Shown piece after piece: positions 1 through 64,000 of a DNA stretch of 64,000 nt. Location of the stretch: assembly GCA_038882975.1 (NCBI GenBank), contig JAVZNE010000007.1, positions 1-64,000 on the forward strand, read 5' to 3'. Made by a program: the position numbers and the translations under genes. The notes below the pieces were generated by a model. That model was not told the DNA's origin, did no database searches, and saw only the letters and a program-made list of their open reading frames with translations. Source of the stretch: Candidatus Bathyarchaeia archaeon (GTDB taxonomy: Archaea > Thermoproteota > Bathyarchaeia > Bathyarchaeales > Bathycorpusculaceae). Within the stretch, counting starts at the first letter, position 1, and each line of letters begins with the position of its first letter.

Positions 1-2
1 GG

Positions 3-251
3 GAAAACATTTACCGCCAAGCAGACAACATATTCCTCTTCAACTTCACCAACGAACACGACCTAGAAACAGTCTCCCGCGCGGCACGAGTAGACGCGGA
101 AACAGTAAAATCCATAGCCATGGACCTACCGCCCCATCACTGCCTAGTGCTCGGCAAAATTGTAAAAGACTTCCCAATAGTCGTAAAGGTTAGAGCTTTA
201 GACATAAAAACTATGGGAGAAACCCGCCTATTCTTTAAGAACACGAGTTAA
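3..251 (+). CDS. C-terminal fragment of a HerA/DUF87-like P-loop ATPase (5' truncated by window edge)
   Basis: Open frame read manually: ENIYRQADNIFLFNFTNEHDLETV...DLPPHHCLVLGKIVKDFPIVVKVR...MGETRLFF*, resembling the tail of HerA/FtsK-family ATPases. Not in the ORF track. Confidence 0.6.
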   Translation, partial: ENIYRQADNIFLFNFTNEHDLETVSRAARVDAETVKSIAMDLPPHHCLVLGKIVKDFPIVVKVRALDIKTMGETRLFFKNTS

Positions 252-684
252 GCTTTTTAAGCCTTGGCATATTCCGTTGGAGAAATGCCCTCAAAGTCCT
301 TGTTAAATCGTATTTTTCAGCCTCAGCCAAAGGAACCCAGCGGAGTTCTGCGGCGTCGTCTGCCGCCCGCATTTCTCCGCCCTTAAGCCTCACAAAATAG
401 TCGATTATAACGAAGTGCCATTTTATTTCGCCGTTCTCATCCCGAACAATATTGTCAACAACGTCAATAAGCTCTGGATCAGCCACATCCAAGCCGGTCT
501 CTTCCTTAACCTCGCGGATAACCGCGTCTTCAGCCCTCTCGCCAAGCTCCACCAAACCGCCAGGAACACTCCACTTACCCCTACCAGGTTCGCCTTTACG
601 CTTCTCCAACAAAATTTTACCATCACAGATTATTATGGCGCCGACGCCGACAACGGGCTGATTCGGATAAAAGCGCCGAACCAC
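235..684 (-). CDS. Nudix hydrolase (ADP-ribose pyrophosphatase-like)
   Basis: Nudix box GGLVELGERAEDAVIREVKEETGL. Confidence 0.9.
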   Translation of the reverse strand: MVRRFYPNQPVVGVGAIIICDGKILLEKRKGEPGRGKWSVPGGLVELGERAEDAVIREVKEETGLDVADPELIDVVDNIVRDENGEIKWHFVIIDYFVRLKGGEMRAADDAAELRWVPLAEAEKYDLTRTLRAFLQRNMPRLKKLNSCS

Positions 685-729
685 CTAAAACCCTCTTAGG
701 CATTATTTCCATTCGCGTTTTAAACTTTC

Positions 730-2115
730 CTATGTAACAGGCGTGAAGGGATGCCAAACCCTTCTAGGCTCTTCACCTATAAGAGCCAAATCCTTATCTT
801 TTATAATAGCCACGCTGAGGGCGGCAGCAGTAGCCATAAGAGACATAATTCCAGTGCACTGTGTTATGTAGGCGAGGTTGACTGTCCGTGAGGAAATCTC
901 AAAACTGTAATGCACTGGAATACGTCCCAAGTATAGACCATCATAAACCACAAATGTCGTCAAGTTTCCTTTACCATATTTGAGAAAGCCATCATTGTCG
1001 TATTGCCCGTTAAGAATTATTATAGTTGGAACTTCCACACTTCCAATCTGTACTTTGCCATTAAAACTGAAGGAGCCCCCGCTGTTGGCTTTAGAAGCAT
1101 CGTAAAGCAGTCCGGCAGCATACAGCCTATTTAACATTACTCTTGTTTCACCTAGGGATATGCTGGCAAGCTGAGACCAAATGTTGTATAATGAAATGCC
1201 TATGCTATCAGTGTAAGCTGTTCCTTCATATGTGTATTGCATGATTACCCACTTTGCGTTATCTTGGCTTGCCAGCCCCGTCGAAGCATAAGCAGCTCCA
1301 AAAAGTAGGGCAGCTAAAAGCACTGCAACTATCGCTTTTGTGGTGCGCCCTAGACCGACTGGTTTGGCTGGTGTTGGCGTGAAAATCACGTATGATGGAA
1401 AGGCTGTTTGCCTTGCAAGTCTGAACTGGATGAGCCTTTCTTTGCTAGCAACTACTGGTAGGATTGCTATGCCGGCTATGAAGCCTCCTGCGTGGGCGAA
1501 GACGGCTGTGCTTCCACTTAACCTGAAGTAGCCGTAAATAACTTGGGTTGCAAACCAGAAGAGGAGGTAGTAGGCAGCTTTCAACCTGAAGAACATTGGG
1601 AAGTATAGGAAGAACCATCCCATAACCAGCGAAGTGCCAGGAAAAAGAATTAGATATGCGCCTAAAACTCCGCTTATGGCTCCCGAAGCGCCTATGGCTG
1701 GAATAACGTAGGCTGTTGCTCCGCCCAAGAAGCTGAAGGCTGTGTGAAATATGGATGCAACAACGCCAGAAAACATGTATAAGGCTAGGAAACGCCACTT
1801 GCCAAGGGCTTCTTCAACAGCTCTTCCAAAAATGTATAGGAAGTACATGTTGAAAAGTATGTGGAAGAGGTCTGCGTGCAAAAACATTGAAGAGAAAATC
1901 CTATACCATTGGGTTGGCATAGGCGTTAGCGCCGGAACAAAGCCCCCAGCGCTTACCCAATAGTCGCTTACTTCTAGGAAGAGGTTCTCGTAGGACGTTA
2001 TGGCGTATACGGCAATGTTAACTATTACTATGGCGAGGGTTGCTACCGGTCTCTTTCTAAACTGGGATAGGTCTCCCATTGGAATGCCTAAGCTTCTTTT
2101 TAAAGCGCCTGCCAA
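730..2115 (-). CDS. Rhomboid intramembrane serine protease with long C-terminal extension
   Basis: WYRIFSSMFLH, HILFNM, catalytic GASG and AHAGG motifs, then ~230 extra aa. Confidence 0.9.
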   Translation of the reverse strand: MAGALKRSLGIPMGDLSQFRKRPVATLAIVIVNIAVYAITSYENLFLEVSDYWVSAGGFVPALTPMPTQWYRIFSSMFLHADLFHILFNMYFLYIFGRAVEEALGKWRFLALYMFSGVVASIFHTAFSFLGGATAYVIPAIGASGAISGVLGAYLILFPGTSLVMGWFFLYFPMFFRLKAAYYLLFWFATQVIYGYFRLSGSTAVFAHAGGFIAGIAILPVVASKERLIQFRLARQTAFPSYVIFTPTPAKPVGLGRTTKAIVAVLLAALLFGAAYASTGLASQDNAKWVIMQYTYEGTAYTDSIGISLYNIWSQLASISLGETRVMLNRLYAAGLLYDASKANSGGSFSFNGKVQIGSVEVPTIIILNGQYDNDGFLKYGKGNLTTFVVYDGLYLGRIPVHYSFEISSRTVNLAYITQCTGIMSLMATAAALSVAIIKDKDLALIGEEPRRVWHPFTPVT

Positions 2116-2186
2116 TTCGCCGTTGCCTCTGCGCTAAAATATCCGCGTAAAGCCCTATATAATTTGTCTGCTGTGGCTGGTGCTTT

Positions 2187-3146
2187 TTACCTTGTTAGGT
2201 ATTTCCATGAGAGCATTATGCCTATTGTAGCGAGGACTGCTGTAAATATACTTAGGTATGTGAAATCCAAGATTAGGGCTGACGTGTCCATTGGCAGTAT
2301 GGTTAGGTTTCTAATGGCGTCTGTCAAGTATGTTAGCGGGTTTACGTTGGCTATAGCTTGCATCCAGTCTGGCATAAGCCTTGTTGGGAAGAAGGTGTTG
2401 CTGGCAAACATTAAAGGCATTGTTATTAGGCTTACAAACTGCATTGGACGTTCCATCCTCGTCGACCTTATGGAGAAAGCCAAGAAAACCGATGAAAGCC
2501 CCACACCAAGCAGAAATATTGCCGCGTAAACGCCTAAAATGTTGAGGATTGTGAAGGTGCCGCTTAACTGCAGTCCCAAAAGATATGCCAGCGCCAAAAT
2601 TACTGTGGCTTGGAACATTGCCCTAAAAGTAGCGTTGAAAATTTTTGCGAATATTATGGCTGCCCTCGAGACTGGAGTGCTGATCACTTTGTCCAGAAAG
2701 CCCAAGCGTCGGTCCCAAACTATTGACATGCCGCTAAACATTGTTGTGGTCATGACTATCATTGAAACCATGCCTACAGCCATAAAACTGAAGTAGTCTG
2801 CAACGCCGAAAGTGTCTTGCATTATTTGTGACCCCATGTTAGCGAACATCTGCGAAAGCACTGTGCCATTAAGAACCACGCCGCTGACTCCGGGCGGATA
2901 TAGAACAGCGTTGCCGGAAATTGGTATTTGTTGTGGTAGGTTTATGTTGTTGGCTGAAAAGAGTCCGCCTATATTCATTGATTTTCCCAATAAGCCCATC
3001 CATATGAGGGGTTGGAGCACAAACATTGTTAGCATGACTGGATCTTTGAGCCACTTTTTCAGTTCGCGGTAGGTTAAAGCCCACAATCCCCTCATAAGGC
3101 TTGGCTTGCACTCGTTGGCAACGTTTGGAGAAGCAACCCCGCTCAT
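2187..3146 (-). CDS. ABC-2 type exporter permease (DrrB-like)
   Basis: Multiple TM segments; DRRLGFLDKVISTPVSR and NPLTY motifs; overlaps the ATPase gene. Confidence 0.9.
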   Translation of the reverse strand: MSGVASPNVANECKPSLMRGLWALTYRELKKWLKDPVMLTMFVLQPLIWMGLLGKSMNIGGLFSANNINLPQQIPISGNAVLYPPGVSGVVLNGTVLSQMFANMGSQIMQDTFGVADYFSFMAVGMVSMIVMTTTMFSGMSIVWDRRLGFLDKVISTPVSRAAIIFAKIFNATFRAMFQATVILALAYLLGLQLSGTFTILNILGVYAAIFLLGVGLSSVFLAFSIRSTRMERPMQFVSLITMPLMFASNTFFPTRLMPDWMQAIANVNPLTYLTDAIRNLTILPMDTSALILDFTYLSIFTAVLATIGIMLSWKYLTR

Positions 3147-4147
3147 GTTTTCCTAGCCCTCCTCAAGTGCAGTCTTTGAGCCATAAACTCCATGCGGGAC
3201 TCCTCTGTGTCGCGCATGGCTCTACCAGTGTACTCCAAATAAACCTCGTTTAGGGTTGGCTCCGTAAGCGAAAGCCTCGTAACCGTGTAGCCCTTCTTCC
3301 TCAAAGCTTCAATTATTAGTGGGGCTGTTGCCTCTCCCTTTTCAGCCTTAATCCTATAAGCGCCGTTCTCGCTTCTAACTTCCTTAACATTTTCAACGCT
3401 TTTAATTATACCTGTTACGTCCGCGTTTTCTCTTATGGTTATGGTGATTATGTCTCCGCCTAAGCTGTCCTTAAGCTCGTTTGGCGAGCCGGTCACGATT
3501 ATTTTGCCGTGGTCTATTATGGCTATGCGGTCGCAGAGGGCGTCAGCCTCCTCCAAATAATGCGTAGTCATAAAAAGTGTCATGCCATACTCCTTCTTCA
3601 AACGCCTAATATAATCCCAAGTGGCAGCCCGCGTCTGCACATCCAAACCCAAAGTCGGCTCGTCCAAAAAGAGCACTTTAGGACGGTTAATAAGCCCGCA
3701 TGCAAGCTCAAGCCTTCGGCGCATCCCACCCGAGTAGGTTTCAACCCTCTTATCCTTAAACTCCGTGAGTTCCACGAGTTCCAGCAGTTCCAAGGCACGT
3801 TTTTTGGCAACGTCGCGGGGAATTCCATATAAATCTGCACAGAGCATCACGTTCTCGTAGCCAGTCAAATCCTCGTCTGCAGTGTACTCTTGGGGCACAA
3901 CGCCAATCACCTTTCGAACCTCGTTGGCTTGTTTAACAACGTCATAGCCCAGCACCGAGGCAGTGCCCTCTGTCGGCTTCAGCACGGTTATCAGCATATT
4001 TATCGTTGTTGTTTTTCCAGCCCCGTTTGGACCCAAAAAGCCGAAAATTTCGCCGTCGCGGACGCTGAAGTTTATGTGGTCCACAGCCACTAGACTCTTG
4101 TTAAAAATTTTCGTCAAGTTTTCAGCCCTAATCACTTCTTCTGTCAA
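3143..4147 (-). CDS. ABC exporter ATP-binding subunit (DrrA-like)
   Basis: Walker A GPNGAGKTT, signature YSGGMRRR, Walker B LFLDEPT. Confidence 0.95.
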   Translation of the reverse strand: MTEEVIRAENLTKIFNKSLVAVDHINFSVRDGEIFGFLGPNGAGKTTTINMLITVLKPTEGTASVLGYDVVKQANEVRKVIGVVPQEYTADEDLTGYENVMLCADLYGIPRDVAKKRALELLELVELTEFKDKRVETYSGGMRRRLELACGLINRPKVLFLDEPTLGLDVQTRAATWDYIRRLKKEYGMTLFMTTHYLEEADALCDRIAIIDHGKIIVTGSPNELKDSLGGDIITITIRENADVTGIIKSVENVKEVRSENGAYRIKAEKGEATAPLIIEALRKKGYTVTRLSLTEPTLNEVYLEYTGRAMRDTEESRMEFMAQRLHLRRARKT

Positions 4148-4722
4148 GCCTTTTCGCCTCGCAGTTTCTTTTCTATACCCTCAAGCCTCTGAGCGGTTTC
4201 ATTCAAAACTTGCAAGGTTTCTTTTAAGGCTTGTTCTGAGAAACGTTCTTCCAATGTTAAGCCTAGGCTGAGGAAAGCTTTGAATAAACGCCTAAAGGCT
4301 TCCCGAACCTCCTCTGTTTGCTCCATTGGAAGGCGGAGCAGAAAGGAGCCAATAAGCGGTGGAACAAACAACTTGCGCCCCATACGGAAGTGACCGCGCA
4401 TTTTACGCTGTTCCTCAAGAAGTTGCTTACCCTTATCAGTAAGCGTATAACGCTTTACCCCAGCTTCTTCTGTTGGCACTTCGCGGATGTAGCCATTATC
4501 CTGAAGCCAAGCCAAAAGGGGATAAACAGAGCCGGGGCTTGGCTTCCAGCAGCCATTGGTTCGCTTCTCAATCTCGTTCATAATTTCAGAGCCAGACATG
4601 GGCTTCTCGTTCAAAAGCTCAAGCACTTGGTAGCGCAGAAAGCCCTTTGGCACGGCAGCCATATGCCTCAACCAGTGCCGGAAAGGCGGAAGAGGAGGCG
4701 GAAAGTTTGCATCATCGAACAT
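4144..4722 (-). CDS. PadR-family transcriptional regulator
   Basis: WKPSPGSVYPLL and YTLTDKG motifs; first gene of the exporter operon. Confidence 0.9.
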   Translation of the reverse strand: MFDDANFPPPLPPFRHWLRHMAAVPKGFLRYQVLELLNEKPMSGSEIMNEIEKRTNGCWKPSPGSVYPLLAWLQDNGYIREVPTEEAGVKRYTLTDKGKQLLEEQRKMRGHFRMGRKLFVPPLIGSFLLRLPMEQTEEVREAFRRLFKAFLSLGLTLEERFSEQALKETLQVLNETAQRLEGIEKKLRGEKA

Positions 4723-4809
4723 TATTTATCACCATTGATATCAAATTCGATAAAAAACATACAATCCAGTATTTAAGGATTATGCCACTTGAAAAATCCT
4801 TCAACCCAT

Positions 4810-5484
4810 TTACTCTATTAACGTTCCAACCGGTTTTCCTTCAACTGCCAGCAATAGGTTTTCTGGCTTAAACCCGTTTAGGACACGGACTCTTATGCGC
4901 CTAACTTTTAGGATTTTTATGGCTTCTGGGTCTAGGATTTGATGGATTCCAGCCTTGTGCTTATCTTCGGCTAAAACTTTTGGTAGTTCTTCAAAGCCTA
5001 CCCTATTAAGTTTTACAGCGTCTGGATGCCTCCTCGGGTCTTTTGTGTATACGCCTTCCTGATCTGTGGCTTTAATGAGCATATCCGCCTTTATGCTTTC
5101 AGCCACCAAAGCAGCGACGGTGTCGGTTGTCATACCCGGTTTTAAGCCGCCTAAAACTGCGATTTTCCCATTTTCTAGGCATTGGACAGCCTCTTCCACG
5201 CTTGTTGGGATTTTTTCGCATGCCAGTCCGCCCAGCATTTTGGTGAAAAGTTGGGCGTAAAGCCTTGAAACACTGATCGCCAAATCATCCTGATCTTTTT
5301 CCGCCAAGCTAAGTTCTTTGGCTATTTTTATGAACTCTCTTGCTAGGGCTCCTCCGCCCACAACAACTGCCAGCATATGTCCTTCAGCCTTCAGCCTCTT
5401 CAGAATCTTGGCGTATTCGCTTATCAGTTGGGTGTTTACTGGCGTGGCAACAACAGAGCCGCCAAGTCGGATTACTATTCGCAT
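4810..5484 (-). CDS. pyrH: UMP kinase (archaeal type)
   Basis: IRLGGS, VVVGGG, PGMTTDTVAA, GVYTKDP motifs. Confidence 0.9.
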   Translation of the reverse strand: MRIVIRLGGSVVATPVNTQLISEYAKILKRLKAEGHMLAVVVGGGALAREFIKIAKELSLAEKDQDDLAISVSRLYAQLFTKMLGGLACEKIPTSVEEAVQCLENGKIAVLGGLKPGMTTDTVAALVAESIKADMLIKATDQEGVYTKDPRRHPDAVKLNRVGFEELPKVLAEDKHKAGIHQILDPEAIKILKVRRIRVRVLNGFKPENLLLAVEGKPVGTLIE

Positions 5485-5526
5485 CGTGTTCAGCTTTCCT
5501 TTAAATAAGGAGAAAGCACTTAAACC

Positions 5527-6357
5527 TTAAAAGAATTTGTCCAATCCATATTTTGGTTTGGCGGTTTGCACCTCTATTTTTTCGCCGAAGATTAGGCGCA
5601 TGCCGTCTGTGGCTGCCACCGTTGGCGTTCCAGTCTCCTCCTCAATTATCTTTGCTTCGCGGGCTGGTCCCTGGAATATCATTTGCATTCCAAGATGCGT
5701 CAAAACGGCTTGTTCTGGGCGGGCTTCTTCAACGATTTTTATGGCGTCTTCTGTTGTCATGTGTCCCTTCCAAGGCTTGCCGGCTGGTCGCATAACACAA
5801 AGCATTAGAAGCCTCACACCTCTGTAGTATTTGCCTATTCCCTCAAAGTATTCTGTATCGCTTGTGTAGGCGAAATCTCCAAACTCTTTTGTCTCGAAGC
5901 GGAAGCCAACGGCGTCTGGGTCTGTGTGCCGCGCCTCAGCAGCCGAAACCATCACTTCTGCCACTTGAAAACGCGTGTTCGGAACAGCTTCAATTACTTG
6001 CTCAAGCATTTGTTGGTGATACTTCGAAATTGATGGTTCACAAACGTCGCTTCCCTTCAGAACGCTTTTTGACGCTGCGAGAACTCCACGCTTTTTCGTC
6101 ATGCCCCTAGTCATGGCTTCAATCATAACTTCAGCGTCGGTGTAGTGGTCTGGGTGGCAGTGGGAAACGAAGATGGCGTTTAGCTTCTGCGGGTCTAAGC
6201 CTTCACTTATGGAGTAGACAAGCGCTCCGGGTCCGGGGTCCAAATGCAGGTTTAGGTTTTCGCCAAGTACGCGTATTCCAGCTGTTCGCCTCTTCTGGGT
6301 TATTGTTGTAAATCTTCCACCGCCTGTCCCGAGAAATATTATTTCGTATTGAGCCAT
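5527..6357 (-). CDS. Metallo-beta-lactamase-fold hydrolase
   Basis: FLGTGGG, DPGPG, SHCHPDH motif, YTSDT. Confidence 0.85.
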   Translation of the reverse strand: MAQYEIIFLGTGGGRFTTITQKRRTAGIRVLGENLNLHLDPGPGALVYSISEGLDPQKLNAIFVSHCHPDHYTDAEVMIEAMTRGMTKKRGVLAASKSVLKGSDVCEPSISKYHQQMLEQVIEAVPNTRFQVAEVMVSAAEARHTDPDAVGFRFETKEFGDFAYTSDTEYFEGIGKYYRGVRLLMLCVMRPAGKPWKGHMTTEDAIKIVEEARPEQAVLTHLGMQMIFQGPAREAKIIEEETGTPTVAATDGMRLIFGEKIEVQTAKPKYGLDKFF

Positions 6358-6442
6358 GCATAAGCCTATATTTTTCTCGAAATTTTTGCTTTACCCTCAC
6401 TTAATGTGTGCGATTTTGGAGGGAAAACGCTTTTAACCTAGG

Positions 6443-7459
6443 TTGAAATATGCGAGAAGAGGCTTGAATGCCTTGTTCGAGGGGTTGGGGCTTATTGGTA
6501 ATTCGCTCATTCTATTAGCCTCTCTTGTGGTTCTCGACAAGGCAAGCGACTGGGCAATAACAAACAGTGTTAAAATTGCCGATATAACTGGTTTTGGGAA
6601 GACAACGATAGGTTTTATACTTGTGGCTTTTTCCACATCATTGCCAGAGCTTTGTGTCTCCATATTCGCGGCTATAGGCGGCGAAAGCATAGGCGTCGCA
6701 ATAGGAAATGTTCTTGGTTCAAATATTGTGAATATTTGCCTAATACTGGGCGTATGCTTCCTCATATTGGCGCTGAAAAGCTCAGAAGCTGTAAAACTGG
6801 CACCAGCCATGGCTAAGGAGGAAGTTGGAACCCTATATTTTGGGCTTTTTGTGGCTTCTGTTGTCCCTTTGACGCTTCTCTACATTGGATTTGCAAGCAG
6901 AGTTATAGGCGTAATCCTCCTTGCAATCTTCATATTCTATGTTTACCAACTTTCGAAGGTTAGGAAGATAAGGGATGAAGGCTCCCTCGGAGAGGAAAGA
7001 CGGAAACTTCCGACGTACACGTTTTTTGCGCTTTTAGGCGTAGCTTTGGTTGTCGCCAGCGCATATTTTATAGTTGATTCTGCAACCTTTATTGCTAGGA
7101 GCCTTAAAATCCCAGAAGTTGTCATAGGCGCCACTATTGTGGCCTTTGGAACAAGTCTTCCAGAATTGGCGACAAGCGTTGACGCGGTTCAGAAGGGGCA
7201 TATAGACTTGGCTTTGGGCAATATTGTTGGAAGCTGCTTCATAAACATTACATGTATTTTAGGCGTCGCTTTGGTGGGTGCAAGTTTGCCGCAGGAAATG
7301 GCGGCTTTCTCCCACCTTGTCATGTTCTCGCTTATAACAAACCTTTTGTTGTGGTATTTCCTCTCCAGCGAGCGCATAGGCTGGAGGGAGGGTGCCATAC
7401 TCCTCATAATGTACGCCATATTCCTAATAACAAGCTTCGGCGGAGGCTACAGAACATAA
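6443..7459 (+). CDS. Ca2+/cation (Na+/Ca2+) antiporter, CaCA family
   Basis: Two alpha repeats: TSLPE...GSNIVN and GTSLPE...GSCFIN. True start may be slightly downstream. Confidence 0.9.
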   Translation: MKYARRGLNALFEGLGLIGNSLILLASLVVLDKASDWAITNSVKIADITGFGKTTIGFILVAFSTSLPELCVSIFAAIGGESIGVAIGNVLGSNIVNICLILGVCFLILALKSSEAVKLAPAMAKEEVGTLYFGLFVASVVPLTLLYIGFASRVIGVILLAIFIFYVYQLSKVRKIRDEGSLGEERRKLPTYTFFALLGVALVVASAYFIVDSATFIARSLKIPEVVIGATIVAFGTSLPELATSVDAVQKGHIDLALGNIVGSCFINITCILGVALVGASLPQEMAAFSHLVMFSLITNLLLWYFLSSERIGWREGAILLIMYAIFLITSFGGGYRT

Positions 7460-7512
7460 AGGGCGAAACAGCCTTTAAATAAGAGGTTATAAACCGTCTA
7501 AAGCGGAAAACA

Positions 7513-8508
7513 ATGAAAAAAGCCAAGGTTAAGGCTCTGGCGCTTTTTTCAGGAGGTTTGGACAGCAGCCTAGCCATAAGGCTTATGCAAGAGCAAGGCA
7601 TCGAAGTGGAAGCCATAACCTTCTTAACACCTTTCTACACGGCGAAAGAGGGCGGCTTCAGCCTTCAAAGGGCTGCTGAGCGGTTAGGCGTGCCCCTAAA
7701 GGTTGTGCGTTTAGGCTTGGACTATTTGCGGATAATCCGCAAGCCCAAGTTTGGTTATGGGCGGCACATGAACCCATGCATAGACTGCCGCATATTCATG
7801 CTGAAAAGGGCTAAAAAGTACGCTAGAGAAATTGGCGCCGACTTCATAGTCACTGGAGAAGTTTTGGACGAGCGCCCCATGTCCCAGCACATGAAAGCCC
7901 TAAAAATTGTAGAGGAAGAATCCAGCTTGAAGGGTAGGCTTCTGCGCCCACTATCAGCCAAACTTCTGCCGCCAACAATAGCTGAAAAATGTGGGCTTGT
8001 GGACAGAAGCAAACTATTAGATATTCGCGGCAGATCTCGCAAGAGACAACTAGCCCTAGCAAAGGCTTACGGCATAACAGAATACCAGTCCCCAGCCGGC
8101 GGATGCCTCCTAACCTACAAAGAGTTTTCGGCTAAACTCCGCGATTTGCTCCAGCACAAAAAGAGAATTTCAATGGCAGATTTGGAGTTGCTGAAGGTTG
8201 GACGCCACTTTAGAATCGGCAAAAACAAGATAATCGTTGGAAGAAACAAGGAGGAAAACGAGAAGCTCTTGAAGCTTAAAGGCAAAAACGACTACTTTTT
8301 CGAGGCTGTGGGTTGCGGAAGCCCCACAACGCTTCTGCAAGGACCAAAAACAAGGCAAGCCATAGAAAAAGCCGCCCAACTAACAGCCTACTACTCAGAC
8401 CAGAAAACAGGCAAAGTCCACGTGAGATACGGCAGAACAAAACCAGAAAAAGGCATAATGGTGAAAAGACCAAACAAGGAAGAAGTGGAAAAAATGCGAA
8501 TAAAATAA
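7513..8508 (+). CDS. ThiI/MnmA-like PP-loop tRNA sulfurtransferase-family protein with C-terminal DUF814-like region
   Basis: SGGLDSS PP-loop, NPCIDC, TGEVL, PAGGCLLT, GRHFR motifs. Confidence 0.8.
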   Translation: MKKAKVKALALFSGGLDSSLAIRLMQEQGIEVEAITFLTPFYTAKEGGFSLQRAAERLGVPLKVVRLGLDYLRIIRKPKFGYGRHMNPCIDCRIFMLKRAKKYAREIGADFIVTGEVLDERPMSQHMKALKIVEEESSLKGRLLRPLSAKLLPPTIAEKCGLVDRSKLLDIRGRSRKRQLALAKAYGITEYQSPAGGCLLTYKEFSAKLRDLLQHKKRISMADLELLKVGRHFRIGKNKIIVGRNKEENEKLLKLKGKNDYFFEAVGCGSPTTLLQGPKTRQAIEKAAQLTAYYSDQKTGKVHVRYGRTKPEKGIMVKRPNKEEVEKMRIK

Positions 8509-8510
8509 CA

Positions 8511-8611
8511 CCTCTAAAAATCTAGAGGGGGCTAGGCGGCTATTGGCTTTTTCCACAACAAAAATTGCTGAAAAATTCCATAGAGGAATATCCAATTTAT
8601 AATTTTTCAGC
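8511..8611. repeat. Left boundary element: AAAAATCTAGAGGGGG motif plus 11-bp inverted repeat
   Basis: CCTCTA/TAGAGG hairpin at 8511-8528; GCTGAAAAATT (8567-8577) and AATTTTTCAGC (8601-8611). Confidence 0.6.
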
Positions 8612-8679
8612 CTTTAAATTTGACCTTGACAAGGGCGAAAAATAAGCCTGTAAGGACTTCAATTTTCGGAGGGTTGATT

Positions 8680-9027
8680 CTAGGCTAAAACCGGCTTTCT
8701 AGCTTCAGTTTTTTCCATAGTCTCTTTCGCCAGCTTTGTTTCGTATTCCCTCAACATTTTAACTAATGGGTGCTCAACGTTAATCTTGTAAAGCTTGGCT
8801 TTCCCAATCTTTCTGGAAACCTTAACTATGCCAAACTCTTCCAACTCCGGAAAATACCTGTAAAAAGTTTGCTTACTCATTCCCAAGGCCTCTATAACCT
8901 CTTTTTTAGTGAAATCAAACAATGGATTATCCAGAAAGAAGTCCACTATTCTAAGTTTAGGCGAATCTCCCAAAGTCTTGATAAGAACCGATTCACAAGC
9001 CTTTTCTGTATAAAGCCTTTTACCCAT
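8680..9027 (-). CDS. Small winged-helix (ArsR-like) DNA-binding protein
   Basis: LGDSPKLRIVDFF...MSKQTFYRYFPELEEFGIV...RKIGKAKLY. ATG at 9027 preferred over 9105 because the extension covers the promoter region. Confidence 0.75.
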   Translation of the reverse strand: MGKRLYTEKACESVLIKTLGDSPKLRIVDFFLDNPLFDFTKKEVIEALGMSKQTFYRYFPELEEFGIVKVSRKIGKAKLYKINVEHPLVKMLREYETKLAKETMEKTEARKPVLA

Positions 9028-9126
9028 TTTTCTCAACCTTAGCGTAACTTGTACATTCACCGTAAATTTACCATAAAGTAAAGTATTTATATCTTTTCCT
9101 TTCAACGGTATAAAAAGTGAACTTTA

Positions 9127-9402
9127 ATGAGCCATGAGCTCTCTAATGAAGAAATCAAGGCGGACATAATGAACAGGCTTTTAAGAAGAAATTGTTGGGG
9201 CGCTAAGTATTTGCCAGTGGACACGCTTGTAAATTGGTTGGCAATGAAAATTAAACCAGATGGCAAAAGAGTTAGAATGTTGATAAAGCAACTCGTCAAT
9301 GAAGGCTTCCTAATTCTTCACAAAAAAGGAGAAACCGTTTCCCTAAATTCTGCAAAAAGTGAGGAAATAATTGAATACATTAAAAAGTTTCTGAAATTTT
9401 AG
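9127..9402 (+). CDS. Small basic hypothetical protein, probably winged-helix-like
   Basis: 91 aa; IKQLVNEGFLILHKKGETVSLN resembles a recognition helix plus wing; divergent from the 9027 gene. Confidence 0.65.
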   Translation: MSHELSNEEIKADIMNRLLRRNCWGAKYLPVDTLVNWLAMKIKPDGKRVRMLIKQLVNEGFLILHKKGETVSLNSAKSEEIIEYIKKFLKF

Positions 9403-9457
9403 GCGTCTTGTAAACAAGACCCAGAATTTTATAGAGATACTTTTTGTGCCTGGCTTC

Positions 9458-9513
9458 AAAAATTCTAGAGGGGGACTATCAATTTTGCAGTTCGTCGCCA
9501 ACAGCAAAATTGA
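9458..9513. repeat. Right boundary element: AAAAATTCTAGAGGGGG motif plus 10-bp inverted repeat
   Basis: Degenerate direct repeat of the 8516 element; TCAATTTTGC (9479-9488) and GCAAAATTGA (9504-9513). Confidence 0.6.
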
Positions 9514-9517
9514 CATT

Positions 9518-10411
9518 TTATAGGCGTTTCTCGAAGACTATGGCTTTTGTTTCCGGCTTTTTGAAGCCAAGCTTCTCTAAGGCGTCTGTTATGGGCTTGC
9601 GGTTGCACGTGAAACCGTAAACTTTCTTTATGCCTTTTGTTTGGCAGTAGCCTAAAAGAAACTTTGCCATATCTAAAGCTGCCTCAAAATCTCCGTCAAT
9701 ATAGCATGTTTGGATGGAGTTTTCTCGCCATTCTCTGGAAACGGCATCATCCACCAAAATCAAACCCTCAACAGCCCCATTTTCGCCGCTGTAGGTTATG
9801 GCTTTTCCTTGTCCAATGAAGCGTTCCAAGTCACGCCTATCCAAAGTATACCAATGATAAAGAACCGTGTATAAACCCTCAGCCCGCCGATAAACCTCTG
9901 AAGACTGCAAATAACTCCAAACATTATCGAGTTGGTTTAAACCTGTCCAAGATGAGGCAACACTATCCCCGCCAGAAACCTCTTCCAGAGTCATTTCAAC
10001 AAATTCGGCAACGGGCTTAAAGCCCATCTTCTTAACGGCAGCCAAAGCCGCCACATTATTTGACTCAGTAACAAGCCTCGCCACTTTAACGCCCATGCTT
10101 CTGGCGTATTCTAGGCATTTCTCAGTTATGGCAGTTGCAACACCCATCCGCCTATATTGGGGCGCTGTTCTGGCGCCGCTAAGCCAAGCTTCGCCGGGCT
10201 TGTCAATGGTTATATGTTGTATGCCAATGGGCACGCCGTCCAAAGTGGCTACGAAAACCTTGCCGTTGGGTTCTTTAAGCCACTTGTCCCAGACGTGCGG
10301 GATGTAGTCGCCCCAGCTCCAAGTGTGGCGGCAAAACTCGAAAACCGCCTCTCGGTCATCTTCACGGGCTTCCCGAACATGGATGGACGGTTTAGCTTTG
10401 GCGCCACTCAT
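9518..10411 (-). CDS. GNAT-family N-acetyltransferase
   Basis: Acetyl-CoA motif YRRMGVAT and NVAALAAVKKMGF; degenerate second GNAT-like half. Confidence 0.85.
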   Translation of the reverse strand: MSGAKAKPSIHVREAREDDREAVFEFCRHTWSWGDYIPHVWDKWLKEPNGKVFVATLDGVPIGIQHITIDKPGEAWLSGARTAPQYRRMGVATAITEKCLEYARSMGVKVARLVTESNNVAALAAVKKMGFKPVAEFVEMTLEEVSGGDSVASSWTGLNQLDNVWSYLQSSEVYRRAEGLYTVLYHWYTLDRRDLERFIGQGKAITYSGENGAVEGLILVDDAVSREWRENSIQTCYIDGDFEAALDMAKFLLGYCQTKGIKKVYGFTCNRKPITDALEKLGFKKPETKAIVFEKRL

Positions 10412-10469
10412 AGCGAGTCGCCACCAACATGCATAGCTTATTTAACAAGACCTAACTATTTAACATTGA

Positions 10470-11369
10470 ATGTCGGCTGAAACCGCAGTTAAAGTCTTCA
10501 AAAACTTGGAAAGTCAAGACCTTCGCATACTACAGGTCATAGAAGCCTCCATGACAAAACACGAGTTCGTCCCAAAAGAGATTATCATAAAATTCTCAAA
10601 ATTCAATGAGGAAGAAGCCACCTTTAGTCTTGATAAGCTTCACAAGTTCCGCTTAATCCGCCAAACAAAGCAACCCTACTTAGGCTATGCACTAAACTAT
10701 GCGGGCTACGACTGCCTAGCCATAAACGCCTTCGTAAAAGCCGGAATCCTAGAGGCTTTCGGCAAACCGTTAGGCGTGGGAAAAGAGGCAGACGTCTACG
10801 ACGCTCTAACGCCAACCGGCGAACGCATAGCCATAAAATTCCACCGCCTAGGAAGAATAAGCTTCCGCCAAACCCGCATAAAAAGAGGATGGACAACAGA
10901 AGACGTCAATTGGCTTTTGCGCTCAAGAAAAGCCGCAGAAAAAGAATACCAAGCCCTAAAGCTTGTTTACCCGAAAGGCGTTGCGGTGCCAAAACCCATA
11001 AGCCAAAACCGCCACGCCATAGCCATGGGCGCCATAGAAGGAGCAGAACTAGCAGAATACCACGAAATCCCAAAACCAGAAAAAGTGTTAAGCGAAATTC
11101 TCAGCAACATAAGAAAAGCCTATCTGAAAGCCGGAATAATCCACGCAGACCTAAGCGAATACAACATAATCCTAAAACCAGACAACCACATCCTAATAAT
11201 AGACTGGCCCCAATACATAACAAGGGAGCACCCAAACGCCCAACAACTTTTAAGAAGGGACGTGGAAAACACAATAAACTTCTTCAAGCGAAAGCACCTG
11301 CTACTAGAGGTGAACGTGGACAAGGCATTAGCCTATGTAACGGGCAAAACACGGAAACCTACTTTTTAA
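10470..11369 (+). CDS. rio2: RIO2-family serine kinase
   Basis: N-terminal wHTH, GVGKEADVY, KFHRLGRISF, IHADLSEYNI, IDWPQ. Confidence 0.93.
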   Translation: MSAETAVKVFKNLESQDLRILQVIEASMTKHEFVPKEIIIKFSKFNEEEATFSLDKLHKFRLIRQTKQPYLGYALNYAGYDCLAINAFVKAGILEAFGKPLGVGKEADVYDALTPTGERIAIKFHRLGRISFRQTRIKRGWTTEDVNWLLRSRKAAEKEYQALKLVYPKGVAVPKPISQNRHAIAMGAIEGAELAEYHEIPKPEKVLSEILSNIRKAYLKAGIIHADLSEYNIILKPDNHILIIDWPQYITREHPNAQQLLRRDVENTINFFKRKHLLLEVNVDKALAYVTGKTRKPTF

Positions 11370-11598
11370 GCGCATCCAAAACAATGTAGAGAATGTTGTT
11401 CCCCCTGAGCAAGACACTTCCATAATTGGCTATCGGTTGCTCATCCCTACACTCACTGGCTCCTTCCAAAAGAATATTCATATGCCCATCACACTTAACC
11501 ATTTTACCCCTATACTCACAACCATTCTTCAAAACCACAGCAATGTTGGCGTTTAACTGCTTAACCAAGACGTTCAAAGGCTTCTTGCTTGGCTCCAT
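11359..11598 (-). CDS. Sm-like (Lsm/SmAP) RNA-binding protein
   Basis: Sm1 motif YRGKMVKCDGHMNILL and Sm2 motif LLRGNNILYI. Confidence 0.92.
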   Translation of the reverse strand: MEPSKKPLNVLVKQLNANIAVVLKNGCEYRGKMVKCDGHMNILLEGASECRDEQPIANYGSVLLRGNNILYIVLDALKK

Positions 11599-11715
11599 AA
11601 CAGCACCCTAAACATTTCCAAACTCTAAGCTATAATCCACGTTAATTAAGCATATAAAAGTTTATCCCATCAACAACAATTTATTTTGGCAAATCTATAA
11701 GTTTTATGAAAGAAA

Positions 11716-12402
11716 ATGAAGCTACAAACAGCAACAGCATACGCTTCAGCAGCACTACTGATAATGGGCTTGTCTTCCATGGTTTTAGCGGCTCTTTTCC
11801 GCTCAAAATTTAAAAAGCTAAAAGAGTTGCCTGAGGCTGAGCTGTCAGCAAACGTCTACAGTAAAACCTTCGTCGTTTTCGACCCCTACGCTGAACATAG
11901 AAAAATAATCCATAGCTATCTACCACTTTGGGCATCCATTGTTGGTTTCTCCTCATTTGCCGCTTCGTTAGCCTCCCTCATGCTTGTTGGAATGGGTTTC
12001 GGACTCAGCATCTTCGCAGCCCTAGCAGGTTTAAGCCTAATAGTTATGGACGACGCCTTCGACGTCTACAAAAATTCAAACACCTTCATAAACGCACTTA
12101 TTAAAGGAAGCAGTTTAGGAGTAGGCGACTTGAAAGTCCTCTCCACCCTCAAAGTTTACACACGAAGATTGAGCTACTACTACCTAGGCGTTGCAGCGTT
12201 CCTAACAGTCATCTCTTTAGCATTACCCTACATCCTTAACCAAGCAATGCTAACCCTCGCCCTATTTATAGGGGGAATGGTCCAAGCAAGCTCATCCGCG
12301 GGATTTGGAAGCTTCCAGCTTGCAGTATTCTTATTTGCGGCGTTCATTGTGCTGTTTGAAGCCCTAATCGTGAAAATCAAAAGCCAGATTTTTAAAATCT
12401 GA
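11716..12402 (+). CDS. Hypothetical multi-pass membrane protein
   Basis: 228 aa with about 6 hydrophobic segments; no recognised motif. Confidence 0.7.
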   Translation: MKLQTATAYASAALLIMGLSSMVLAALFRSKFKKLKELPEAELSANVYSKTFVVFDPYAEHRKIIHSYLPLWASIVGFSSFAASLASLMLVGMGFGLSIFAALAGLSLIVMDDAFDVYKNSNTFINALIKGSSLGVGDLKVLSTLKVYTRRLSYYYLGVAAFLTVISLALPYILNQAMLTLALFIGGMVQASSSAGFGSFQLAVFLFAAFIVLFEALIVKIKSQIFKI

Positions 12403-12482
12403 GAGAGTTTGAAGGCAAAATAAGGGGTTTTGCCTAAAGAATTAAATTTCTAAACGTTAGCCTTTATCGTGGAGAAGGCTAT

Positions 12483-14018
12483 ATGCATAAGGTGCAAATA
12501 GACGGGGAAACCTTAACTATAGAAGACGTTGTAAAGGTTGCATATAATAAAGCTAAAGTTGTTGTTCCAGAAAAGGTTAAAGCTCGTGTGAAGGCTTGCC
12601 GGGAATTTTTGGAAAGGCTTTTGGAAAAGGGCGAGGTAATCTATGGCGTGAACACTGGTTTTGGAGCTTTAAGCGACGCAAAAATTTCTAGAAGTGAGCT
12701 TAAAAAGCTTCAAATAAATCTCATTAGGAGCCATGCCGCTGGTGTTGGAAAGCCGGTGAGCACCGAAGTTGTTCGGGCTACAATGCTTTTGAGGGCGAAC
12801 ACTTTGGCGAAGGGATATTCTGGCATACGCTTAGAAACCCTAGAAACTCTTGTGGAGATGCTTAACAAGGGCGTCCACCCAATAATACCAGCAAAGGGCT
12901 CCGTCGGCGCAAGCGGGGACTTGGCACCCCTTTCCCACATGGTTCTTGTCCTTATGGGCGAAGGCGAAGCCGAGTATAAGGGCAAAATAATGAGTGGAAA
13001 GGAAGCCATGGAAAAGGCTGGAATAAAACCCATCCAACTAGAAGCCAAGGAGGGCATAGCCTTAAACAACGGAACACAACTGATGACTGCCATAGCCGCC
13101 CTAACAGTTCACAAAGCAGAAAGCCTAATAGAAACAGCGGAGGTAGCCGCCGCCATGTCAATGGAAGCACTATTGGGCATTTCAGACGCTCTGGACGAAA
13201 AAATTCACATGGTTAGACCCCACGAGGGACAAGCCATAACAGCCAAAAACATTAGGGAGCTAATCGCCGGAAGCAAACTCATCCAAACTGGAAAAGAGGC
13301 AATGACAAAAATCGGGCGCCCCCATGACGCCTACAGCCTAAGATGCACGCCACAGGTGCTTGGTGCAGTGAGGGATGCCATAGCATACGTGAGAAAAGTG
13401 GTTGAAATCGAATTAAACTCGGCAACTGATAATCCCCTAATATTTCCAGAAGAAGGCGCATGCCTTTCGGGAGGAAACTTCCATGGGCAGCCGATAGCGT
13501 TGGCGATGGACACCCTTACAATTGCCCTAGCAATAGTCGGCAACATCTCAGAAAGGCGAATAGCCCGCCTCATAGATGAAAAGCTAAACAACGGCTTACC
13601 AGCCTTCCTAACACCGCCACAAGCAAAAAGGGGCTTAAGCAGCGGATTAATGACAGCCCAATATACAGCGGCAGCCCTAGCCTCAGAAAATAAAGTCTTG
13701 GCGCACCCAGCGTGCGTAGATTCAATACCGACTTCGGCAAACTTCGAAGACTTCGTAAGTATGGGAACAACAGCAGCCCAAAAAGCCATGCAAATACTGG
13801 AAAACACAGAATACATAATTGCCATAGAACTTCTATGCGCAGCCCAAGCAATAGATATCCGCGGACCAGAAAAACTTGGAAGAGGAACTCGGAAAGCCTT
13901 CAGAAAAGTAAGAGAGGTTGTGCCGCCGCTGGGGGAGGATAGACCCCTAAACCCGGATATAGAAAAGCTAAAGGCGTTGGTTGAAAGTGGACTAATTCTA
14001 CAAAGCATTGCGGAATAA
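12483..14018 (+). CDS. hutH: Histidine ammonia-lyase
   Basis: IYGVNTGFG, MIO-forming GASGDL, DAYSLRC, GGNFHGQP, EDFVSMG. Confidence 0.93.
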   Translation: MHKVQIDGETLTIEDVVKVAYNKAKVVVPEKVKARVKACREFLERLLEKGEVIYGVNTGFGALSDAKISRSELKKLQINLIRSHAAGVGKPVSTEVVRATMLLRANTLAKGYSGIRLETLETLVEMLNKGVHPIIPAKGSVGASGDLAPLSHMVLVLMGEGEAEYKGKIMSGKEAMEKAGIKPIQLEAKEGIALNNGTQLMTAIAALTVHKAESLIETAEVAAAMSMEALLGISDALDEKIHMVRPHEGQAITAKNIRELIAGSKLIQTGKEAMTKIGRPHDAYSLRCTPQVLGAVRDAIAYVRKVVEIELNSATDNPLIFPEEGACLSGGNFHGQPIALAMDTLTIALAIVGNISERRIARLIDEKLNNGLPAFLTPPQAKRGLSSGLMTAQYTAAALASENKVLAHPACVDSIPTSANFEDFVSMGTTAAQKAMQILENTEYIIAIELLCAAQAIDIRGPEKLGRGTRKAFRKVREVVPPLGEDRPLNPDIEKLKALVESGLILQSIAE

Positions 14019-14807
14019 AGGATGAAAACAGTAAATCCATAGATTGTCCACATCAACAATCGCGCATGCTGTTCCCCCATAGCCCGTAGATTCTCTGCAA
14101 TCAACTTCTATGACTATGTAAACGGACTCTAAAAGCCCTGTTTTGGCTACGTCGCCCCATGCATTTTCATGCCACTTTGTCAGGTTGAACTCGTAATGCC
14201 TCCACTCGCATAGCGGAATGGAATCATATCTAAATTCCGTAACATCTCCTCCTTTGAAAATTATGCTGCCTCCACCTTTTATGTTTCCTTGCGGGTGGCT
14301 TAGGGCTTGGGGGCTGTCATAAAGGTCAAGCTCTGTATATTTGACGCTGTATTCGCCTATACTGTTTGGGTCTTGGAAGGCTGAGGCGAGGGCTATCCTA
14401 AGCCAAGCATTTCCAGTATAGTTAGCGGCTCTTACACGGATTTCTAGGGAAACCATTATCTTCTGGTTTAGGGGAACCTTTGAAAAATTAGCCTCAGCCC
14501 AGTCAATCCACCATGTTCCAGCCGCAATATGCCCATACTTTCCATCAGAAACATTCAAAATCATGGTGACATATTCTCCGAAGGTAACATTCCAATTGCC
14601 GCCCATCGTTTCGGCTATGTTGCCACCAGCACTATGGGGATGCCAAAGACAAAAATCTTGAAGCGTGTCAAGCTCTAAATCACCGTCAACGTTCAAAACC
14701 ACTTTATGGAAGACAACACCCACCAACTTTTGCCCACAACTATTCGGCAAAGAGAACAAGATCACCGTCAATGCTAAAGCGAGGGCAACACGCTTAAGGG
14801 TTTGCAA
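13998..14807 (-). CDS. Hypothetical secreted protein (Trp-rich, probably beta-rich)
   Basis: Signal-peptide-like N-terminus MQTLKRVALALALTVILFSL. Confidence 0.7.
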   Translation of the reverse strand: MQTLKRVALALALTVILFSLPNSCGQKLVGVVFHKVVLNVDGDLELDTLQDFCLWHPHSAGGNIAETMGGNWNVTFGEYVTMILNVSDGKYGHIAAGTWWIDWAEANFSKVPLNQKIMVSLEIRVRAANYTGNAWLRIALASAFQDPNSIGEYSVKYTELDLYDSPQALSHPQGNIKGGGSIIFKGGDVTEFRYDSIPLCEWRHYEFNLTKWHENAWGDVAKTGLLESVYIVIEVDCRESTGYGGTACAIVDVDNLWIYCFHPLFRNAL

Positions 14808-14936
14808 TAATGGCGACCCATTTCAAAACACCTAAAGCTTAAACGGAAAAAGAACTGCACAGACAGAAAGAGACACACAACTTAAAGGGCAAAAATAAAT
14901 TTTAGCTATACTTAGAGAATATTTGAGCGTAAAACA

Positions 14937-15293
14937 ATGAATAATGGACAAAACGTTATAAGCCAAGAAATTGGAGCTTGCGGAGTTTTCTGCGGCGTCT
15001 GCAAAGTTTTCAAGCGCATGGAATACCGGTGCCATGGATGTAGCTGGGCTAACAAGATGTTAAAGTTAAGCAGAGAAGATGGAAAGGGTTGCATATTTTG
15101 GGAATGCACCCAAAAGCAAAAGGTTGAATGTTGCCTTATGTGCGAGGAATTTCCATGCCAAAAACATTATGACGAAAAGGAAGCTATCTACACTAAACAA
15201 GCTTTAGACTCGTGGAAGAGTTTAAGCAAAAGCGGACTCACATTTGGAGGGAGAAGAAAGGAGCTCGAATCTCTATTAGAAAAGAGGAAGTAG
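14937..15293 (+). CDS. DUF3795-like Cys-rich protein
   Basis: GACGVFCGVC...CHGC...CIFWEC...ECCLMCEEFPC pattern. Confidence 0.85.
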   Translation: MNNGQNVISQEIGACGVFCGVCKVFKRMEYRCHGCSWANKMLKLSREDGKGCIFWECTQKQKVECCLMCEEFPCQKHYDEKEAIYTKQALDSWKSLSKSGLTFGGRRKELESLLEKRK

Positions 15294-15395
15294 GTGTGGC
15301 TTCGAACTCTCGCCATCTTTCTATTTCCATATCCAATTTTCTTTCTATGGCTTCCCACACCAGAAAAGGTTCAAAAACGGCGGTTCTGTTTTAAT

Positions 15396-15704
15396 TTATG
15401 CCTTATGTAGTTTTTGGTAAATCACCGTCGTGGACTGCGTTACAACTGGCTGGGGCGTACTCGCTACTATTGGGCGCTTCTGCATATACTTATATCCACA
15501 TTCACAGGCGAAACCCACTAATTTTCTACCGCGATGGATTTCCCGCCATCTCTTTGAATTACATTTGGTTGTCTGCTTGTGAATTTTCCATAAAAGTCTC
15601 ACATCGTTCGGCGTTAGAGGCACATAATGTTTTGCCGATGTAAAGTACCATGTTGCATACGCCGCGAAACCAACCCATAATATTACGGCTATTAGCTCAA
15701 TCAT
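15396..15704 (-). CDS. Small membrane-anchored hypothetical protein with possible Zn site
   Basis: N-terminal TM helix, then H..C..CECG. Confidence 0.7.
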   Translation of the reverse strand: MIELIAVILWVGFAAYATWYFTSAKHYVPLTPNDVRLLWKIHKQTTKCNSKRWREIHRGRKLVGFACECGYKYMQKRPIVASTPQPVVTQSTTVIYQKLHKA

Positions 15705-15730
15705 TTTCCTTCAACCATATGTATTTTTGT

Positions 15731-15766
15731 TGGACACATATTCAATATGTCCATTTATTGACATAT
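15731..15766. promoter_or_regulatory. Overlapping inverted repeats, candidate operator
   Basis: ACATATT-C-AATATGT (15736-15750) and ATATGTC-N8-GACATAT (15745-15766), upstream of the 15704 gene. Confidence 0.4.
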
Positions 15767-15835
15767 CTAATTTTGAAATACTACACTTTACGATATAAAC
15801 GTTATCTCAAAAACCGAATATCCACCTAAAAAGCT

Positions 15836-16318
15836 CTAAAACTGCTTCAAGATGTCACTTTTTTCCATGATATAGCCGCAGTAGTGGCACTTCAAGATTA
15901 GGGGCTCCTCACTTTTAACATAAAATTTTGACTGAACCGGCTCGTTGCTATTGCTTATGCAGGCTGGATTTGCACACTTGACAATGCCCTCAATAACATT
16001 TGGAAGTTTAACCCTCTGCTTCTCGACAACATTATAGTTTCTGATGATGTTTATGGTTGCATGGGGCGCCAAAAGGGCGATTTTATGAACCTCCTCAGGT
16101 TTTAGCTCTCTTCCCTCAATTTTGACTATGTCTTTAACCTTAAACCGCTTGCTTGGAACGTTGATGGCTATGGTGATTATGCGCTTCTCCTTACCTGTTA
16201 TCCCCAAAATCTTGATGACATCTAAAGCATGTCCGCCAGTTATGTGGTCTATAACGGTTCCATCCTTAATTTTTGAAACATAAAGCATTGTTTCGCTTTC
16301 GTTCATGGGCTTATCCAC
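15836..16318 (-). CDS. pyrI: Aspartate carbamoyltransferase regulatory chain
   Basis: GTVIDHI, KDIVKIE, CANPACISN, CHYC. Confidence 0.95.
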   Translation of the reverse strand: MDKPMNESETMLYVSKIKDGTVIDHITGGHALDVIKILGITGKEKRIITIAINVPSKRFKVKDIVKIEGRELKPEEVHKIALLAPHATINIIRNYNVVEKQRVKLPNVIEGIVKCANPACISNSNEPVQSKFYVKSEEPLILKCHYCGYIMEKSDILKQF

Positions 16319-16491
16319 CTTTTTAGAACGGTATTGTCTGCGCAGGGATAAAAAGTTTTAATTCCCTCAGAAGCGTTTCTCGGTCAATTTTAACAGCGTG
16401 TGAACTGCTAAATTGGATAGCCCTCTCTATATTTTCTGCCCAGCGAAACATGGATAAAAAGTTATTTAAGCAGAACCAGTCGCTTGTCTAA

Positions 16492-17424
<933 letters not shown>

Positions 17425-17430
17425 GTTCTG

Positions 17431-19638
17431 TTAGAAGCGTGTAAAGGTTGTTAATGTGCCAATAGAACCACATGTTGGACATTTTTGAGGCGTGCCAAAC
17501 CAGCTTTTGCGGCACTGGCTACAGTGGGTTAGGTTGCGGTTGTACGTGAAAAATCCCAGTTTGTAGTCTTCAATAAACTTCTTTGTAAATGAGAAAAGTG
17601 TTTCTGGTGCGTATTCGGCTTCCCTAAGCTCTAAAACTGTTAGGTTTCCGCCATCAAGCGGCTCGTAAAGCTCTTTTTCAATGGCTAGAATTTTCGATTG
17701 GATTTCCAAGTTTTGAAGGTTTATTTGACTGTAGGCCGAATAGTGGGGCTTTTCTCTTGTTCCTTGGAAGCGAACCTTCACAACGCCGAACCTTTCAATA
17801 TCCTGTTTTGCCAGCCTTTCAGAGGCATCGGCACAAGGCAAAGCGGATGGGAGAAGCCTTTTCTCTCGTCTTCCACTTTTTGGCAAGAATTCTAAGACAT
17901 GTTTTACGATTTCTGACGCGATTTCTTGGGCTTTCTCGTCTTCGTATATGCTTTTTCCGCTGAGGATTTCGGAAGCCTCTTTTAATCCAACTAGGTTTAT
18001 TAAACGTGCTGCGCCTTCAACTCTAAAATATTGGTCACCGTTAGCTGAATGTGTCAGAAATGGTAGAAAACCTCTTGCTCGTTGTTTTAAAGCTTTGTGC
18101 TTTATTTCTAGGGCTCGTGCCGCCATCTCAAGTCTCTCTCTTAAAAATGTAAAGAGTTTTCTTTCATCCTTGCCGCATTCAAGGGCTATTCTAGGCAAGT
18201 TAACGGTTACAAGTCCTAAAATGCCCGTGCGCACCGTGTCAATTTCCCAGTCCTCTTTGAAGTCTGCTTTTAGGATACTTCCAGACGGTGAAAAAATCGT
18301 GTACTGCTCATTTTTGCCGGAAAGGTTTGCGAAGTATGGTGTGCCCCTTTCTGAGGCTAGGTGATGTGCCCTTAGGAGAATATCTGCTGCTGCACTATTT
18401 TTGAGGGTTTCTGGGCGAATTTTAACTATAAGTTTTGGGTTTAAAAGTGGCTTTTCAATGCTTTCTTCCTCAAAAACTTCAAGAACCATTGAGGCTAAAA
18501 GCTGGCTTTCATTGAGATAATCGCCATAACAGTTGCTTGCCGAGTCCATGGCAGGCTTGTCCACCAAAAATTCTGGAATTGTCAACTCGAGATTTATGGA
18601 GGCGTTAACGTGGCGGCTGATGCTAATGACGAAGAGCCTCAAAGCCTCTTTGATTTCGGCTTTGTCCAAGCCTCTAAGGAAAGGCGCCAAAAAAACATTG
18701 AAATATTCAAGCACTTGCGTCCCATCGGTTTCCTTTGATGCTTGTAGAAGAATGTTAAGGGTTAGGTTTAAGGCAGATTCAAAACTTTTCGGCGGCTTTA
18801 TGGACGGTTGGGAAATATTTGCGGGGTTTAGGCTTAAGCCGTTCTTTATGAAGAACCTTAAGTCATGGACTATTTCGCTTGGCTTCAAAACCCAGTAACC
18901 TAAACTGTGAAGATGAATTTCCCCTGAAAGGTATGCATCTGCAATATCCCTTGGCAACACGTTTAAAAGCGTGTACTCCTCAAGAACGCTTTTCCCGAAA
19001 CCTTCGCAGATGGAAAACGCGTCAGCCGATGCTTTGCCCTTCATGAAATGGATTGAAGCGTCATGCACTGGCAGCCCTAAACGGGTGAGCTTGTGTCGGT
19101 ACTCCTCCAAGCCCTTTTCAATGAGGATTCCATTGACGACCTCCCTTATCAACGGAGCAGTTAAATAGCGGGTCCTAGCCTTTAGAAGACGTTTTTCAGC
19201 CTCTTTTGCTATTTTTTGGGCGAGCTCTGGGGGCATTCCAGCCTCCTTGATGAGAGAGTTCGCAATTTTTGTGACATCGAATTCTTCTAGGGTGAAGCGG
19301 GATGTTCTGACAAGGATTCTTTGGGCTCTTAAACTTCGCTTTTCAATTTCTTCAGCTACGTCAATAACCATTTTGCCCAAATCTGTTAGGCGATACTTTT
19401 TAGACTCCACATCAGCCTCAATCAAATCCGCCTTAAGCAAAAACTTTAAGTGATAGGCAAAACGACCTGCGTCCCTACTTGGATTCATTTTTAAAAAGCT
19501 CATAAGCTCGGTATAGGAAAGTGGACCATGATAAAAAAGAGCAGTTAAAATGTTAAGCCTAACAGCTGAAGAAACCGCTTTCAAAACACGGATTCCCCGC
19601 AGACGCTGATGCTGGTGCTGGCTAGACAAGCCTTCCAC
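17431..19638 (-). CDS. ArsR-type wHTH + ATP-cone + class III ribonucleotide reductase (NrdD)-like fusion, apparently catalytically degenerate
   Basis: HTH RLNIL...FAYHLKFL...YRLTDLG; ATP-cone VRTSR...EEFD...LTAPLIREVV; NrdD motifs HLH, RTGILGLVTVNLPRIA; Zn ribbon CSQC/CPTC; no RxxGY loop. Confidence 0.85.
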   Translation of the reverse strand: MEGLSSQHQHQRLRGIRVLKAVSSAVRLNILTALFYHGPLSYTELMSFLKMNPSRDAGRFAYHLKFLLKADLIEADVESKKYRLTDLGKMVIDVAEEIEKRSLRAQRILVRTSRFTLEEFDVTKIANSLIKEAGMPPELAQKIAKEAEKRLLKARTRYLTAPLIREVVNGILIEKGLEEYRHKLTRLGLPVHDASIHFMKGKASADAFSICEGFGKSVLEEYTLLNVLPRDIADAYLSGEIHLHSLGYWVLKPSEIVHDLRFFIKNGLSLNPANISQPSIKPPKSFESALNLTLNILLQASKETDGTQVLEYFNVFLAPFLRGLDKAEIKEALRLFVISISRHVNASINLELTIPEFLVDKPAMDSASNCYGDYLNESQLLASMVLEVFEEESIEKPLLNPKLIVKIRPETLKNSAAADILLRAHHLASERGTPYFANLSGKNEQYTIFSPSGSILKADFKEDWEIDTVRTGILGLVTVNLPRIALECGKDERKLFTFLRERLEMAARALEIKHKALKQRARGFLPFLTHSANGDQYFRVEGAARLINLVGLKEASEILSGKSIYEDEKAQEIASEIVKHVLEFLPKSGRREKRLLPSALPCADASERLAKQDIERFGVVKVRFQGTREKPHYSAYSQINLQNLEIQSKILAIEKELYEPLDGGNLTVLELREAEYAPETLFSFTKKFIEDYKLGFFTYNRNLTHCSQCRKSWFGTPQKCPTCGSIGTLTTFTRF

Positions 19639-19743
19639 ATCTCCCCCTACTTGAATTAGTTATAGTGCGGTAAGGGTTTAAAGGTTAAGAAAACACCTTT
19701 ATTAAACCTACACAAACTAAAATGTGGGCAGCATAAACCAAGA

Positions 19744-19821
19744 GGGGCTGTCGGCTAGCTTGGTCTAGGCTCTGAGCCTCGGGCGCTCGGGACCCCGGTT
19801 CAAATCCGGGCAGCCCCACCA
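19744..19821 (+). tRNA. tRNA-Pro (anticodon CGG)
   Basis: GGGGCTG/CAGCCCC acceptor stem, TGAGC-CTCGGGC-GCTCG anticodon arm, GGTTCAAATCC T-arm, encoded CCA. Confidence 0.93.
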
Positions 19822-19837
19822 GCTTCGCTTTTCTGCT

Positions 19838-20824
19838 TTATGTTATGAAGTGTTTGTAGATTGGGTGTCCCTTAAATCGTAGCGTCGTCTCCGACTTCTC
19901 TATTGTTCCGCTTGGAAGCCTTATACACAAAGAGCTTACTACAGCCCCGTTTGGGATGAAGCGCACCCCATCTAACAGTTCGCCCTTCGTCACGCCGGAA
20001 GCACAAAATACAAGCTCTTTGCCTCTAGCCAATTCATCCTGATTATAGGTTTTGTCTAAGTCCACGCCTTCAGCCTCTAATCTTTCAAGCCTTTTCTGGT
20101 CATCGCTTTTGTCCCTCCAAACCCTAACAAGCATCGTTCCACCCAAACATTTTACAGCGGTTGCGGCTATGGTTGCTTCCGGTCCAGCACCAGCACCTAT
20201 CAGCAAGTCTACACCCGAGCCTTGAATGCATGTTGCCACTGCCGCAGCAATGTCCCCATCAGGTATTAGGATTATCCTCACACCAATTTTCCTAAGTTTC
20301 TGAAGAATTTCCATGTGCCTTTCGCGTTCAAGCATTATCACCGTAAAGTTTTCTATCGGCAATCCTTTTGCCTCAGCTACCGTTCTAACAATTTCTTCTA
20401 TTGGCATTTCCAGCGATATCTTCCCTAAGGCATGGTGGTCCGCTGCCACCTTAAAATAGTATCCATCGTCTGGGAGAACTTGCAAACAGCCTTTTGGTGC
20501 ACAAGCCAAGGCGGAAATGGCATCTTTTCTCCCCTTTGAGGCTGCTGTTGTCCCGTCAACAGGATCTATTACAAACTCAACCTTTGGTCCCCTTCCAGTT
20601 CCAACTTTCTCCTTGCGTAAAAAGGCTGGGGCATTGTCTTTAGGTCCTTCGCATACAATTACTTCGCCATTCACCTCCGTCTGGGCTAGGACAGCCCTAG
20701 AAAACTGAACAGCCTTCTCGTCTATCAAATTTGGGTCTCCTTGACCGATATGAAGTGCCGCGCCAACAGCCGCCGCGATCGTGATGCGCGTTAAAGAAGG
20801 CGCCAAAGCCCTTAAAGAGACCAC
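19838..20824 (-). CDS. glpX: Class II fructose-1,6-bisphosphatase (GlpX family)
   Basis: VIVCEGPKDNAP, IDPVDGTT, RERH, LIPDGDI, GPEA, ASGVTKGELL. GTG start at 20824 after a GAGGA SD. Confidence 0.85.
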   Translation of the reverse strand: MVSLRALAPSLTRITIAAAVGAALHIGQGDPNLIDEKAVQFSRAVLAQTEVNGEVIVCEGPKDNAPAFLRKEKVGTGRGPKVEFVIDPVDGTTAASKGRKDAISALACAPKGCLQVLPDDGYYFKVAADHHALGKISLEMPIEEIVRTVAEAKGLPIENFTVIMLERERHMEILQKLRKIGVRIILIPDGDIAAAVATCIQGSGVDLLIGAGAGPEATIAATAVKCLGGTMLVRVWRDKSDDQKRLERLEAEGVDLDKTYNQDELARGKELVFCASGVTKGELLDGVRFIPNGAVVSSLCIRLPSGTIEKSETTLRFKGHPIYKHFIT

Positions 20825-21090
20825 GTTTATTCCTCGAATGAATATATGAAAGCTTACTTCAGATATGTTTTTAGCTCTAAAAGGCGGTAAATTCTTGGAG
20901 AGTACATTTTGCCTCAAAGCGACTTTGGAAAAAGCAGAAAACCAAGGCTTTTTGACATGCCAGAATGCAAAAACTGCGAGTATAAGGGCAGCCGTTACTG
21001 CTGGAACCAATGCCCATACAATATATGGCGAAAACGTTAAAGTAAACAGCCCCCAAAATCTATGTTAAAGCAGGTCTAAAAGGGATATTT

Positions 21091-21719
21091 TTGAATTTTA
21101 TCGCGTTAATTAAGATGCGAAGAAGTATCCGCAGTTTTAAAAGTGATGACATCTCAAATGAGCTGTTGAAGACAATTGTTGACGCCGCTAGATATGCCCC
21201 ATCCGGTGGAAATATTCAGCCTTGGCTCTTTGTAATAATTAAAGATGTGGAAATAAAACAAAAAATTCACGCAATTCTTAGAGATCGAATGCTCAGATAT
21301 CTTGAAAGCCCTAGAGGACGTAGGGAACTAGAAAAGTATGGGGAGGACTTACTGTTCAGATACGTGGAAGCCGTTAAGACCGGGCTATTCCAAAGACACG
21401 TGATCGAGGCACCAGTTCTGATAGCTGTTTTCGGAAACGTTGGATCCCCTTACTACATCCACGATTGTTGTGCTGCGACAGAAAATTTGATTTTGGCTGC
21501 CCATTCCCTTGGTTTGGAATCGTGCTGGATAGACCATGGTATCGGCGACAAAACAGCGGAAAACCAGATCAAAAACTGCTTAAAGTTCCTGAAAACTATA
21601 GAATAGTTTCTCTTGTTGCATTTGGGTTTCCAGCAGAAACGCCAAAAGAATCGCCCAAGAAGGAAATCCACGAAATAGCCTTCCTAAATAAATACGGCAA
21701 ACCATTATCGAAGTCATAA
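21091..21719 (+). pseudogene. Nitroreductase-family protein split by a 1-nt frameshift
   Basis: RRSIR, APSGGNIQPW, ENLILAAHSLGLESCW in one frame; tail LLKVPENYRIVSLVAFGFPAE in another; the shift lies at the A5 run 21571-21575. Confidence 0.8.
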
Positions 21720-21782
21720 TCTAACCAAAGGATTTAATTTTGGAAAACAACAAAACTGTATAATCCATAGGGATGAAACGAC

Positions 21783-22478
21783 ATGAGCAAAATGGAGAGC
21801 ATATTTGCCGAAGTACGCAAAGCCGGAAGAAAACACTTGCTAGAGATGGAAGCTAAAAGCGTCTGCATGGAGTACAGCATTCCAGTTACCCAGTTCAGAC
21901 TAGCTAAGAGTGAGGCTGAAGCTGTCAAGTTTGCGGAGGAAATGGGCTACCCGGTTGTCTTAAAGATTGTTTCGCCAGACATCCTCCACAAGTCCGATGT
22001 TGGAGGAGTCATGCTTAACCTTAAAAATGCTAAGGAAGTGCGAAAAGCCTACAAACAAGTAATGGAAAACGTGGAAAAACACAAGAAAGGCGCGAAGATT
22101 TTGGGTGTGCTAGTGCAAGAGATGGCGCCACCCTCAACAGAAGTCATTGTTGGAGCCATCAAAGACCCCCAGTTTGGCCACGCCTTGATGTTTGGGCTTG
22201 GAGGAGTTTTTGTGGAAGTTTTGAAGGATGTCACCTTCAGAATAGTGCCAATAACCGAAGAGGAAGCCCGCGAAATGATTAGTGAAGTTAAGGCTTACCC
22301 GCTCTTGAAAGGGTATAGGGGGACGCCGCCAGCAGACATAAACGCCATAGTACAAATTCTCCTAAAAACCTCTAGGCTTGTTTCCGAACATCCGGAAATC
22401 AAGGAGCTTGACTTAAATCCAATAATGGTTTACGAGAAAGGTGCAAAAACGGTGGATGCAAGAATAATCCTCGAATAA
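21783..22478 (+). CDS. acdB: ADP-forming acetate/acyl-CoA synthetase, beta (ATP-grasp) subunit
   Basis: GYPVVLKIVSPDILHKSDVGGV, DPQFG, ELDLNP, VDARI. Confidence 0.9.
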   Translation: MSKMESIFAEVRKAGRKHLLEMEAKSVCMEYSIPVTQFRLAKSEAEAVKFAEEMGYPVVLKIVSPDILHKSDVGGVMLNLKNAKEVRKAYKQVMENVEKHKKGAKILGVLVQEMAPPSTEVIVGAIKDPQFGHALMFGLGGVFVEVLKDVTFRIVPITEEEAREMISEVKAYPLLKGYRGTPPADINAIVQILLKTSRLVSEHPEIKELDLNPIMVYEKGAKTVDARIILE

Positions 22479-22503
22479 ATGCCTTTGATAAAGGTTAAAA
22501 TAG

Positions 22504-23295
22504 ATGACTGAAAACAGACAATTTGCTGAAAGTTTTAAAGGCTGGTTTAAAAGCGAAATTTTCTCAAAAACCGCTCTTCCATTTGAAACACCCTTTTTTG
22601 TAAGGCTTGACGGCTGGAGGTTCCGTGAACTCGCCGACGCTGTGGGTGCAGAGAAACCCTTTGACAAACAATTCGCACTATGCCTCGTTAATTCTGGAAA
22701 AGCCCTATTCGAAAAGGGTTTCAGCCCAACATTAGTTTATGTTGTAAGCGACGAATTAAACATACTTTTTGATGGCAAAGCACCATTTAACGGCAGAATA
22801 GAAAAAATAGACTCAATTATACCAAGTCTTGTTTCAGCAGCGTTTTCCATTCAGCTTCAAGAGTTCTTTAACAAAAAGGTTGTTGCAGCCTTTGACTCCC
22901 GCATAATTGTCGTCCCTAACGATGAAAAAATGGTGGGTTATCTGACTTGGAGGCAAACAAACGCTTGGAGAAACCACAATAACGCTTATGCCTACTGGCT
23001 TTTCAGAAAAATGGGCTACAAGCCTTCAGAGATAGCTAAAAAACTAAAAGGCATGAAAACTGAGGAACTCCACGAACTCCTCTTTAAGCATGGCATAAAC
23101 TTGGCTAAAACTCCTCAATGGCAGAGAAGAGGCATACTCATACATAAAAAGCCCTATCAAAAAAGAGTCGCAAACCAGAGTGTCACCCGCGGGAAGATAA
23201 CGGAAAATTGGAATACACCCTTGTTCTCTTCGGAGGAGGGAACAAAATTAATCCGACAGATCCTCGAATGGATGAGGCAGAAAAGGAGAACCTAA
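22504..23295 (+). CDS. thg1: tRNA(His) guanylyltransferase / Thg1-like protein
   Basis: VRLDGWRF, SDELN, FDSR, WRQ, GINL motifs. Confidence 0.9.
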   Translation: MTENRQFAESFKGWFKSEIFSKTALPFETPFFVRLDGWRFRELADAVGAEKPFDKQFALCLVNSGKALFEKGFSPTLVYVVSDELNILFDGKAPFNGRIEKIDSIIPSLVSAAFSIQLQEFFNKKVVAAFDSRIIVVPNDEKMVGYLTWRQTNAWRNHNNAYAYWLFRKMGYKPSEIAKKLKGMKTEELHELLFKHGINLAKTPQWQRRGILIHKKPYQKRVANQSVTRGKITENWNTPLFSSEEGTKLIRQILEWMRQKRRT

Positions 23296-24162
23296 TTGTC
23301 ACAAAGCGAAAGAACACAAAAAATTGAAGAATTAACCCAAAAAATTTCCGCTTTGAGAGAGCAGAAAAGCGCCTTAGAGGCCGAAGCCAAGAATCACGTG
23401 GAGAAAAGGGACTTACTAAACCAAGAATTGAAGAATCTACATGGTGAAATTTTAAGGCTGAAAAACGCGCGAGGCGAGATAAACGCAAAGGTTAAGGAGT
23501 TAAAGCAACAGAGAAGCCAAATTAAGGCAGAAATAGCCCAAAAGATCGCTGAGCTCAAAAGCTTGAGGAAAGAGCTTGAGCCCCTCATAAAAAAGAAGCC
23601 AACGAGGAGCCATAAAGCTTTAGAAAGAGATGTTGAAAACCTCGAGTGGAAAATTCAAACAACTCCTTTAAGCCTACAGGAAGAGAAAAAACTAGTCGAA
23701 CAAGTTAAGGAGCTGGAAAGCCAAATCAGTGTCCACAAGAAAATCGAGCAGCTAAACCAAAAAAGAATCGAATTGAAGGCCGAGTTAAAGGCGCTTCAGG
23801 CAAGGGTTGAGCATTGTCATAAAGCCATAATGGAGAATGCCGAGAAAAGCCAACAAATTCACGCAGAAATGCTGAAAAAAGTTGAAGAAGCCAAGAAAAT
23901 CAAAAGCGAGGCTGACAATTTTCATAGGCTCTATCTCCAAACGAGGGAGAAGATAAGATCCCTCAAAGCGGAGATAACGAAAATACTGGATGAAATTAGA
24001 AGTTTCAGAGAGGAAATCTCTGCTGAGGAGGAGAAAAGGCGAAGAGAAGTTGAGGAAAAGCTCTTAGAAAGTGTGGAAAAGCAAGCCTTTGAAAAACTGA
24101 AACGTGGCGAAAAACTGACGTGGGAAGAATTTAAAGTATTAGCCGAAAAAGGATTAGCATAA
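23296..24162 (+). CDS. Archaeal coiled-coil protein (COG1340-like)
   Basis: Heptad-rich; LEWKIQTTPLS and C-terminal KRGEKLTWEE motifs. Confidence 0.8.
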   Translation: MSQSERTQKIEELTQKISALREQKSALEAEAKNHVEKRDLLNQELKNLHGEILRLKNARGEINAKVKELKQQRSQIKAEIAQKIAELKSLRKELEPLIKKKPTRSHKALERDVENLEWKIQTTPLSLQEEKKLVEQVKELESQISVHKKIEQLNQKRIELKAELKALQARVEHCHKAIMENAEKSQQIHAEMLKKVEEAKKIKSEADNFHRLYLQTREKIRSLKAEITKILDEIRSFREEISAEEEKRRREVEEKLLESVEKQAFEKLKRGEKLTWEEFKVLAEKGLA

Positions 24163-24205
24163 ACTTAAAGTAACTTCACATGAATATTGAATTGGAAGAG
24201 AACAG

Positions 24206-25381
24206 ATGACTGAACCTGAGCAAAAACAAAAGAAGAAAGTTCTAATCCTCTGCGTTGATAGAGACGGAGACCTAACGGCAAAAGCCGAAATAAAAACGCC
24301 GTTAATCGGGAGGGACAAAAACCTCAACGCTGCTGTTTCTCTAGCTTTAAAAGATCCTGAAGAGCCAGACGCCAACGCCATGTTCGAGGCTGTAAGAGTT
24401 TATGACCACCTCGTCAGTGAGAACAACCCAGATGAAGTCTTTGAAGTCGCAACGGTTTCCGGTTCAGAGCTAGGAAGCATTAGCGCCGACCGAAAAATTG
24501 TTGCTGAATTAAGTGAAGTTTTGAAGTCATTCTCGGCAAACGAGGTTATTCTAGTAACGGACGGCTATTCAGACGAGGCGGTTTTACCCTTAATAGAGTC
24601 CAGAGTACCAGTTTCATCGGTAAGAAGGATAGTTGTTAAGCACAGCGAATCCATAGAGGAAACAGCGGCCCTATTCTCAAGGTATTTCAAAATGATTTTG
24701 GAAAATCCCAGATACTCCCGCATAGCCTTAGGATTGCCTGGATTTCTCTTTCTGATTCTCGGCATTCTTTCAATATTCGGCTTGGTTCACTACTACTTAA
24801 TGGCTTTTATCATTATCTTAGGAACATATATGTTCGTCAAGGGCTTCGGCGTTGACAAAATGGTTAAGAAAGCCTATATTTGGATGAAGGAGTATTCTCC
24901 ACCGCCCCTCCCGGTGCAGATTTCTGCATACTCCACCCTTGCAGGTATATTATGTGTGGCGATAGGCTTTTATTTAGGATATGATGAAGCATCACCGTTT
25001 GTGGACGTATCCAACTGGCTGAATGTTTTCTCACCCAAAGTCGCGGGACACTTTATTATGGGTTCAAAGGACCTTGTAATTATTGGGATTTGTGTGGCAT
25101 TAACTGGAAGGGCGATACGCTGGTATTTTGAGAGGGATTCAAGGCTTTTGCGCAACGCAGCTCTAATTGTCTTAGTTGGGTGGGCTAGGCAAATCCTTGA
25201 CTCCGCCTCCAATATTTTAATATATCCGAAAATCGGCTACGAAGTTTTAATATTCTCAATTATTATTGGCATTTTGTTGGGTGTTGCCTCACTGCTAATT
25301 ATTGTTGTAGTTCACAGGTCTGCAAAAGGATTTTTCAAGGAGACTGGAGAGAAGGTTGAGGAATTTAAAGAAAAAGGCTAA
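24206..25381 (+). CDS. DUF373-family membrane protein
   Basis: LCVDRDGDL, DPEEPDAN, VTDGYSDE, RRIVVK followed by TM helices. Confidence 0.85.
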   Translation: MTEPEQKQKKKVLILCVDRDGDLTAKAEIKTPLIGRDKNLNAAVSLALKDPEEPDANAMFEAVRVYDHLVSENNPDEVFEVATVSGSELGSISADRKIVAELSEVLKSFSANEVILVTDGYSDEAVLPLIESRVPVSSVRRIVVKHSESIEETAALFSRYFKMILENPRYSRIALGLPGFLFLILGILSIFGLVHYYLMAFIIILGTYMFVKGFGVDKMVKKAYIWMKEYSPPPLPVQISAYSTLAGILCVAIGFYLGYDEASPFVDVSNWLNVFSPKVAGHFIMGSKDLVIIGICVALTGRAIRWYFERDSRLLRNAALIVLVGWARQILDSASNILIYPKIGYEVLIFSIIIGILLGVASLLIIVVVHRSAKGFFKETGEKVEEFKEKG

Positions 25382-26153
25382 AATTGCGTTTATTGGCGGA
25401 ACAGGCTTCGAAAAACTTTTCGTAAACCTTGAAAAGGTTATTGCTGGGACTCCATATGGGTTTCCCCCACCGTTATCTGTTGGAGAAATCGGCGGCAAAG
25501 AAGTTGTTTTTCTTCCCAGGCATGGTCCTGAGCATTCAGTTCCGCCACATAAGGTGAATTATAGAGCAAACATTTATGCACTGCATAAGATTGGCGTAGA
25601 GAGAATCATAGCCGTAAACGCTGTTGGCGCAATAAACAAGAACTTAAAGCCTGGCGACATAGTTGTTCCCCATGATTTTGCAGACTTTACAAAAACGCGT
25701 CCCGCAACTTTTTATGATGAAGCCCCAGTCACACACATCGATGTTTCTCAACCCTACTGCCCAGAAATTCGCAAACTCCTAACCGAAACCGCCGAAAAGC
25801 TCGGTTTAACTGTTTGCTCCAAGGCGGTTCTCGTCTGCACAGAAGGGCCACGCTTTGAAACTCCTGCCGAAATTGAGATGTTTAGGCGTTTAGGCTTTGA
25901 TATTGTTGGCATGACCGGTTTGCCAGAAGCCGTACTAGCTCGAGAACTTGAAATTTGTTATGCATGCGTTTGTTTTGTTTCCAATATGGCGGCGGGCATG
26001 CAAGAGCGTTTAACACCAAAAGAGGTTTTTGACATTTCACAAAAGGTTCAGCCCAAAATAGAACAACTCTTAATTAAGACTGTTGAGGCTTTACCAGTTG
26101 AGCGAAAAAATTGCCCATGTGTAAACGCGCTAAAAAATGCGAGGCTCGAATAA
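25356..26153 (+). CDS. mtnP: Methylthioadenosine/methylthioinosine phosphorylase
   Basis: IGGTG, PRHG, PPHKVNYRAN, EGPRFETPAEI, VGMT; VSN motif suggests 6-oxopurine (MTI) preference. Confidence 0.88.
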   Translation: MRNLKKKAKIAFIGGTGFEKLFVNLEKVIAGTPYGFPPPLSVGEIGGKEVVFLPRHGPEHSVPPHKVNYRANIYALHKIGVERIIAVNAVGAINKNLKPGDIVVPHDFADFTKTRPATFYDEAPVTHIDVSQPYCPEIRKLLTETAEKLGLTVCSKAVLVCTEGPRFETPAEIEMFRRLGFDIVGMTGLPEAVLARELEICYACVCFVSNMAAGMQERLTPKEVFDISQKVQPKIEQLLIKTVEALPVERKNCPCVNALKNARLE

Positions 26154-26936
26154 ATGCTAAGGTCAATACTTTCAGCCATCGGCGCATACAAGCTTTATGA
26201 GAAATGGCTCTGGCACCAAGTTAGGGGTGGCGTTAGGCCGGAGCACATAGCCATAATCTTAGATGGAAATAGAAGGTGGGCTTCAGAAAAAGACCTTGAC
26301 CCATGGTATGGCCACAAAGAGGGAGCCGAAAAAGTTGAGAAGCTCCTTGAATGGTGTCTAAAACTTAATGTTAAGTCCATAACATTGTACGCTTTTTCAA
26401 CAGAGAACTTCCGACGACCCAGAAAAGAAGTTGAGGAAATAATGCGAATCGCCTCTGAAAAACTTCAGAAAATTATAACAGATGAGAGAATCCACAAGAA
26501 CAAGGTTCGGGTTAAGGTTATTGGAAGAACAAATTTGCTTCCGGAGAATCTGCAGAAAATTATAGCCGACGTGGAGAAAGCCACCGGAGACTATGATAAG
26601 CACTTTTTAAACATAGCCTTTGCCTATGGTGGAAGAGCTGAAATAGTGGACGCTGCAAGGAAAATTGCCGAAAGGGTTCAGAAAAAAGAGCTAACTCCAC
26701 AAGACGTTGATGAAGAATTATTTGAGCAACACCTTTACACTTCGCACCTGCCAAAGCAAGACCCAGACTTGATTATAAGGACTTCTGGAGAGGAGAGGCT
26801 CAGCGGTTTCTTATTGTGGCAGTCAGCCTACAGTGAGTTGTGCTTCCTAGATGTTTATTGGCCAGACTTCCGCCTAATCGACCTTTTAAGGGCTGTTAGA
26901 ACTTTTCAGAAGCGGAAAAGGCGTTTCGGAGCCTAA
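26154..26936 (+). CDS. uppS: cis-prenyl (undecaprenyl-type) diphosphate synthase
   Basis: HIAIILDGNRRW, YAFSTENF, IIRTSGEERLSGFLLWQ. Confidence 0.95.
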   Translation: MLRSILSAIGAYKLYEKWLWHQVRGGVRPEHIAIILDGNRRWASEKDLDPWYGHKEGAEKVEKLLEWCLKLNVKSITLYAFSTENFRRPRKEVEEIMRIASEKLQKIITDERIHKNKVRVKVIGRTNLLPENLQKIIADVEKATGDYDKHFLNIAFAYGGRAEIVDAARKIAERVQKKELTPQDVDEELFEQHLYTSHLPKQDPDLIIRTSGEERLSGFLLWQSAYSELCFLDVYWPDFRLIDLLRAVRTFQKRKRRFGA

Positions 26937-26947
26937 ATTTGGTTGGC

Positions 26948-28171
26948 TTACGCTCTTTTTTTGGCGCTAACTATTGAGATGACATCCCTATCCTTCAGTA
27001 GGTAGTCTTCCCCGACGCGTTTCCTTTCTCTGGCTTCTATGGCGTAGATGAAGCTTTCACCGAGTTCTGTGTGGATTAGGTAGGCGAGTTCACGGGCCGT
27101 TGTTCCATAAGGCACCAGGTAAGCGTCTGGCAAAACCCTACCATGATGGTCAGATAAATGCTCCAAATCCTCGACTGGATAAACTGTGATCATATTTAGA
27201 AGTTTAAAGTATGCCATGTTTATGGCTTCTTGAACGCCCGTGGAGCCAAATTTCAACAAAACCTTTTCTCTAATTGTTTCCAGGGCTTTAAGCTGGCTTT
27301 CAGTGAGCCTTTCTGGATTGTTAATTTTGAAGTTGCAGTCACCCGGTCTGTAATCTATAAGCTTTTTCTCCGCGGCTCTCCGCAACGCGAGTTCTGCTTC
27401 AGCACAGCATGGAACAACAATATAGTTCAGCCTCTTCAGTCTCTCAAGGTTTTCTTCAGCTGTTGTCACATCCATCTTGTTTGCCGCTATCAGCATAGGC
27501 TTTGCAATCTGCCTCAAAGTGGCGATAAACCCTAGAAAGTCCTCTTCACTCCAGCTTGTAGGTTTATCAGCATTTAAACCTGTCCTCCTTACAGCTTCGA
27601 AAATGTGGACTCTTCTAATAGCTAAGCCACTAAGCCTCTCCTCCAAAATTGAAATTAGGTCCGTTGACCCTGATTCGGCTGTTCTTGCAATTTTTGGCCA
27701 ATCCCTTCTTAGGATGTTCGCCATCCACATGGTTATTTCGTGCTCGAGAAACTTTACATCCTCTACGGGGTCATGTTCACCTGGTTTGCAGATTCTTCCT
27801 TCAGAGTCTGTTCCGCCAGAAGCGTCTACGATATGAATTAGCACGTCAGCCTTCCTTATCTCATCCAAGAACTGGTTGCCTAAGCCTCTTCCTTGCCATG
27901 CTCCTGGGACAAGTCCAGCGCAGTCGATGAACTCAACAGGGATTAGGCGAACACCATCCATGCATAGGGAGTTTACAGGCGTATCTTTAACTCCAAACTC
28001 TTTGCAGACGCACGGCGTTCTCACGTAGCCTACACCTCTGTTAGGCTTTATTGTTGTGAAAGGATAGTTTGCAATCTCAGCCGGCGCAAGAGTTGCGGCA
28101 CTAAAGAATGTTGATTTTCCGGTGTTTGGTTTTCCAACAATCCCCAATAATCTTGAGTAAGACTTCTGCAT
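26948..28171 (-). CDS. ychF: Obg-like ATPase/GTPase YchF (archaeal type, TGS domain)
   Basis: GKPNTGKST, ANYPFTT, DCAGL, ANKMD, C-terminal TGS domain. Confidence 0.92.
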   Translation of the reverse strand: MQKSYSRLLGIVGKPNTGKSTFFSAATLAPAEIANYPFTTIKPNRGVGYVRTPCVCKEFGVKDTPVNSLCMDGVRLIPVEFIDCAGLVPGAWQGRGLGNQFLDEIRKADVLIHIVDASGGTDSEGRICKPGEHDPVEDVKFLEHEITMWMANILRRDWPKIARTAESGSTDLISILEERLSGLAIRRVHIFEAVRRTGLNADKPTSWSEEDFLGFIATLRQIAKPMLIAANKMDVTTAEENLERLKRLNYIVVPCCAEAELALRRAAEKKLIDYRPGDCNFKINNPERLTESQLKALETIREKVLLKFGSTGVQEAINMAYFKLLNMITVYPVEDLEHLSDHHGRVLPDAYLVPYGTTARELAYLIHTELGESFIYAIEARERKRVGEDYLLKDRDVISIVSAKKRA

Positions 28172-28193
28172 CTAAACCCACATTACCTAATGT

Positions 28194-29585
28194 TTACAAG
28201 TAGTTTGTGGCTATATGGCTTGTGCCAACCCTTTCAGATAGGCTCTTTTTAGAGCGCCTAATAAAGACTAGTAAAACTAGCATTGAAGCTCCAAGGATGC
28301 CCAAATATAGAACGAAGACTTTTAAAATAAGCATCCAAATGGTATATAGTGCTTTTTCGGCATTTTCAAGTGCTAGAGAGGCGTTTGAACCCGCAATCTG
28401 GGTAGATGTCTCCCATGTATCTATAGCGTTTTGAACATGAATTTTTGCATTTAGAAGCTGTTGTTCCACTTCTCGCGTTTCGGACGGGAAAATAACAGAT
28501 GCTCCTAAAATCTTTCCAATAGAAATGGCTGTTTCTGCCTGTTTAATCCTCTGGACAACGGTTGTGATATTCTTGGCGAAAACGTTTTCGCTGAATGCGC
28601 TCTGTTGGAGATTAGTCAATTGAACTGTTTGCTCATCTAAAAGCATTGTAGTGTCTGTGCTGTTAATATGGTAATTCGCGTATGGTATGGCTTCGGGTAT
28701 ACTTCTAATTGAGCTGAAGTGTTTGTTATCCATAGCGTTGAAGAGCCGCCATGTGGCATCTACGGGTATCCATCCATAATTTTCAAGATAGTATTCAGCC
28801 CACATGTGCCCATCTTCTAAAACTTGTCCAGCGTAATGGAAGGCGAAGCCAGCTTGAACCCTTGCTGGAATCCCAGCCGCCCTACACAAGGCAACAAACA
28901 AATAAGAATATTCAGAGCAGTCTCCTTTGCCATTTTCTAAAGCCCATAAAGCACCCTTCTCCTCTTCTTGTATTTCGTAGCGCAGATAACTAACCACAAA
29001 ATTATATATTAAATGGGCCTTCATATAGGGGTCCTCTACGCCCTGCGTTATTTCCTGTGCCTTTTCAACTATTTCCTCGTGGCTCGATTGTATGAGTTCT
29101 TCGGGCTGTATGTATTTTATATATAACTCTGAATTTTTATTGTAGCTTCCTATTCTGTTTGAGTTAACCGTGTAGGTAAGGCTGAAAGAAAGAAGGCGAT
29201 AGTTAAGCTCCACCGTAAAGGTTTGCCTCGGCTGAATCATAAGGTTAGTCCAGCAGACGTAGATGTTTCCAGAACCGTCCACCAAGAGGGTGTATTCGCT
29301 TGTTGGCTTAACACTGTATAGTATTGTATAGTGGCGTGCAGTTTCATTCCTAACAATAGGGACATAAAGATTCACGCCGGTCGCTCCCCTATTTGTTGGG
29401 TTTGTGATTTTAATTATGTGTCTAAGCTCGCCGACAAAAACCTCCTTCACATCATATTTCAAGAGACCAGAATCATGAACGTTTACAGCGTATTCAACTT
29501 TTTCCGCTGCAGCTGGCAGAAACAGAGCTGATAAAATAACGACGGCAAGGACAGCGAGTTTTAAGGGCTTAAGCTGCTTCCACAT
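28194..29585 (-). CDS. Secreted, C-terminally anchored transglutaminase-like protein
   Basis: Signal peptide; triad motifs GDCSEY, HMWAEYY, WIPVDAT; C-terminal TM helix. Confidence 0.88.
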   Translation of the reverse strand: MWKQLKPLKLAVLAVVILSALFLPAAAEKVEYAVNVHDSGLLKYDVKEVFVGELRHIIKITNPTNRGATGVNLYVPIVRNETARHYTILYSVKPTSEYTLLVDGSGNIYVCWTNLMIQPRQTFTVELNYRLLSFSLTYTVNSNRIGSYNKNSELYIKYIQPEELIQSSHEEIVEKAQEITQGVEDPYMKAHLIYNFVVSYLRYEIQEEEKGALWALENGKGDCSEYSYLFVALCRAAGIPARVQAGFAFHYAGQVLEDGHMWAEYYLENYGWIPVDATWRLFNAMDNKHFSSIRSIPEAIPYANYHINSTDTTMLLDEQTVQLTNLQQSAFSENVFAKNITTVVQRIKQAETAISIGKILGASVIFPSETREVEQQLLNAKIHVQNAIDTWETSTQIAGSNASLALENAEKALYTIWMLILKVFVLYLGILGASMLVLLVFIRRSKKSLSERVGTSHIATNYL

Positions 29586-29644
29586 GCTTGTTCCTTGCTA
29601 AAAAGGTGTTAAAGGAGTAAATAAGATTATGCAAGTCTATAGTG

Positions 29645-30100
29645 CTAATCTTCGGGAGTTTTGGCTACAAATTCTATGGCTTGGATAAGCCCATTAGCTA
29701 TTGATATTAGGTTTATTGCAACCATTATCGCCAACAATGGAATAAACTCTACAGCGAAGGTGAAGCCCTCAAGATTTATGGTGAAAACGCCAAAGTTTGT
29801 TGAATATGCAATGTAGACTATTATGAAGAAGGACCTTAAGATGATAAGAATGTATTTGCAAATGGTGCCCTCGCTCACTCGCATAGCAAAGGAGAAGAAA
29901 AGCGAAACATAAGCCAAAATCCAATACAATGTTGAAAAACGTTGAAAAATCTGTCCAAAGAAATGTGAAAGCAAAAGCCAAATAATAAGCCAAACCACTC
30001 CATAGATCGCTGTTATAACCGCCGCCTTAATGATTTTGATAAGGGTTTTACGGCGGATAGATTTGGCTTCAGCTTCAACTTCGTTCATGGAGACCCCCAA
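29645..30100 (-). CDS. Hypothetical membrane protein (~4 TM)
   Basis: Hydrophobic ORF coupled to the upstream gene. Confidence 0.7.
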   Translation of the reverse strand: MGVSMNEVEAEAKSIRRKTLIKIIKAAVITAIYGVVWLIIWLLLSHFFGQIFQRFSTLYWILAYVSLFFSFAMRVSEGTICKYILIILRSFFIIVYIAYSTNFGVFTINLEGFTFAVEFIPLLAIMVAINLISIANGLIQAIEFVAKTPED

Positions 30101-30840
30101 CGCTTTTCGAGGACTGGTATATCAGCAAAATATAGGCGAATTATGCCAGCTGATTCCGAATACGGCATTTCAAACAGCTTTTCATAAAACCCTCCAGCGG
30201 GAACGCTGAGTTCCTGCTCTGCTGAATACTGCGGAACATTTGAAGCGTTACAAAGTTCCAAATGTAACGGTCCGCTTAACGAAAAGGAAGCATTATTGGA
30301 GAAGCTTACTCGAAAGGATAGGTGCGTCCCGTTAAAATTGATTTGAGATATGCCTAAGTTGCTGAAGGGTGCGCCCCACTTGTAAGTAAAGTTTCTGGCG
30401 ACGTTAAGGGCTAGTATGTAAGCCACTCGGAAATGTAATGCAGCGCTAACATTCAAGTCTTTACTGTTTGTCAAGAGCCCCCTATCCCTTGAAAGCACAT
30501 CCGTTAGACTGACAGAGACGCTCAAATTAGACTCAACAACTCTTCCAGCTGGAATATCCAATGACTGCGTTGAAAGTCCTGCAATCTCCCCGTTCTCAGA
30601 ACATATTCGTATGTTCACATACAATTCAGAAATATCATAAAAGCCTGTATTATTCATGTAGAAGGTCACTGAAATAGAAAGGTTTCCATTTGACATAGAG
30701 AAAATGGGCTCTCCTATGGCGACATTATTCCTTGCCTCGAAAACCTTCCATAATGAAAGAGCCACGGTGATTGGTAGAAGTAAAACAGCTATCCATAGAA
30801 TCACAATTATTAATCTTAAGGCTTTAACTGTATGCCGCAA
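30085..30840 (-). CDS. Membrane-anchored protein with two beta-sandwich-like (LEA/WHy-like) repeats
   Basis: N-terminal TM; ISVTFYMNNTG and FRVSFSNNAS repeats; many N-x-S/T sequons. Confidence 0.65.
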   Translation of the reverse strand: MRHTVKALRLIIVILWIAVLLLPITVALSLWKVFEARNNVAIGEPIFSMSNGNLSISVTFYMNNTGFYDISELYVNIRICSENGEIAGLSTQSLDIPAGRVVESNLSVSVSLTDVLSRDRGLLTNSKDLNVSAALHFRVAYILALNVARNFTYKWGAPFSNLGISQINFNGTHLSFRVSFSNNASFSLSGPLHLELCNASNVPQYSAEQELSVPAGGFYEKLFEMPYSESAGIIRLYFADIPVLEKRWGSP

Positions 30841-30871
30841 TCCTAGACGCCTCTGCTCTTTTAAACTTCTT

Positions 30872-31237
30872 TTAGGCTTTAGTCGTCTGGATTTGTTGAG
30901 CTTGCTGAGGCGGAGGCGGTGGAGCTGGTTGGGGCGGCTGTTGAGGTTTTGGAGGAACCGGAGGAACCATTTTCGTTTTCGCCTCTTTGTAGAGTTGTAT
31001 GCCCCTCATTGTTGCTATTGAGCCTATCCAGCCCATTATGCCCAGGAACATGATTTTGATCACAGCCTCAACTATTGGTCCAAAAATTCGTCCTAACGCT
31101 TCTGAAATGTTTCCAGATGTTATTATACTTACAACAGATTCAAGTTTCAGATAAGCCACTACGAAGGTTATGACAAGCAAAAGCAAGCCTACAGCAATAA
31201 TGATGTATGCCACAAGTTCTGCCTTCTCAATTTTCAT
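30872..31237 (-). CDS. Two-TM hypothetical protein with Pro/Gln-rich tail
   Basis: ATG at 31237 after a GGTG SD; tail PPVPPKPQQPPQPAPPPPPQQAQQ. Confidence 0.7.
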   Translation of the reverse strand: MKIEKAELVAYIIIAVGLLLLVITFVVAYLKLESVVSIITSGNISEALGRIFGPIVEAVIKIMFLGIMGWIGSIATMRGIQLYKEAKTKMVPPVPPKPQQPPQPAPPPPPQQAQQIQTTKA

Positions 31238-31364
31238 TTTCACACCACTTATTCGCTTTAAGGCTATTTTACTCACGGCACTGGTATAAAAGCAATGTGA
31301 TGTTGTGATAATGATTTGCAAAAGTCTTAAGTGTTCTTGAAGCTGTGAGAATCACTGGGTCGGA

Positions 31365-32390
31365 ATGAAAGCAGCCGTTTATTATAGCCAGTTAGATATA
31401 AGAATCGAAGAAATGCCAATCCCTCAAATCAGCGATGATGAAGTTCTTGTTAAGATGAAGGCTTGCGGTATATGCGGCTCTGATTTAATGGATTGGTATC
31501 TCAAAAATCGTGCTCCGCTGGTTCTTGGGCACGAGCCGTCGGGCGTTATTGTTGAGAAGGGAAAAAATGTTAAAAGTTTCGATGTTGGCGACAGAGTTTT
31601 TGTTCACCATCATGTTGCGTGTTTGAAATGTCATTACTGCTTACGTGGCGATTACACCTTATGCGAGCAATTTCACAAGACAAACATTGTCCCGGGAGGT
31701 TTCGCAGAGTACTTCAGGGTTCCAGCTCCAAACCTCCAACTGGACACGCTTAAAATTCCAGAAAACCTATCCTTCGAAGAAGCCACTTTAATCGAGCCTG
31801 TTGGCTGCTGCATAAGAGCCATTAAAAAATGCGGCATTCATAAGGGCGATACTATCGCTGTGATAGGCGCTGGAGCAACAGGCATAATTCACACAGTTTT
31901 AGCCAAGATTTTTGGTGCTAGAAAGGTTATTGTAAGCGACTTAATTGACTTCCGCTTGAAATTTGCCGAAAAATTCGGAGCCGACGTCACCGTAAATCCA
32001 TTAAACCAAAATTTAGCCACAATCGTCAAGAGAGAAACTGGCGGTAGGGGCGTTGACCTAGCAATTATCACAGCTCCAAGCCTAGAAGCCTACAAGACTG
32101 GGCTGGGCATATGCAGAAAAGGCGGGAAACTCTGCGTTTTCGCCCCAACAGACCCTGGAAAAATTTTGGAAATAAGCCCAAAACAACTTTTCTTTAACGA
32201 GCTGCAGATAATTCCTTCCTATTCAACTTCCCATATAGAGACTAGGGAAGCCCTAGAGATGATAAAATCTGGAAAAATACGCGTGAAAGATTTGATAACC
32301 CACCGCTTTCCGCTTAAGGAAACCGCCAAAGCCTTTAAAACCGCTTTGGAAGATAAAGAGAGCCTAAAGGTCATTGTGTTGGGCAAGTGA
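31365..32390 (+). CDS. Zn-dependent medium-chain dehydrogenase (sorbitol/threonine DH-like)
   Basis: CGSD, GHE, CLKCHYC..C, GAGATG. Confidence 0.9.
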   Translation: MKAAVYYSQLDIRIEEMPIPQISDDEVLVKMKACGICGSDLMDWYLKNRAPLVLGHEPSGVIVEKGKNVKSFDVGDRVFVHHHVACLKCHYCLRGDYTLCEQFHKTNIVPGGFAEYFRVPAPNLQLDTLKIPENLSFEEATLIEPVGCCIRAIKKCGIHKGDTIAVIGAGATGIIHTVLAKIFGARKVIVSDLIDFRLKFAEKFGADVTVNPLNQNLATIVKRETGGRGVDLAIITAPSLEAYKTGLGICRKGGKLCVFAPTDPGKILEISPKQLFFNELQIIPSYSTSHIETREALEMIKSGKIRVKDLITHRFPLKETAKAFKTALEDKESLKVIVLGK

Positions 32391-33424
32391 AAATTATGAA
32401 GGCAGCCATGCTTTATGGGATTAAAGACTTACGAGTTGAGGATGTGGAAATTCCAAAAGTTGGAGCTGGCGAAGTTCTTGTGCGGGTTAAGGCTGCCACA
32501 ACATGCGGCACAGACCTTAAAATTTTCCAGCGGGGCTACGTTGAAAAGGTGATAAAGCTTCCAACAGTTTTTGGACATGAATGGGCAGGAGAGGTCGTAG
32601 AAGTCGGCGAAGGACTGGAATGGCCTAAAAAGGGCGTGAGGGTTCGCGCTGGCAACAGTGCCCCATGCCTACGCTGTTTCATGTGCGGTAAAGGCAAATA
32701 CAATCTTTGCGAGAACATGATTTGGCTCTGGGGAGCCTACGCCGAATACATAAAGGTCCCAGCCCACATGGTCCGCGTTAACATGCAGGAAATCCCATCG
32801 CATATATCTTATGAGGAGGCCGCCATAACGGAGCCTCTGGCATGCGTGCTCCACGGAGTTGAGGAGGCAAGGGTTAGGCTCGGTGACTCGGTGGCGGTTA
32901 TTGGAGCTGGACCCATAGGGCTTTTGCACCTTTTGACGGTTAAGAAGATGGGAGCTGAAAAAGTCATAATGATAGACCTCATTGATGAAAGGCTGGAATT
33001 CGCCAAAAAGCTTGGAGCGGATGAAACCATAAATGCTGGAAGGGAAAATGTCGAAGAAGCTGTTCGCAAGGTAACAAGCGGTTATGGAGCTGACGTCGTT
33101 ATTGAGGCTATTGGGCAGCCCCAAACGTGGGAGCAAGCCCTAAGGCTTGTAAGAAAGGGCGGAATAGTCCTAGAATTTGGCGGATGTCCACCCGGGGCGG
33201 AGGTGCGGTTTAACGCTGAAAAGCTCCATTATGGAGAAGTCACTGTGCTAGGCACTTTCCACGCGACACCCATACATTTTAGGAAAGCCCTAAACCTAAT
33301 AGCCTCGAAAACCATCAACGTGGCGCCCCTCATAACGCGAAAAATGTCTCTAGAAAAGATAGGGGAAGCCTTCGAAATGCTAGCCACATCAAAGAAGGAA
33401 ATAAAAATAGCCATACAACCATAA
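32387..33424 (+). CDS. Zn-dependent medium-chain dehydrogenase (second paralog)
   Basis: CGTD, GHE, CLRCFMC..C, EPLAC, GAGPIG. Confidence 0.9.
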   Translation: MKIMKAAMLYGIKDLRVEDVEIPKVGAGEVLVRVKAATTCGTDLKIFQRGYVEKVIKLPTVFGHEWAGEVVEVGEGLEWPKKGVRVRAGNSAPCLRCFMCGKGKYNLCENMIWLWGAYAEYIKVPAHMVRVNMQEIPSHISYEEAAITEPLACVLHGVEEARVRLGDSVAVIGAGPIGLLHLLTVKKMGAEKVIMIDLIDERLEFAKKLGADETINAGRENVEEAVRKVTSGYGADVVIEAIGQPQTWEQALRLVRKGGIVLEFGGCPPGAEVRFNAEKLHYGEVTVLGTFHATPIHFRKALNLIASKTINVAPLITRKMSLEKIGEAFEMLATSKKEIKIAIQP

Positions 33425-33447
33425 ACAACACATACAGTGACCGAGGC

Positions 33448-33846
33448 ATGGTTGAAGCCGAAGGCTACATTTTAAGAATAGCAAGAAAAGATTGGATTAA
33501 AAGAGTTTTTGACACAGCCATGTATTACACTGGCGCACGAAGAAAATGGAAGGCTGGACAAACAATACTATTTGTAGGGAAAACAGAATTCGGTGACTCC
33601 TTCATCGGCTATGGCATAGTAGAGAGGGTCTACGAGAAAGAGGAGCTTTCAGATGAGGAGCAGAGGGAATGTGAAACATATGGGTGGCGCAAAGCCCTCG
33701 AATTCAAATACCTCGTAAAATTTGAAAAGCCATTACCAGTTAGAGAGACATTCATAAAAGACTTGAGGCTTAGCGGGAAAACCCTCCACAGCTTGCCGCT
33801 TAAGGCAGAGAGGATAAAATCCATAATAAGCCAAGCCGAGGAGTGA
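33448..33846 (+). CDS. Hypothetical protein, PUA-superfamily (EVE/ASCH)-like
   Basis: WKAGQTILFV...FIGYGIV...KFEKPLP pattern. Confidence 0.55.
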   Translation: MVEAEGYILRIARKDWIKRVFDTAMYYTGARRKWKAGQTILFVGKTEFGDSFIGYGIVERVYEKEELSDEEQRECETYGWRKALEFKYLVKFEKPLPVRETFIKDLRLSGKTLHSLPLKAERIKSIISQAEE

Positions 33847-33848
33847 AG

Positions 33849-34478
33849 CTACCAGAAAGGCTGTATATATTCCCTAACCCTAAATTTTACGCCTATCTGC
33901 CTCGCAATTTCCTCTACTTTTTGGGTTTTAACTTCTGGAATTCTGACGGCTGTTATCTCCACTTCTAGAAGCTCCTTTGCCTTCTTAATGAATTCTATGA
34001 CGCTTTCAAATGCGTTTTCGAATATTGGTTTGCAGACTTGGTTGTAGGTGTCTTTGTCGTGGGCATTTAGGCTAACGCTTACCCTGTCGATGCCAGCCAT
34101 TTTCAACTCTTCAATAACCTTTCGCCCCTCATTAAGTAGGAGAGCTTGACCATTCGTGTCCACCCTTAACGTCACAATTTTTCCATAATGCGTCCTTATC
34201 CATCTGCTAACTTCCAAAACGCAGTCAAGCCTCATTAGAGGCTCTCCGAAACCGCAGAAAACAATTTCACGCCAATTCCGCCAATTTATGACATCTTCAA
34301 GCTCTGCAAATATTTCGTTGACGGTGGGTTCTCTTTCAATTTTTAGGTTAAACCCTCCTACACCCTCTCGAAAGTTTTTCAGACAGAAGTAACAGTTGTT
34401 GGAGCACCTATTTGTTATGTTAAGGTATAGATTTTCTCCAAGCCAGTAAACAATGCTTGGATGCTTTTTAGCCGCCAT
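33849..34478 (-). CDS. TatD-associated-type radical SAM protein
   Basis: LYLNITNRCSNNCYFC, EIVFCGFGEP, RVDTNGQ, SVSLNA. Confidence 0.88.
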   Translation of the reverse strand: MAAKKHPSIVYWLGENLYLNITNRCSNNCYFCLKNFREGVGGFNLKIEREPTVNEIFAELEDVINWRNWREIVFCGFGEPLMRLDCVLEVSRWIRTHYGKIVTLRVDTNGQALLLNEGRKVIEELKMAGIDRVSVSLNAHDKDTYNQVCKPIFENAFESVIEFIKKAKELLEVEITAVRIPEVKTQKVEEIARQIGVKFRVREYIQPFW

Positions 34479-34600
34479 CGCGTTTTCTCCACTTTAACTA
34501 GTGGCAATTTTACGAAATAAAAGTTAGGCGGAACATGCAAGAATAAATTTAAAAGCAGATGCGAGGCTTATGGTTTTGTTATTACAAGGGGCAGAAGTGC

Positions 34601-36226
34601 ATGGTTAAATACATTTTTGTGACGGGCGGCGTTTTAAGCTCCGTTGGTAAGGGTATTGTAACTTCATCTATTGGAAAGATGCTTCAAGCCAGAGGGTTTA
34701 AGGTTACCGCCATAAAAATCGACCCTTACGTGAATGTTGACGCTGGAACCATGAACCCATACATGCACGGTGAAGTTTATGTGACAGACGATGGCGGGGA
34801 AACAGACTTGGACTTGGGTTGGTATGAACGTTTCTTAGACTTAAACTTGAAAAGGGAGAACAACATCACCACGGGTATCGTTTACAAGGCTGTTATTGAA
34901 AAGGAACGGCGGGGCGACTTCCTCGGAAGATGCGTCCAAATAGTGCCCCATGTGACTAATGAGATAAAGAGCCGAATAAGGAATGTGGCTTTAAACGCGA
35001 AGGTTGATGTTGCTCTAACAGAGGTTGGCGGAACCGTAGGCGACATTGAAGGCTTACCCTTCCTTGAGGCTATAAGGCAGATGCGCCTTGAAGAAGGCTA
35101 TGAAAACACTTTGTACGTGCATGTTGCCCTAGTCCCAATATTGGACGTTACAAAGGAGATGAAGACAAAACCCTTACAGCACAGCGTCAACGAGTTAAGG
35201 CGAATAGGCATACAACCAGACATAATAGTGGCAAGATGCTCCAAAATGATAGATTCAGAAGCCTTGAGAAAAATAGCCTTGTTCGGCACAATTCCGGAGA
35301 ACGCCGTTTTCTGCTCATACAACGTTGAATCCATCTATCAGGTTCCGCTAATCCTCGACGAGCAGGGAATGGGCAGCTTCATATGCAAGAGGCTTGGGCT
35401 TCCGGAACACAAACCAAACTTTGAAGACTGGAGGAAGTTCGTTAGTGCTGTACTGAACCCGGAACACGAGGTCAAAATAGCCTTGGTGGGCAAATATGCC
35501 GGACTAGCAGATAGCTATGTAAGCATGAGTGAGGCACTGCGCCACGGTGGTGCGGCATGCAAAACAAAAGTGGACATCCACTACATGGAAGCAGAAACCT
35601 TCGAGAGAAACCCCAACAAGGTTCAAATGCTGAAAGAATTTGATGGAATCTTCGTCCCGTATGGTTTCGGTCCAAGGGGAACTGAAGGAAAAATTATGGC
35701 TATAAAATTTGCAAGAGAAAACAACATACCGTTTCTGGGCATATGCTATGGCTTCCAATTAGCCGTTGTGGAATTTGCCAGAAATGTATGCGGCTTTGAG
35801 AAGGCAAACAGCACAGAAATAGACCCAAACACACCCCATCCAGTGATAGACCTAATGCCGGAGCAGAAGGGCATAGAATATAAGGGCGCAACCATGCGCC
35901 TCGGAGCCCACAAAATAGTCATAAAACCAAACACCACGGCGCATATGCTATACAAAAGCGAGGAGGTTTATGAGCGCCACCGCCACAGATTCGAAGTCAA
36001 CATGGACTATGTCGAAAAGCTGGAAAAGAATGGCTTGGTTTTCTCTGGGAGAAGCCCAGACGGAAGGAGAATGGAAATCCTAGAACTGCCCAACCACTTC
36101 TTCTTTTTCGCATCCCAATTTCACGGGGAATTCAAAAGCCGCCCGGGAAAGCCAGACCCAGAATATTACGGCTTTGTCAAGGCTTGCTTGGACAGGAAGC
36201 TTGGAAAGACTAAACCCGAATTCTAG
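34601..36226 (+). CDS. pyrG: CTP synthase
   Basis: [44 protein letters not shown] at 34601. Confidence 0.97.
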
Positions 36227-36227
36227 C

Positions 36228-36782
36228 TTAGAGACCTATTTCTTTGGCTATCCCTTTCAACCCGTTTAGGGCTATTTCAAAAAACTGCTCCCTTTGAAGC
36301 CCAATTTCCTCACAGAGCAAAATTCTCTCTCTGTCAGCGCCCCTTGCGAAGTCCTTATCCTTAAACTTTTTTGCAACGGTTTCCACTTTCACTTCTTCCA
36401 ACTTTTTGGAAGGCATTACAAGGGCGCATGCCACCAGCAAGCCTGAAATGGCGTCGCTGGCGATTAGGGCTTTCTCCATTCTGCTTTCAGGCTTTACACC
36501 AGTATGTTTAAAGTTATGGGCTTTTATCGCTCTTAAAAGTTCTTCGGGCAAAATGTCTCTAAGAATTTGCTCGGCAACTAGACTGTGCCTTTCCGGCGTA
36601 GCTTCGGTTTTTTCATAGTCAATGTCGTGGATTAAGCCCACCAAACCCCATTTTTCCTCGTCTTCATTAAAATGTCTTGCAAGGCTTCGCATTATGGCTT
36701 CAACGGCAAGCATATGATAAACAATGTTTCTTTTAGAGACATGCTGTTTGACAAGGTTTAGGGCTTCCTCACGCTTGAGCAA
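36228..36782 (-). CDS. HD-domain (HDIG-type) phosphohydrolase
   Basis: H...GLIHDIDYE...AHN...D; KKFKDKDFARG. Confidence 0.88.
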   Translation of the reverse strand: MLKREEALNLVKQHVSKRNIVYHMLAVEAIMRSLARHFNEDEEKWGLVGLIHDIDYEKTEATPERHSLVAEQILRDILPEELLRAIKAHNFKHTGVKPESRMEKALIASDAISGLLVACALVMPSKKLEEVKVETVAKKFKDKDFARGADRERILLCEEIGLQREQFFEIALNGLKGIAKEIGL

Positions 36783-36814
36783 TGGGACATCACTAGGCTA
36801 GGCATTTTTATGTT

Positions 36815-37726
36815 TTAGCCATTTAAGCCTTCTCCGTAAATCTGGTCTGGAGCCAGCACCTCTGGAAACTTGCTCCGCAGCATTTGCCTTGCAGTATAGC
36901 ACAAGTGGCATGCGTCCGCATAAAATTCGTCATGGGGCAAGCAGTACCTTTCAACAAGCGCCACCGGACCGCCACGAACTAATGGTTCAAGTATAGGATT
37001 AGCGTAGGGGTCATATTCCTCAATTATCCTTGACAAGGGTTTCTGCCAAGCATTTCCTATAGATATCCCTTGACAAACATGAATGTATCCAAAGGGATCT
37101 ATGTGAACCCTTTCCTGTTTAACAAAATCCTCATAGGGACATTTTGTAAATTCACGCCAAAACCGCTTTTCAGCCTTACAAGCCAATTTGGAACAAGCCC
37201 TACCACGATACATGAGCTCGTATAAGCCAACCTTAACTCCATCAACTTCCGCGGGGCATGGAGCTTCCGCATGGGGGCATTTGATGGCCATTACTCCAAC
37301 CTTCATGTTAAGGGCTTTTGCAGCACTCACAGCGTTTTTAACCTCTCCTGTTATCCATCTCTCGCCATGATATGGGTCGCTGCTTAGACTTAACTTCACG
37401 TCTTCTGCCTTGGCTATCGGCAGAAGCCACTCAACAGCGTCTTCAACACATGTAGCCCAGTAACAATTTGAAAGGACCTCAACATGCAAGCCAAGCTCAA
37501 CGCTTCTATTCACAGTCTTAACCATTACTGGGTAATAGAGGAATGGCTCACCACCTTCTATTGAGATATAGCTAACTGAGCCGATTTTCCTAGCCTCCGC
37601 CAATATTTCGCCGACTTGTTTAAAGGTAAATGTTCCCTTTGCCTTTGGACTTCCCCAAACAAAGCAGTGGTCACATTCAACATCACAACGATATGTGAGA
37701 AGAAGGTGAACACCCTTCAACTCCAT
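36815..37726 (-). CDS. Radical SAM protein with Cys-rich C-terminus (SPASM/twitch-like)
   Basis: CDVECDHC, GGEPF, HVCQG, ACHLC. Start set at the ATG at 37726. Confidence 0.85.
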   Translation of the reverse strand: MELKGVHLLLTYRCDVECDHCFVWGSPKAKGTFTFKQVGEILAEARKIGSVSYISIEGGEPFLYYPVMVKTVNRSVELGLHVEVLSNCYWATCVEDAVEWLLPIAKAEDVKLSLSSDPYHGERWITGEVKNAVSAAKALNMKVGVMAIKCPHAEAPCPAEVDGVKVGLYELMYRGRACSKLACKAEKRFWREFTKCPYEDFVKQERVHIDPFGYIHVCQGISIGNAWQKPLSRIIEEYDPYANPILEPLVRGGPVALVERYCLPHDEFYADACHLCYTARQMLRSKFPEVLAPDQIYGEGLNG

Positions 37727-37854
37727 GCAAACACCAACGCCATAATATGGCTTAAGTACTATTTTGAGGTTGCTAAAAGCCGCCAACATGGAGTTGGGTA
37801 AAGTATATAATGTGGCTACGAGATTTTGTGCGTCATTGTGAGATGTAAGCGCAG

Positions 37855-38940
37855 ATGGCTTCCGCCAAACCAAAAATCACATGGAAAACCTTAATCATGC
37901 TTTTGGTTGGCATAATAGCCTTCGTCCTATACCTTTTCATACTACGTGTAGACATACCAGAAATCATCGCGAAAATTCAAAATGTAAACATGCCATTATA
38001 TTTGTTAGCTGCTTCGCTTATTTTCGTTGAAATGTTTCTTTATTCGCTGGCTTGGCACTCTCTGCTTAGCTTTCTTTCAGTGAAACTTTCAGTGTTGAAA
38101 TCTTACTTGTATGTTTGGTATGGAAACTTTATGGACATAATAATTCCAGCTGAATCCATAAGCGGGGAAATATCTAGGGCGTATTTAATCACAAGAGAGC
38201 AGGGAAACTCCGTAAGCGGAAAGGTTGCCGCATCCCTAGTAGCCCACAGGCTAATAGGCATGAGCGTAGGCGCCGCAACAATTGGAACTGGAACAATAAT
38301 GCTTCTAATGGCGCCTGTTAACCCACTAATTTTTAATTTAAGCGTCTTCGTCACCGCAGCAACAATATTCTTCATCCTTTTACTTGTCATATTATGTGTT
38401 AAAATAAATTGGACCTTAAAGATCATAGACCGCCTAATCAAAATTATCGAATTTGTTGGTAAAGGCCGATGGAAATCGAGGCTAGCGAAGGCGAAGGAGG
38501 ATGCCTTTAAAATTGTTGGAATGTTCCACGATTCAATGAAGGAATATGCCCGCGCGCCCAACGTCGTCTTAACATCCATACTGTTGTCCGCGTTTTCGTG
38601 GCTCTCTTATTTGGCTATCTGCTACATAGTTTTTCTAGCCTTGGGTTTTGATAAACCTCCCTTGGACATGATTAGCATTATTTTCGTGACGCAATCCATA
38701 ACAACGGCTATAAAGTCCATTCCCATAGGCATTCCTTTTGAGGTTGGGCTGCCAGAAATAACCATGACGACGCTTTACGTGGTTTTCGGCATACCGTTTG
38801 ACGTGAGCGCAACAGCAACGATTCTCACTAGGATTTTGTCGCTTTGGATGAAGTTCTTCGTTGGATTTGCAATCCAACAATGGGTTGAAATCTCAGCGAT
38901 AAAGGCGTCGCTTAAAGCTGCCAAAACCGATAAAGGCTAA
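37855..38940 (+). CDS. Lysylphosphatidylglycerol-synthase TM / flippase-like membrane protein (UPF0104/AglD2-like)
   Basis: IIPAESISGEISR and PFEVGLPE motifs; many TM helices. Confidence 0.8.
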   Translation: MASAKPKITWKTLIMLLVGIIAFVLYLFILRVDIPEIIAKIQNVNMPLYLLAASLIFVEMFLYSLAWHSLLSFLSVKLSVLKSYLYVWYGNFMDIIIPAESISGEISRAYLITREQGNSVSGKVAASLVAHRLIGMSVGAATIGTGTIMLLMAPVNPLIFNLSVFVTAATIFFILLLVILCVKINWTLKIIDRLIKIIEFVGKGRWKSRLAKAKEDAFKIVGMFHDSMKEYARAPNVVLTSILLSAFSWLSYLAICYIVFLALGFDKPPLDMISIIFVTQSITTAIKSIPIGIPFEVGLPEITMTTLYVVFGIPFDVSATATILTRILSLWMKFFVGFAIQQWVEISAIKASLKAAKTDKG

Positions 38941-38964
38941 ATTTCGCCTGTCCCCTCTTTTTAA

Positions 38965-39435
38965 TTGAAGGTGTTAGAGACGGTAAAGATCGAAGATGCC
39001 TCAATAAAGCATCTGGACAAACTTTTTGAGATCGAGATGGAATGTTTTAAGAGTGAAGCCTTCACAAAACAGCAAATAGCCCAACTACTCCAAAATCAGA
39101 ACTGCATAAGCCTAGTTGCAAAGGAAAACGACAAAATCATAGGATTCATCATAGGAATGATCTACGTTGAAGACGACGTTTTAACTGGGCATATATTGAC
39201 CATAGATGTTTCCCCAAGCCACCGCCGCAAAGGCGTAGGAATCAAATTACTGCAAGAATTGGAGGAAATCTTCAGAGATAGGCAAGTGAAGGTTTCCCGC
39301 CTGGAGGTTAGGGAGGACAACGTTGCAGCATTAAGCCTTTACCAAAAGTTTGGTTATAAGAAAATTGGGAGGCTACAACATTATTATGTGGACGCCCACG
39401 GAATACTTCTTGAAAAGGTGTTAGTTAAGCCTTAA
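38965..39435 (+). CDS. rimI: RimI/Ard1-like N-acetyltransferase
   Basis: HILTIDVSPSHRRKGVG, LEVREDN, LYQKFGY, HYY. Confidence 0.85.
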   Translation: MKVLETVKIEDASIKHLDKLFEIEMECFKSEAFTKQQIAQLLQNQNCISLVAKENDKIIGFIIGMIYVEDDVLTGHILTIDVSPSHRRKGVGIKLLQELEEIFRDRQVKVSRLEVREDNVAALSLYQKFGYKKIGRLQHYYVDAHGILLEKVLVKP

Positions 39436-39846
39436 GAGCTTAAGCTTTGTCTTCCCATCAAAAATCCTCTGTAAGTTTAAGCCTACACCCTCGATTATGG
39501 CGAGCTCTGCTGTGACGCCGACAACCGAGCCTTGCATCAAATGGCCGCCAAAGGCCTTGCCATTTTTGTCCGTGACAACTATGTGTGCATGAATTACTGT
39601 TTCGCCTTTCTCGTCGACGGCAATATTCCCAGCGCATGAGGCAATTTCCAACGGCCCGTCTAACCGAATGTGTTTGTATTCGCCCTCCTTGTAGTAGCCA
39701 AGTACAGCAGTTTTTAGGCTTCCAATAACAGTTATTAAACCAGCCTTCACTCCGCTTTTTTCAGCTCTTTGTTTGATAGCGTCTGCCAAATCTTCATCTT
39801 CAAGTATTCGTGAGAAAATTATCCTTCCAATTTTTCCTTCCAACAC
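39421..39846 (-). CDS. PPC/DUF296 domain protein
   Basis: IGSL, LEIASCAGN, HAHIV, GGHL. Confidence 0.88.
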   Translation of the reverse strand: MLEGKIGRIIFSRILEDEDLADAIKQRAEKSGVKAGLITVIGSLKTAVLGYYKEGEYKHIRLDGPLEIASCAGNIAVDEKGETVIHAHIVVTDKNGKAFGGHLMQGSVVGVTAELAIIEGVGLNLQRIFDGKTKLKLLRLN

Positions 39847-39941
39847 GGTGCTCAGCCTCGATGTAAGCTAACATCGTTGAAATTTTAATATATAGATTTC
39901 TAGAAGGGTAACGTAAACTCTAAAAGTATCAACGTTCTAAT

Positions 39942-40223
39942 TTGGATATGAGGATAGGCTTGAAGGAAAAGCGGAAGAAGGATAGGGGAAGGTTCAGAAG
40001 GGCAATAGTCGTGCTTATCCGTAACACTACTTGGAGATGTGGAAAACTTGAGAGATCAATAGTTAGGCATCTTCACAAGGAAAGCACTGGCCTTGGAAAA
40101 CCTTGGATGCCTTTGACGGATATGCTTCAAAGCTTCAAGCTGTCTGGAAAAAAACGTAACGAGTTTTTAGATGCTATAAAAAGGCTGGAGAGAAGGAATA
40201 TAGTAAAAATCCTAAGTATGTGA
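39942..40223 (+). CDS. Small basic hypothetical protein (possible wHTH)
   Basis: 93 aa, Lys/Arg-rich; FLDAIKRLERRNIVKI. Confidence 0.6.
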   Translation: MDMRIGLKEKRKKDRGRFRRAIVVLIRNTTWRCGKLERSIVRHLHKESTGLGKPWMPLTDMLQSFKLSGKKRNEFLDAIKRLERRNIVKILSM

Positions 40224-40248
40224 ACTTTGCTTTTTAGAGAGTTTCCCT

Positions 40249-40731
40249 TCAGGATTTTTCAGCTAGTCTTTTAGCGTTTTCAATCCATCTCTGCGTTATT
40301 TTTGGTGAGATTTTAAGTTTTGAAGCTAGTTCTTTGGCTGATGCTTTGGCAAGTTCTTCAACAGTGTTTATGCCTAGAGCCTTAAGTTGTCCCGCTCTTT
40401 TTTCGCCTATGCCCTTAACCATAGTTAATGGTGTTCCAGCAGGGGCAACTACCTCAACTGTTTTTTCTTCAACCGCTGCTGGTGTTGGAACTGGGGATGG
40501 TGGTGGAGGTTGAGTGGGTTGAGTTGGAGATGTAGGTGCTGGTGGGGTAGCCACCAATGTCTGCGCTTTTACTTTTGGTCTTTGGGTGTAACCTAGCCCG
40601 ATGAAGAAAAGCCCTAAAACAGTAGTCGCAACAATCCAGAGCTCTACTGGTTGCATTTGATAGGCAAACACCATTCCAGTTATTATGAAGAATATTATGG
40701 CTACTGTGTATAGAGCGTAATCTGAGCGCAT
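40249..40731 (-). CDS. Two-TM protein with Pro-rich linker and C-terminal helix-hairpin-helix domain
   Basis: LTMVKGIGEKRAGQLKALGINTVEELA (HhH_5/DUF4332-like). Confidence 0.8.
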   Translation of the reverse strand: MRSDYALYTVAIIFFIITGMVFAYQMQPVELWIVATTVLGLFFIGLGYTQRPKVKAQTLVATPPAPTSPTQPTQPPPPSPVPTPAAVEEKTVEVVAPAGTPLTMVKGIGEKRAGQLKALGINTVEELAKASAKELASKLKISPKITQRWIENAKRLAEKS

Positions 40732-40829
40732 TTCGTCTTTCTCCCTAGCCCTCTATGTCTTATGGAATAGTTTAAATAATTTTCTACAGAATTCGGAAAA
40801 GAAAGTAGGTTTTGTGGCGTTTTGACCGT

Positions 40830-42212
40830 TTACTTTAGCAATTCTTCTTCCGACGGCGGCTTCTTTATCAATCCTTCCCTCATTAGAAATTTTAGGCTTT
40901 CTCTGGCGTTCTTTATTATTGAAGTGGCTCTTTCATAGAGTTCCTGTCTGCTAAGTTTTACTCTAGCTACGCCTTGCTCTATGGATTTTAGGGCGCATGC
41001 CACAGCCTCACGTGGGAAGACTTCCCACTCCTCCATTCTGGGGAGTATATCCTCCTCATGCATTCCTCTCTCTTCAGCAAATTTCGCCAGTTCCTCTGCG
41101 GCTGCAATGCACATGTCATCAGTAACAGTTTTAGCCTTCACATCCAAGACCCCACGGAATATCGCGGGAAAGCCCAAACTGTTGTTAACCTGGTTTGGAA
41201 AGTCGCTTCTCCCGGTTGCCACGATGCGAGCTCCAGCTTCTTTTGCTTCCCAAGGCCATATTTCAGGTATGGGGTTGGCACATGCGAAAATTATGGCGTT
41301 ATCAGCCATTGTGGAGACCCACTCCTTCTTTATTGTTCCCGGTCCTGGTTTTGATGCTGCCACCACGGCGTCTACGCCTTTGAAGGCCTCTGTTATGTCG
41401 CCTGTTCTGCCCTCGGCGTTTGTTATTTGGGCCAGCTCGTACTTCCATGGGTCTTCCTCTTTTGACAAGTCCTTTCTTCCGGCATGAATTATGCCTTTTG
41501 TGTCAACCATTATTATATTTCCAGGCTTAACTCCCCACCTTATTAGGACGTAGGCCGTTCGTATGTTCGCCGCTCCGGCGCCTATGAGGGTTATTAGGCT
41601 TTCTTTTGGTTTTTTGCCGACTATCTTAAAGGCGTTTATTAAACCAGCCAAAATTACTGTGGCTGTTCCCTGCTGGTCGTCGTGCCAAACTGGAATTTGC
41701 AGCCTTTTACGGGCTTCTTCTAGAACGTAAAAGCATTTGGGTTTTTCAATGTCTTCCAGGTTTATTCCGCCGAATGAAGGCTCTATTAGTTCGCATGCAC
41801 GGACAATTTCCTCCGGGTCTTTGGTTTTTAAGCATATAGGAAAGGCGTCAACACCGCCTAAATATTTAAAGAGTAGGGCTTTTCCTTCCATGACTGGCAT
41901 GGCTGCCTCTGGACCTATGTCGCCCAAGCCCAAAACACGGGTGCCGTCTGAAACAACAGCCACGTAATTCCAACGGTTTGTCAATTCAAAAACTTTTTCA
42001 GGGTTCGCTTGAATTTCTCTGCATGGGGCTGCAACGCCAGGCGTATACCATATTGCAAAATCGTCCGGGCTTGTTATGGCGCATTTTGGCATAACTTGAA
42101 CCTTTCCCTCGTAAAACTTGTGCATGGGCGGTGCCAGCTGGGAAGGCTTTTTTGCCTTGGCAAGAAGCTCTTCAACTGTTGGTTTTCTCTCCTCTTTTCC
42201 AGTTGAACACAT
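40830..42212 (-). CDS. NAD(P)-dependent malic enzyme
   Basis: YTPGVA, VSDGTRVLGLG, VMEGK, INLEDI, HDDQQGTA, ANPIPEI, ATGRSDFPNQVNN. Confidence 0.95.
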   Translation of the reverse strand: MCSTGKEERKPTVEELLAKAKKPSQLAPPMHKFYEGKVQVMPKCAITSPDDFAIWYTPGVAAPCREIQANPEKVFELTNRWNYVAVVSDGTRVLGLGDIGPEAAMPVMEGKALLFKYLGGVDAFPICLKTKDPEEIVRACELIEPSFGGINLEDIEKPKCFYVLEEARKRLQIPVWHDDQQGTATVILAGLINAFKIVGKKPKESLITLIGAGAANIRTAYVLIRWGVKPGNIIMVDTKGIIHAGRKDLSKEEDPWKYELAQITNAEGRTGDITEAFKGVDAVVAASKPGPGTIKKEWVSTMADNAIIFACANPIPEIWPWEAKEAGARIVATGRSDFPNQVNNSLGFPAIFRGVLDVKAKTVTDDMCIAAAEELAKFAEERGMHEEDILPRMEEWEVFPREAVACALKSIEQGVARVKLSRQELYERATSIIKNARESLKFLMREGLIKKPPSEEELLK

Positions 42213-42459
42213 ATTATGTTCCCCTTTTTAATGGAGATGTGTTGTTTGCGCATTAGAGCTTTAAGGGTTGCGGTAAAATTTGATAAGCCTTAAAGTTGCA
42301 TTATAAACTTTGCAATTCAGATTTGTCGTTCACAATTTATATATTTGGGCGGGAAGCCCCCGTATTTATCATCCTGTATCAGAGACGGCATATGCTCTTC
42401 CGAGAAAACCGTGTGTAAACGTAGCTGGCATAATGCACGCATTCGAGGAGGACACGTGG

Positions 42460-43215
42460 ATGTTGGGAATTTACAAGGCTGGCCTCTTAATAACCGTTAG
42501 TCTAATACTAATTTATGCCCTTCAAGGGTTCTATCCCCAATTTATCGGCATCTTTTCCAACGCTTTTCCGCTGATTGTAGCTGGTGCAGCGGTTGTTGTA
42601 TCTGGTTTGTCTCTGGAAAGATATTGGAGAAAAGCTAAGGGACAATTTTCCATTATTTGGTTCTATTTCACATGCGGGCTGCTCCTCTGGTTTATTGGAG
42701 AAACAGTTTGGGCTGGTTACACGCTGATACTTAACATTGAACTGCCCTACCCCTCAATCGCCGACGTTTTTTGGATAGCAGGATATATTCCCTTCTTCAT
42801 CGCTTTATATCTTTACGTTAAGTTATTTGGCGGCACGCTGACAAAGAAAATGCTTGCATCATCCATGGGCATAACGGCTGCCCTAACCATTCTGGTCACA
42901 AGCGTGCTGCTGACACCAGTTCTAACAGTCGAAGAAAACCTAACAGCTGCAGTTATGGACTTTGCTTATCCAATCCTTGACCTTTCACTATTTTCTGTAG
43001 CGCTTCTGGGCCTCATGATTTTCTGGAAAGGAAGGCTTGGAAAATCGTGGCTTTTTATTAATGTAGCCATATTAATGAATGCATGCGCCGACATATTGTT
43101 TAGCTGGACAACCGCACAGGAAATATATTATAGTGGACACGTGCTTGACCTTCTTTTCGACCTTGCATATCTATCCTTTTTGATGGCTTTTTACGTTCAC
43201 ACTAAAGAGTTTTGA
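42460..43215 (+). CDS. Stand-alone multi-TM sensor-like membrane protein
   Basis: About 8 TM; WFIGETVW, PYPSIAD, AYPILD motifs typical of N-terminal membrane modules of signalling proteins. ATG at 42460 after GAGGAGG. Confidence 0.7.
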   Translation: MLGIYKAGLLITVSLILIYALQGFYPQFIGIFSNAFPLIVAGAAVVVSGLSLERYWRKAKGQFSIIWFYFTCGLLLWFIGETVWAGYTLILNIELPYPSIADVFWIAGYIPFFIALYLYVKLFGGTLTKKMLASSMGITAALTILVTSVLLTPVLTVEENLTAAVMDFAYPILDLSLFSVALLGLMIFWKGRLGKSWLFINVAILMNACADILFSWTTAQEIYYSGHVLDLLFDLAYLSFLMAFYVHTKEF

Positions 43216-43216
43216 G

Positions 43217-43561
43217 GTGGGCGTGATGACCCAGAGGATGGAGGCCTTCAAGAAGGCTTTAGTGGAGGCTGTGGATGAAGGGCTACTCATGCTGGGGGAG
43301 AATGGAAGAGAAGTTATCTATTTTCGCCTTAAACAGTCTTACGCCCTTAAAAAGGAAGATATTCCCGGCTACCCTGAAATTTTTGTTGAATGCTTAAGGA
43401 GCATTTTTGGCTTAGGTGCGGAAGTTATCGAAAAAGCGGTTATCAATAGCTTGTACAGAAAGCTTGGAATAGAATTTCATGCAAAGAAAAATCTTGGCTT
43501 TTTGGAATACTTGAAAGAAGCCAGAAAAGCCTTTGAGGAGAAGGCTGAATTAAGTCTTTAA
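43217..43561 (+). CDS. NitrOD5/DUF3227-like small protein
   Basis: EAVDEGL..LGE....IYF.L......KEDIP..PE.F...L..IFG.GA..IE pattern. Confidence 0.7.
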   Translation: MGVMTQRMEAFKKALVEAVDEGLLMLGENGREVIYFRLKQSYALKKEDIPGYPEIFVECLRSIFGLGAEVIEKAVINSLYRKLGIEFHAKKNLGFLEYLKEARKAFEEKAELSL

Positions 43562-43597
43562 ATCTGAGTTTACCTTAATTATCCCCTTTGAGGGTTT

Positions 43598-44377
43598 ATG
43601 GCGAAGCGGGAAACTTACCCAGATGTCTATGAAAACCCGTTTTATTATGATGTTGCCTTCAGCTTTCGGGACATAGCCAGAGAGGTTGACTTCTTCGAAG
43701 AGTGCATTAAAAGATTTTCAAAAATTAAGGTTAAACGAGTCCTCGACGTTGGATGTGGCCCAAGCCCCTACATGCTAGAGCTTATCAAACGAGGCTACTC
43801 CTTTGCTGGTTTGGACATAAGCGAGCCTATGCTAAAATATTCCTTAGAAAAGGCGAAGAAGGCTGGCATTGAAATAGAGGTTATACATGCAGATATGCGC
43901 AATTTTAAGGTTAAAGGAAGTTTTGATTTTGCCTTTTGTATGCTCGGCTCCTTAACAGTTGAGACCAACAAGGAATTTCTCACACATCTGGACTCTGTGG
44001 CTGCATGCCTCAAAAAGGGCGGCTTATACCTTTTAGATGGCTGCATTCAATTCGACTGGACAAGGCTTGGAGGGGAAAGCTGGACGGTGATAAAGGACGG
44101 CCTTGTCATAAATGTGGCTTGGAATGTTGCACCGCTAAGTTATGTGGAGCAGAAAATAGTTGAGAAGATAACCATCGAAGTTATTGAAAAGGGAAAAACG
44201 AAGGTTTTTGTGACCGAAAAGGTTGGCAAGCTGATTTTTCCACAAGAATTTCTTGAGCTTCTTGATAGAAATGGCAAATTTGAGTTTGTTGGCTGGTTTA
44301 ACAATTTTGATTTAGAACAGTCTCTTGAAAAGGCGGAGAAATTTAACAGACCAATAACTGTGTTGCGGGGAAAATAG
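43598..44377 (+). CDS. Class I SAM-dependent methyltransferase
   Basis: VLDVGCG, GLDISEPML, ADMR, LKKGG. Confidence 0.9.
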   Translation: MAKRETYPDVYENPFYYDVAFSFRDIAREVDFFEECIKRFSKIKVKRVLDVGCGPSPYMLELIKRGYSFAGLDISEPMLKYSLEKAKKAGIEIEVIHADMRNFKVKGSFDFAFCMLGSLTVETNKEFLTHLDSVAACLKKGGLYLLDGCIQFDWTRLGGESWTVIKDGLVINVAWNVAPLSYVEQKIVEKITIEVIEKGKTKVFVTEKVGKLIFPQEFLELLDRNGKFEFVGWFNNFDLEQSLEKAEKFNRPITVLRGK

Positions 44378-44427
44378 GAAACTAACAAAAGGTTTTGCAA
44401 TAATCATGAAAGTGGAACTTTAATCGT

Positions 44428-44904
44428 TTAGTATCTTCTTTGGCGGAACCCGCCTCTTTTTTCACGTCCGCCGAAGTCTCTTCCGCCTCTACCTCGGAAC
44501 GGACGTCTTTGCTGCTCGTAAACTTTTGATGATAGATTGTTTTGTGTGTTCACTTCTACGGTTAATGCTTCTTTCGCAACTTCAAGTGTGCCGTATCTGC
44601 CTACGTTTAGGCGCATGCTTCCCTTGAATAGGGTTACGTATCCATTTCCTATGCTTATTGTTTCGCCTTCCTTAACTTTGGCTATATTGTCGTCCCATAG
44701 GGTTAGGTATATGCATCCTGTTTCGTCGCCCACTAGGGCGTCGCAAACCTTGTGGGGTGCACCGTCCCTTCCAGAGGCTACATTTCTAATTTCACTTTTT
44801 GAGACAACTTTTGCCTTCACGTTTACAGCCCTTGAGGCGGGGGTTAGTTCGCCTACTTTCACGTCTACTGGTTTTCTACTTCCCGAAAAACCTTCAACTG
44901 CCAA
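44428..44904 (-). CDS. ssb: Single-OB-fold ssDNA-binding protein (crenarchaeal SSB-like)
   Basis: VGDETGCIYLTLWD, NGYV, LNVGRYG; Arg/Gly-rich tail. Confidence 0.85.
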   Translation of the reverse strand: MAVEGFSGSRKPVDVKVGELTPASRAVNVKAKVVSKSEIRNVASGRDGAPHKVCDALVGDETGCIYLTLWDDNIAKVKEGETISIGNGYVTLFKGSMRLNVGRYGTLEVAKEALTVEVNTQNNLSSKVYEQQRRPFRGRGGRDFGGREKRGGFRQRRY

Positions 44905-44986
44905 ACCTAAATCAACACCTTTACATCTGATGCAAGAACATATCGCCGACTCTTCACTTAAGCATTTTGGTTATTTAAGGCAAATT

Positions 44987-45874
44987 TTAAACGCTTTTAA
45001 GTCGTGGTCCCTTGCCCTCCACCTCATAGGGAAGCCTACCAGTTCTAAAAATGACGAGTTTATCCCTAAACTCAGCCAAGTAAGCCAGAACGAGGCGTTT
45101 CCCCTTATCTGTTAGGGCATAAACAGGTATTGTTACGCCCAACTGTAACAGTGCCCTTTTGCCAATTTCTTCTCGAAGTGTTTTCGAAGCACTGGCACAG
45201 ACAACATCCGCCTTGGCTATGTGCTCCACATTCGCCTTGCCAACGCATGTGTTGCAGACGGAGAAAATTAAGACGTCGGCTTTCGCATCAGCCTCAACTT
45301 TTCTAATTTCGCTTATGGCTTTCGATTGAAAACCTGCAACACTTACAACAACCCGCCTAAACCCAAAATCTAAAGCCCTTTTAACCCCGCTAATTTGGTC
45401 AATTGAGGCTGATGCCTCGTCAAGAACTATTCCACCGTCGTCTTTAATTTTTCGGATGATCTCCGGTATTGGCGAAGTCCTCACTATTCCAGTTAGGCGG
45501 GCGCCGATGGCTTGCACAAGCCTCCCATTAGAAATTATCACTGTGCCAGCGCCTTCACAAACAATAACCGCGCAATCGATAAGTTTCTTTTCAAGCCATA
45601 CCCGCATCATTTCGGAAGCTCCGTAAGCCACAATTGGCTCGTCGTTGAAGGCGCGGTTTCCACAACAGAAGCCAAAACCAGCAATCTTCATTTCAACACT
45701 TTTCCGCACAGCCTCAACATCGATTTTTTTCGTGCCGTAAAGAGCTTCATGAAGAGGACAATATTCAATCATTGGCTCACTTAAAACTTCTACACCTTTG
45801 TCTGAAATGCGTACGCGGGCGCCACAGCAGTATATTTCATGCTCGCCCTTAACACGCATAACGCTAACGCTCAC
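44987..45874 (-). CDS. DUF2099 / methanogenesis marker 8-like protein
   Basis: EPMIEYCPL, YGASE, AVIVCEGAGT, GARLTG, IDQ, CASASK. Confidence 0.85.
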   Translation of the reverse strand: MSVSVMRVKGEHEIYCCGARVRISDKGVEVLSEPMIEYCPLHEALYGTKKIDVEAVRKSVEMKIAGFGFCCGNRAFNDEPIVAYGASEMMRVWLEKKLIDCAVIVCEGAGTVIISNGRLVQAIGARLTGIVRTSPIPEIIRKIKDDGGIVLDEASASIDQISGVKRALDFGFRRVVVSVAGFQSKAISEIRKVEADAKADVLIFSVCNTCVGKANVEHIAKADVVCASASKTLREEIGKRALLQLGVTIPVYALTDKGKRLVLAYLAEFRDKLVIFRTGRLPYEVEGKGPRLKSV

Positions 45875-45904
45875 TGAACAAAAGAGAATGGAGTGAACGC
45901 CTTA

Positions 45905-46207
45905 TTATTCCTTGTTTGTCGCCTCGTTAATCTGCTGCTCCATCATGTGCCCGCGACAATAAACCAGTGCCTTTTTAACACCTGGAACTTTTAGGGCTTC
46001 CCGCTTAATGTCCATGGCTAGTTTGAAGGCTATTGGGCAGAAAGGACTTGAAGGAATAAACTCAACCTTAACAACGCCGGGCTCTTCTTCCTTAACGCTT
46101 TTAATCATATGCATTTCAGCAAAGCTCAAGCCTGTTTCTGGGTCGATCACTTTGCCAACAGCTTCATACACTTTACTTTCCAGCTCATTCAATTCTGACA
46201 CATCCAA
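45905..46207 (-). CDS. DUF59 (SufT/MIP18-like) Fe-S assembly protein
   Basis: VIDPE and SPFCP motifs. Confidence 0.85.
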   Translation of the reverse strand: MDVSELNELESKVYEAVGKVIDPETGLSFAEMHMIKSVKEEEPGVVKVEFIPSSPFCPIAFKLAMDIKREALKVPGVKKALVYCRGHMMEQQINEATNKE

Positions 46208-46246
46208 ATTTTCTCGGAAATAAAGGCGAAGGCACCATATAAAAGG

Positions 46247-47779
46247 TTATGGGTTTTTGGCAGCCAGTTTCTTCTGGTACATCCGCCAGCTTAAAGCCAT
46301 TGTCTGGGGATGGGACGCCCTAACCTCGTCAAGCCTACGAACAGCGGTGTTATGGGGCGCCATCAAAACTTCTTCTGGTTTTTCACGGGCTTCTCTGCAA
46401 ATTTCCCGCATAGCTTCTACGAAGCGGTCAAGCTCTTCCTTTTCAGTGGTCTCCGTCGGTTCAATCATTAGGGCTTCCTCAACAATTAGCGGAAAATAAA
46501 TAGTGGGCGCATGAAGCCCATAATCTAATAGTCGTTTCGCAATGTTTAGGGCTGAAACCCCAGTCTTGTTCTTCAAAGGCTTAGCACTAAAAACACACTC
46601 GTGCTTTCTAGGCTTCTCGCTGTTGTAGGGAAGCGCCAAACCCTCAATCTCCCTAAGCTTCCGCATAACATAATTCGCATTCAAAACAGAAACTTCTGCA
46701 ACCTCCTCTAAGCCTTCCCGTCCAAGACTGAGGATGTAGGCATAAGCCTTCAACAAAACGGCGACATTCCCATAAAAGCATCTAATTTTGCCAATGCTGT
46801 AGGGCCTATCATAGTCTAGGCGGTAGCGCTCGCCATCAAAAACAATTCTTGGAACAGGCAAGAATTTGGCCAACTCTTCAGTAACGCCTACTGGGCCGGC
46901 ACCTGGGCCTCCGCCACCATGAGGTGTGCCAAAAGTTTTGTGAATATTTATGTGGACTATGTCAAAGCCCATGTCGCCGGGTCTAACCTTGCAAAGTATC
47001 GGGTTCAGGTTTGCCCCATCATAGTATAGGAGTCCGCCAGCTTCGTGGACGATTTTGGCTATTTCCTCAATGTTCTTTTCAAATATTCCAAGCGTGTTTG
47101 GATTTGTCAGCATCAGACCGGCGGTTCTGTTAGAAACTGCCGCCTTTAAGGCTTCCAAGTCCACACAGCCTTCTTCGTCGGATGGAATAACAACGACGTT
47201 GAAGCCAGCCATGGCTGCACTTGCCGGATTAGTTCCGTGGGCGGAGTCTGGAATAAGCACGTCTTTCCGCTTTTCAGATTCGCCCTTCAGCCTATGATAG
47301 GCGCGCATTATGCAGACTCCTAAAAACTCTCCATGAGCACCAGCAGACGGCTGAAGGCAGACTTCGGCTGTTCCCGTTATTTCGGCAAGCCAACGTTCAA
47401 GCCTATAAAGGATTTCCAGCACGCCTTGCACAGTGCTCTCATCCTGATATGGGTGGAGCATGCCCAATTTTGGCAAACTAGCCAAAAACTCGTTTATTTT
47501 TGGATTATACTTCATTGTGCAGCTTCCAAGGGGGTAAAGCCCAGAATCAACACCATAATTCATCTCCGAAAGCCGAATAAAATGACGGATAACCTCAGGC
47601 TCTGAAAGTTCCGGAAGCCTAGGCGCATCTTTCCTTTGCAAGTTTTCTGGAATCAACATGTTTAAGTCGCCGACAGCCCTTTTGACATCCTCCTCAACTT
47701 TTGGCAGAGTGTAGCCTACTCGTCCAGCTTTTCCAAGATTAAAAATTATTGGTTCGTCCCATCGAGCTTGCCTGAACAT
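46247..47779 (-). CDS. gcvPB: Glycine dehydrogenase (decarboxylating) subunit 2
   Basis: YPLGSCTMKYNP, SAHGTNPAS, HKTFGTPHGGGGPG. Confidence 0.95.
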   Translation of the reverse strand: MFRQARWDEPIIFNLGKAGRVGYTLPKVEEDVKRAVGDLNMLIPENLQRKDAPRLPELSEPEVIRHFIRLSEMNYGVDSGLYPLGSCTMKYNPKINEFLASLPKLGMLHPYQDESTVQGVLEILYRLERWLAEITGTAEVCLQPSAGAHGEFLGVCIMRAYHRLKGESEKRKDVLIPDSAHGTNPASAAMAGFNVVVIPSDEEGCVDLEALKAAVSNRTAGLMLTNPNTLGIFEKNIEEIAKIVHEAGGLLYYDGANLNPILCKVRPGDMGFDIVHINIHKTFGTPHGGGGPGAGPVGVTEELAKFLPVPRIVFDGERYRLDYDRPYSIGKIRCFYGNVAVLLKAYAYILSLGREGLEEVAEVSVLNANYVMRKLREIEGLALPYNSEKPRKHECVFSAKPLKNKTGVSALNIAKRLLDYGLHAPTIYFPLIVEEALMIEPTETTEKEELDRFVEAMREICREAREKPEEVLMAPHNTAVRRLDEVRASHPQTMALSWRMYQKKLAAKNP

Positions 47780-47785
47780 CTATTT

Positions 47786-49198
47786 TCACCTCTTTTGGAC
47801 CATTTTCTCAAGCGATTTTGCAAGAAGGCCTATATCCTCTTTGGAATGAATTTCAGTCACACAGTATAGAGCGGTTTGACCAAGTTCTGGAAACTCCTTT
47901 GAAATATCTTTGCCCCCGTGAACACCCATGCCCAGAAGCTTTTCATTAACTTCTTTAACGCTTGAGCCGGCGCTGTCAAAGTTTACGGTGAACTCCTTGA
48001 AGTGTAAAGATCTGAAAACTGGAGCCTTTACACCATCTATCCTTGAAAGGAGACGCATGGCATAATTAGACCTATACATTATTGTTTCGCCGAGCTCCCT
48101 CAAGGCTTGAGGACCCAGCAGGGCCATGTAAACAGCTGAGGCCACAGCGCACAAGGCTTCGTTAGAGCATATGTTTGAAGTGGCCTTCTCCCTTCTAATA
48201 TGCTGCTCGCGGGTTTGCAGAACCATACAGAACCCGTACTTACCCCCATCGGTGGTTGTTGTTAGACCTATGATGCGCCCGGGCATCTGCCTAACAAGGT
48301 TCAAGTCGTCGCGGCATGCAAAAATGCCCAAAAGAGGGCCGCCAAAATTCATGAGGTTTCCGAGGGGTTGAGCTTCGCCGACTACTATGTCTGCACTATA
48401 CTCGCCTGGGGGCTTAAAAACTCCAAGGGATGTTGGGTCAACACCAACTATAAAGAGGGCGCCATGCTTGTGAGCTATGCTGCCTATTTCATCAACATGC
48501 TCTTCAACAAAGCCCAAATAAGATGGGTTTTCTATGTAAACGGCGGCTGTTCTGTCAGAAATTTTTCTTTCCAAATCGTCTAGGTCTAGCTGTCCAGTTT
48601 CGGGGTTGTAGGCTATCTCCTTTATGCTTATGTCGGCTGGTTCAGTATAGGTTTGAAGGGTTGCCTTCCTCTCTGGATGGATGATCCTCGGGATAAATAT
48701 TTCGTTGCGTTTGGTCACCCTTGAAGCCATGCGTGCCGCTTCGCCTAGGGCTGAAGCCCAATCATACATAGAGCAGTTGGCAACATCCATGGCTGTTAAT
48801 TCGCAAATCATACTCTGATACTCAAAAAGGGCTTGAAGCATGCCCTGCGAAATTTCAGGCTGATAAGGCGTGTAAGAAGTTAGGAACTCGCTTCTTTGAA
48901 CTATTTCCTTTACCGCGGCTGGCACATAATGAGGCCAGCATCCAGCACCGAGGAAAACTGGCATATCCTCGCATGTCTTGTTCTTTGATAGTAAGGCCTC
49001 GACATGCCTTTTAACCTCAAATTCTGATAGAGCTTCAGGAAGGTTCAGCGGCTTTTTAAGAAAGTATTTTTCTGGGATGTCTGAATAAAGTTCATCAATG
49101 CTTTTTATGCCTATTTCCCTCATCATTTCCTGCTTAATTTTCGGGTTAGAGTTTGGAATATACGGGTGACCTTTTCCTTTCAAGCCAATTTCCACCAT
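47786..49198 (-). CDS. gcvPA: Glycine dehydrogenase (decarboxylating) subunit 1
   Basis: SYTPYQPEISQG, TREQHIRREKATSNICSN. Confidence 0.95.
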   Translation of the reverse strand: MVEIGLKGKGHPYIPNSNPKIKQEMMREIGIKSIDELYSDIPEKYFLKKPLNLPEALSEFEVKRHVEALLSKNKTCEDMPVFLGAGCWPHYVPAAVKEIVQRSEFLTSYTPYQPEISQGMLQALFEYQSMICELTAMDVANCSMYDWASALGEAARMASRVTKRNEIFIPRIIHPERKATLQTYTEPADISIKEIAYNPETGQLDLDDLERKISDRTAAVYIENPSYLGFVEEHVDEIGSIAHKHGALFIVGVDPTSLGVFKPPGEYSADIVVGEAQPLGNLMNFGGPLLGIFACRDDLNLVRQMPGRIIGLTTTTDGGKYGFCMVLQTREQHIRREKATSNICSNEALCAVASAVYMALLGPQALRELGETIMYRSNYAMRLLSRIDGVKAPVFRSLHFKEFTVNFDSAGSSVKEVNEKLLGMGVHGGKDISKEFPELGQTALYCVTEIHSKEDIGLLAKSLEKMVQKR

Positions 49199-49239
49199 TG
49201 AGAATTAAACACTAAACTGCTGAGCACCCTTTAAGCTTT

Positions 49240-50019
49240 TCAATCAGCTTTTGAAAGCGTTTTCAAAACAGTGTTAATTGCAATTTTTACGCCTTCCTTA
49301 ACCGTTTCATGTTCGAAGGCTGGAAGCCAGCCGGTTTCGGATAAAACATCTGATATGACTTGCACAGAGGCCACCTTAGCGCCTCGATATTTTGAAACTG
49401 CAAAGATGGCTGACGTTTCCATGTTTACGGCCAAAACACCGGCCCTCTTAAATTTGAGGAATTTGCCGCGGGTCTCCCTATAAACACCGTCCGTTGACCA
49501 AACCTTGCCACAATAGTGTTTGACGCCATCCACGTTTAACTGCTTGAGTAGCCTATTCCTCAAATCTTCGGAGGATTCAACTTTCACTTCAGGCGGAAAA
49601 TAGTGGTGTGATGTCCCTTCATCCCGTATTGCCTCGGTCACTATAATAATGTCGCCTGGTTTTAGGAACGGCTGCAAGCCCCCAGATAATCCAACCTCAA
49701 ATATTTCCTTTGCACCGCAAGCAATCACCTCTTCTAATGTTGTTGCGGCGGCTGGCGCGCCAATCCAGAAACGCCCCAACCCAACTTCCACATCGTTAAA
49801 TTTTCCCACACAGAAGGGCTGGTTTTCTCCATAAATCCACCATTCAAGGAGTTTGCCGTTGATAAGGGACTTTGCATATTCATATGCGCTTCTTTGGTAC
49901 GTGATTAAAAGGCGCTCCGGAACTTTTATTGTGCCTATAGGGAGCTTTTTGACTTTTGCTACATAGCGGATAAAATCTTGCGGTGTGAAAATTGGCTCAT
50001 CTTCTCTAATCAATCTCAA
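49240..50019 (-). CDS. Nucleoside phosphorylase (PNP/UDP family 1)
   Basis: IGAPAA, AIRDEGTS, WSTDGVYRET, AVNMET, ISD. Confidence 0.88.
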   Translation of the reverse strand: MRLIREDEPIFTPQDFIRYVAKVKKLPIGTIKVPERLLITYQRSAYEYAKSLINGKLLEWWIYGENQPFCVGKFNDVEVGLGRFWIGAPAAATTLEEVIACGAKEIFEVGLSGGLQPFLKPGDIIIVTEAIRDEGTSHHYFPPEVKVESSEDLRNRLLKQLNVDGVKHYCGKVWSTDGVYRETRGKFLKFKRAGVLAVNMETSAIFAVSKYRGAKVASVQVISDVLSETGWLPAFEHETVKEGVKIAINTVLKTLSKAD

Positions 50020-50033
50020 GGCCTCAAGTAGGT

Positions 50034-50573
50034 TTAGTATTGTATGCCCTTTGTTGTAACCATTTCGGCTGGATGCTTAACGTCAACAATCTCGTTTACA
50101 AAATCAGCCCTATCAATCAACTCTTTGGGAGCATACCGCCCAGTCAAAACAACATCTGTTCTCTTCGGAATTTTGTCCAAAAATTCTAAAACCTCTTTTA
50201 CGTCTAAGAGTTTGCAGTGCAGTGCCAAATTAATCTCGTCCAAAACAAGCAGATGGGGCTTTTTTTCCTTGACAATTTTTTCTGCAAACTTCAGCGCTTT
50301 CTTAGCCAGTTTCTTGTCTTCTTCGCCTAGATTGCTTAGCCCATGCCATCCTTTGCGTCCAAACTGGTAAATCTCATAATAGGGCGCCAGCACTTTCCTA
50401 ACTTTATATTCTCCGGTGTTTTTCCACCATTTCAAGAACTGAATTATGACCACTTTGCGCTTGTGCCCGATAGAACGCAACGCCAAGCCTAAAGCGTTTG
50501 TCGTCTTTCCCCCACCGGTTCCCGTGTAGAGATAAATGTAACCCAAACAATTTTCCCGTCCATTATATTTCAT
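50034..50573 (-). CDS. cobO: Cob(I)alamin adenosyltransferase (CobO/BtuR family)
   Basis: YTGTGGGKTT, IQFLK, LDEI, VLTGR, KHP, GIQY. Confidence 0.88.
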   Translation of the reverse strand: MKYNGRENCLGYIYLYTGTGGGKTTNALGLALRSIGHKRKVVIIQFLKWWKNTGEYKVRKVLAPYYEIYQFGRKGWHGLSNLGEEDKKLAKKALKFAEKIVKEKKPHLLVLDEINLALHCKLLDVKEVLEFLDKIPKRTDVVLTGRYAPKELIDRADFVNEIVDVKHPAEMVTTKGIQY

Positions 50574-50619
50574 GTTTTTGCGTATTAAGTTTTAAATAGA
50601 ATGATTCCATCATGCTTTC

Positions 50620-51045
50620 TTGGAGCATCAGCTAATGAAATATGACTATGAAGCACTGCTTAAGAGGGCGCGTTCCCAACTTCCAGAAATCACTTCAAAA
50701 CGGGAGAGACTGGAAATTCCAAGCCTCCACTACACGGTTGTGGGCATGCGCACAATAGTGCACAATTTTAGAGAAATTGCTGAAATACTGAACCGTGATC
50801 CGCAGCACATCTTAAAGTTTCTGACAGGAGAGTTGGCGACTGCGGCAATAATGCAGGAGTCACGGGTTATTTTTCAAGGCAAGTTTCCAAGGGAAACAAT
50901 TGAGAGGCTCCTTCAGAGGTATATGGAAACCTTCGTTATATGCCCGGTTTGCAAGCGTCCAGACACTAAAATTGTGAAGGAGAAACGCCTATCTTTCCTT
51001 GTATGCGAGGCTTGCGGCGCAAAGTCCTCTGTTAGGCACCTATAA
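50620..51045 (+). CDS. eif2b: Translation initiation factor aIF2 beta subunit
   Basis: YEALLKRA, NRDPQH, CPVCKRPDT, CEACGA. Confidence 0.95.
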   Translation: MEHQLMKYDYEALLKRARSQLPEITSKRERLEIPSLHYTVVGMRTIVHNFREIAEILNRDPQHILKFLTGELATAAIMQESRVIFQGKFPRETIERLLQRYMETFVICPVCKRPDTKIVKEKRLSFLVCEACGAKSSVRHL

Positions 51046-51057
51046 GAGTGTTGAAAG

Positions 51058-51354
51058 TTGAAGTGCTATATGAAAATCCGGAAAATCGGCAATAATGTAT
51101 TGCTTTCCATCTGCGACGCTGAAATTCTTGGAAAAACACTGCGTGAGGGGAAAATAGTCTTTCATGTAACAGAAGAGTTCTACAAGGGCGCAGAGGTGGA
51201 GCTTGAAGAAGCCATAGCTATGATAGAAAACTCAACAATTGTTAACATGATTGGAAAAAACGTCGTGCAGAAGGCTGTTGAAAGGGGCTACGTCCACCCG
51301 GAGGCCATTCTTAACATAGAGGGTGTTCCGCACGCGCAAATAGTGAAGCTTTAG
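51058..51354 (+). CDS. DUF424-family protein
   Basis: ICDAEILGK, EEFYKG, VPHAQ; lies between aIF2-beta and aIF1A. Confidence 0.88.
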   Translation: MKCYMKIRKIGNNVLLSICDAEILGKTLREGKIVFHVTEEFYKGAEVELEEAIAMIENSTIVNMIGKNVVQKAVERGYVHPEAILNIEGVPHAQIVKL

Positions 51355-51454
51355 ATTTCTAAGGCTTTTGGGTTAAGCATACATGCTTTTAAGGGAGAAG
51401 CGTGTCTCTTATAAAGAATGAGAAGTTCATGACTTAATGCTTTGAGGTGCTTAG

Positions 51455-51760
51455 TTGGGAAAGAAGAAGGTCATAAGTGAGGAAGAATTAAGCGAGATGG
51501 TATTGCCTTCCGGGAACGATGTTTTAGGTGTAGCTGTCAAGCTTCTCGGTTTTGACCGTGTTCTGGTTAAGTGTCAAGATGGAAATGAGCGGTTATGCCG
51601 CATAAGGGGTAAAATGAAAAGGCGGGTTTGGATCCGCGAGGGAGACGTTGTCCTCGTTTCTCCATGGGATTTTCAGTCCAACATTCGCGGGGACGTGATT
51701 TGGCGTTATACCCACGCGCAGGCGGAGTGGCTTCGCAAGAAGGGTTATTTGACAATTTAG
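51455..51760 (+). CDS. eif1a: Translation initiation factor aIF1A
   Basis: RLCRIRGKMKRRVWIREGDVVLVSPWDFQ. Confidence 0.95.
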   Translation: MGKKKVISEEELSEMVLPSGNDVLGVAVKLLGFDRVLVKCQDGNERLCRIRGKMKRRVWIREGDVVLVSPWDFQSNIRGDVIWRYTHAQAEWLRKKGYLTI

Positions 51761-51761
51761 G

Positions 51762-52574
51762 ATGTGGATTGTAGGTTTGGCTTTTCGAGAGCGTGTTGAG
51801 AAAAAGCTCCACGAAGAGGAGAAGGAATACGAAATTGAACAGCTAATGAAGGAGAAGCGTAGCGAGGAATACGAGGTTTTAGAGGAAGTTTTCGACCGCT
51901 CAACTCTAATGGTCATATATGACTTCATGAACAGCGGCGTCATAGACAGAATCTACGGCGTTGTAAAAGCCGGAAAAGAGTCCCGCGTTTATTGGGGTAA
52001 AGACAAAGCTGGAAACGAATTGGCAATAAAAATCTACCTAACAGTTTCGGCCGAATTTAGAAAGGGAATGCTCAAATACATTGAAGGCGACCCGAGGTTT
52101 AAAAATGTAAAGCGGGACACCCGCTCGCTAATCTTCGCATGGGCTCAAAAGGAATTTAAAAATCTTGAGCAGGCATTAGCCGCAAAGGTTAGGGTGCCAA
52201 AGCCCATAGCCGTGAAAAACAACGTGCTTATAATGGAGTTTATCGGGAAAAATGGCATAAGTGCGCCGTCAATGAAGGAGCAGCCTCCGGAAAACCCTGA
52301 ACGAATTTATAAAATGCTTATAACCTATCTTAAGAGGCTTTACCAAAAGGCGGAACTTGTTCATGGAGACTTAAGCGAATACAATATTATGATTTGGAGG
52401 GGGCGTCCAGTGCTCTTCGATATGTCGCAAGCTGTCCCATTATCCCATCCCATGGCTGATTTCCTCCTAAACAGGGACATAGCCAACATTAACAAGTTTT
52501 TTGGTCGTTTAGGAGTTGAGGTTCTTTCGCCAAACGAGTTTTATAGGGTGGTTACTGGAGTTGGCTCAGCCTAA
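51762..52574 (+). CDS. rio1: RIO1-family serine kinase
   Basis: EEVFD, GKESRVY, AIKIY, LVHGDLSEYN, FDMSQ. Confidence 0.93.
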   Translation: MWIVGLAFRERVEKKLHEEEKEYEIEQLMKEKRSEEYEVLEEVFDRSTLMVIYDFMNSGVIDRIYGVVKAGKESRVYWGKDKAGNELAIKIYLTVSAEFRKGMLKYIEGDPRFKNVKRDTRSLIFAWAQKEFKNLEQALAAKVRVPKPIAVKNNVLIMEFIGKNGISAPSMKEQPPENPERIYKMLITYLKRLYQKAELVHGDLSEYNIMIWRGRPVLFDMSQAVPLSHPMADFLLNRDIANINKFFGRLGVEVLSPNEFYRVVTGVGSA

Positions 52575-53142
52575 CACTTTCGTGAGAATTCCAAAAGAAC
52601 GTGTCGGCGTGCTAATAGGACCTAAAGGTGAGACCAAAAGGGCTATTGAAAAAATGCTTTCAGTTGAGCTTCAAGTAGAAAGCGACACAGGCGACGTCAC
52701 AATAACGCTGAGCGAAAATGCTGAAGACCCCTCCGTTCTCTTAAGGGCCAAAGATGTTGTAACAGCCATAGGCAGAGGCTTCTCACCGGAACACGCTTTT
52801 AGGCTGATTCAGGACGAAGAGGCCGTTCTGGACATAATAGACTTGCGGATAATCTTTGGAAGGTCGGAGTCGGACATTAGGCGTGTGAAGGGTAGAATAA
52901 TTGGTATGGATGGCAAAACAAGGAGAATAATTGAGGAGCTAACAGACACGAACATAGCTGTTTACGGGCACACTGTAGGCATTATCGGAAAAGTTGAAAA
53001 CGCCCAAGTGGCAAGAGAAGCCATCCAAATGCTCATTGAGGGGCGGCAACACGCAACAGTCTATAAATTCCTCCATAGAAAGCGCAGAGAACTTAAAAAG
53101 GGAATGCTGGAACTCTGGCAGAAACCCGAAGACATTGAATAA
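52561..53142 (+). CDS. KH-domain rRNA-processing protein (Dim2/Pno1/Krr1-like)
   Basis: RVGVLIG, AIGRGFSPE, GRIIG, HATVY. TTG start at 52561 after GGAG. Confidence 0.9.
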   Translation: MAQPNTFVRIPKERVGVLIGPKGETKRAIEKMLSVELQVESDTGDVTITLSENAEDPSVLLRAKDVVTAIGRGFSPEHAFRLIQDEEAVLDIIDLRIIFGRSESDIRRVKGRIIGMDGKTRRIIEELTDTNIAVYGHTVGIIGKVENAQVAREAIQMLIEGRQHATVYKFLHRKRRELKKGMLELWQKPEDIE

Positions 53143-53154
53143 AAGCCAAAGCGT

Positions 53155-54309
53155 TTAGGCTGTTTCTTTAAGAATTTTAACGTCAAATTTTAAGCCTACT
53201 TTTGCGGCTTCCTCCTTTATTTCCTTCAAGATGTTTTTATGAATCGGAATCCCTATTTTCTCCCTTGTCTCCATGGTTAACCATGCTTTTTCGCCGGGAA
53301 TCCAAACTTCAGCATCTTCCGATATTTTTGTTAGGTTTTTCACGTAAACCTTGTATTCTTCAATTCTTTCTAGAAAATCCTTTATTGGTGTTAGCTTGTC
53401 TATGTTTATGGCTATCATGAAGTGTCCGACGTTGGCGCGTTCCTTTTCCGTAGTGTGCTTTACATTTTTACCATAATTAGCTCCGGTTAAAACGCCACAT
53501 AACAAATCTACAACGAGGGCTAAGCCGGCTCCTTTATGTCCGCCGAAGTCTTCGCCAAAGCCGCCCAGCGGCAGCAGCGCCCCCTTCTTGGCTAAAACTT
53601 CTTTTGGGTCGTTTAGAAGTTTGCCTTCCAGAGACATAGCCCAGCCTAATGGTATTTTCTTCCCTTCCTTGGCGTAAATCTCTATCTTCCCTATAGGCAC
53701 AACACTTGTTGCCGCATCAAACAGTACTGGCGGAGGCTTTTTTGTTGGAAAGCCAACGGCTATGGGGTTTGTGCCAACATTTCTGCCAACAGAATGAGTG
53801 TAAGCCACTAAGGCTTCCGAGTTGGTCATCACCACTCCTATCATTCTACGCCTAACAGCTTGAAGCGCATAATAACCAGCTATGCCAAAATGATGACTGT
53901 TTCTAACGCCAACAACAGAAACGCCTACCTCACCAGCCTTTTTAATGGCTATTTCCATTGCCTTATACGCAATAATTTGACCTAACCCAGAGCCCCCGTC
54001 AACCAGCGCTGTTGAGGCTGATTCGCTTACAATCTTAATATTTGGCTCAGGGTTTACGGAGCCAATTTGAATGCCCGTGGTGTACCTTCTTAGCCTCTGC
54101 ACTCCGTGGCTTTCAATCCCCATTAGGTCGGCGGTTACAAGCACATCAGCAACTATCCGCGAATCCTCTTTAGATACATTGTAGGAGGTTAAAACGGTGG
54201 CAACAAAATTTTTTAGGGATTCATGGTCAACTCTAACGTACTCTTCTGGTGGGGTTGGAACAGTTTTCTCATACAGCCTAGTCAATTCTAAGCCCTCAAA
54301 AGTTATCAA
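53155..54309 (-). CDS. Ldh_2-family (malate/L-lactate/sulfolactate-type) dehydrogenase
   Basis: GIESHG, VDGGSGLG, NSHHFG, GTNPI, DAATS, GHKG, IPGE. Confidence 0.9.
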   Translation of the reverse strand: MITFEGLELTRLYEKTVPTPPEEYVRVDHESLKNFVATVLTSYNVSKEDSRIVADVLVTADLMGIESHGVQRLRRYTTGIQIGSVNPEPNIKIVSESASTALVDGGSGLGQIIAYKAMEIAIKKAGEVGVSVVGVRNSHHFGIAGYYALQAVRRRMIGVVMTNSEALVAYTHSVGRNVGTNPIAVGFPTKKPPPVLFDAATSVVPIGKIEIYAKEGKKIPLGWAMSLEGKLLNDPKEVLAKKGALLPLGGFGEDFGGHKGAGLALVVDLLCGVLTGANYGKNVKHTTEKERANVGHFMIAINIDKLTPIKDFLERIEEYKVYVKNLTKISEDAEVWIPGEKAWLTMETREKIGIPIHKNILKEIKEEAAKVGLKFDVKILKETA

Positions 54310-54355
54310 GCATATTTTATAATTTTACATTTGCCATATTCAGTTGGTAAAAATT

Positions 54356-54424
54356 ATGGGCGGGCTCTCGCACTCAAGATCCCAATCATTTTTCAGCGGG
54401 GCCAGAGTCGTCATCGCCCACCAT
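54356..54424 (-). ncRNA. Candidate archaeal box C/D methylation-guide sRNA
   Basis: Minus strand: terminal stem GGUGGGC/GCCCGCC; C box GCGAUGA; 14-nt guide; D' CUGA; C' AUGAUUG; second guide; degenerate D box. TATA-like TTTTTATC about 25 nt upstream. Confidence 0.6.
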
Positions 54425-54480
54425 GCAAAACTAAAATGCTTGACTTGGATAAAAAGTTATAGCTGAAACCTTATTGGCTG

Positions 54481-55476
54481 TTGAAGGGTATGCTTAAACA
54501 TATTAGGGTTGTGCCGCTTGCCGCTGAAAGCTTAGGCGTTCGTTCAATGTGTACGTACGTTGAAACTCCAGATGTCAAAGTATTATTGGACGCTGGGGTT
54601 TCCCTATGCCCAAACCGTTATGGTTTGCCTCCCCATCCGCTGGAGTATAAAGCCATAATCGAATCACGGAAAAGGATAGCTGAGGCTGCAGAAAAAGCGG
54701 ATGTGGTGACTGTTAGCCACTACCATTTTGACCATCATACGCCTTCCTATGAGGATTGGCTCTGCAACTGGACAGAAGCTGAGGAAACAGCCAGACAAAT
54801 CTATCAGGACAAGACGGTTTTAATAAAAAACCCAAAAGAGAAAATCAATTTCAGCCAAAGGCGCAGAGGTTGGGTTTTCCAAAAGACGGGCGGGAAATAT
54901 GCCAAAAAGCTTGAAATTGTCGATGGAAAAACCTTCAATTTCGGAGACGCCACAAGAATTAGGTTTTCACAGCCTGTTCCGCATGGTCCAGAGGATTCTG
55001 CTTTGGGATGGATTTTAATGGTTACCATCGAATATAATGGCGAAAAGTTCATGTTCGCTCCAGATGTTCAGGGACCGATGTCAAACCAAACGCTAAGCAT
55101 AATTGCTGCGGAAGAGCCTCAATTGCTAATGATTGGCGGACCACCCCTATACTTAGCTGGTTTCAGAGTTGATGAAGAACAGGCTAAAATCGGTCTAGGC
55201 AATCTTGGAAAAATTGTGAGATTTGTGCCTTGCACGATTTTAGAGCACCATATTTTAAGGGATGGACAATGGCGCGAAAAAGCTGAAGAAGTTTTTAAAA
55301 TAGCTCAGAAGGCTGGAAACAGAGTCTTAACAGCAGCTGAATTTCTCGGCAGAGAAAACACTTTCCTAGAGGCTGAAAGAAAAGTGCTTTTTGCCATGCA
55401 TCCGCCCTCTAAGGATTTTGAAAAGTGGGCTCGAGAGAGCTTAAAGATGAGGAAGAGGATTAAGCCACCCATTTAA
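54481..55476 (+). CDS. UPF0282-like metallo-beta-lactamase-fold protein
   Basis: AAESLGVRSM, SHYHFDH, PHG, DVQG, EHHILRD. Confidence 0.85.
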   Translation: MKGMLKHIRVVPLAAESLGVRSMCTYVETPDVKVLLDAGVSLCPNRYGLPPHPLEYKAIIESRKRIAEAAEKADVVTVSHYHFDHHTPSYEDWLCNWTEAEETARQIYQDKTVLIKNPKEKINFSQRRRGWVFQKTGGKYAKKLEIVDGKTFNFGDATRIRFSQPVPHGPEDSALGWILMVTIEYNGEKFMFAPDVQGPMSNQTLSIIAAEEPQLLMIGGPPLYLAGFRVDEEQAKIGLGNLGKIVRFVPCTILEHHILRDGQWREKAEEVFKIAQKAGNRVLTAAEFLGRENTFLEAERKVLFAMHPPSKDFEKWARESLKMRKRIKPPI

Positions 55477-55479
55477 CGG

Positions 55480-55977
55480 CTAAAGAGTTAATTCCATAAA
55501 GACTACGTCAAAAGCCTCTCTTTTTTCAACACTTTTAACTTTAAACCCGACTTTTTGAGCTACCCTTAACATGGCCTTGTTTGAAGCGGTTGTTTCCAGC
55601 TCGAGTTTGGCGAACCCTTCAGCCCTAGCTTTTTTAACAGCCGCTTTTAATAGGCTTGTTCCAAACCCTTTTCCCCAATGGTTTGGATGAACTGACATGC
55701 CGACTTCGCCAACACGCACTGCGCCCACATTTTTAGGACGTACTCCGACAAAGCCAACAACCTTGCCCTCAAATATTCCAACAAGAAATATTTTATCCCC
55801 CTCGACCTGAAGCCTTTCAACGGCTTCTTTAAAGGAGCAATACATTTCAGCTTTGTCGCCTTTGTAGGGTTCAATGTTCCAACGCACAACATCTGGATGC
55901 GACTCAATTTCAGCAAGCATCCAGAAATCCTCATCCCGAAATGTGTGAAACCTCGCATCCACTATTTCCAGAAGCAA
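55480..55977 (-). CDS. GNAT-family acetyltransferase
   Basis: VHPNHWGKGFG, SNKAMLRVAQKVGF. Confidence 0.85.
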   Translation of the reverse strand: MLLEIVDARFHTFRDEDFWMLAEIESHPDVVRWNIEPYKGDKAEMYCSFKEAVERLQVEGDKIFLVGIFEGKVVGFVGVRPKNVGAVRVGEVGMSVHPNHWGKGFGTSLLKAAVKKARAEGFAKLELETTASNKAMLRVAQKVGFKVKSVEKREAFDVVFMELTL

Positions 55978-56113
55978 CGATCTTCACCATCTTAAACGGT
56001 GCTTTTTGCCTTCTTGTCCACTCATATATTTTGCCTCTGATATTGTTTATAATCCCTAATAGGCGGTATCCACGTTGATGCTTGTGCCGACTACTTTTTG
56101 ATGTAGTTTAGGC

Positions 56114-56821
56114 TTAACTCTTGAGTGATTCTACACCTGTTGATTTTCCAACATAAACAATATTTACCATTCCAACGAAAAGTCCGCTTTCAATAACTCC
56201 AGGGATAACCTTCAGCTCATGTTCAAGCTCCTTCGGGCTTTTTATAAGTCCAAAATATGCGTCCAATACAAAATTCCCGTTATCAGTCACGACCGGACCA
56301 ACTTTTCCGGCGCCTTCCCTTAAGATGGATTTTCCATTAATGCTCTTGATTCTGCGTATGATAAGCGGGACGGCAAAAGGTAAAACTTCAATTGGCACCG
56401 GATGGTTGTTTTCACCTAAGGTTTTAACTTTTTTGCTTTCATCCACAACTATTATGAGTTTTTTAGACGAGTAGGCAACTATTTTTTCGCGGGTCAATGC
56501 GCCACCCATGCCCTTTATCAAGTTTAATTTTTCATCCACCTGATCTGCGCCATCTATTGTTAGGTCTAAGGTTGGATGCTCTTCCAATGTTGTTATTGGA
56601 ATTCCATTTTTCACGGCTAAGAGGAATGCTTGGTGTGAAGTGGGGACTCCCATCACTCGCAATCCTTCACGCTTAATCCTTTTCCCTATTTCCATGATCG
56701 CGTAGGCTGCCGTGCTTCCGCTACCCAAACCCACTATGAAACCGTCTTTAACATGTTTAACTGCTTCCATTGCGGCGTTTCTTTTTGCCCTTTCTAGCAT
56801 TTCATTTTTTTTAGGTTTCAA
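56114..56821 (-). CDS. rpiA: Ribose-5-phosphate isomerase A
   Basis: GLGSGST, IDGADQV, IKGMGGALTREK, VTDNGN. Confidence 0.95.
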   Translation of the reverse strand: MKPKKNEMLERAKRNAAMEAVKHVKDGFIVGLGSGSTAAYAIMEIGKRIKREGLRVMGVPTSHQAFLLAVKNGIPITTLEEHPTLDLTIDGADQVDEKLNLIKGMGGALTREKIVAYSSKKLIIVVDESKKVKTLGENNHPVPIEVLPFAVPLIIRRIKSINGKSILREGAGKVGPVVTDNGNFVLDAYFGLIKSPKELEHELKVIPGVIESGLFVGMVNIVYVGKSTGVESLKS

Positions 56822-57521
56822 TTTCCATCTGCCCCAACCTTTCCAAAACCTTTTCCACCTCGGCTCTAATCTCTTCTATGCGTTTTTCAGCCTCTGTCCT
56901 CGGAGAAGGCTTGGCAGGCAACTTCCGCCTCTTTTTCGCTTTTTCTTCGGTTTCTTCTGCCTCTGGCTTTTCCTCAATTTCTGCAGGTTTTGCTGGTTTG
57001 GGCGTCGATATTATTATCTCCTTTAATGGTTTTGCTTCAACCTTTGAGCGGAGCTCCTCGATTTTTGCGCTTATCTCATCGAAGCGTTCGCTGAAAAGTT
57101 TTATTAGGTCTTCCTGCATGGCTTCAAGCTCATGTAAAGCCACCACAGACTCGTCTTTGGCAATAGCCTCCTTCACAATCATCATCCGTTCTTTATATGT
57201 TTGGGCAAGTCTGTCACGCTCTTCCTCCGTTATTTTGCCCTCGGCGTGGGCCTCATAAAGCTTCCTTATGGCGTCACTTAAAATCTCCCTCTCCAAATCC
57301 AATATTCTAAGCTCCTCTTTGGCGCGGGCAGCCTCCTCAGAAGAAACAGTTTTAACAACTTTAAATGGTAAAACTTCTCTGGGCTTCACTTCAACCTTTT
57401 CCTCAGCCCTTTTCTCAGACTTACCCCTTCGCCCCATAGCATACAAAACTGTTAGGAGGGCAGCAACCACTCCCGCCACTACTATTATAAGCACATATAT
57501 TTGGAGCTCATCAAGGGGCAA
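56811..57521 (-). CDS. Membrane-anchored coiled-coil hypothetical protein
   Basis: N-terminal TM helix, Glu/Lys-rich helices; overlaps the rpiA start. Confidence 0.7.
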   Translation of the reverse strand: MPLDELQIYVLIIVVAGVVAALLTVLYAMGRRGKSEKRAEEKVEVKPREVLPFKVVKTVSSEEAARAKEELRILDLEREILSDAIRKLYEAHAEGKITEEERDRLAQTYKERMMIVKEAIAKDESVVALHELEAMQEDLIKLFSERFDEISAKIEELRSKVEAKPLKEIIISTPKPAKPAEIEEKPEAEETEEKAKKRRKLPAKPSPRTEAEKRIEEIRAEVEKVLERLGQMEIET

Positions 57522-57658
57522 AAGGCTTCTCCCTCTTACACTCCATTAAATCCAGTTTATGAATATATAAATTATCCAGAACACGCAAACAGCTCGTGTT
57601 AAGCCAAGAAAACTTAATAAATCAACGTTTTGCTTATTCATCTTGGCATCTTGCAACA

Positions 57659-57736
57659 GCCCTGGTAGTATAGTCCGGTCTAGTATAGGCGGCTGTCGCC
57701 CGCCCGACCCGGGTTCAAATCCCGGCCAGGGCGCCA
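57659..57736 (+). tRNA. tRNA-Asp (anticodon GTC)
   Basis: GCCCTGG/CCAGGGC acceptor stem, GGCGG-CTGTCGC-CCGCC anticodon arm, GGTTCAAATCC T-arm, encoded CCA. Confidence 0.95.
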
Positions 57737-57811
57737 CTTTTCTAAATTTTTGGAGGTCATTTCATGGAAAAAGCATATGAACAGGGTTATTTTATCACAT
57801 ATTGACGAGCT

Positions 57812-59173
57812 TTGAAATTTTCATATAAACGAAATGACCGCTTTTCTCCTAATGTCTGGCTACTTGACATTTTGAAAGGTTCCGGTGCGGCTGCTGATGT
57901 AAGTTATGATGAGAGTCAAATAGTTGTTAAAGCTTCTAAGAGTGGGTTGTGTGTTGCTTGCAAGGGTTCGCGTTTTCTCTGCGGCAAGACACGTTGTCCA
58001 ATAATTGTTAGGGCTAACTATTTCTTAAAGAGTGTTCCGTTAATGCAGAGTGAGGATATTGCTGGGGCTTCTCCTCCAAGCGTTTTTGTTGGTAGGATTG
58101 GTTATCCATATGTTTATGCTGGTCCGCTTGTTCCGCCTGTTCAAGAGGATACAAGCCTCTACGACTTGCCTGAATACTGGTTTGGGAAACCCATAGACGA
58201 GATTGTTGGTTTTCGTTCCATGCTTATTCGTGGTAAACATCGTGTGCATGTGCAGAGGTTTTTGGAAGCTGGAAAAATTATTGAGAAGACGCGGGAGCTT
58301 GCCTTGGCTGTTAATCCGGTTGATGTTGAGCTTCTTTTGAAGAAAAAGCCTAGGGGCTTCATAGTTTTGGATGATGAGGTTCAGCCTTTTGGTCCTTCTG
58401 CGCCTATACGCGATTTAAGGATTGGATATGCCCATTGGGACCACCAGATTGAGAAAGCCTACTACGACACTGACTTGAAAGCTGCAGAGGCGGTTCTCGA
58501 ACTTTATGATAAGGGCGTTTTGGTGACAAAGATTCAGAGGGCTTTTAGCGTCGGCGCCTTTGGTTTAGAGCGGAACCGCCGTCTTGTGCCAACCAGATGG
58601 AGCATAACAGCCGTTGACAGCATAATCTCAAAAGATCTTATGGAAAAAGTGAAAACCTTTCCAGAGATAAGCGAGTACCGCGTCTACGAGTCCCGCTACT
58701 TAGATAACATTTTTGAAGTTTTGATGATTCCGGGCAAGTGGAGCTATGAAGCCATAGAGGCTTGGTATCCGGGCTCTGTTTGGAACCCTCATGGAATAAG
58801 CGTTATAATGTTTTCTGATTGGGAGGGCTATGAGGGGCGAACCACATACGCCGAAATTGGCGGATGCTATTATGCGGCGCGTTTGGCTGTCTGCGAACAA
58901 CTCGTTAGGGAACAACGCCAAGCAACAGTCATAGTGCTTCGAGAGGCTCATCCGGGCTACATAATGCCAGTTGGCGTATGGCAAGTTCGTGAAAACGTTA
59001 GGAACGCCATGCGCCAGAAGCCCTACACTTTTAAAACTTTGGATGAAGCTTTAAAGTTTATTGCAAGCCGCTTTGAGATTCCCATTCGCCAGTGGATTAT
59101 GCGAAGCGAACTTTTGAAGGATGCGCTTTTCCAAAAGAGGATAACGGATTTTTTGGAAAAAATTAGAGGTTGA
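57812..59173 (+). CDS. nreA: Nre-family archaeal DNA repair protein (PCNA-interacting)
   Basis: CVACKG..LCG..RCP, SPPSVFVGRIGYP, LVPTRWSITAVD, GVWQVRE, C-terminal PIP box QKRITDFL. Start uncertain. Confidence 0.9.
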   Translation: MKFSYKRNDRFSPNVWLLDILKGSGAAADVSYDESQIVVKASKSGLCVACKGSRFLCGKTRCPIIVRANYFLKSVPLMQSEDIAGASPPSVFVGRIGYPYVYAGPLVPPVQEDTSLYDLPEYWFGKPIDEIVGFRSMLIRGKHRVHVQRFLEAGKIIEKTRELALAVNPVDVELLLKKKPRGFIVLDDEVQPFGPSAPIRDLRIGYAHWDHQIEKAYYDTDLKAAEAVLELYDKGVLVTKIQRAFSVGAFGLERNRRLVPTRWSITAVDSIISKDLMEKVKTFPEISEYRVYESRYLDNIFEVLMIPGKWSYEAIEAWYPGSVWNPHGISVIMFSDWEGYEGRTTYAEIGGCYYAARLAVCEQLVREQRQATVIVLREAHPGYIMPVGVWQVRENVRNAMRQKPYTFKTLDEALKFIASRFEIPIRQWIMRSELLKDALFQKRITDFLEKIRG

Positions 59174-59185
59174 TGCTTTAAAGCC

Positions 59186-59791
59186 ATGTCGAAAATAAGG
59201 CGATTTTTAGCAACGCTTTATCACGCCTTTTTCAACTTTGTACTCAACTCGTTTAAGAGCATCAACCGAAAGATTAGGTCGAAACTTCCAGTTTGGCGCA
59301 TGAAGGAGGAAACAAGGGAGCATGTTCAATCGTCCATAAAGGTTTTCAAGTGGATAATCTTGCCTGCAAGTATCTTCTACGTTTTCTTAGAGTTTCTCCT
59401 TTTCGGCGAAAATGCTTTGGATACAATGCTCTGGGGTTTGGCGGTTTTCTTTTACAGCAACTTCCTACCAGACCTGCCCTCTATATACAGAAGAAAAGCC
59501 AAAAACAACGGTGGAAAGGACCTTTCATGGTATAAGCGCTACGCCATACTTTTATTTGCACCACTGCTTGTCTGGATTTTGTTTTCGGGTATACACCTAG
59601 GCTGGAGAACCACAGAAACTTACCACAACTTTAAATCCTTAACAGTTTACTGCACTTTCCTTTTTATCATCGGCTTTTTCGCTTTCGTGAAATTTCCCAT
59701 ACAAACTGGAAACCTTATTAAAATTCTCGTCTTTCCGCTTTACGGCTTGGCTGGTTACTTGACACATCTAAGAGTAGATAAAATTTGGTGA
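59186..59791 (+). CDS. Hypothetical membrane protein (possible metal-dependent hydrolase-like)
   Basis: TM segments with LPD, H and GYLTHL..D motifs reminiscent of YdjM/DUF457-type proteins. Confidence 0.6.
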   Translation: MSKIRRFLATLYHAFFNFVLNSFKSINRKIRSKLPVWRMKEETREHVQSSIKVFKWIILPASIFYVFLEFLLFGENALDTMLWGLAVFFYSNFLPDLPSIYRRKAKNNGGKDLSWYKRYAILLFAPLLVWILFSGIHLGWRTTETYHNFKSLTVYCTFLFIIGFFAFVKFPIQTGNLIKILVFPLYGLAGYLTHLRVDKIW

Positions 59792-59796
59792 CATCT

Positions 59797-60750
59797 TTAT
59801 GAGATTATTATCGCTTGGAAAATCACATATGTGAATAGTAGTGCCAATCCTCCGATTTGCGAAATACCGCCTTTCGTTAGATAGCGCCAAAGAATAAGCG
59901 TTGTAATCAGGACGAATGGGACTATTTGAGCGAATATTGAGAATTCTATAGCCATAGATGGGGAGGTTAAAAGAACTATTCCAAGTACAAGAGTTATGTT
60001 TGTCAGATTAGAGCCTATCAAATCTCCAAGGGCTAAGTGAACTCGACCTCTACGTACCGCTGTTAGGTCAAGGGAAAGCTCTGGCATCGACGTGCCAATT
60101 GCGATTATTTTAGCTCCTATAAGGATGGGGGCTACTCCGAGTATTTCTGATATTCTTGAGGCGGATGCTATAATAAGCTCAGCCATTGTAATGACCATGA
60201 CTATTCCAATAACCACTTTTAAAAGCACAAGTTTTGCACTAACCTTTTCAAGGTTTGTTTTTCCTTCGTTAAGCGGTATGGGCTTTTTCCGCTTTTTCGT
60301 CATCTCACGAACAGTGAAGATGAATATGCCTAAAAGTGCGAAACCAACAAAGATGGAAGCTTTACCGAAAACAACGAGAGCTAAAGGAATTATGGAGGAT
60401 AAGAATAAAATATCTACAAGTTCCATTAAAAGCTCTGATGAACACTTTTTAAGGTAGCCCATAATCGCCAAAAGCCCGACGATAAATCCTATGTTAAAAA
60501 CGTTTGAGCCCAATATGTCGCCTATGGAGAATCCAGGCTTTCCGTGCAGAACAGAGGATGCGGCAACAAAAATTTCTGGGAGGCTTGTCATAACGGACAT
60601 TATTGCGAAACCCACAGATGCCTCGCTTAAGTGGGTTAGCTCAATTAACTGCTCGATGGACTTTATTGTGAACTGGCTGGCTATGGCTAGAATTAGCAGC
60701 GAAAAGGCTAGCATCGCAAGGTACAATGCAATTTCAAACACGTTAAACAC
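59797..60750 (-). CDS. Ca2+/cation antiporter, CaCA family (second copy)
   Basis: TSLPE...GSNVFN and GTSMPE...GSNLTN repeats. Confidence 0.9.
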   Translation of the reverse strand: MFNVFEIALYLAMLAFSLLILAIASQFTIKSIEQLIELTHLSEASVGFAIMSVMTSLPEIFVAASSVLHGKPGFSIGDILGSNVFNIGFIVGLLAIMGYLKKCSSELLMELVDILFLSSIIPLALVVFGKASIFVGFALLGIFIFTVREMTKKRKKPIPLNEGKTNLEKVSAKLVLLKVVIGIVMVITMAELIIASASRISEILGVAPILIGAKIIAIGTSMPELSLDLTAVRRGRVHLALGDLIGSNLTNITLVLGIVLLTSPSMAIEFSIFAQIVPFVLITTLILWRYLTKGGISQIGGLALLFTYVIFQAIIIS

Positions 60751-60881
60751 GCACTCATCTTAACCTTTACACGCGCATACATTTATTTTTGATTGGCAAA
60801 AGCTGTAATTGCACGGCGAAACACCGCATTAAATAAAATCTTTAAATTCTAAAAGGCAACAATTAGGGAGAGTGCTTTAGA

Positions 60882-62108
60882 ATGCTTGACCCAGTAACGC
60901 TTGCATTGGCTTTGGCTGGCTCAATAATTGTGATAGGATTTTTAGGCAACTACTTCTTTGAGCGAACAGGTTTCCCAGACATGATTTTCCTTATAATTTT
61001 AGGCATCCTGATAGGACCCGTAGCCAAATTGGTGGACACTGGATTTATAATGCCTCTGGCTCCATACTTCGCTGCCCTAGCCCTAGTTTTCATATTATTT
61101 GACGGTGGAATGGCCATGAATATTCATCGTGTATTCACCGAGAGCCCAAGAGCCACAGTGTTAGCTGCTGTGGGTTTCGGTTTAAGTGTCGTGGCAACAA
61201 CATTGTTTACGGCTTTACTGCTAATTCCAGACAAGCCGATAACATACTCCATGTTGTTAGGAACCATTTTAGGCGGAAGCAGCAGCATAATTGTAATCTC
61301 ACTCGCCTCAAGAATAAGGGTAAGCGAAAAATGTTCAACAATACTAAGCCTAGAATCCGCCCTTACAGACATCTTTTGCATAGTTTTCTCCTTAACAATT
61401 ATTGAAATAATCCTAGGAAACGCTGTTGAACTTATAGCGATTAGTCAAGCAATTGCAAGCAAATTTTCAGTAGGAATAGTGCTTGGTATAATTTTCGGAC
61501 TTTTATGGCTAAGCGCACTTAAAAAGATTGTAAAGGCGCCATACGCCTATATTCTCACACTAGCCGTTGTATTATTAGCCTATGCTATTTCAGAAACCCT
61601 AGGCGGCAGCGGAGCACTGTGTTGTCTGCTTTTCGGCATGATATTGGGGAATGAAAAAGAGATTTACAGAATGCTTAGAATGGAAAGACCATCTGAAACA
61701 GTCATCGACGTCGGATTAAAAAGGTTTGAGTCTGAGGTGGCTTTTCTATTAAGAACTTTCTTCTTTGTCTACATAGGCTTGATATCAACAATAAGCGACA
61801 TAAGAGTAGCTCTTCTTGGTATAATCCTTTCTTTAATACTGTTACTAGTTAGATTTGGAGCCGTGCGAGTAGCGACAGCTCGCTGCAGCGAACTCGTCGA
61901 AGAACGCCCAATAATGAGCGTTATTCTCACAAGGGGTTTGGCAGCCGCCGTGTTGGCAACATTGCCTTTACAATATTCTAAGGCGAATCCAACATTTGGG
62001 GAACTCTATGAAATTTACATAAACCTAGCCGTACTAGTAATTCTGGCAACGGCGATAATCGCCACCATAGGTATTCCAATCTTGAAGCGGAGGACCAAAG
62101 AGAGATGA
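60882..62108 (+). CDS. Cation:proton antiporter (CPA1/NhaP-like)
   Basis: ILFDGG, LESALTD, FFFVYIG, RGLAAAVLA. Confidence 0.88.
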   Translation: MLDPVTLALALAGSIIVIGFLGNYFFERTGFPDMIFLIILGILIGPVAKLVDTGFIMPLAPYFAALALVFILFDGGMAMNIHRVFTESPRATVLAAVGFGLSVVATTLFTALLLIPDKPITYSMLLGTILGGSSSIIVISLASRIRVSEKCSTILSLESALTDIFCIVFSLTIIEIILGNAVELIAISQAIASKFSVGIVLGIIFGLLWLSALKKIVKAPYAYILTLAVVLLAYAISETLGGSGALCCLLFGMILGNEKEIYRMLRMERPSETVIDVGLKRFESEVAFLLRTFFFVYIGLISTISDIRVALLGIILSLILLLVRFGAVRVATARCSELVEERPIMSVILTRGLAAAVLATLPLQYSKANPTFGELYEIYINLAVLVILATAIIATIGIPILKRRTKER

Positions 62109-62272
62109 AAAGCCAAATTTTAAAGTCTATTCCGAATTTATGGGATGAATGTCTCGCTTTTAACTATGCAGTGACTAAATATTGTATATTTTTGAAGACT
62201 GGTTTAGGTTTATAAGTCAATGGAAAAATTTTTAAAGAAATTGCCCACGATTATGAGTTCGAGGTCGCGATA

Positions 62273-62326
62273 GTGTCTGCGGAAAAGAAGCAAAAGAAAA
62301 AGGGGAAAGCGAAGAAAAAGAAATGA
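62273..62326 (+). CDS. Putative 17-aa Lys-rich micropeptide (MSAEKKQKKKGKAKKKK)
   Basis: GTG start after GAGGT; TATA-like TTTTTAAA at ~62229; downstream TAGGC/GCCTA hairpin and T-tract. Confidence 0.45.
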   Translation: MSAEKKQKKKGKAKKKK

Positions 62327-62449
62327 AAAGCTAGGCGATTCAGCCTAAAACCCTTATTTTTCCATTTTCAAAGTTATAAATTGAATGTGTATCTATTAAA
62401 GCAAGACATTTAAATCAAATAGATTAATACCCTTAATAGCGGTGAAGAA

Positions 62450-64000
62450 TTGTCGCAGAAAATTACAAAGTTAACACTTCCCTTCTCAGTTCCTGCTGAA
62501 AACCGCACAGAACCATTTACAGAAGAAATGGAGAAAGCCGCCCTTTACTGTTTTGCTGAAACCGAACGGGAGAAAGGCGGAGGGCTAATATTAAGAAAAA
62601 CAGAAGAAAAAACGGTTTTCTTAACAAAGTTTTATTATCCCTTTTGGCTTGCACCTTTGCAACAACTTAGCCTAATCTTTGACGGACTTAAGCAGTGGGT
62701 CTATAAGACAACTTACAAGGCAATATCTGACGCTAAAGAATTTCTTGAAAGTGCCCAAAGAAGCACAAGGTCGATGGAGACCTACACGGCTTTCCTTTCA
62801 GACAACATAAACTATTTTCAGATGCCAAGCCGCGAAGAGGCTATTTCAATTGACGGACTTATCAGCGACTCCGCTCTCCTTAGCGAATTTAACAATTGCC
62901 TTTCAGAAGCTAAAAAGGTGGAGGCTGCAACATCAGAAGCCGTTATGTTGAGCCCATTAATTGATGAGTCAACGGTTTTGTTATCAATTGAAGAGCTTGA
63001 AAAGTTAAGGGCGAACTTTGAAGCAGATATCCATACCCTTCAAGAGAGCATAAAACTCCTTAGCAAGACTACAAGAGCTTTTAACAAGGAAATTCGCGGA
63101 AAAATAAGGGCTGTTAAGGGGGAGTTTGAAGAGGTTATTAGAAAAGAGGAGGAAATCGTGGCGCAGAAGATTAACCGAATTAACGAGGATTATGATGAAC
63201 AAAGAGTTAAGCTCATAAAAAATTTTGAGAAGCAACGCTTACCGTTGCAGAAGGAAAAGGTTAAGCTTGAAAAAATGAAGGAGCAGACGCTTGGAAAGAT
63301 TGAGCAGTACAACCTAGAGGCAAGGGCATGCGCCGCAAAAAATGACAAAGTAGGAGAACGGAAATGGAAGGAAAAAGCCAACGAAACCAAAAAGGAACTT
63401 TCTGAAATTGAAAGAAAGCTTGAGGAGATAGAGGAGAAAATTAAGGAAATTGAGGGAGACGAGTCAGCTGAAACCTTTAAACTTAGGACAGAATGGGAGG
63501 CAAAAATTAAAGAGGCTAGAAAAAGCCTACTTGAACTGGAATCTTCCCGAGATGCAAAAATCCAGATTCACAGGCAGGAAATGGAGAAGTTGGAAGGCTT
63601 AACGGCAAGCATAGTTCAGCAAATAAACAATGCCATAAAGCTGAGGGAGACAGATTTAGCTAACATCACAAAGTTGGGAATTCAGCAAGTGTATAAACAT
63701 TTGAGCCTCATTTATGTTCCCTTTTACATGGCTTGTTATGAAGCTGAGACTAAGAAACGCTGTATTATTTTTCCTCCATCAATAGCGAATAGTATAGGAT
63801 TCGCTGTGAAGCTAAAAGGTGCCCTTGGAAGAGCCAGAATTAAGCAGCTTTTAACGCCTAGGTTTAAGGCTTTGACATCGCTTTTTGAGAAGCTCCCAGC
63901 CTTGATGGAGAAGGATGCAGCCTTTGCAAGGGAAATCCACGAGTTTGGAGAAAAAGCCAACATGCTTGGTGAAAGCTCTAGACGAAAACCATTGGAAGAA
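62450..64000 (+). CDS. Large hypothetical protein with central coiled coil (3' truncated by window edge)
   Basis: TTG at 62450 after GGTGA; begins MSQKITKLTLPFSVP...FYYPFW; same frame is coding-like at the window end, with YVPFY after the coiled coil. Not in the ORF track because no stop is reached. Confidence 0.8.
   Translation, partial: MSQKITKLTLPFSVPAENRTEPFTEEMEKAALYCFAETEREKGGGLILRKTEEKTVFLTKFYYPFWLAPLQQLSLIFDGLKQWVYKTTYKAISDAKEFLESAQRSTRSMETYTAFLSDNINYFQMPSREEAISIDGLISDSALLSEFNNCLSEAKKVEAATSEAVMLSPLIDESTVLLSIEELEKLRANFEADIHTLQESIKLLSKTTRAFNKEIRGKIRAVKGEFEEVIRKEEEIVAQKINRINEDYDEQRVKLIKNFEKQRLPLQKEKVKLEKMKEQTLGKIEQYNLEARACAAKNDKVGERKWKEKANETKKELSEIERKLEEIEEKIKEIEGDESAETFKLRTEWEAKIKEARKSLLELESSRDAKIQIHRQEMEKLEGLTASIVQQINNAIKLRETDLANITKLGIQQVYKHLSLIYVPFYMACYEAETKKRCIIFPPSIANSIGFAVKLKGALGRARIKQLLTPRFKALTSLFEKLPALMEKDAAFAREIHEFGEKANMLGESSRRKPLEE

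What the first reader, a model, noticed from the sequence alone, without database searches (positions are those of the whole stretch)
17431..19638. Apparently dead class III ribonucleotide reductase fused to a DNA-binding domain: candidate nucleotide-sensing transcription factor
Seen: an N-terminal ArsR-like wHTH (~aa 15-95), an ATP-cone (~aa 108-178), a full-length NrdD-like barrel and a C-terminal CxxC/CxxC Zn ribbon. The protein ends at TLTTFTRF*, where NrdD normally continues into the RxxGY glycyl-radical loop, and no GY follows the stop in any frame. The two usual catalytic Cys positions read KPSEIVHDL (normally ...NC..HDL) and YTIFSPSGS (normally the xxGCR finger loop). No NrdG activase lies nearby. 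Established: NrdD catalysis needs the glycyl radical and a finger-loop Cys; ATP-cones and RNR specificity sites bind (d)NTPs, and NrdR is a known ATP-cone repressor. Inference: an RNR scaffold reused as an allosteric (d)NTP sensor that controls DNA binding. It converges on pyrB, and pyrI, pyrH and pyrG are in the same window.
Basis: partly seen in the sequence, partly recalled or inferred. Interest (0 to 1): 0.85.

Follow-up and report, generated by a model that had tools for sequence, protein, structure and literature searches.

The report
Dead ribonucleotide reductase turned gene regulator
This archaeal protein is a ribonucleotide reductase that has lost its catalytic residues and gained a DNA-binding domain; it is conserved across an archaeal phylum next to nucleotide-synthesis genes, so it probably senses nucleotides and controls those genes.

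Summary
Window 17431-19638 (-) encodes a 735-aa protein (likely start TTG 19629). It has a wHTH (DUF7347/ArsR-like), an ATP-cone, an NrdD-like barrel and a C-terminal Zn ribbon. It stops two residues before the position of the radical Gly. Both catalytic Cys are missing (E255, S454).

It is not an artefact or a pseudogene. The same genome keeps a canonical nrdR-nrdD-nrdG operon and a class I/II RNR. More than 120 close homologues share the architecture. 285 of 401 sampled genomes of the phylum encode the HTH+cone part, including genomes with no class III RNR or activase. dN is far below a saturated dS.

In a barrel-only tree, all HTH-bearing rows form one clade (support 100). No row in it has the full catalytic set.

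The gene sits beside nucleotide-metabolism genes. pyrB is convergent in 79 of 80 Bathyarchaeia loci. pyrB/pyrI, nrdD(+nrdG), a class I/II RNR or dcd is adjacent in 29 of 40 loci from 25 families.

Best reading (about 0.6): a nucleotide-sensing transcription factor for (deoxy)nucleotide metabolism. Ligand, DNA site and regulon are untested. Ten literature searches found no description.

The parts
17431..19638 (-). Whole ORF of the HTH-ATP-cone-dead-NrdD fusion: 735 aa from GTG 19638, or more likely 732 aa from TTG 19629.
   Evidence: The start codon is argued from homologue N-termini, the Atlas record and the sequence itself.
19360..19587 (-). Winged helix-turn-helix, aa 18-93, with recognition-helix motif RDAGRFAYHLK.
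   Evidence: Pfam DUF7347 at 32.7 bits, above its 27.6 cut-off. It is present in 66 of 66 family members. The motif is conserved across 40 phylum loci.
19099..19311 (-). ATP-cone, aa 110-180.
   Evidence: Pfam 29.8 bits, above the 25.8 cut-off. Present in 65 of 66 members. It is the most conserved domain, with mean consensus fraction 0.70. It aligns to the cone of the canonical paralogue.
18994..19098 (-). Cone-to-barrel linker, aa 181-215. Its first part (R181, R186, G188, P190) is invariant.
   Evidence: Invariant columns. In canonical NrdD this region holds the linker and the substrate flap (PMC11226230 passages). I did not align those two regions residue by residue.
17539..18993 (-). NrdD-like alpha/beta barrel, aa 216-700, without catalytic residues.
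   Evidence: PF13597 at 242.6 bits. The AF2 model has pLDDT 87.4. Top Foldseek hits are class III RNR structures at E about 1e-25.
18874..18876 (-). E255, at the position of the first-strand catalytic Cys.
   Evidence: BLASTP and hhalign against the own canonical NrdD. The HMMER alignment to 8p23 shows the Cys as an insert with no partner. 0 of 66 family members have Cys here.
18277..18279 (-). S454, at the position of the finger-loop thiyl-radical Cys.
   Evidence: Only 7 of 66 family members have Cys here; the rest have S, L, F, T, D and others.
17470..17523 (-). C-terminal Zn ribbon, C706-x2-C709 ... C720-x2-C723.
   Evidence: All four Cys are invariant in 66 of 66 members.
17431..17469 (-). 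Truncated tail (12 aa plus stop). It ends two residues before the canonical radical Gly, so the glycyl-radical domain is absent.
   Evidence: A Logan contig of run X1 covers 17400-17778 with 0 differences.
16504..17424 (+). pyrB (aspartate carbamoyltransferase catalytic chain), convergent, with its stop 6 bp from the fusion's stop.
   Evidence: Pfam OTCace_N and OTCace. The convergent arrangement holds in 79 of 80 Bathyarchaeia loci.
15836..16318 (-). pyrI (ATCase regulatory chain), divergent from pyrB.
   Evidence: Pfam PyrI and PyrI_C. It is seen in 31 of 80 Bathyarchaeia loci, many of which have short flanks.
19639..19743 (.). Compact bidirectional promoter region between the fusion gene and tRNA-Pro. 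It holds two conserved TATA-like boxes about 20 bp apart.
   Evidence: The sequence block is conserved among the printed Bathyarchaeia loci (window sequence). Reading the boxes as promoter elements is my inference.
19744..19821 (+). tRNA-Pro(CGG), divergent from the fusion gene. It is the conserved upstream neighbour.
   Evidence: ARAGORN. The tRNA sequence is visible upstream of the gene in the printed Bathyarchaeia loci.

Best explanation
The gene encodes a catalytically dead descendant of class III ribonucleotide reductase (NrdD). It works as a one-component, nucleotide-responsive transcription factor for (deoxy)nucleotide metabolism.

Shown:
- The barrel fold, ATP-cone and Zn ribbon are kept.
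- Both catalytic Cys and the glycyl-radical loop are gone.
- A wHTH was added at the N-terminus once, at the base of a large archaeal clade.
- The protein is under purifying selection.
- Its gene is kept next to pyrB/pyrI, nrdD(+nrdG), a class I/II RNR gene or dcd.

Inferred:
- The ATP-cone, and possibly relic allosteric or substrate pockets of the barrel, bind ATP/dATP or other (d)NTPs.
- Occupancy changes the oligomeric state or the geometry of the two wHTH domains of an NrdD-type dimer.
- This switches DNA binding at the promoters of its own gene and of the neighbouring nucleotide genes. In this window the candidate is the pyrB-pyrI divergent promoter.

Functionally it would be an archaeal counterpart of bacterial NrdR, and perhaps of PyrR.
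For: Domain architecture and loss of catalytic residues. TIGR02487 scores 267.4, below the 326.35 equivalog cut-off.

The genome does not need this protein for catalysis. It has a canonical nrdR-nrdD-nrdG operon with 'CCR' and 'RVVGY' on contig 11, and a class I/II RNR on contig 1.

Conservation:
- More than 120 homologues at 59-88% identity, all about 720-740 aa with the same Pfam set.
- 285 of 401 sampled genomes of the phylum (116 of 162 genera) match the HTH+cone part.
- Pfam on 66 diverse members: NRDD 66, DUF7347 66, ATP-cone 65.
- dN 0.27 against a saturated dS of about 2.3. The barrel evolves about 2.5 times faster than the HTH and cone but is still constrained.

Independence from class III chemistry:
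- In family f15, 56 of 56 genomes have the fusion, yet their best NrdD-family hit is only E 1e-6 to 1e-23.
- None of the four closed f15 genomes has an NrdG above the cut-off (0 of 5 genomes in that call; the fifth, G008, is f21).

Single origin: in a barrel-only FastTree, an 84-row clade (SH-like support 100) holds all HTH rows and no row with all three catalytic residues.

Structure: AF2 pLDDT 87.4, pTM 0.77. Best Foldseek matches are ATP-cone-bearing class III RNRs.

Neighbourhood:
- pyrB is convergent in 79 of 80 Bathyarchaeia loci.
- 29 of 40 loci from 40 genomes (19 of 25 families) have pyrB/pyrI, canonical nrdD (+nrdG), a class I/II RNR or dcd within 4.5 kb, mostly within 400 bp.
- Only 16-24 bp separate the fusion and dcd in two loci, which looks like an operon.

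In f15, GATC arrays flank the gene:
- 100 observed against 15 expected upstream of the gene.
- 78 against 15.5 between the gene and the RNR gene.
- Spacing peaks at 10-12 and 20-21 bp.
- 2 of 18 and 2 of 12 genome-wide triple-GATC clusters lie at this locus.
Against: - No binding of DNA or nucleotide was or could be tested.
- No shared operator was found in Bathyarchaeia upstream of the gene or of pyrB/pyrI.
- The ATP-cone scores only just above Pfam's cut-off. Its N-terminal phosphate-binding 'KRDG' reads 'RTSR', so the ligand may not be ATP/dATP.
- The convergent orientation to pyrB is unusual for a regulator-target pair.
- In several loci a canonical nrdD sits between the fusion and pyrB. 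Part of the pyrB linkage may therefore be inherited synteny from an ancestral nrdD-pyrB neighbourhood.
- 11 of 40 phylum loci show no nucleotide gene nearby.
- This genome also has an NrdR next to nrdD, so nrd regulation may not need the fusion here.
- The GATC arrays occur only in f15, whose recognition helix differs (SKKESGKF versus SRDAGRF). Nothing ties them to this protein.
Confidence: 0.6

Rival explanations
1. Protein-level regulator. The dead NrdD acts as a pseudoenzyme subunit that binds and modulates an active enzyme of nucleotide metabolism, such as an RNR or ATCase PyrB/PyrI. The wHTH would serve protein contacts or localisation rather than promoter control.
For: NrdD is a dimer with effector sites at the interface (PMC11226230 passages), so a dead paralogue could in principle pair with an active one. 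The gene is adjacent to canonical nrdD in four loci and to pyrB/pyrI in many.
Against: f15 genomes have the fusion but no canonical NrdD or NrdG, so a heterodimer with NrdD cannot be the general role. The wHTH recognition helix is among the best conserved segments, as expected for DNA contact. No complex with a partner enzyme was modelled.
Confidence: 0.15
2. A transcription factor, but not a nucleotide sensor. The barrel and cone would be only a scaffold or oligomerisation module. The signal would be something else (redox, a metal at the Zn ribbon, another metabolite), or the protein would be a constitutive chromatin or architectural protein.
For: The cone's canonical phosphate-binding residues are altered. 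The substrate-contacting Glu of PcNrdD's 'TPAEG' is not conserved: A603 here, and E in only 15 of 66 members at that column. The four ribbon Cys are invariant.
Against: The cone is the most conserved domain (0.70), with invariant R111, R181 and R186. Neighbouring genes are specifically nucleotide genes of four different kinds. The HTH region has no Cys, so a Cys-based ArsR-type metal site is unlikely; that such sites use Cys is recalled.
Confidence: 0.15
3. Still an enzyme. It would be either a reductase that receives its radical from a separate glycyl-radical protein or uses other chemistry, or a new non-radical nucleotide enzyme.
For: The fold, and much of the barrel, is kept under purifying selection. 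About half of the family (32 of 66) keeps a 30-50 aa tail homologous to the glycyl-radical domain.
Against: The first-strand Cys is absent in 66 of 66 members. The thiyl Cys is present in only 7 of 66. A GY-like motif occurs in 1 of 66 and in 0 of 40 phylum loci. No activase is present in the four f15 genomes tested. The score is below the NrdD equivalog cut-off.
Confidence: 0.04
4. A decaying pseudogene, or an assembly or frameshift artefact of a real nrdD.
For: A truncated C-terminus and lost catalytic residues are what a broken gene would show.
Against: The same truncation and architecture appear in more than 120 independent assemblies and in 79 syntenic loci. The frames are open at about 700-780 aa across the phylum. 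dN is far below dS. An independent unitig covers the stop region with 0 differences, and no indels are listed inside the ORF, although X1 may be the source sample.
Confidence: 0.01

Closest known systems
Class III (anaerobic) ribonucleotide reductase NrdD, for example the Prevotella copri, Streptococcus thermophilus, Thermotoga maritima and T4 structures.
   Same: It shares the ATP-cone, the ten-stranded alpha/beta barrel, the finger loop and the C-terminal Zn ribbon. Sequence homology is clear: PF13597 at 242.6 bits and hhalign probability 100. Fold matches reach E about 1e-25 with TM 0.58-0.75.
   Different: There is no glycyl-radical loop, no thiyl Cys and no first-strand Cys. An extra N-terminal wHTH is present. 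No activase is adjacent. The protein occurs in genomes without any class III system. It scores below the TIGR02487 equivalog cut-off.
NrdR, the bacterial (rarely archaeal) repressor of RNR genes, built from a Zn ribbon and an ATP-cone.
   Same: Both join an ATP-cone to a DNA-binding module, and both genes sit next to RNR genes. The proposed logic is the same: nucleotide occupancy of the cone controls promoter binding (PMC9110341 abstract and passages). The phased site arrays in f15 recall the paired NrdR boxes; the box detail comes from the abstracts of PMC9110341 and PMC12176259.
   Different: The DNA-binding module is a wHTH, not an N-terminal Zn ribbon. The protein carries a whole dead RNR barrel and is about five times larger. 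The associated genes include pyrB/pyrI and dcd. This genome has a separate NrdR homologue.
Enzyme-derived one-component regulators, such as NrtR (Nudix-like domain plus wHTH) and PyrR (a PRTase-like pyrimidine regulator; recalled).
   Same: The principle is the same: a pathway enzyme fold is kept as the ligand-sensing domain of a regulator of that same pathway (NrtR from the abstract of PMC2330246 in the listing; PyrR recalled from memory).
   Different: The fold is different. No RNR or glycyl-radical-enzyme scaffold turned up in this role in my ten searches. PyrR acts on RNA.

Membership tests
Class III RNR catalytic subunit NrdD (TIGR02487 / PF13597) | Sequence and fold homology of the barrel | tested here: met
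   PF13597 at 242.6 bits. hhalign probability 100, E 7e-60. Foldseek top hits are all NrdD.
Class III RNR catalytic subunit NrdD (TIGR02487 / PF13597) | Score above the curated equivalog cut-off | tested here: not met
   TIGR02487 scores 267.4 bits against a cut-off of 326.35. The genome's canonical NrdD scores 594 bits.
Class III RNR catalytic subunit NrdD (TIGR02487 / PF13597) | C-terminal glycyl-radical loop (RxxGY) | tested here: not met
   The protein ends two residues before the Gly column. No motif lies downstream in any frame. 0 of 40 and 1 doubtful of 66 relatives have one.
Class III RNR catalytic subunit NrdD (TIGR02487 / PF13597) | Finger-loop thiyl-radical Cys and first-strand Cys | tested here: not met
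   S454 and E255 occupy these positions. Across the family, Cys occurs in 7 of 66 and 0 of 66 members. The residue roles come from PMC11226230 passages.
Class III RNR catalytic subunit NrdD (TIGR02487 / PF13597) | Cognate activase NrdG in the genome or locus | tested here: not met
   The only NrdG above its cut-off lies beside the canonical nrdD on contig 11. None of the four f15 genomes has one (0 of 5 genomes in that call; the fifth, G008, is f21), although they carry the fusion.
ArsR/SmtB-like winged-helix transcription factors | wHTH domain recognised by family models | tested here: inconclusive
   DUF7347 is above its cut-off (32.7 against 27.6). HTH_20 (20.2 against 27), HTH_5 (19.2 against 22) and NF033788 (24.9 against 55) are below theirs. 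The model shows a helix-helix-helix-hairpin pattern at aa 5-103.
ArsR/SmtB-like winged-helix transcription factors | Sequence-specific DNA binding as a dimer | not testable with these tools
   This needs EMSA or DAP-seq. The dimer model of aa 1-215 gave no verdict and is listed only under Tried and rejected.
ATP-cone domain (PF03477) | Domain model above its cut-off | tested here: met
   29.8 bits against 25.8. 65 of 66 family members match at E <= 0.001.
ATP-cone domain (PF03477) | Canonical nucleotide-contacting residues (N-terminal K-R, C-terminal Tyr/Arg) | tested here: inconclusive
   The own canonical cone's 'VRKRDG' aligns to 'VRTSRF' here. Family-invariant R111, R181 and R186 and near-invariant Y180 remain. 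The residue roles are from PMC11226230 passages. Mapping them onto this protein is my inference.
NrdR | [quoted passage not shown] | tested here: not met
   The order here is wHTH, cone, barrel, then ribbon at the C-terminus, in 735 aa. A true NrdR-like ORF of 147 aa lies on contig 11. I did not confirm it with a family model.

The most novel reading that the evidence does not exclude
This is the founding example of a phylum-wide (and possibly wider) archaeal master regulator of nucleotide and deoxynucleotide supply. It would be an RNR turned into a transcription factor. Its ATP-cone, together with surviving RNR allosteric pockets, would read the cell's (d)NTP pool. It would then set transcription of RNR (any class), dCTP deaminase and aspartate carbamoyltransferase genes. 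That would fill the role NrdR plays in bacteria and explain how archaea that lack NrdR regulate dNTP synthesis.
Probability: 0.35. Interest if true: 0.9.

Novelty: new variant of a known kind. Interest (0 to 1): 0.78.

Why it matters
Transcriptional control of dNTP and pyrimidine synthesis in archaea is largely unknown, and NrdR is rare there (PMC9110341 passage).

This family is found in about 70% of the sampled genomes of one archaeal phylum. Going by the public names of relatives, it also occurs in cultured ammonia oxidisers of the genera Nitrosopumilus and Nitrosarchaeum. So a biochemical test is feasible.

It would be a clear case of a radical enzyme scaffold reused as a sensor.

It also matters for annotation. 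Public records call many members 'anaerobic ribonucleoside-triphosphate reductase'. That would wrongly credit aerobic ammonia oxidisers and many MAGs with a class III RNR in metabolic reconstructions.

Tried and rejected
Operator search in Bathyarchaeia. I ran a gapped-dyad scan and a k-mer enrichment on 121 fusion-upstream, 92 pyrB-upstream and 48 pyrI-upstream regions. They returned only tRNA stems, TATA-like boxes and coding sequence. No shared operator emerged.

dN/dS. dS is saturated in all four comparisons (pS 0.71-0.80). Only an upper bound of about 0.12-0.15 can be given.

Complex prediction. Two copies of aa 1-215, using alignment A3, scored 0.20 against a mark of 0.42. That is 'no support' and is no evidence either way.

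Sequencing runs. No RNA holder is listed. Only X1 holds most of the stretch, and it may be the source sample. The small-share runs X2, X3 and X10 laid relatives at under 95% likeness and say nothing about this strain.

PDB sequence search with the cone alone (aa 100-200) found no ATP-cone structure at E <= 10. The cone assignment therefore rests on Pfam and hhalign.

Literature. Ten full-text searches found no paper describing an HTH-fused or catalytically dead NrdD. A term search inside the RNR phylogeny paper PMC9531940 found nothing relevant either. Subscription journals are not covered.

Considered and rejected:
- Pseudogene or assembly error (see rivals).
- A split NrdD with a separate glycyl-radical ORF downstream. 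There is no room for one, because the pyrB stop is 6 bp away.

The Atlas hits in Promethearchaeota, Nanobdellota and Woesearchaeota are leads only. I did not verify them.

The 40 phylum loci were chosen by me, one or a few per family, from the 150 best rows listed. They are not a random sample, and weaker matches (for example f23, f38, f42) were not examined.
Full report
**What is there.** Window 17431-19638 (-) is one open frame of 735 codons. Pfam finds three domains:
- a DUF7347/ArsR-like winged helix, aa 18-93 (32.7 bits, cut-off 27.6);
- an ATP-cone, aa 110-180 (29.8 bits, cut-off 25.8);
- the NrdD family, aa 216-730 (242.6 bits). This match stops at profile position 534 of 562.

NCBIfam's NrdD equivalog scores 267.4, below its 326.35 cut-off. 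Four Cys (706, 709, 720, 723) form the usual C-terminal ribbon. Homologues start MSSQ..., and an SD-like GGGGGAG precedes TTG 19629. The real start is therefore probably nine bases inside the listed ORF.

**Catalytic residues.** The same genome (G000: 1.42 Mb, 15 contigs, 94.7% complete) has a canonical NrdD on contig 11, scoring 664 bits to PF13597. It carries an 'MCCR' finger loop and 'RVVGY'. An NrdG follows it and an NrdR-like ORF precedes it. There is also a class I/II RNR on contig 1.
- BLASTP (25% identity over 673 aa, E 3e-43) and hhalign (probability 100) align the window protein to this paralogue from the cone to the ribbon.
- The first-strand Cys falls on E255.
- The finger-loop Cys falls on S454.
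- The protein ends on the residues that align to 'EVYSR', two positions before the radical Gly.
- The roles of these residues were taken from passages of the P. copri NrdD paper (Cys171, Cys416, Gly711; PMC11226230).
- In the HMMER alignment to that structure, the first Cys is an unmatched insert.
- No R..G[YF] follows in any frame, and the stop of convergent pyrB is 6 bp away.

**Not an artefact.**
- More than 120 database proteins at 59-88% identity have the same length and Pfam set. Most are named from Bathyarchaeia MAGs.
- In a 13-sequence alignment, all 12 fusion-family sequences end 8-15 residues after the ribbon.
- A Logan contig of run X1 covers 17400-17778 with no difference, and no indel is listed inside the ORF. 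X1 may be the sample of origin, so the homologues are the stronger argument.

**Breadth of the family.**
- An exhaustive HMMER search of 50%-identity representatives gave 2026 hits, 383 of them at E <= 1e-30.
- I aligned 110 sequences of 560-810 aa. Every row with the HTH lacks the full catalytic set. The rows that have all three residues lack the HTH.
- Many distant members keep a 30-50 aa tail that aligns to the glycyl-radical domain, but with the Gly replaced. The window's clade has deleted this tail.
- In 66 diverse members, the first Cys column holds Cys in 0. The finger column holds Cys in 7. A GY-like motif occurs in 1 (P0145, doubtful).
- A barrel-only FastTree of 108 rows puts all HTH rows in one 84-row clade with SH-like support 100. 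No row there has all three residues. FastTree support is local and long branches are present, so single origin is likely but not proven.

**Distribution.**
- The HTH+cone part (aa 1-215) matches 285 of 401 genomes sampled across the phylum. That is 226 of 335 high-quality genomes and 116 of 162 genera. Open frames are about 615-790 aa.
- It was not found in families f24 (0/23), f25 (0/12) and f30 (0/15).
The best 80 are all Bathyarchaeia-type MAGs.
- Family f15 has the fusion in 56 of 56 genomes, but only weak NrdD-family hits (E 1e-6 to 1e-23).
- None of the four closed f15 genomes tested has an NrdG above the cut-off (0 of 5 genomes; the fifth, G008, is f21).
- Relatives of an f15 protein at about 64-65% identity carry public names from Nitrosopumilus and Nitrosarchaeum. 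They are annotated variously as anaerobic RNR, HTH protein, ArsR regulator or ATP-cone protein.
- Atlas clusters with the same domains in Promethearchaeota and Nanobdellota are unverified leads.

**Selection and structure.**
- Against four relatives at 57-63% identity, dN is 0.27-0.36 while dS is saturated.
- dN is about 0.13 in the HTH and the cone, and 0.33 in the barrel.
- Mean column conservation in 66 members is 0.70 for the cone, 0.58 for the HTH and 0.47 for the barrel.
- Invariant residues cluster in the recognition helix, the cone (R111), the end of the cone and the linker (R181, R186, G188, P190), and the ribbon.
- AlphaFold2 gives pLDDT 87.4 and pTM 0.77.
- The top Foldseek matches are the ATP-cone-bearing S. 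thermophilus and P. copri NrdDs, then T. maritima and T4 NrdD (E 1e-26 to 1e-18, TM 0.58-0.75 by target).

**Neighbourhood.**
- In 79 of 80 Bathyarchaeia loci, pyrB lies tail to tail right after the gene, with an apparent gap of 11-39 bp. In the one locus without a pyrB hit, the match to the gene runs to the end of the contig.
- Upstream protein genes are not conserved (0 of 80). A tRNA-Pro is the conserved upstream neighbour.
- In 40 loci from 40 genomes of 25 families, 29 loci (19 families) have a nucleotide gene within 4.5 kb:
  - pyrB in 16 loci and pyrI in 16 loci, many loci having both; two of the pyrB hits are only 31-33% identical and lie on the 5' side;
  - canonical nrdD directly downstream on the same strand: 4 loci. 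Three were verified to carry Cys, CCR and R[IV]TGY. In the fourth (L157) the ORF appears interrupted: only the finger motif was found, and an nrdG follows;
  - an ATP-cone class I/II RNR gene: 5 loci;
  - dCTP deaminase: 3 loci.
- In 22 of 24 f15 loci the RNR gene follows at 200-444 bp.
- In two loci dcd follows at 16-24 bp.
- A rough chance expectation, from about 6 such genes among about 1600 and 8 neighbours, is a few percent. That figure is my own estimate. Related genomes are not independent, but four different kinds of partner gene recur.

**Binding sites.**
- I found no operator in Bathyarchaeia.
- In f15, GATC is strongly over-represented upstream of the gene (100 observed against 15.3 expected). 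The same holds between the gene and the RNR gene (78 against 15.5).
- Other palindromic tetramers of the same composition occur only 3-35 times.
- The spacings peak at 10-12 and 20-21 bp.
- Triple-GATC clusters genome-wide: 2 of 18 in G299 lie at this locus, one upstream of the gene and one in the gene-RNR spacer. In G060, 2 of 12 lie here, one upstream and one inside the ORF. The control pattern gave 12 and 10 matches.
- This fits phased operator arrays, but nothing shows which protein binds them. The f15 recognition helix also differs from the Bathyarchaeia one.

**How it most likely works.**
- Shown: the protein is a dead, HTH-fused NrdD. It is conserved and is tied to nucleotide genes.
- Inferred: the cone, and perhaps barrel pockets, bind nucleotides. 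An NrdD-like dimer presents two wHTH domains. Occupancy switches promoter binding at its own gene and at pyrB/pyrI, RNR or dcd.

Rival readings are a protein-level regulator, a non-nucleotide signal, residual catalysis and a pseudogene. They are weighed in their own sections.

Two cautions apply. The 6-bp convergent junction with pyrB means the two transcripts must overlap at their 3' ends (inference). And part of the pyrB linkage may descend from an older nrdD-pyrB neighbourhood, because nrdD sits between the two genes in some lineages.

**Comparison and novelty.** It is homologous to NrdD but fails every catalytic membership test. It resembles NrdR in logic but not in architecture. It belongs to the known theme of enzyme-derived one-component regulators. 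No paper describing it was found in ten searches or in the papers read by passages.

Noticed in passing
L001 (G000 contig 11) 765-4031: A canonical nrdR-like (147 aa, Zn ribbon plus ATP-cone), nrdD, nrdG operon in an archaeal genome. NrdR is said to be rare in archaea (PMC9110341 passage). The NrdR-like ORF was read by eye and not checked with a family model.
   Followed up: partly
L162-L181, L125 (family f15 loci); G299:C1:216090-216113 and 218445-218488: Arrays of GATC with 10-12 and 20-21 bp spacing flank the fusion gene and precede the downstream RNR gene. 2 of 18 and 2 of 12 genome-wide triple-GATC clusters lie at this locus. They are candidate operators or methylation sites.
   Followed up: partly
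Proteins P0183, P0186, P0187, P0205, P0219, P0249, P0212, P0214, P0233-P0236, P0255, P0257: A second set of NrdD-like representatives lacks some or all catalytic residues and lacks this HTH motif. They branch with the canonical NrdDs, outside the fusion clade. This may be an independent loss of catalysis.
   Followed up: no
window 19744-19821 (+) and 19639-19743: tRNA-Pro(CGG) is divergent from the fusion gene. They share a compact promoter with two TATA-like boxes about 20 bp apart, conserved among the printed Bathyarchaeia loci.
   Followed up: partly
L145, between the fusion gene and nrdD: A small ORF with a CPxC motif, resembling a glutaredoxin or NrdH-type redoxin, lies between the fusion gene and the canonical nrdD. 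It was read by eye only.
   Followed up: no
L123 2570-4137 and L126 7575-9126: In families f15 and f21 the gene's upstream neighbours are a thiolase-like ORF and a small Zn-ribbon ORF. This conserved pair is unrelated to nucleotides, and the reading is from N-terminal sequences only. A NAC-like ORF lies downstream in L126 and L139.
   Followed up: no
window 12483-14018, 19838-21010, 22504-23295: These are ordinary neighbours: an aromatic amino-acid/histidine ammonia-lyase, a GlpX-type fructose-1,6-bisphosphatase and a Thg1-like tRNA-His guanylyltransferase (Pfam). None is conserved next to the fusion gene.
   Followed up: yes
proteins P0176, P0178-P0180, P0193, P0197-P0203, P0208-P0216: Canonical NrdD representatives of 1100-1700 aa match in two or more separated stretches. 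This is probably due to intein insertions.
   Followed up: no
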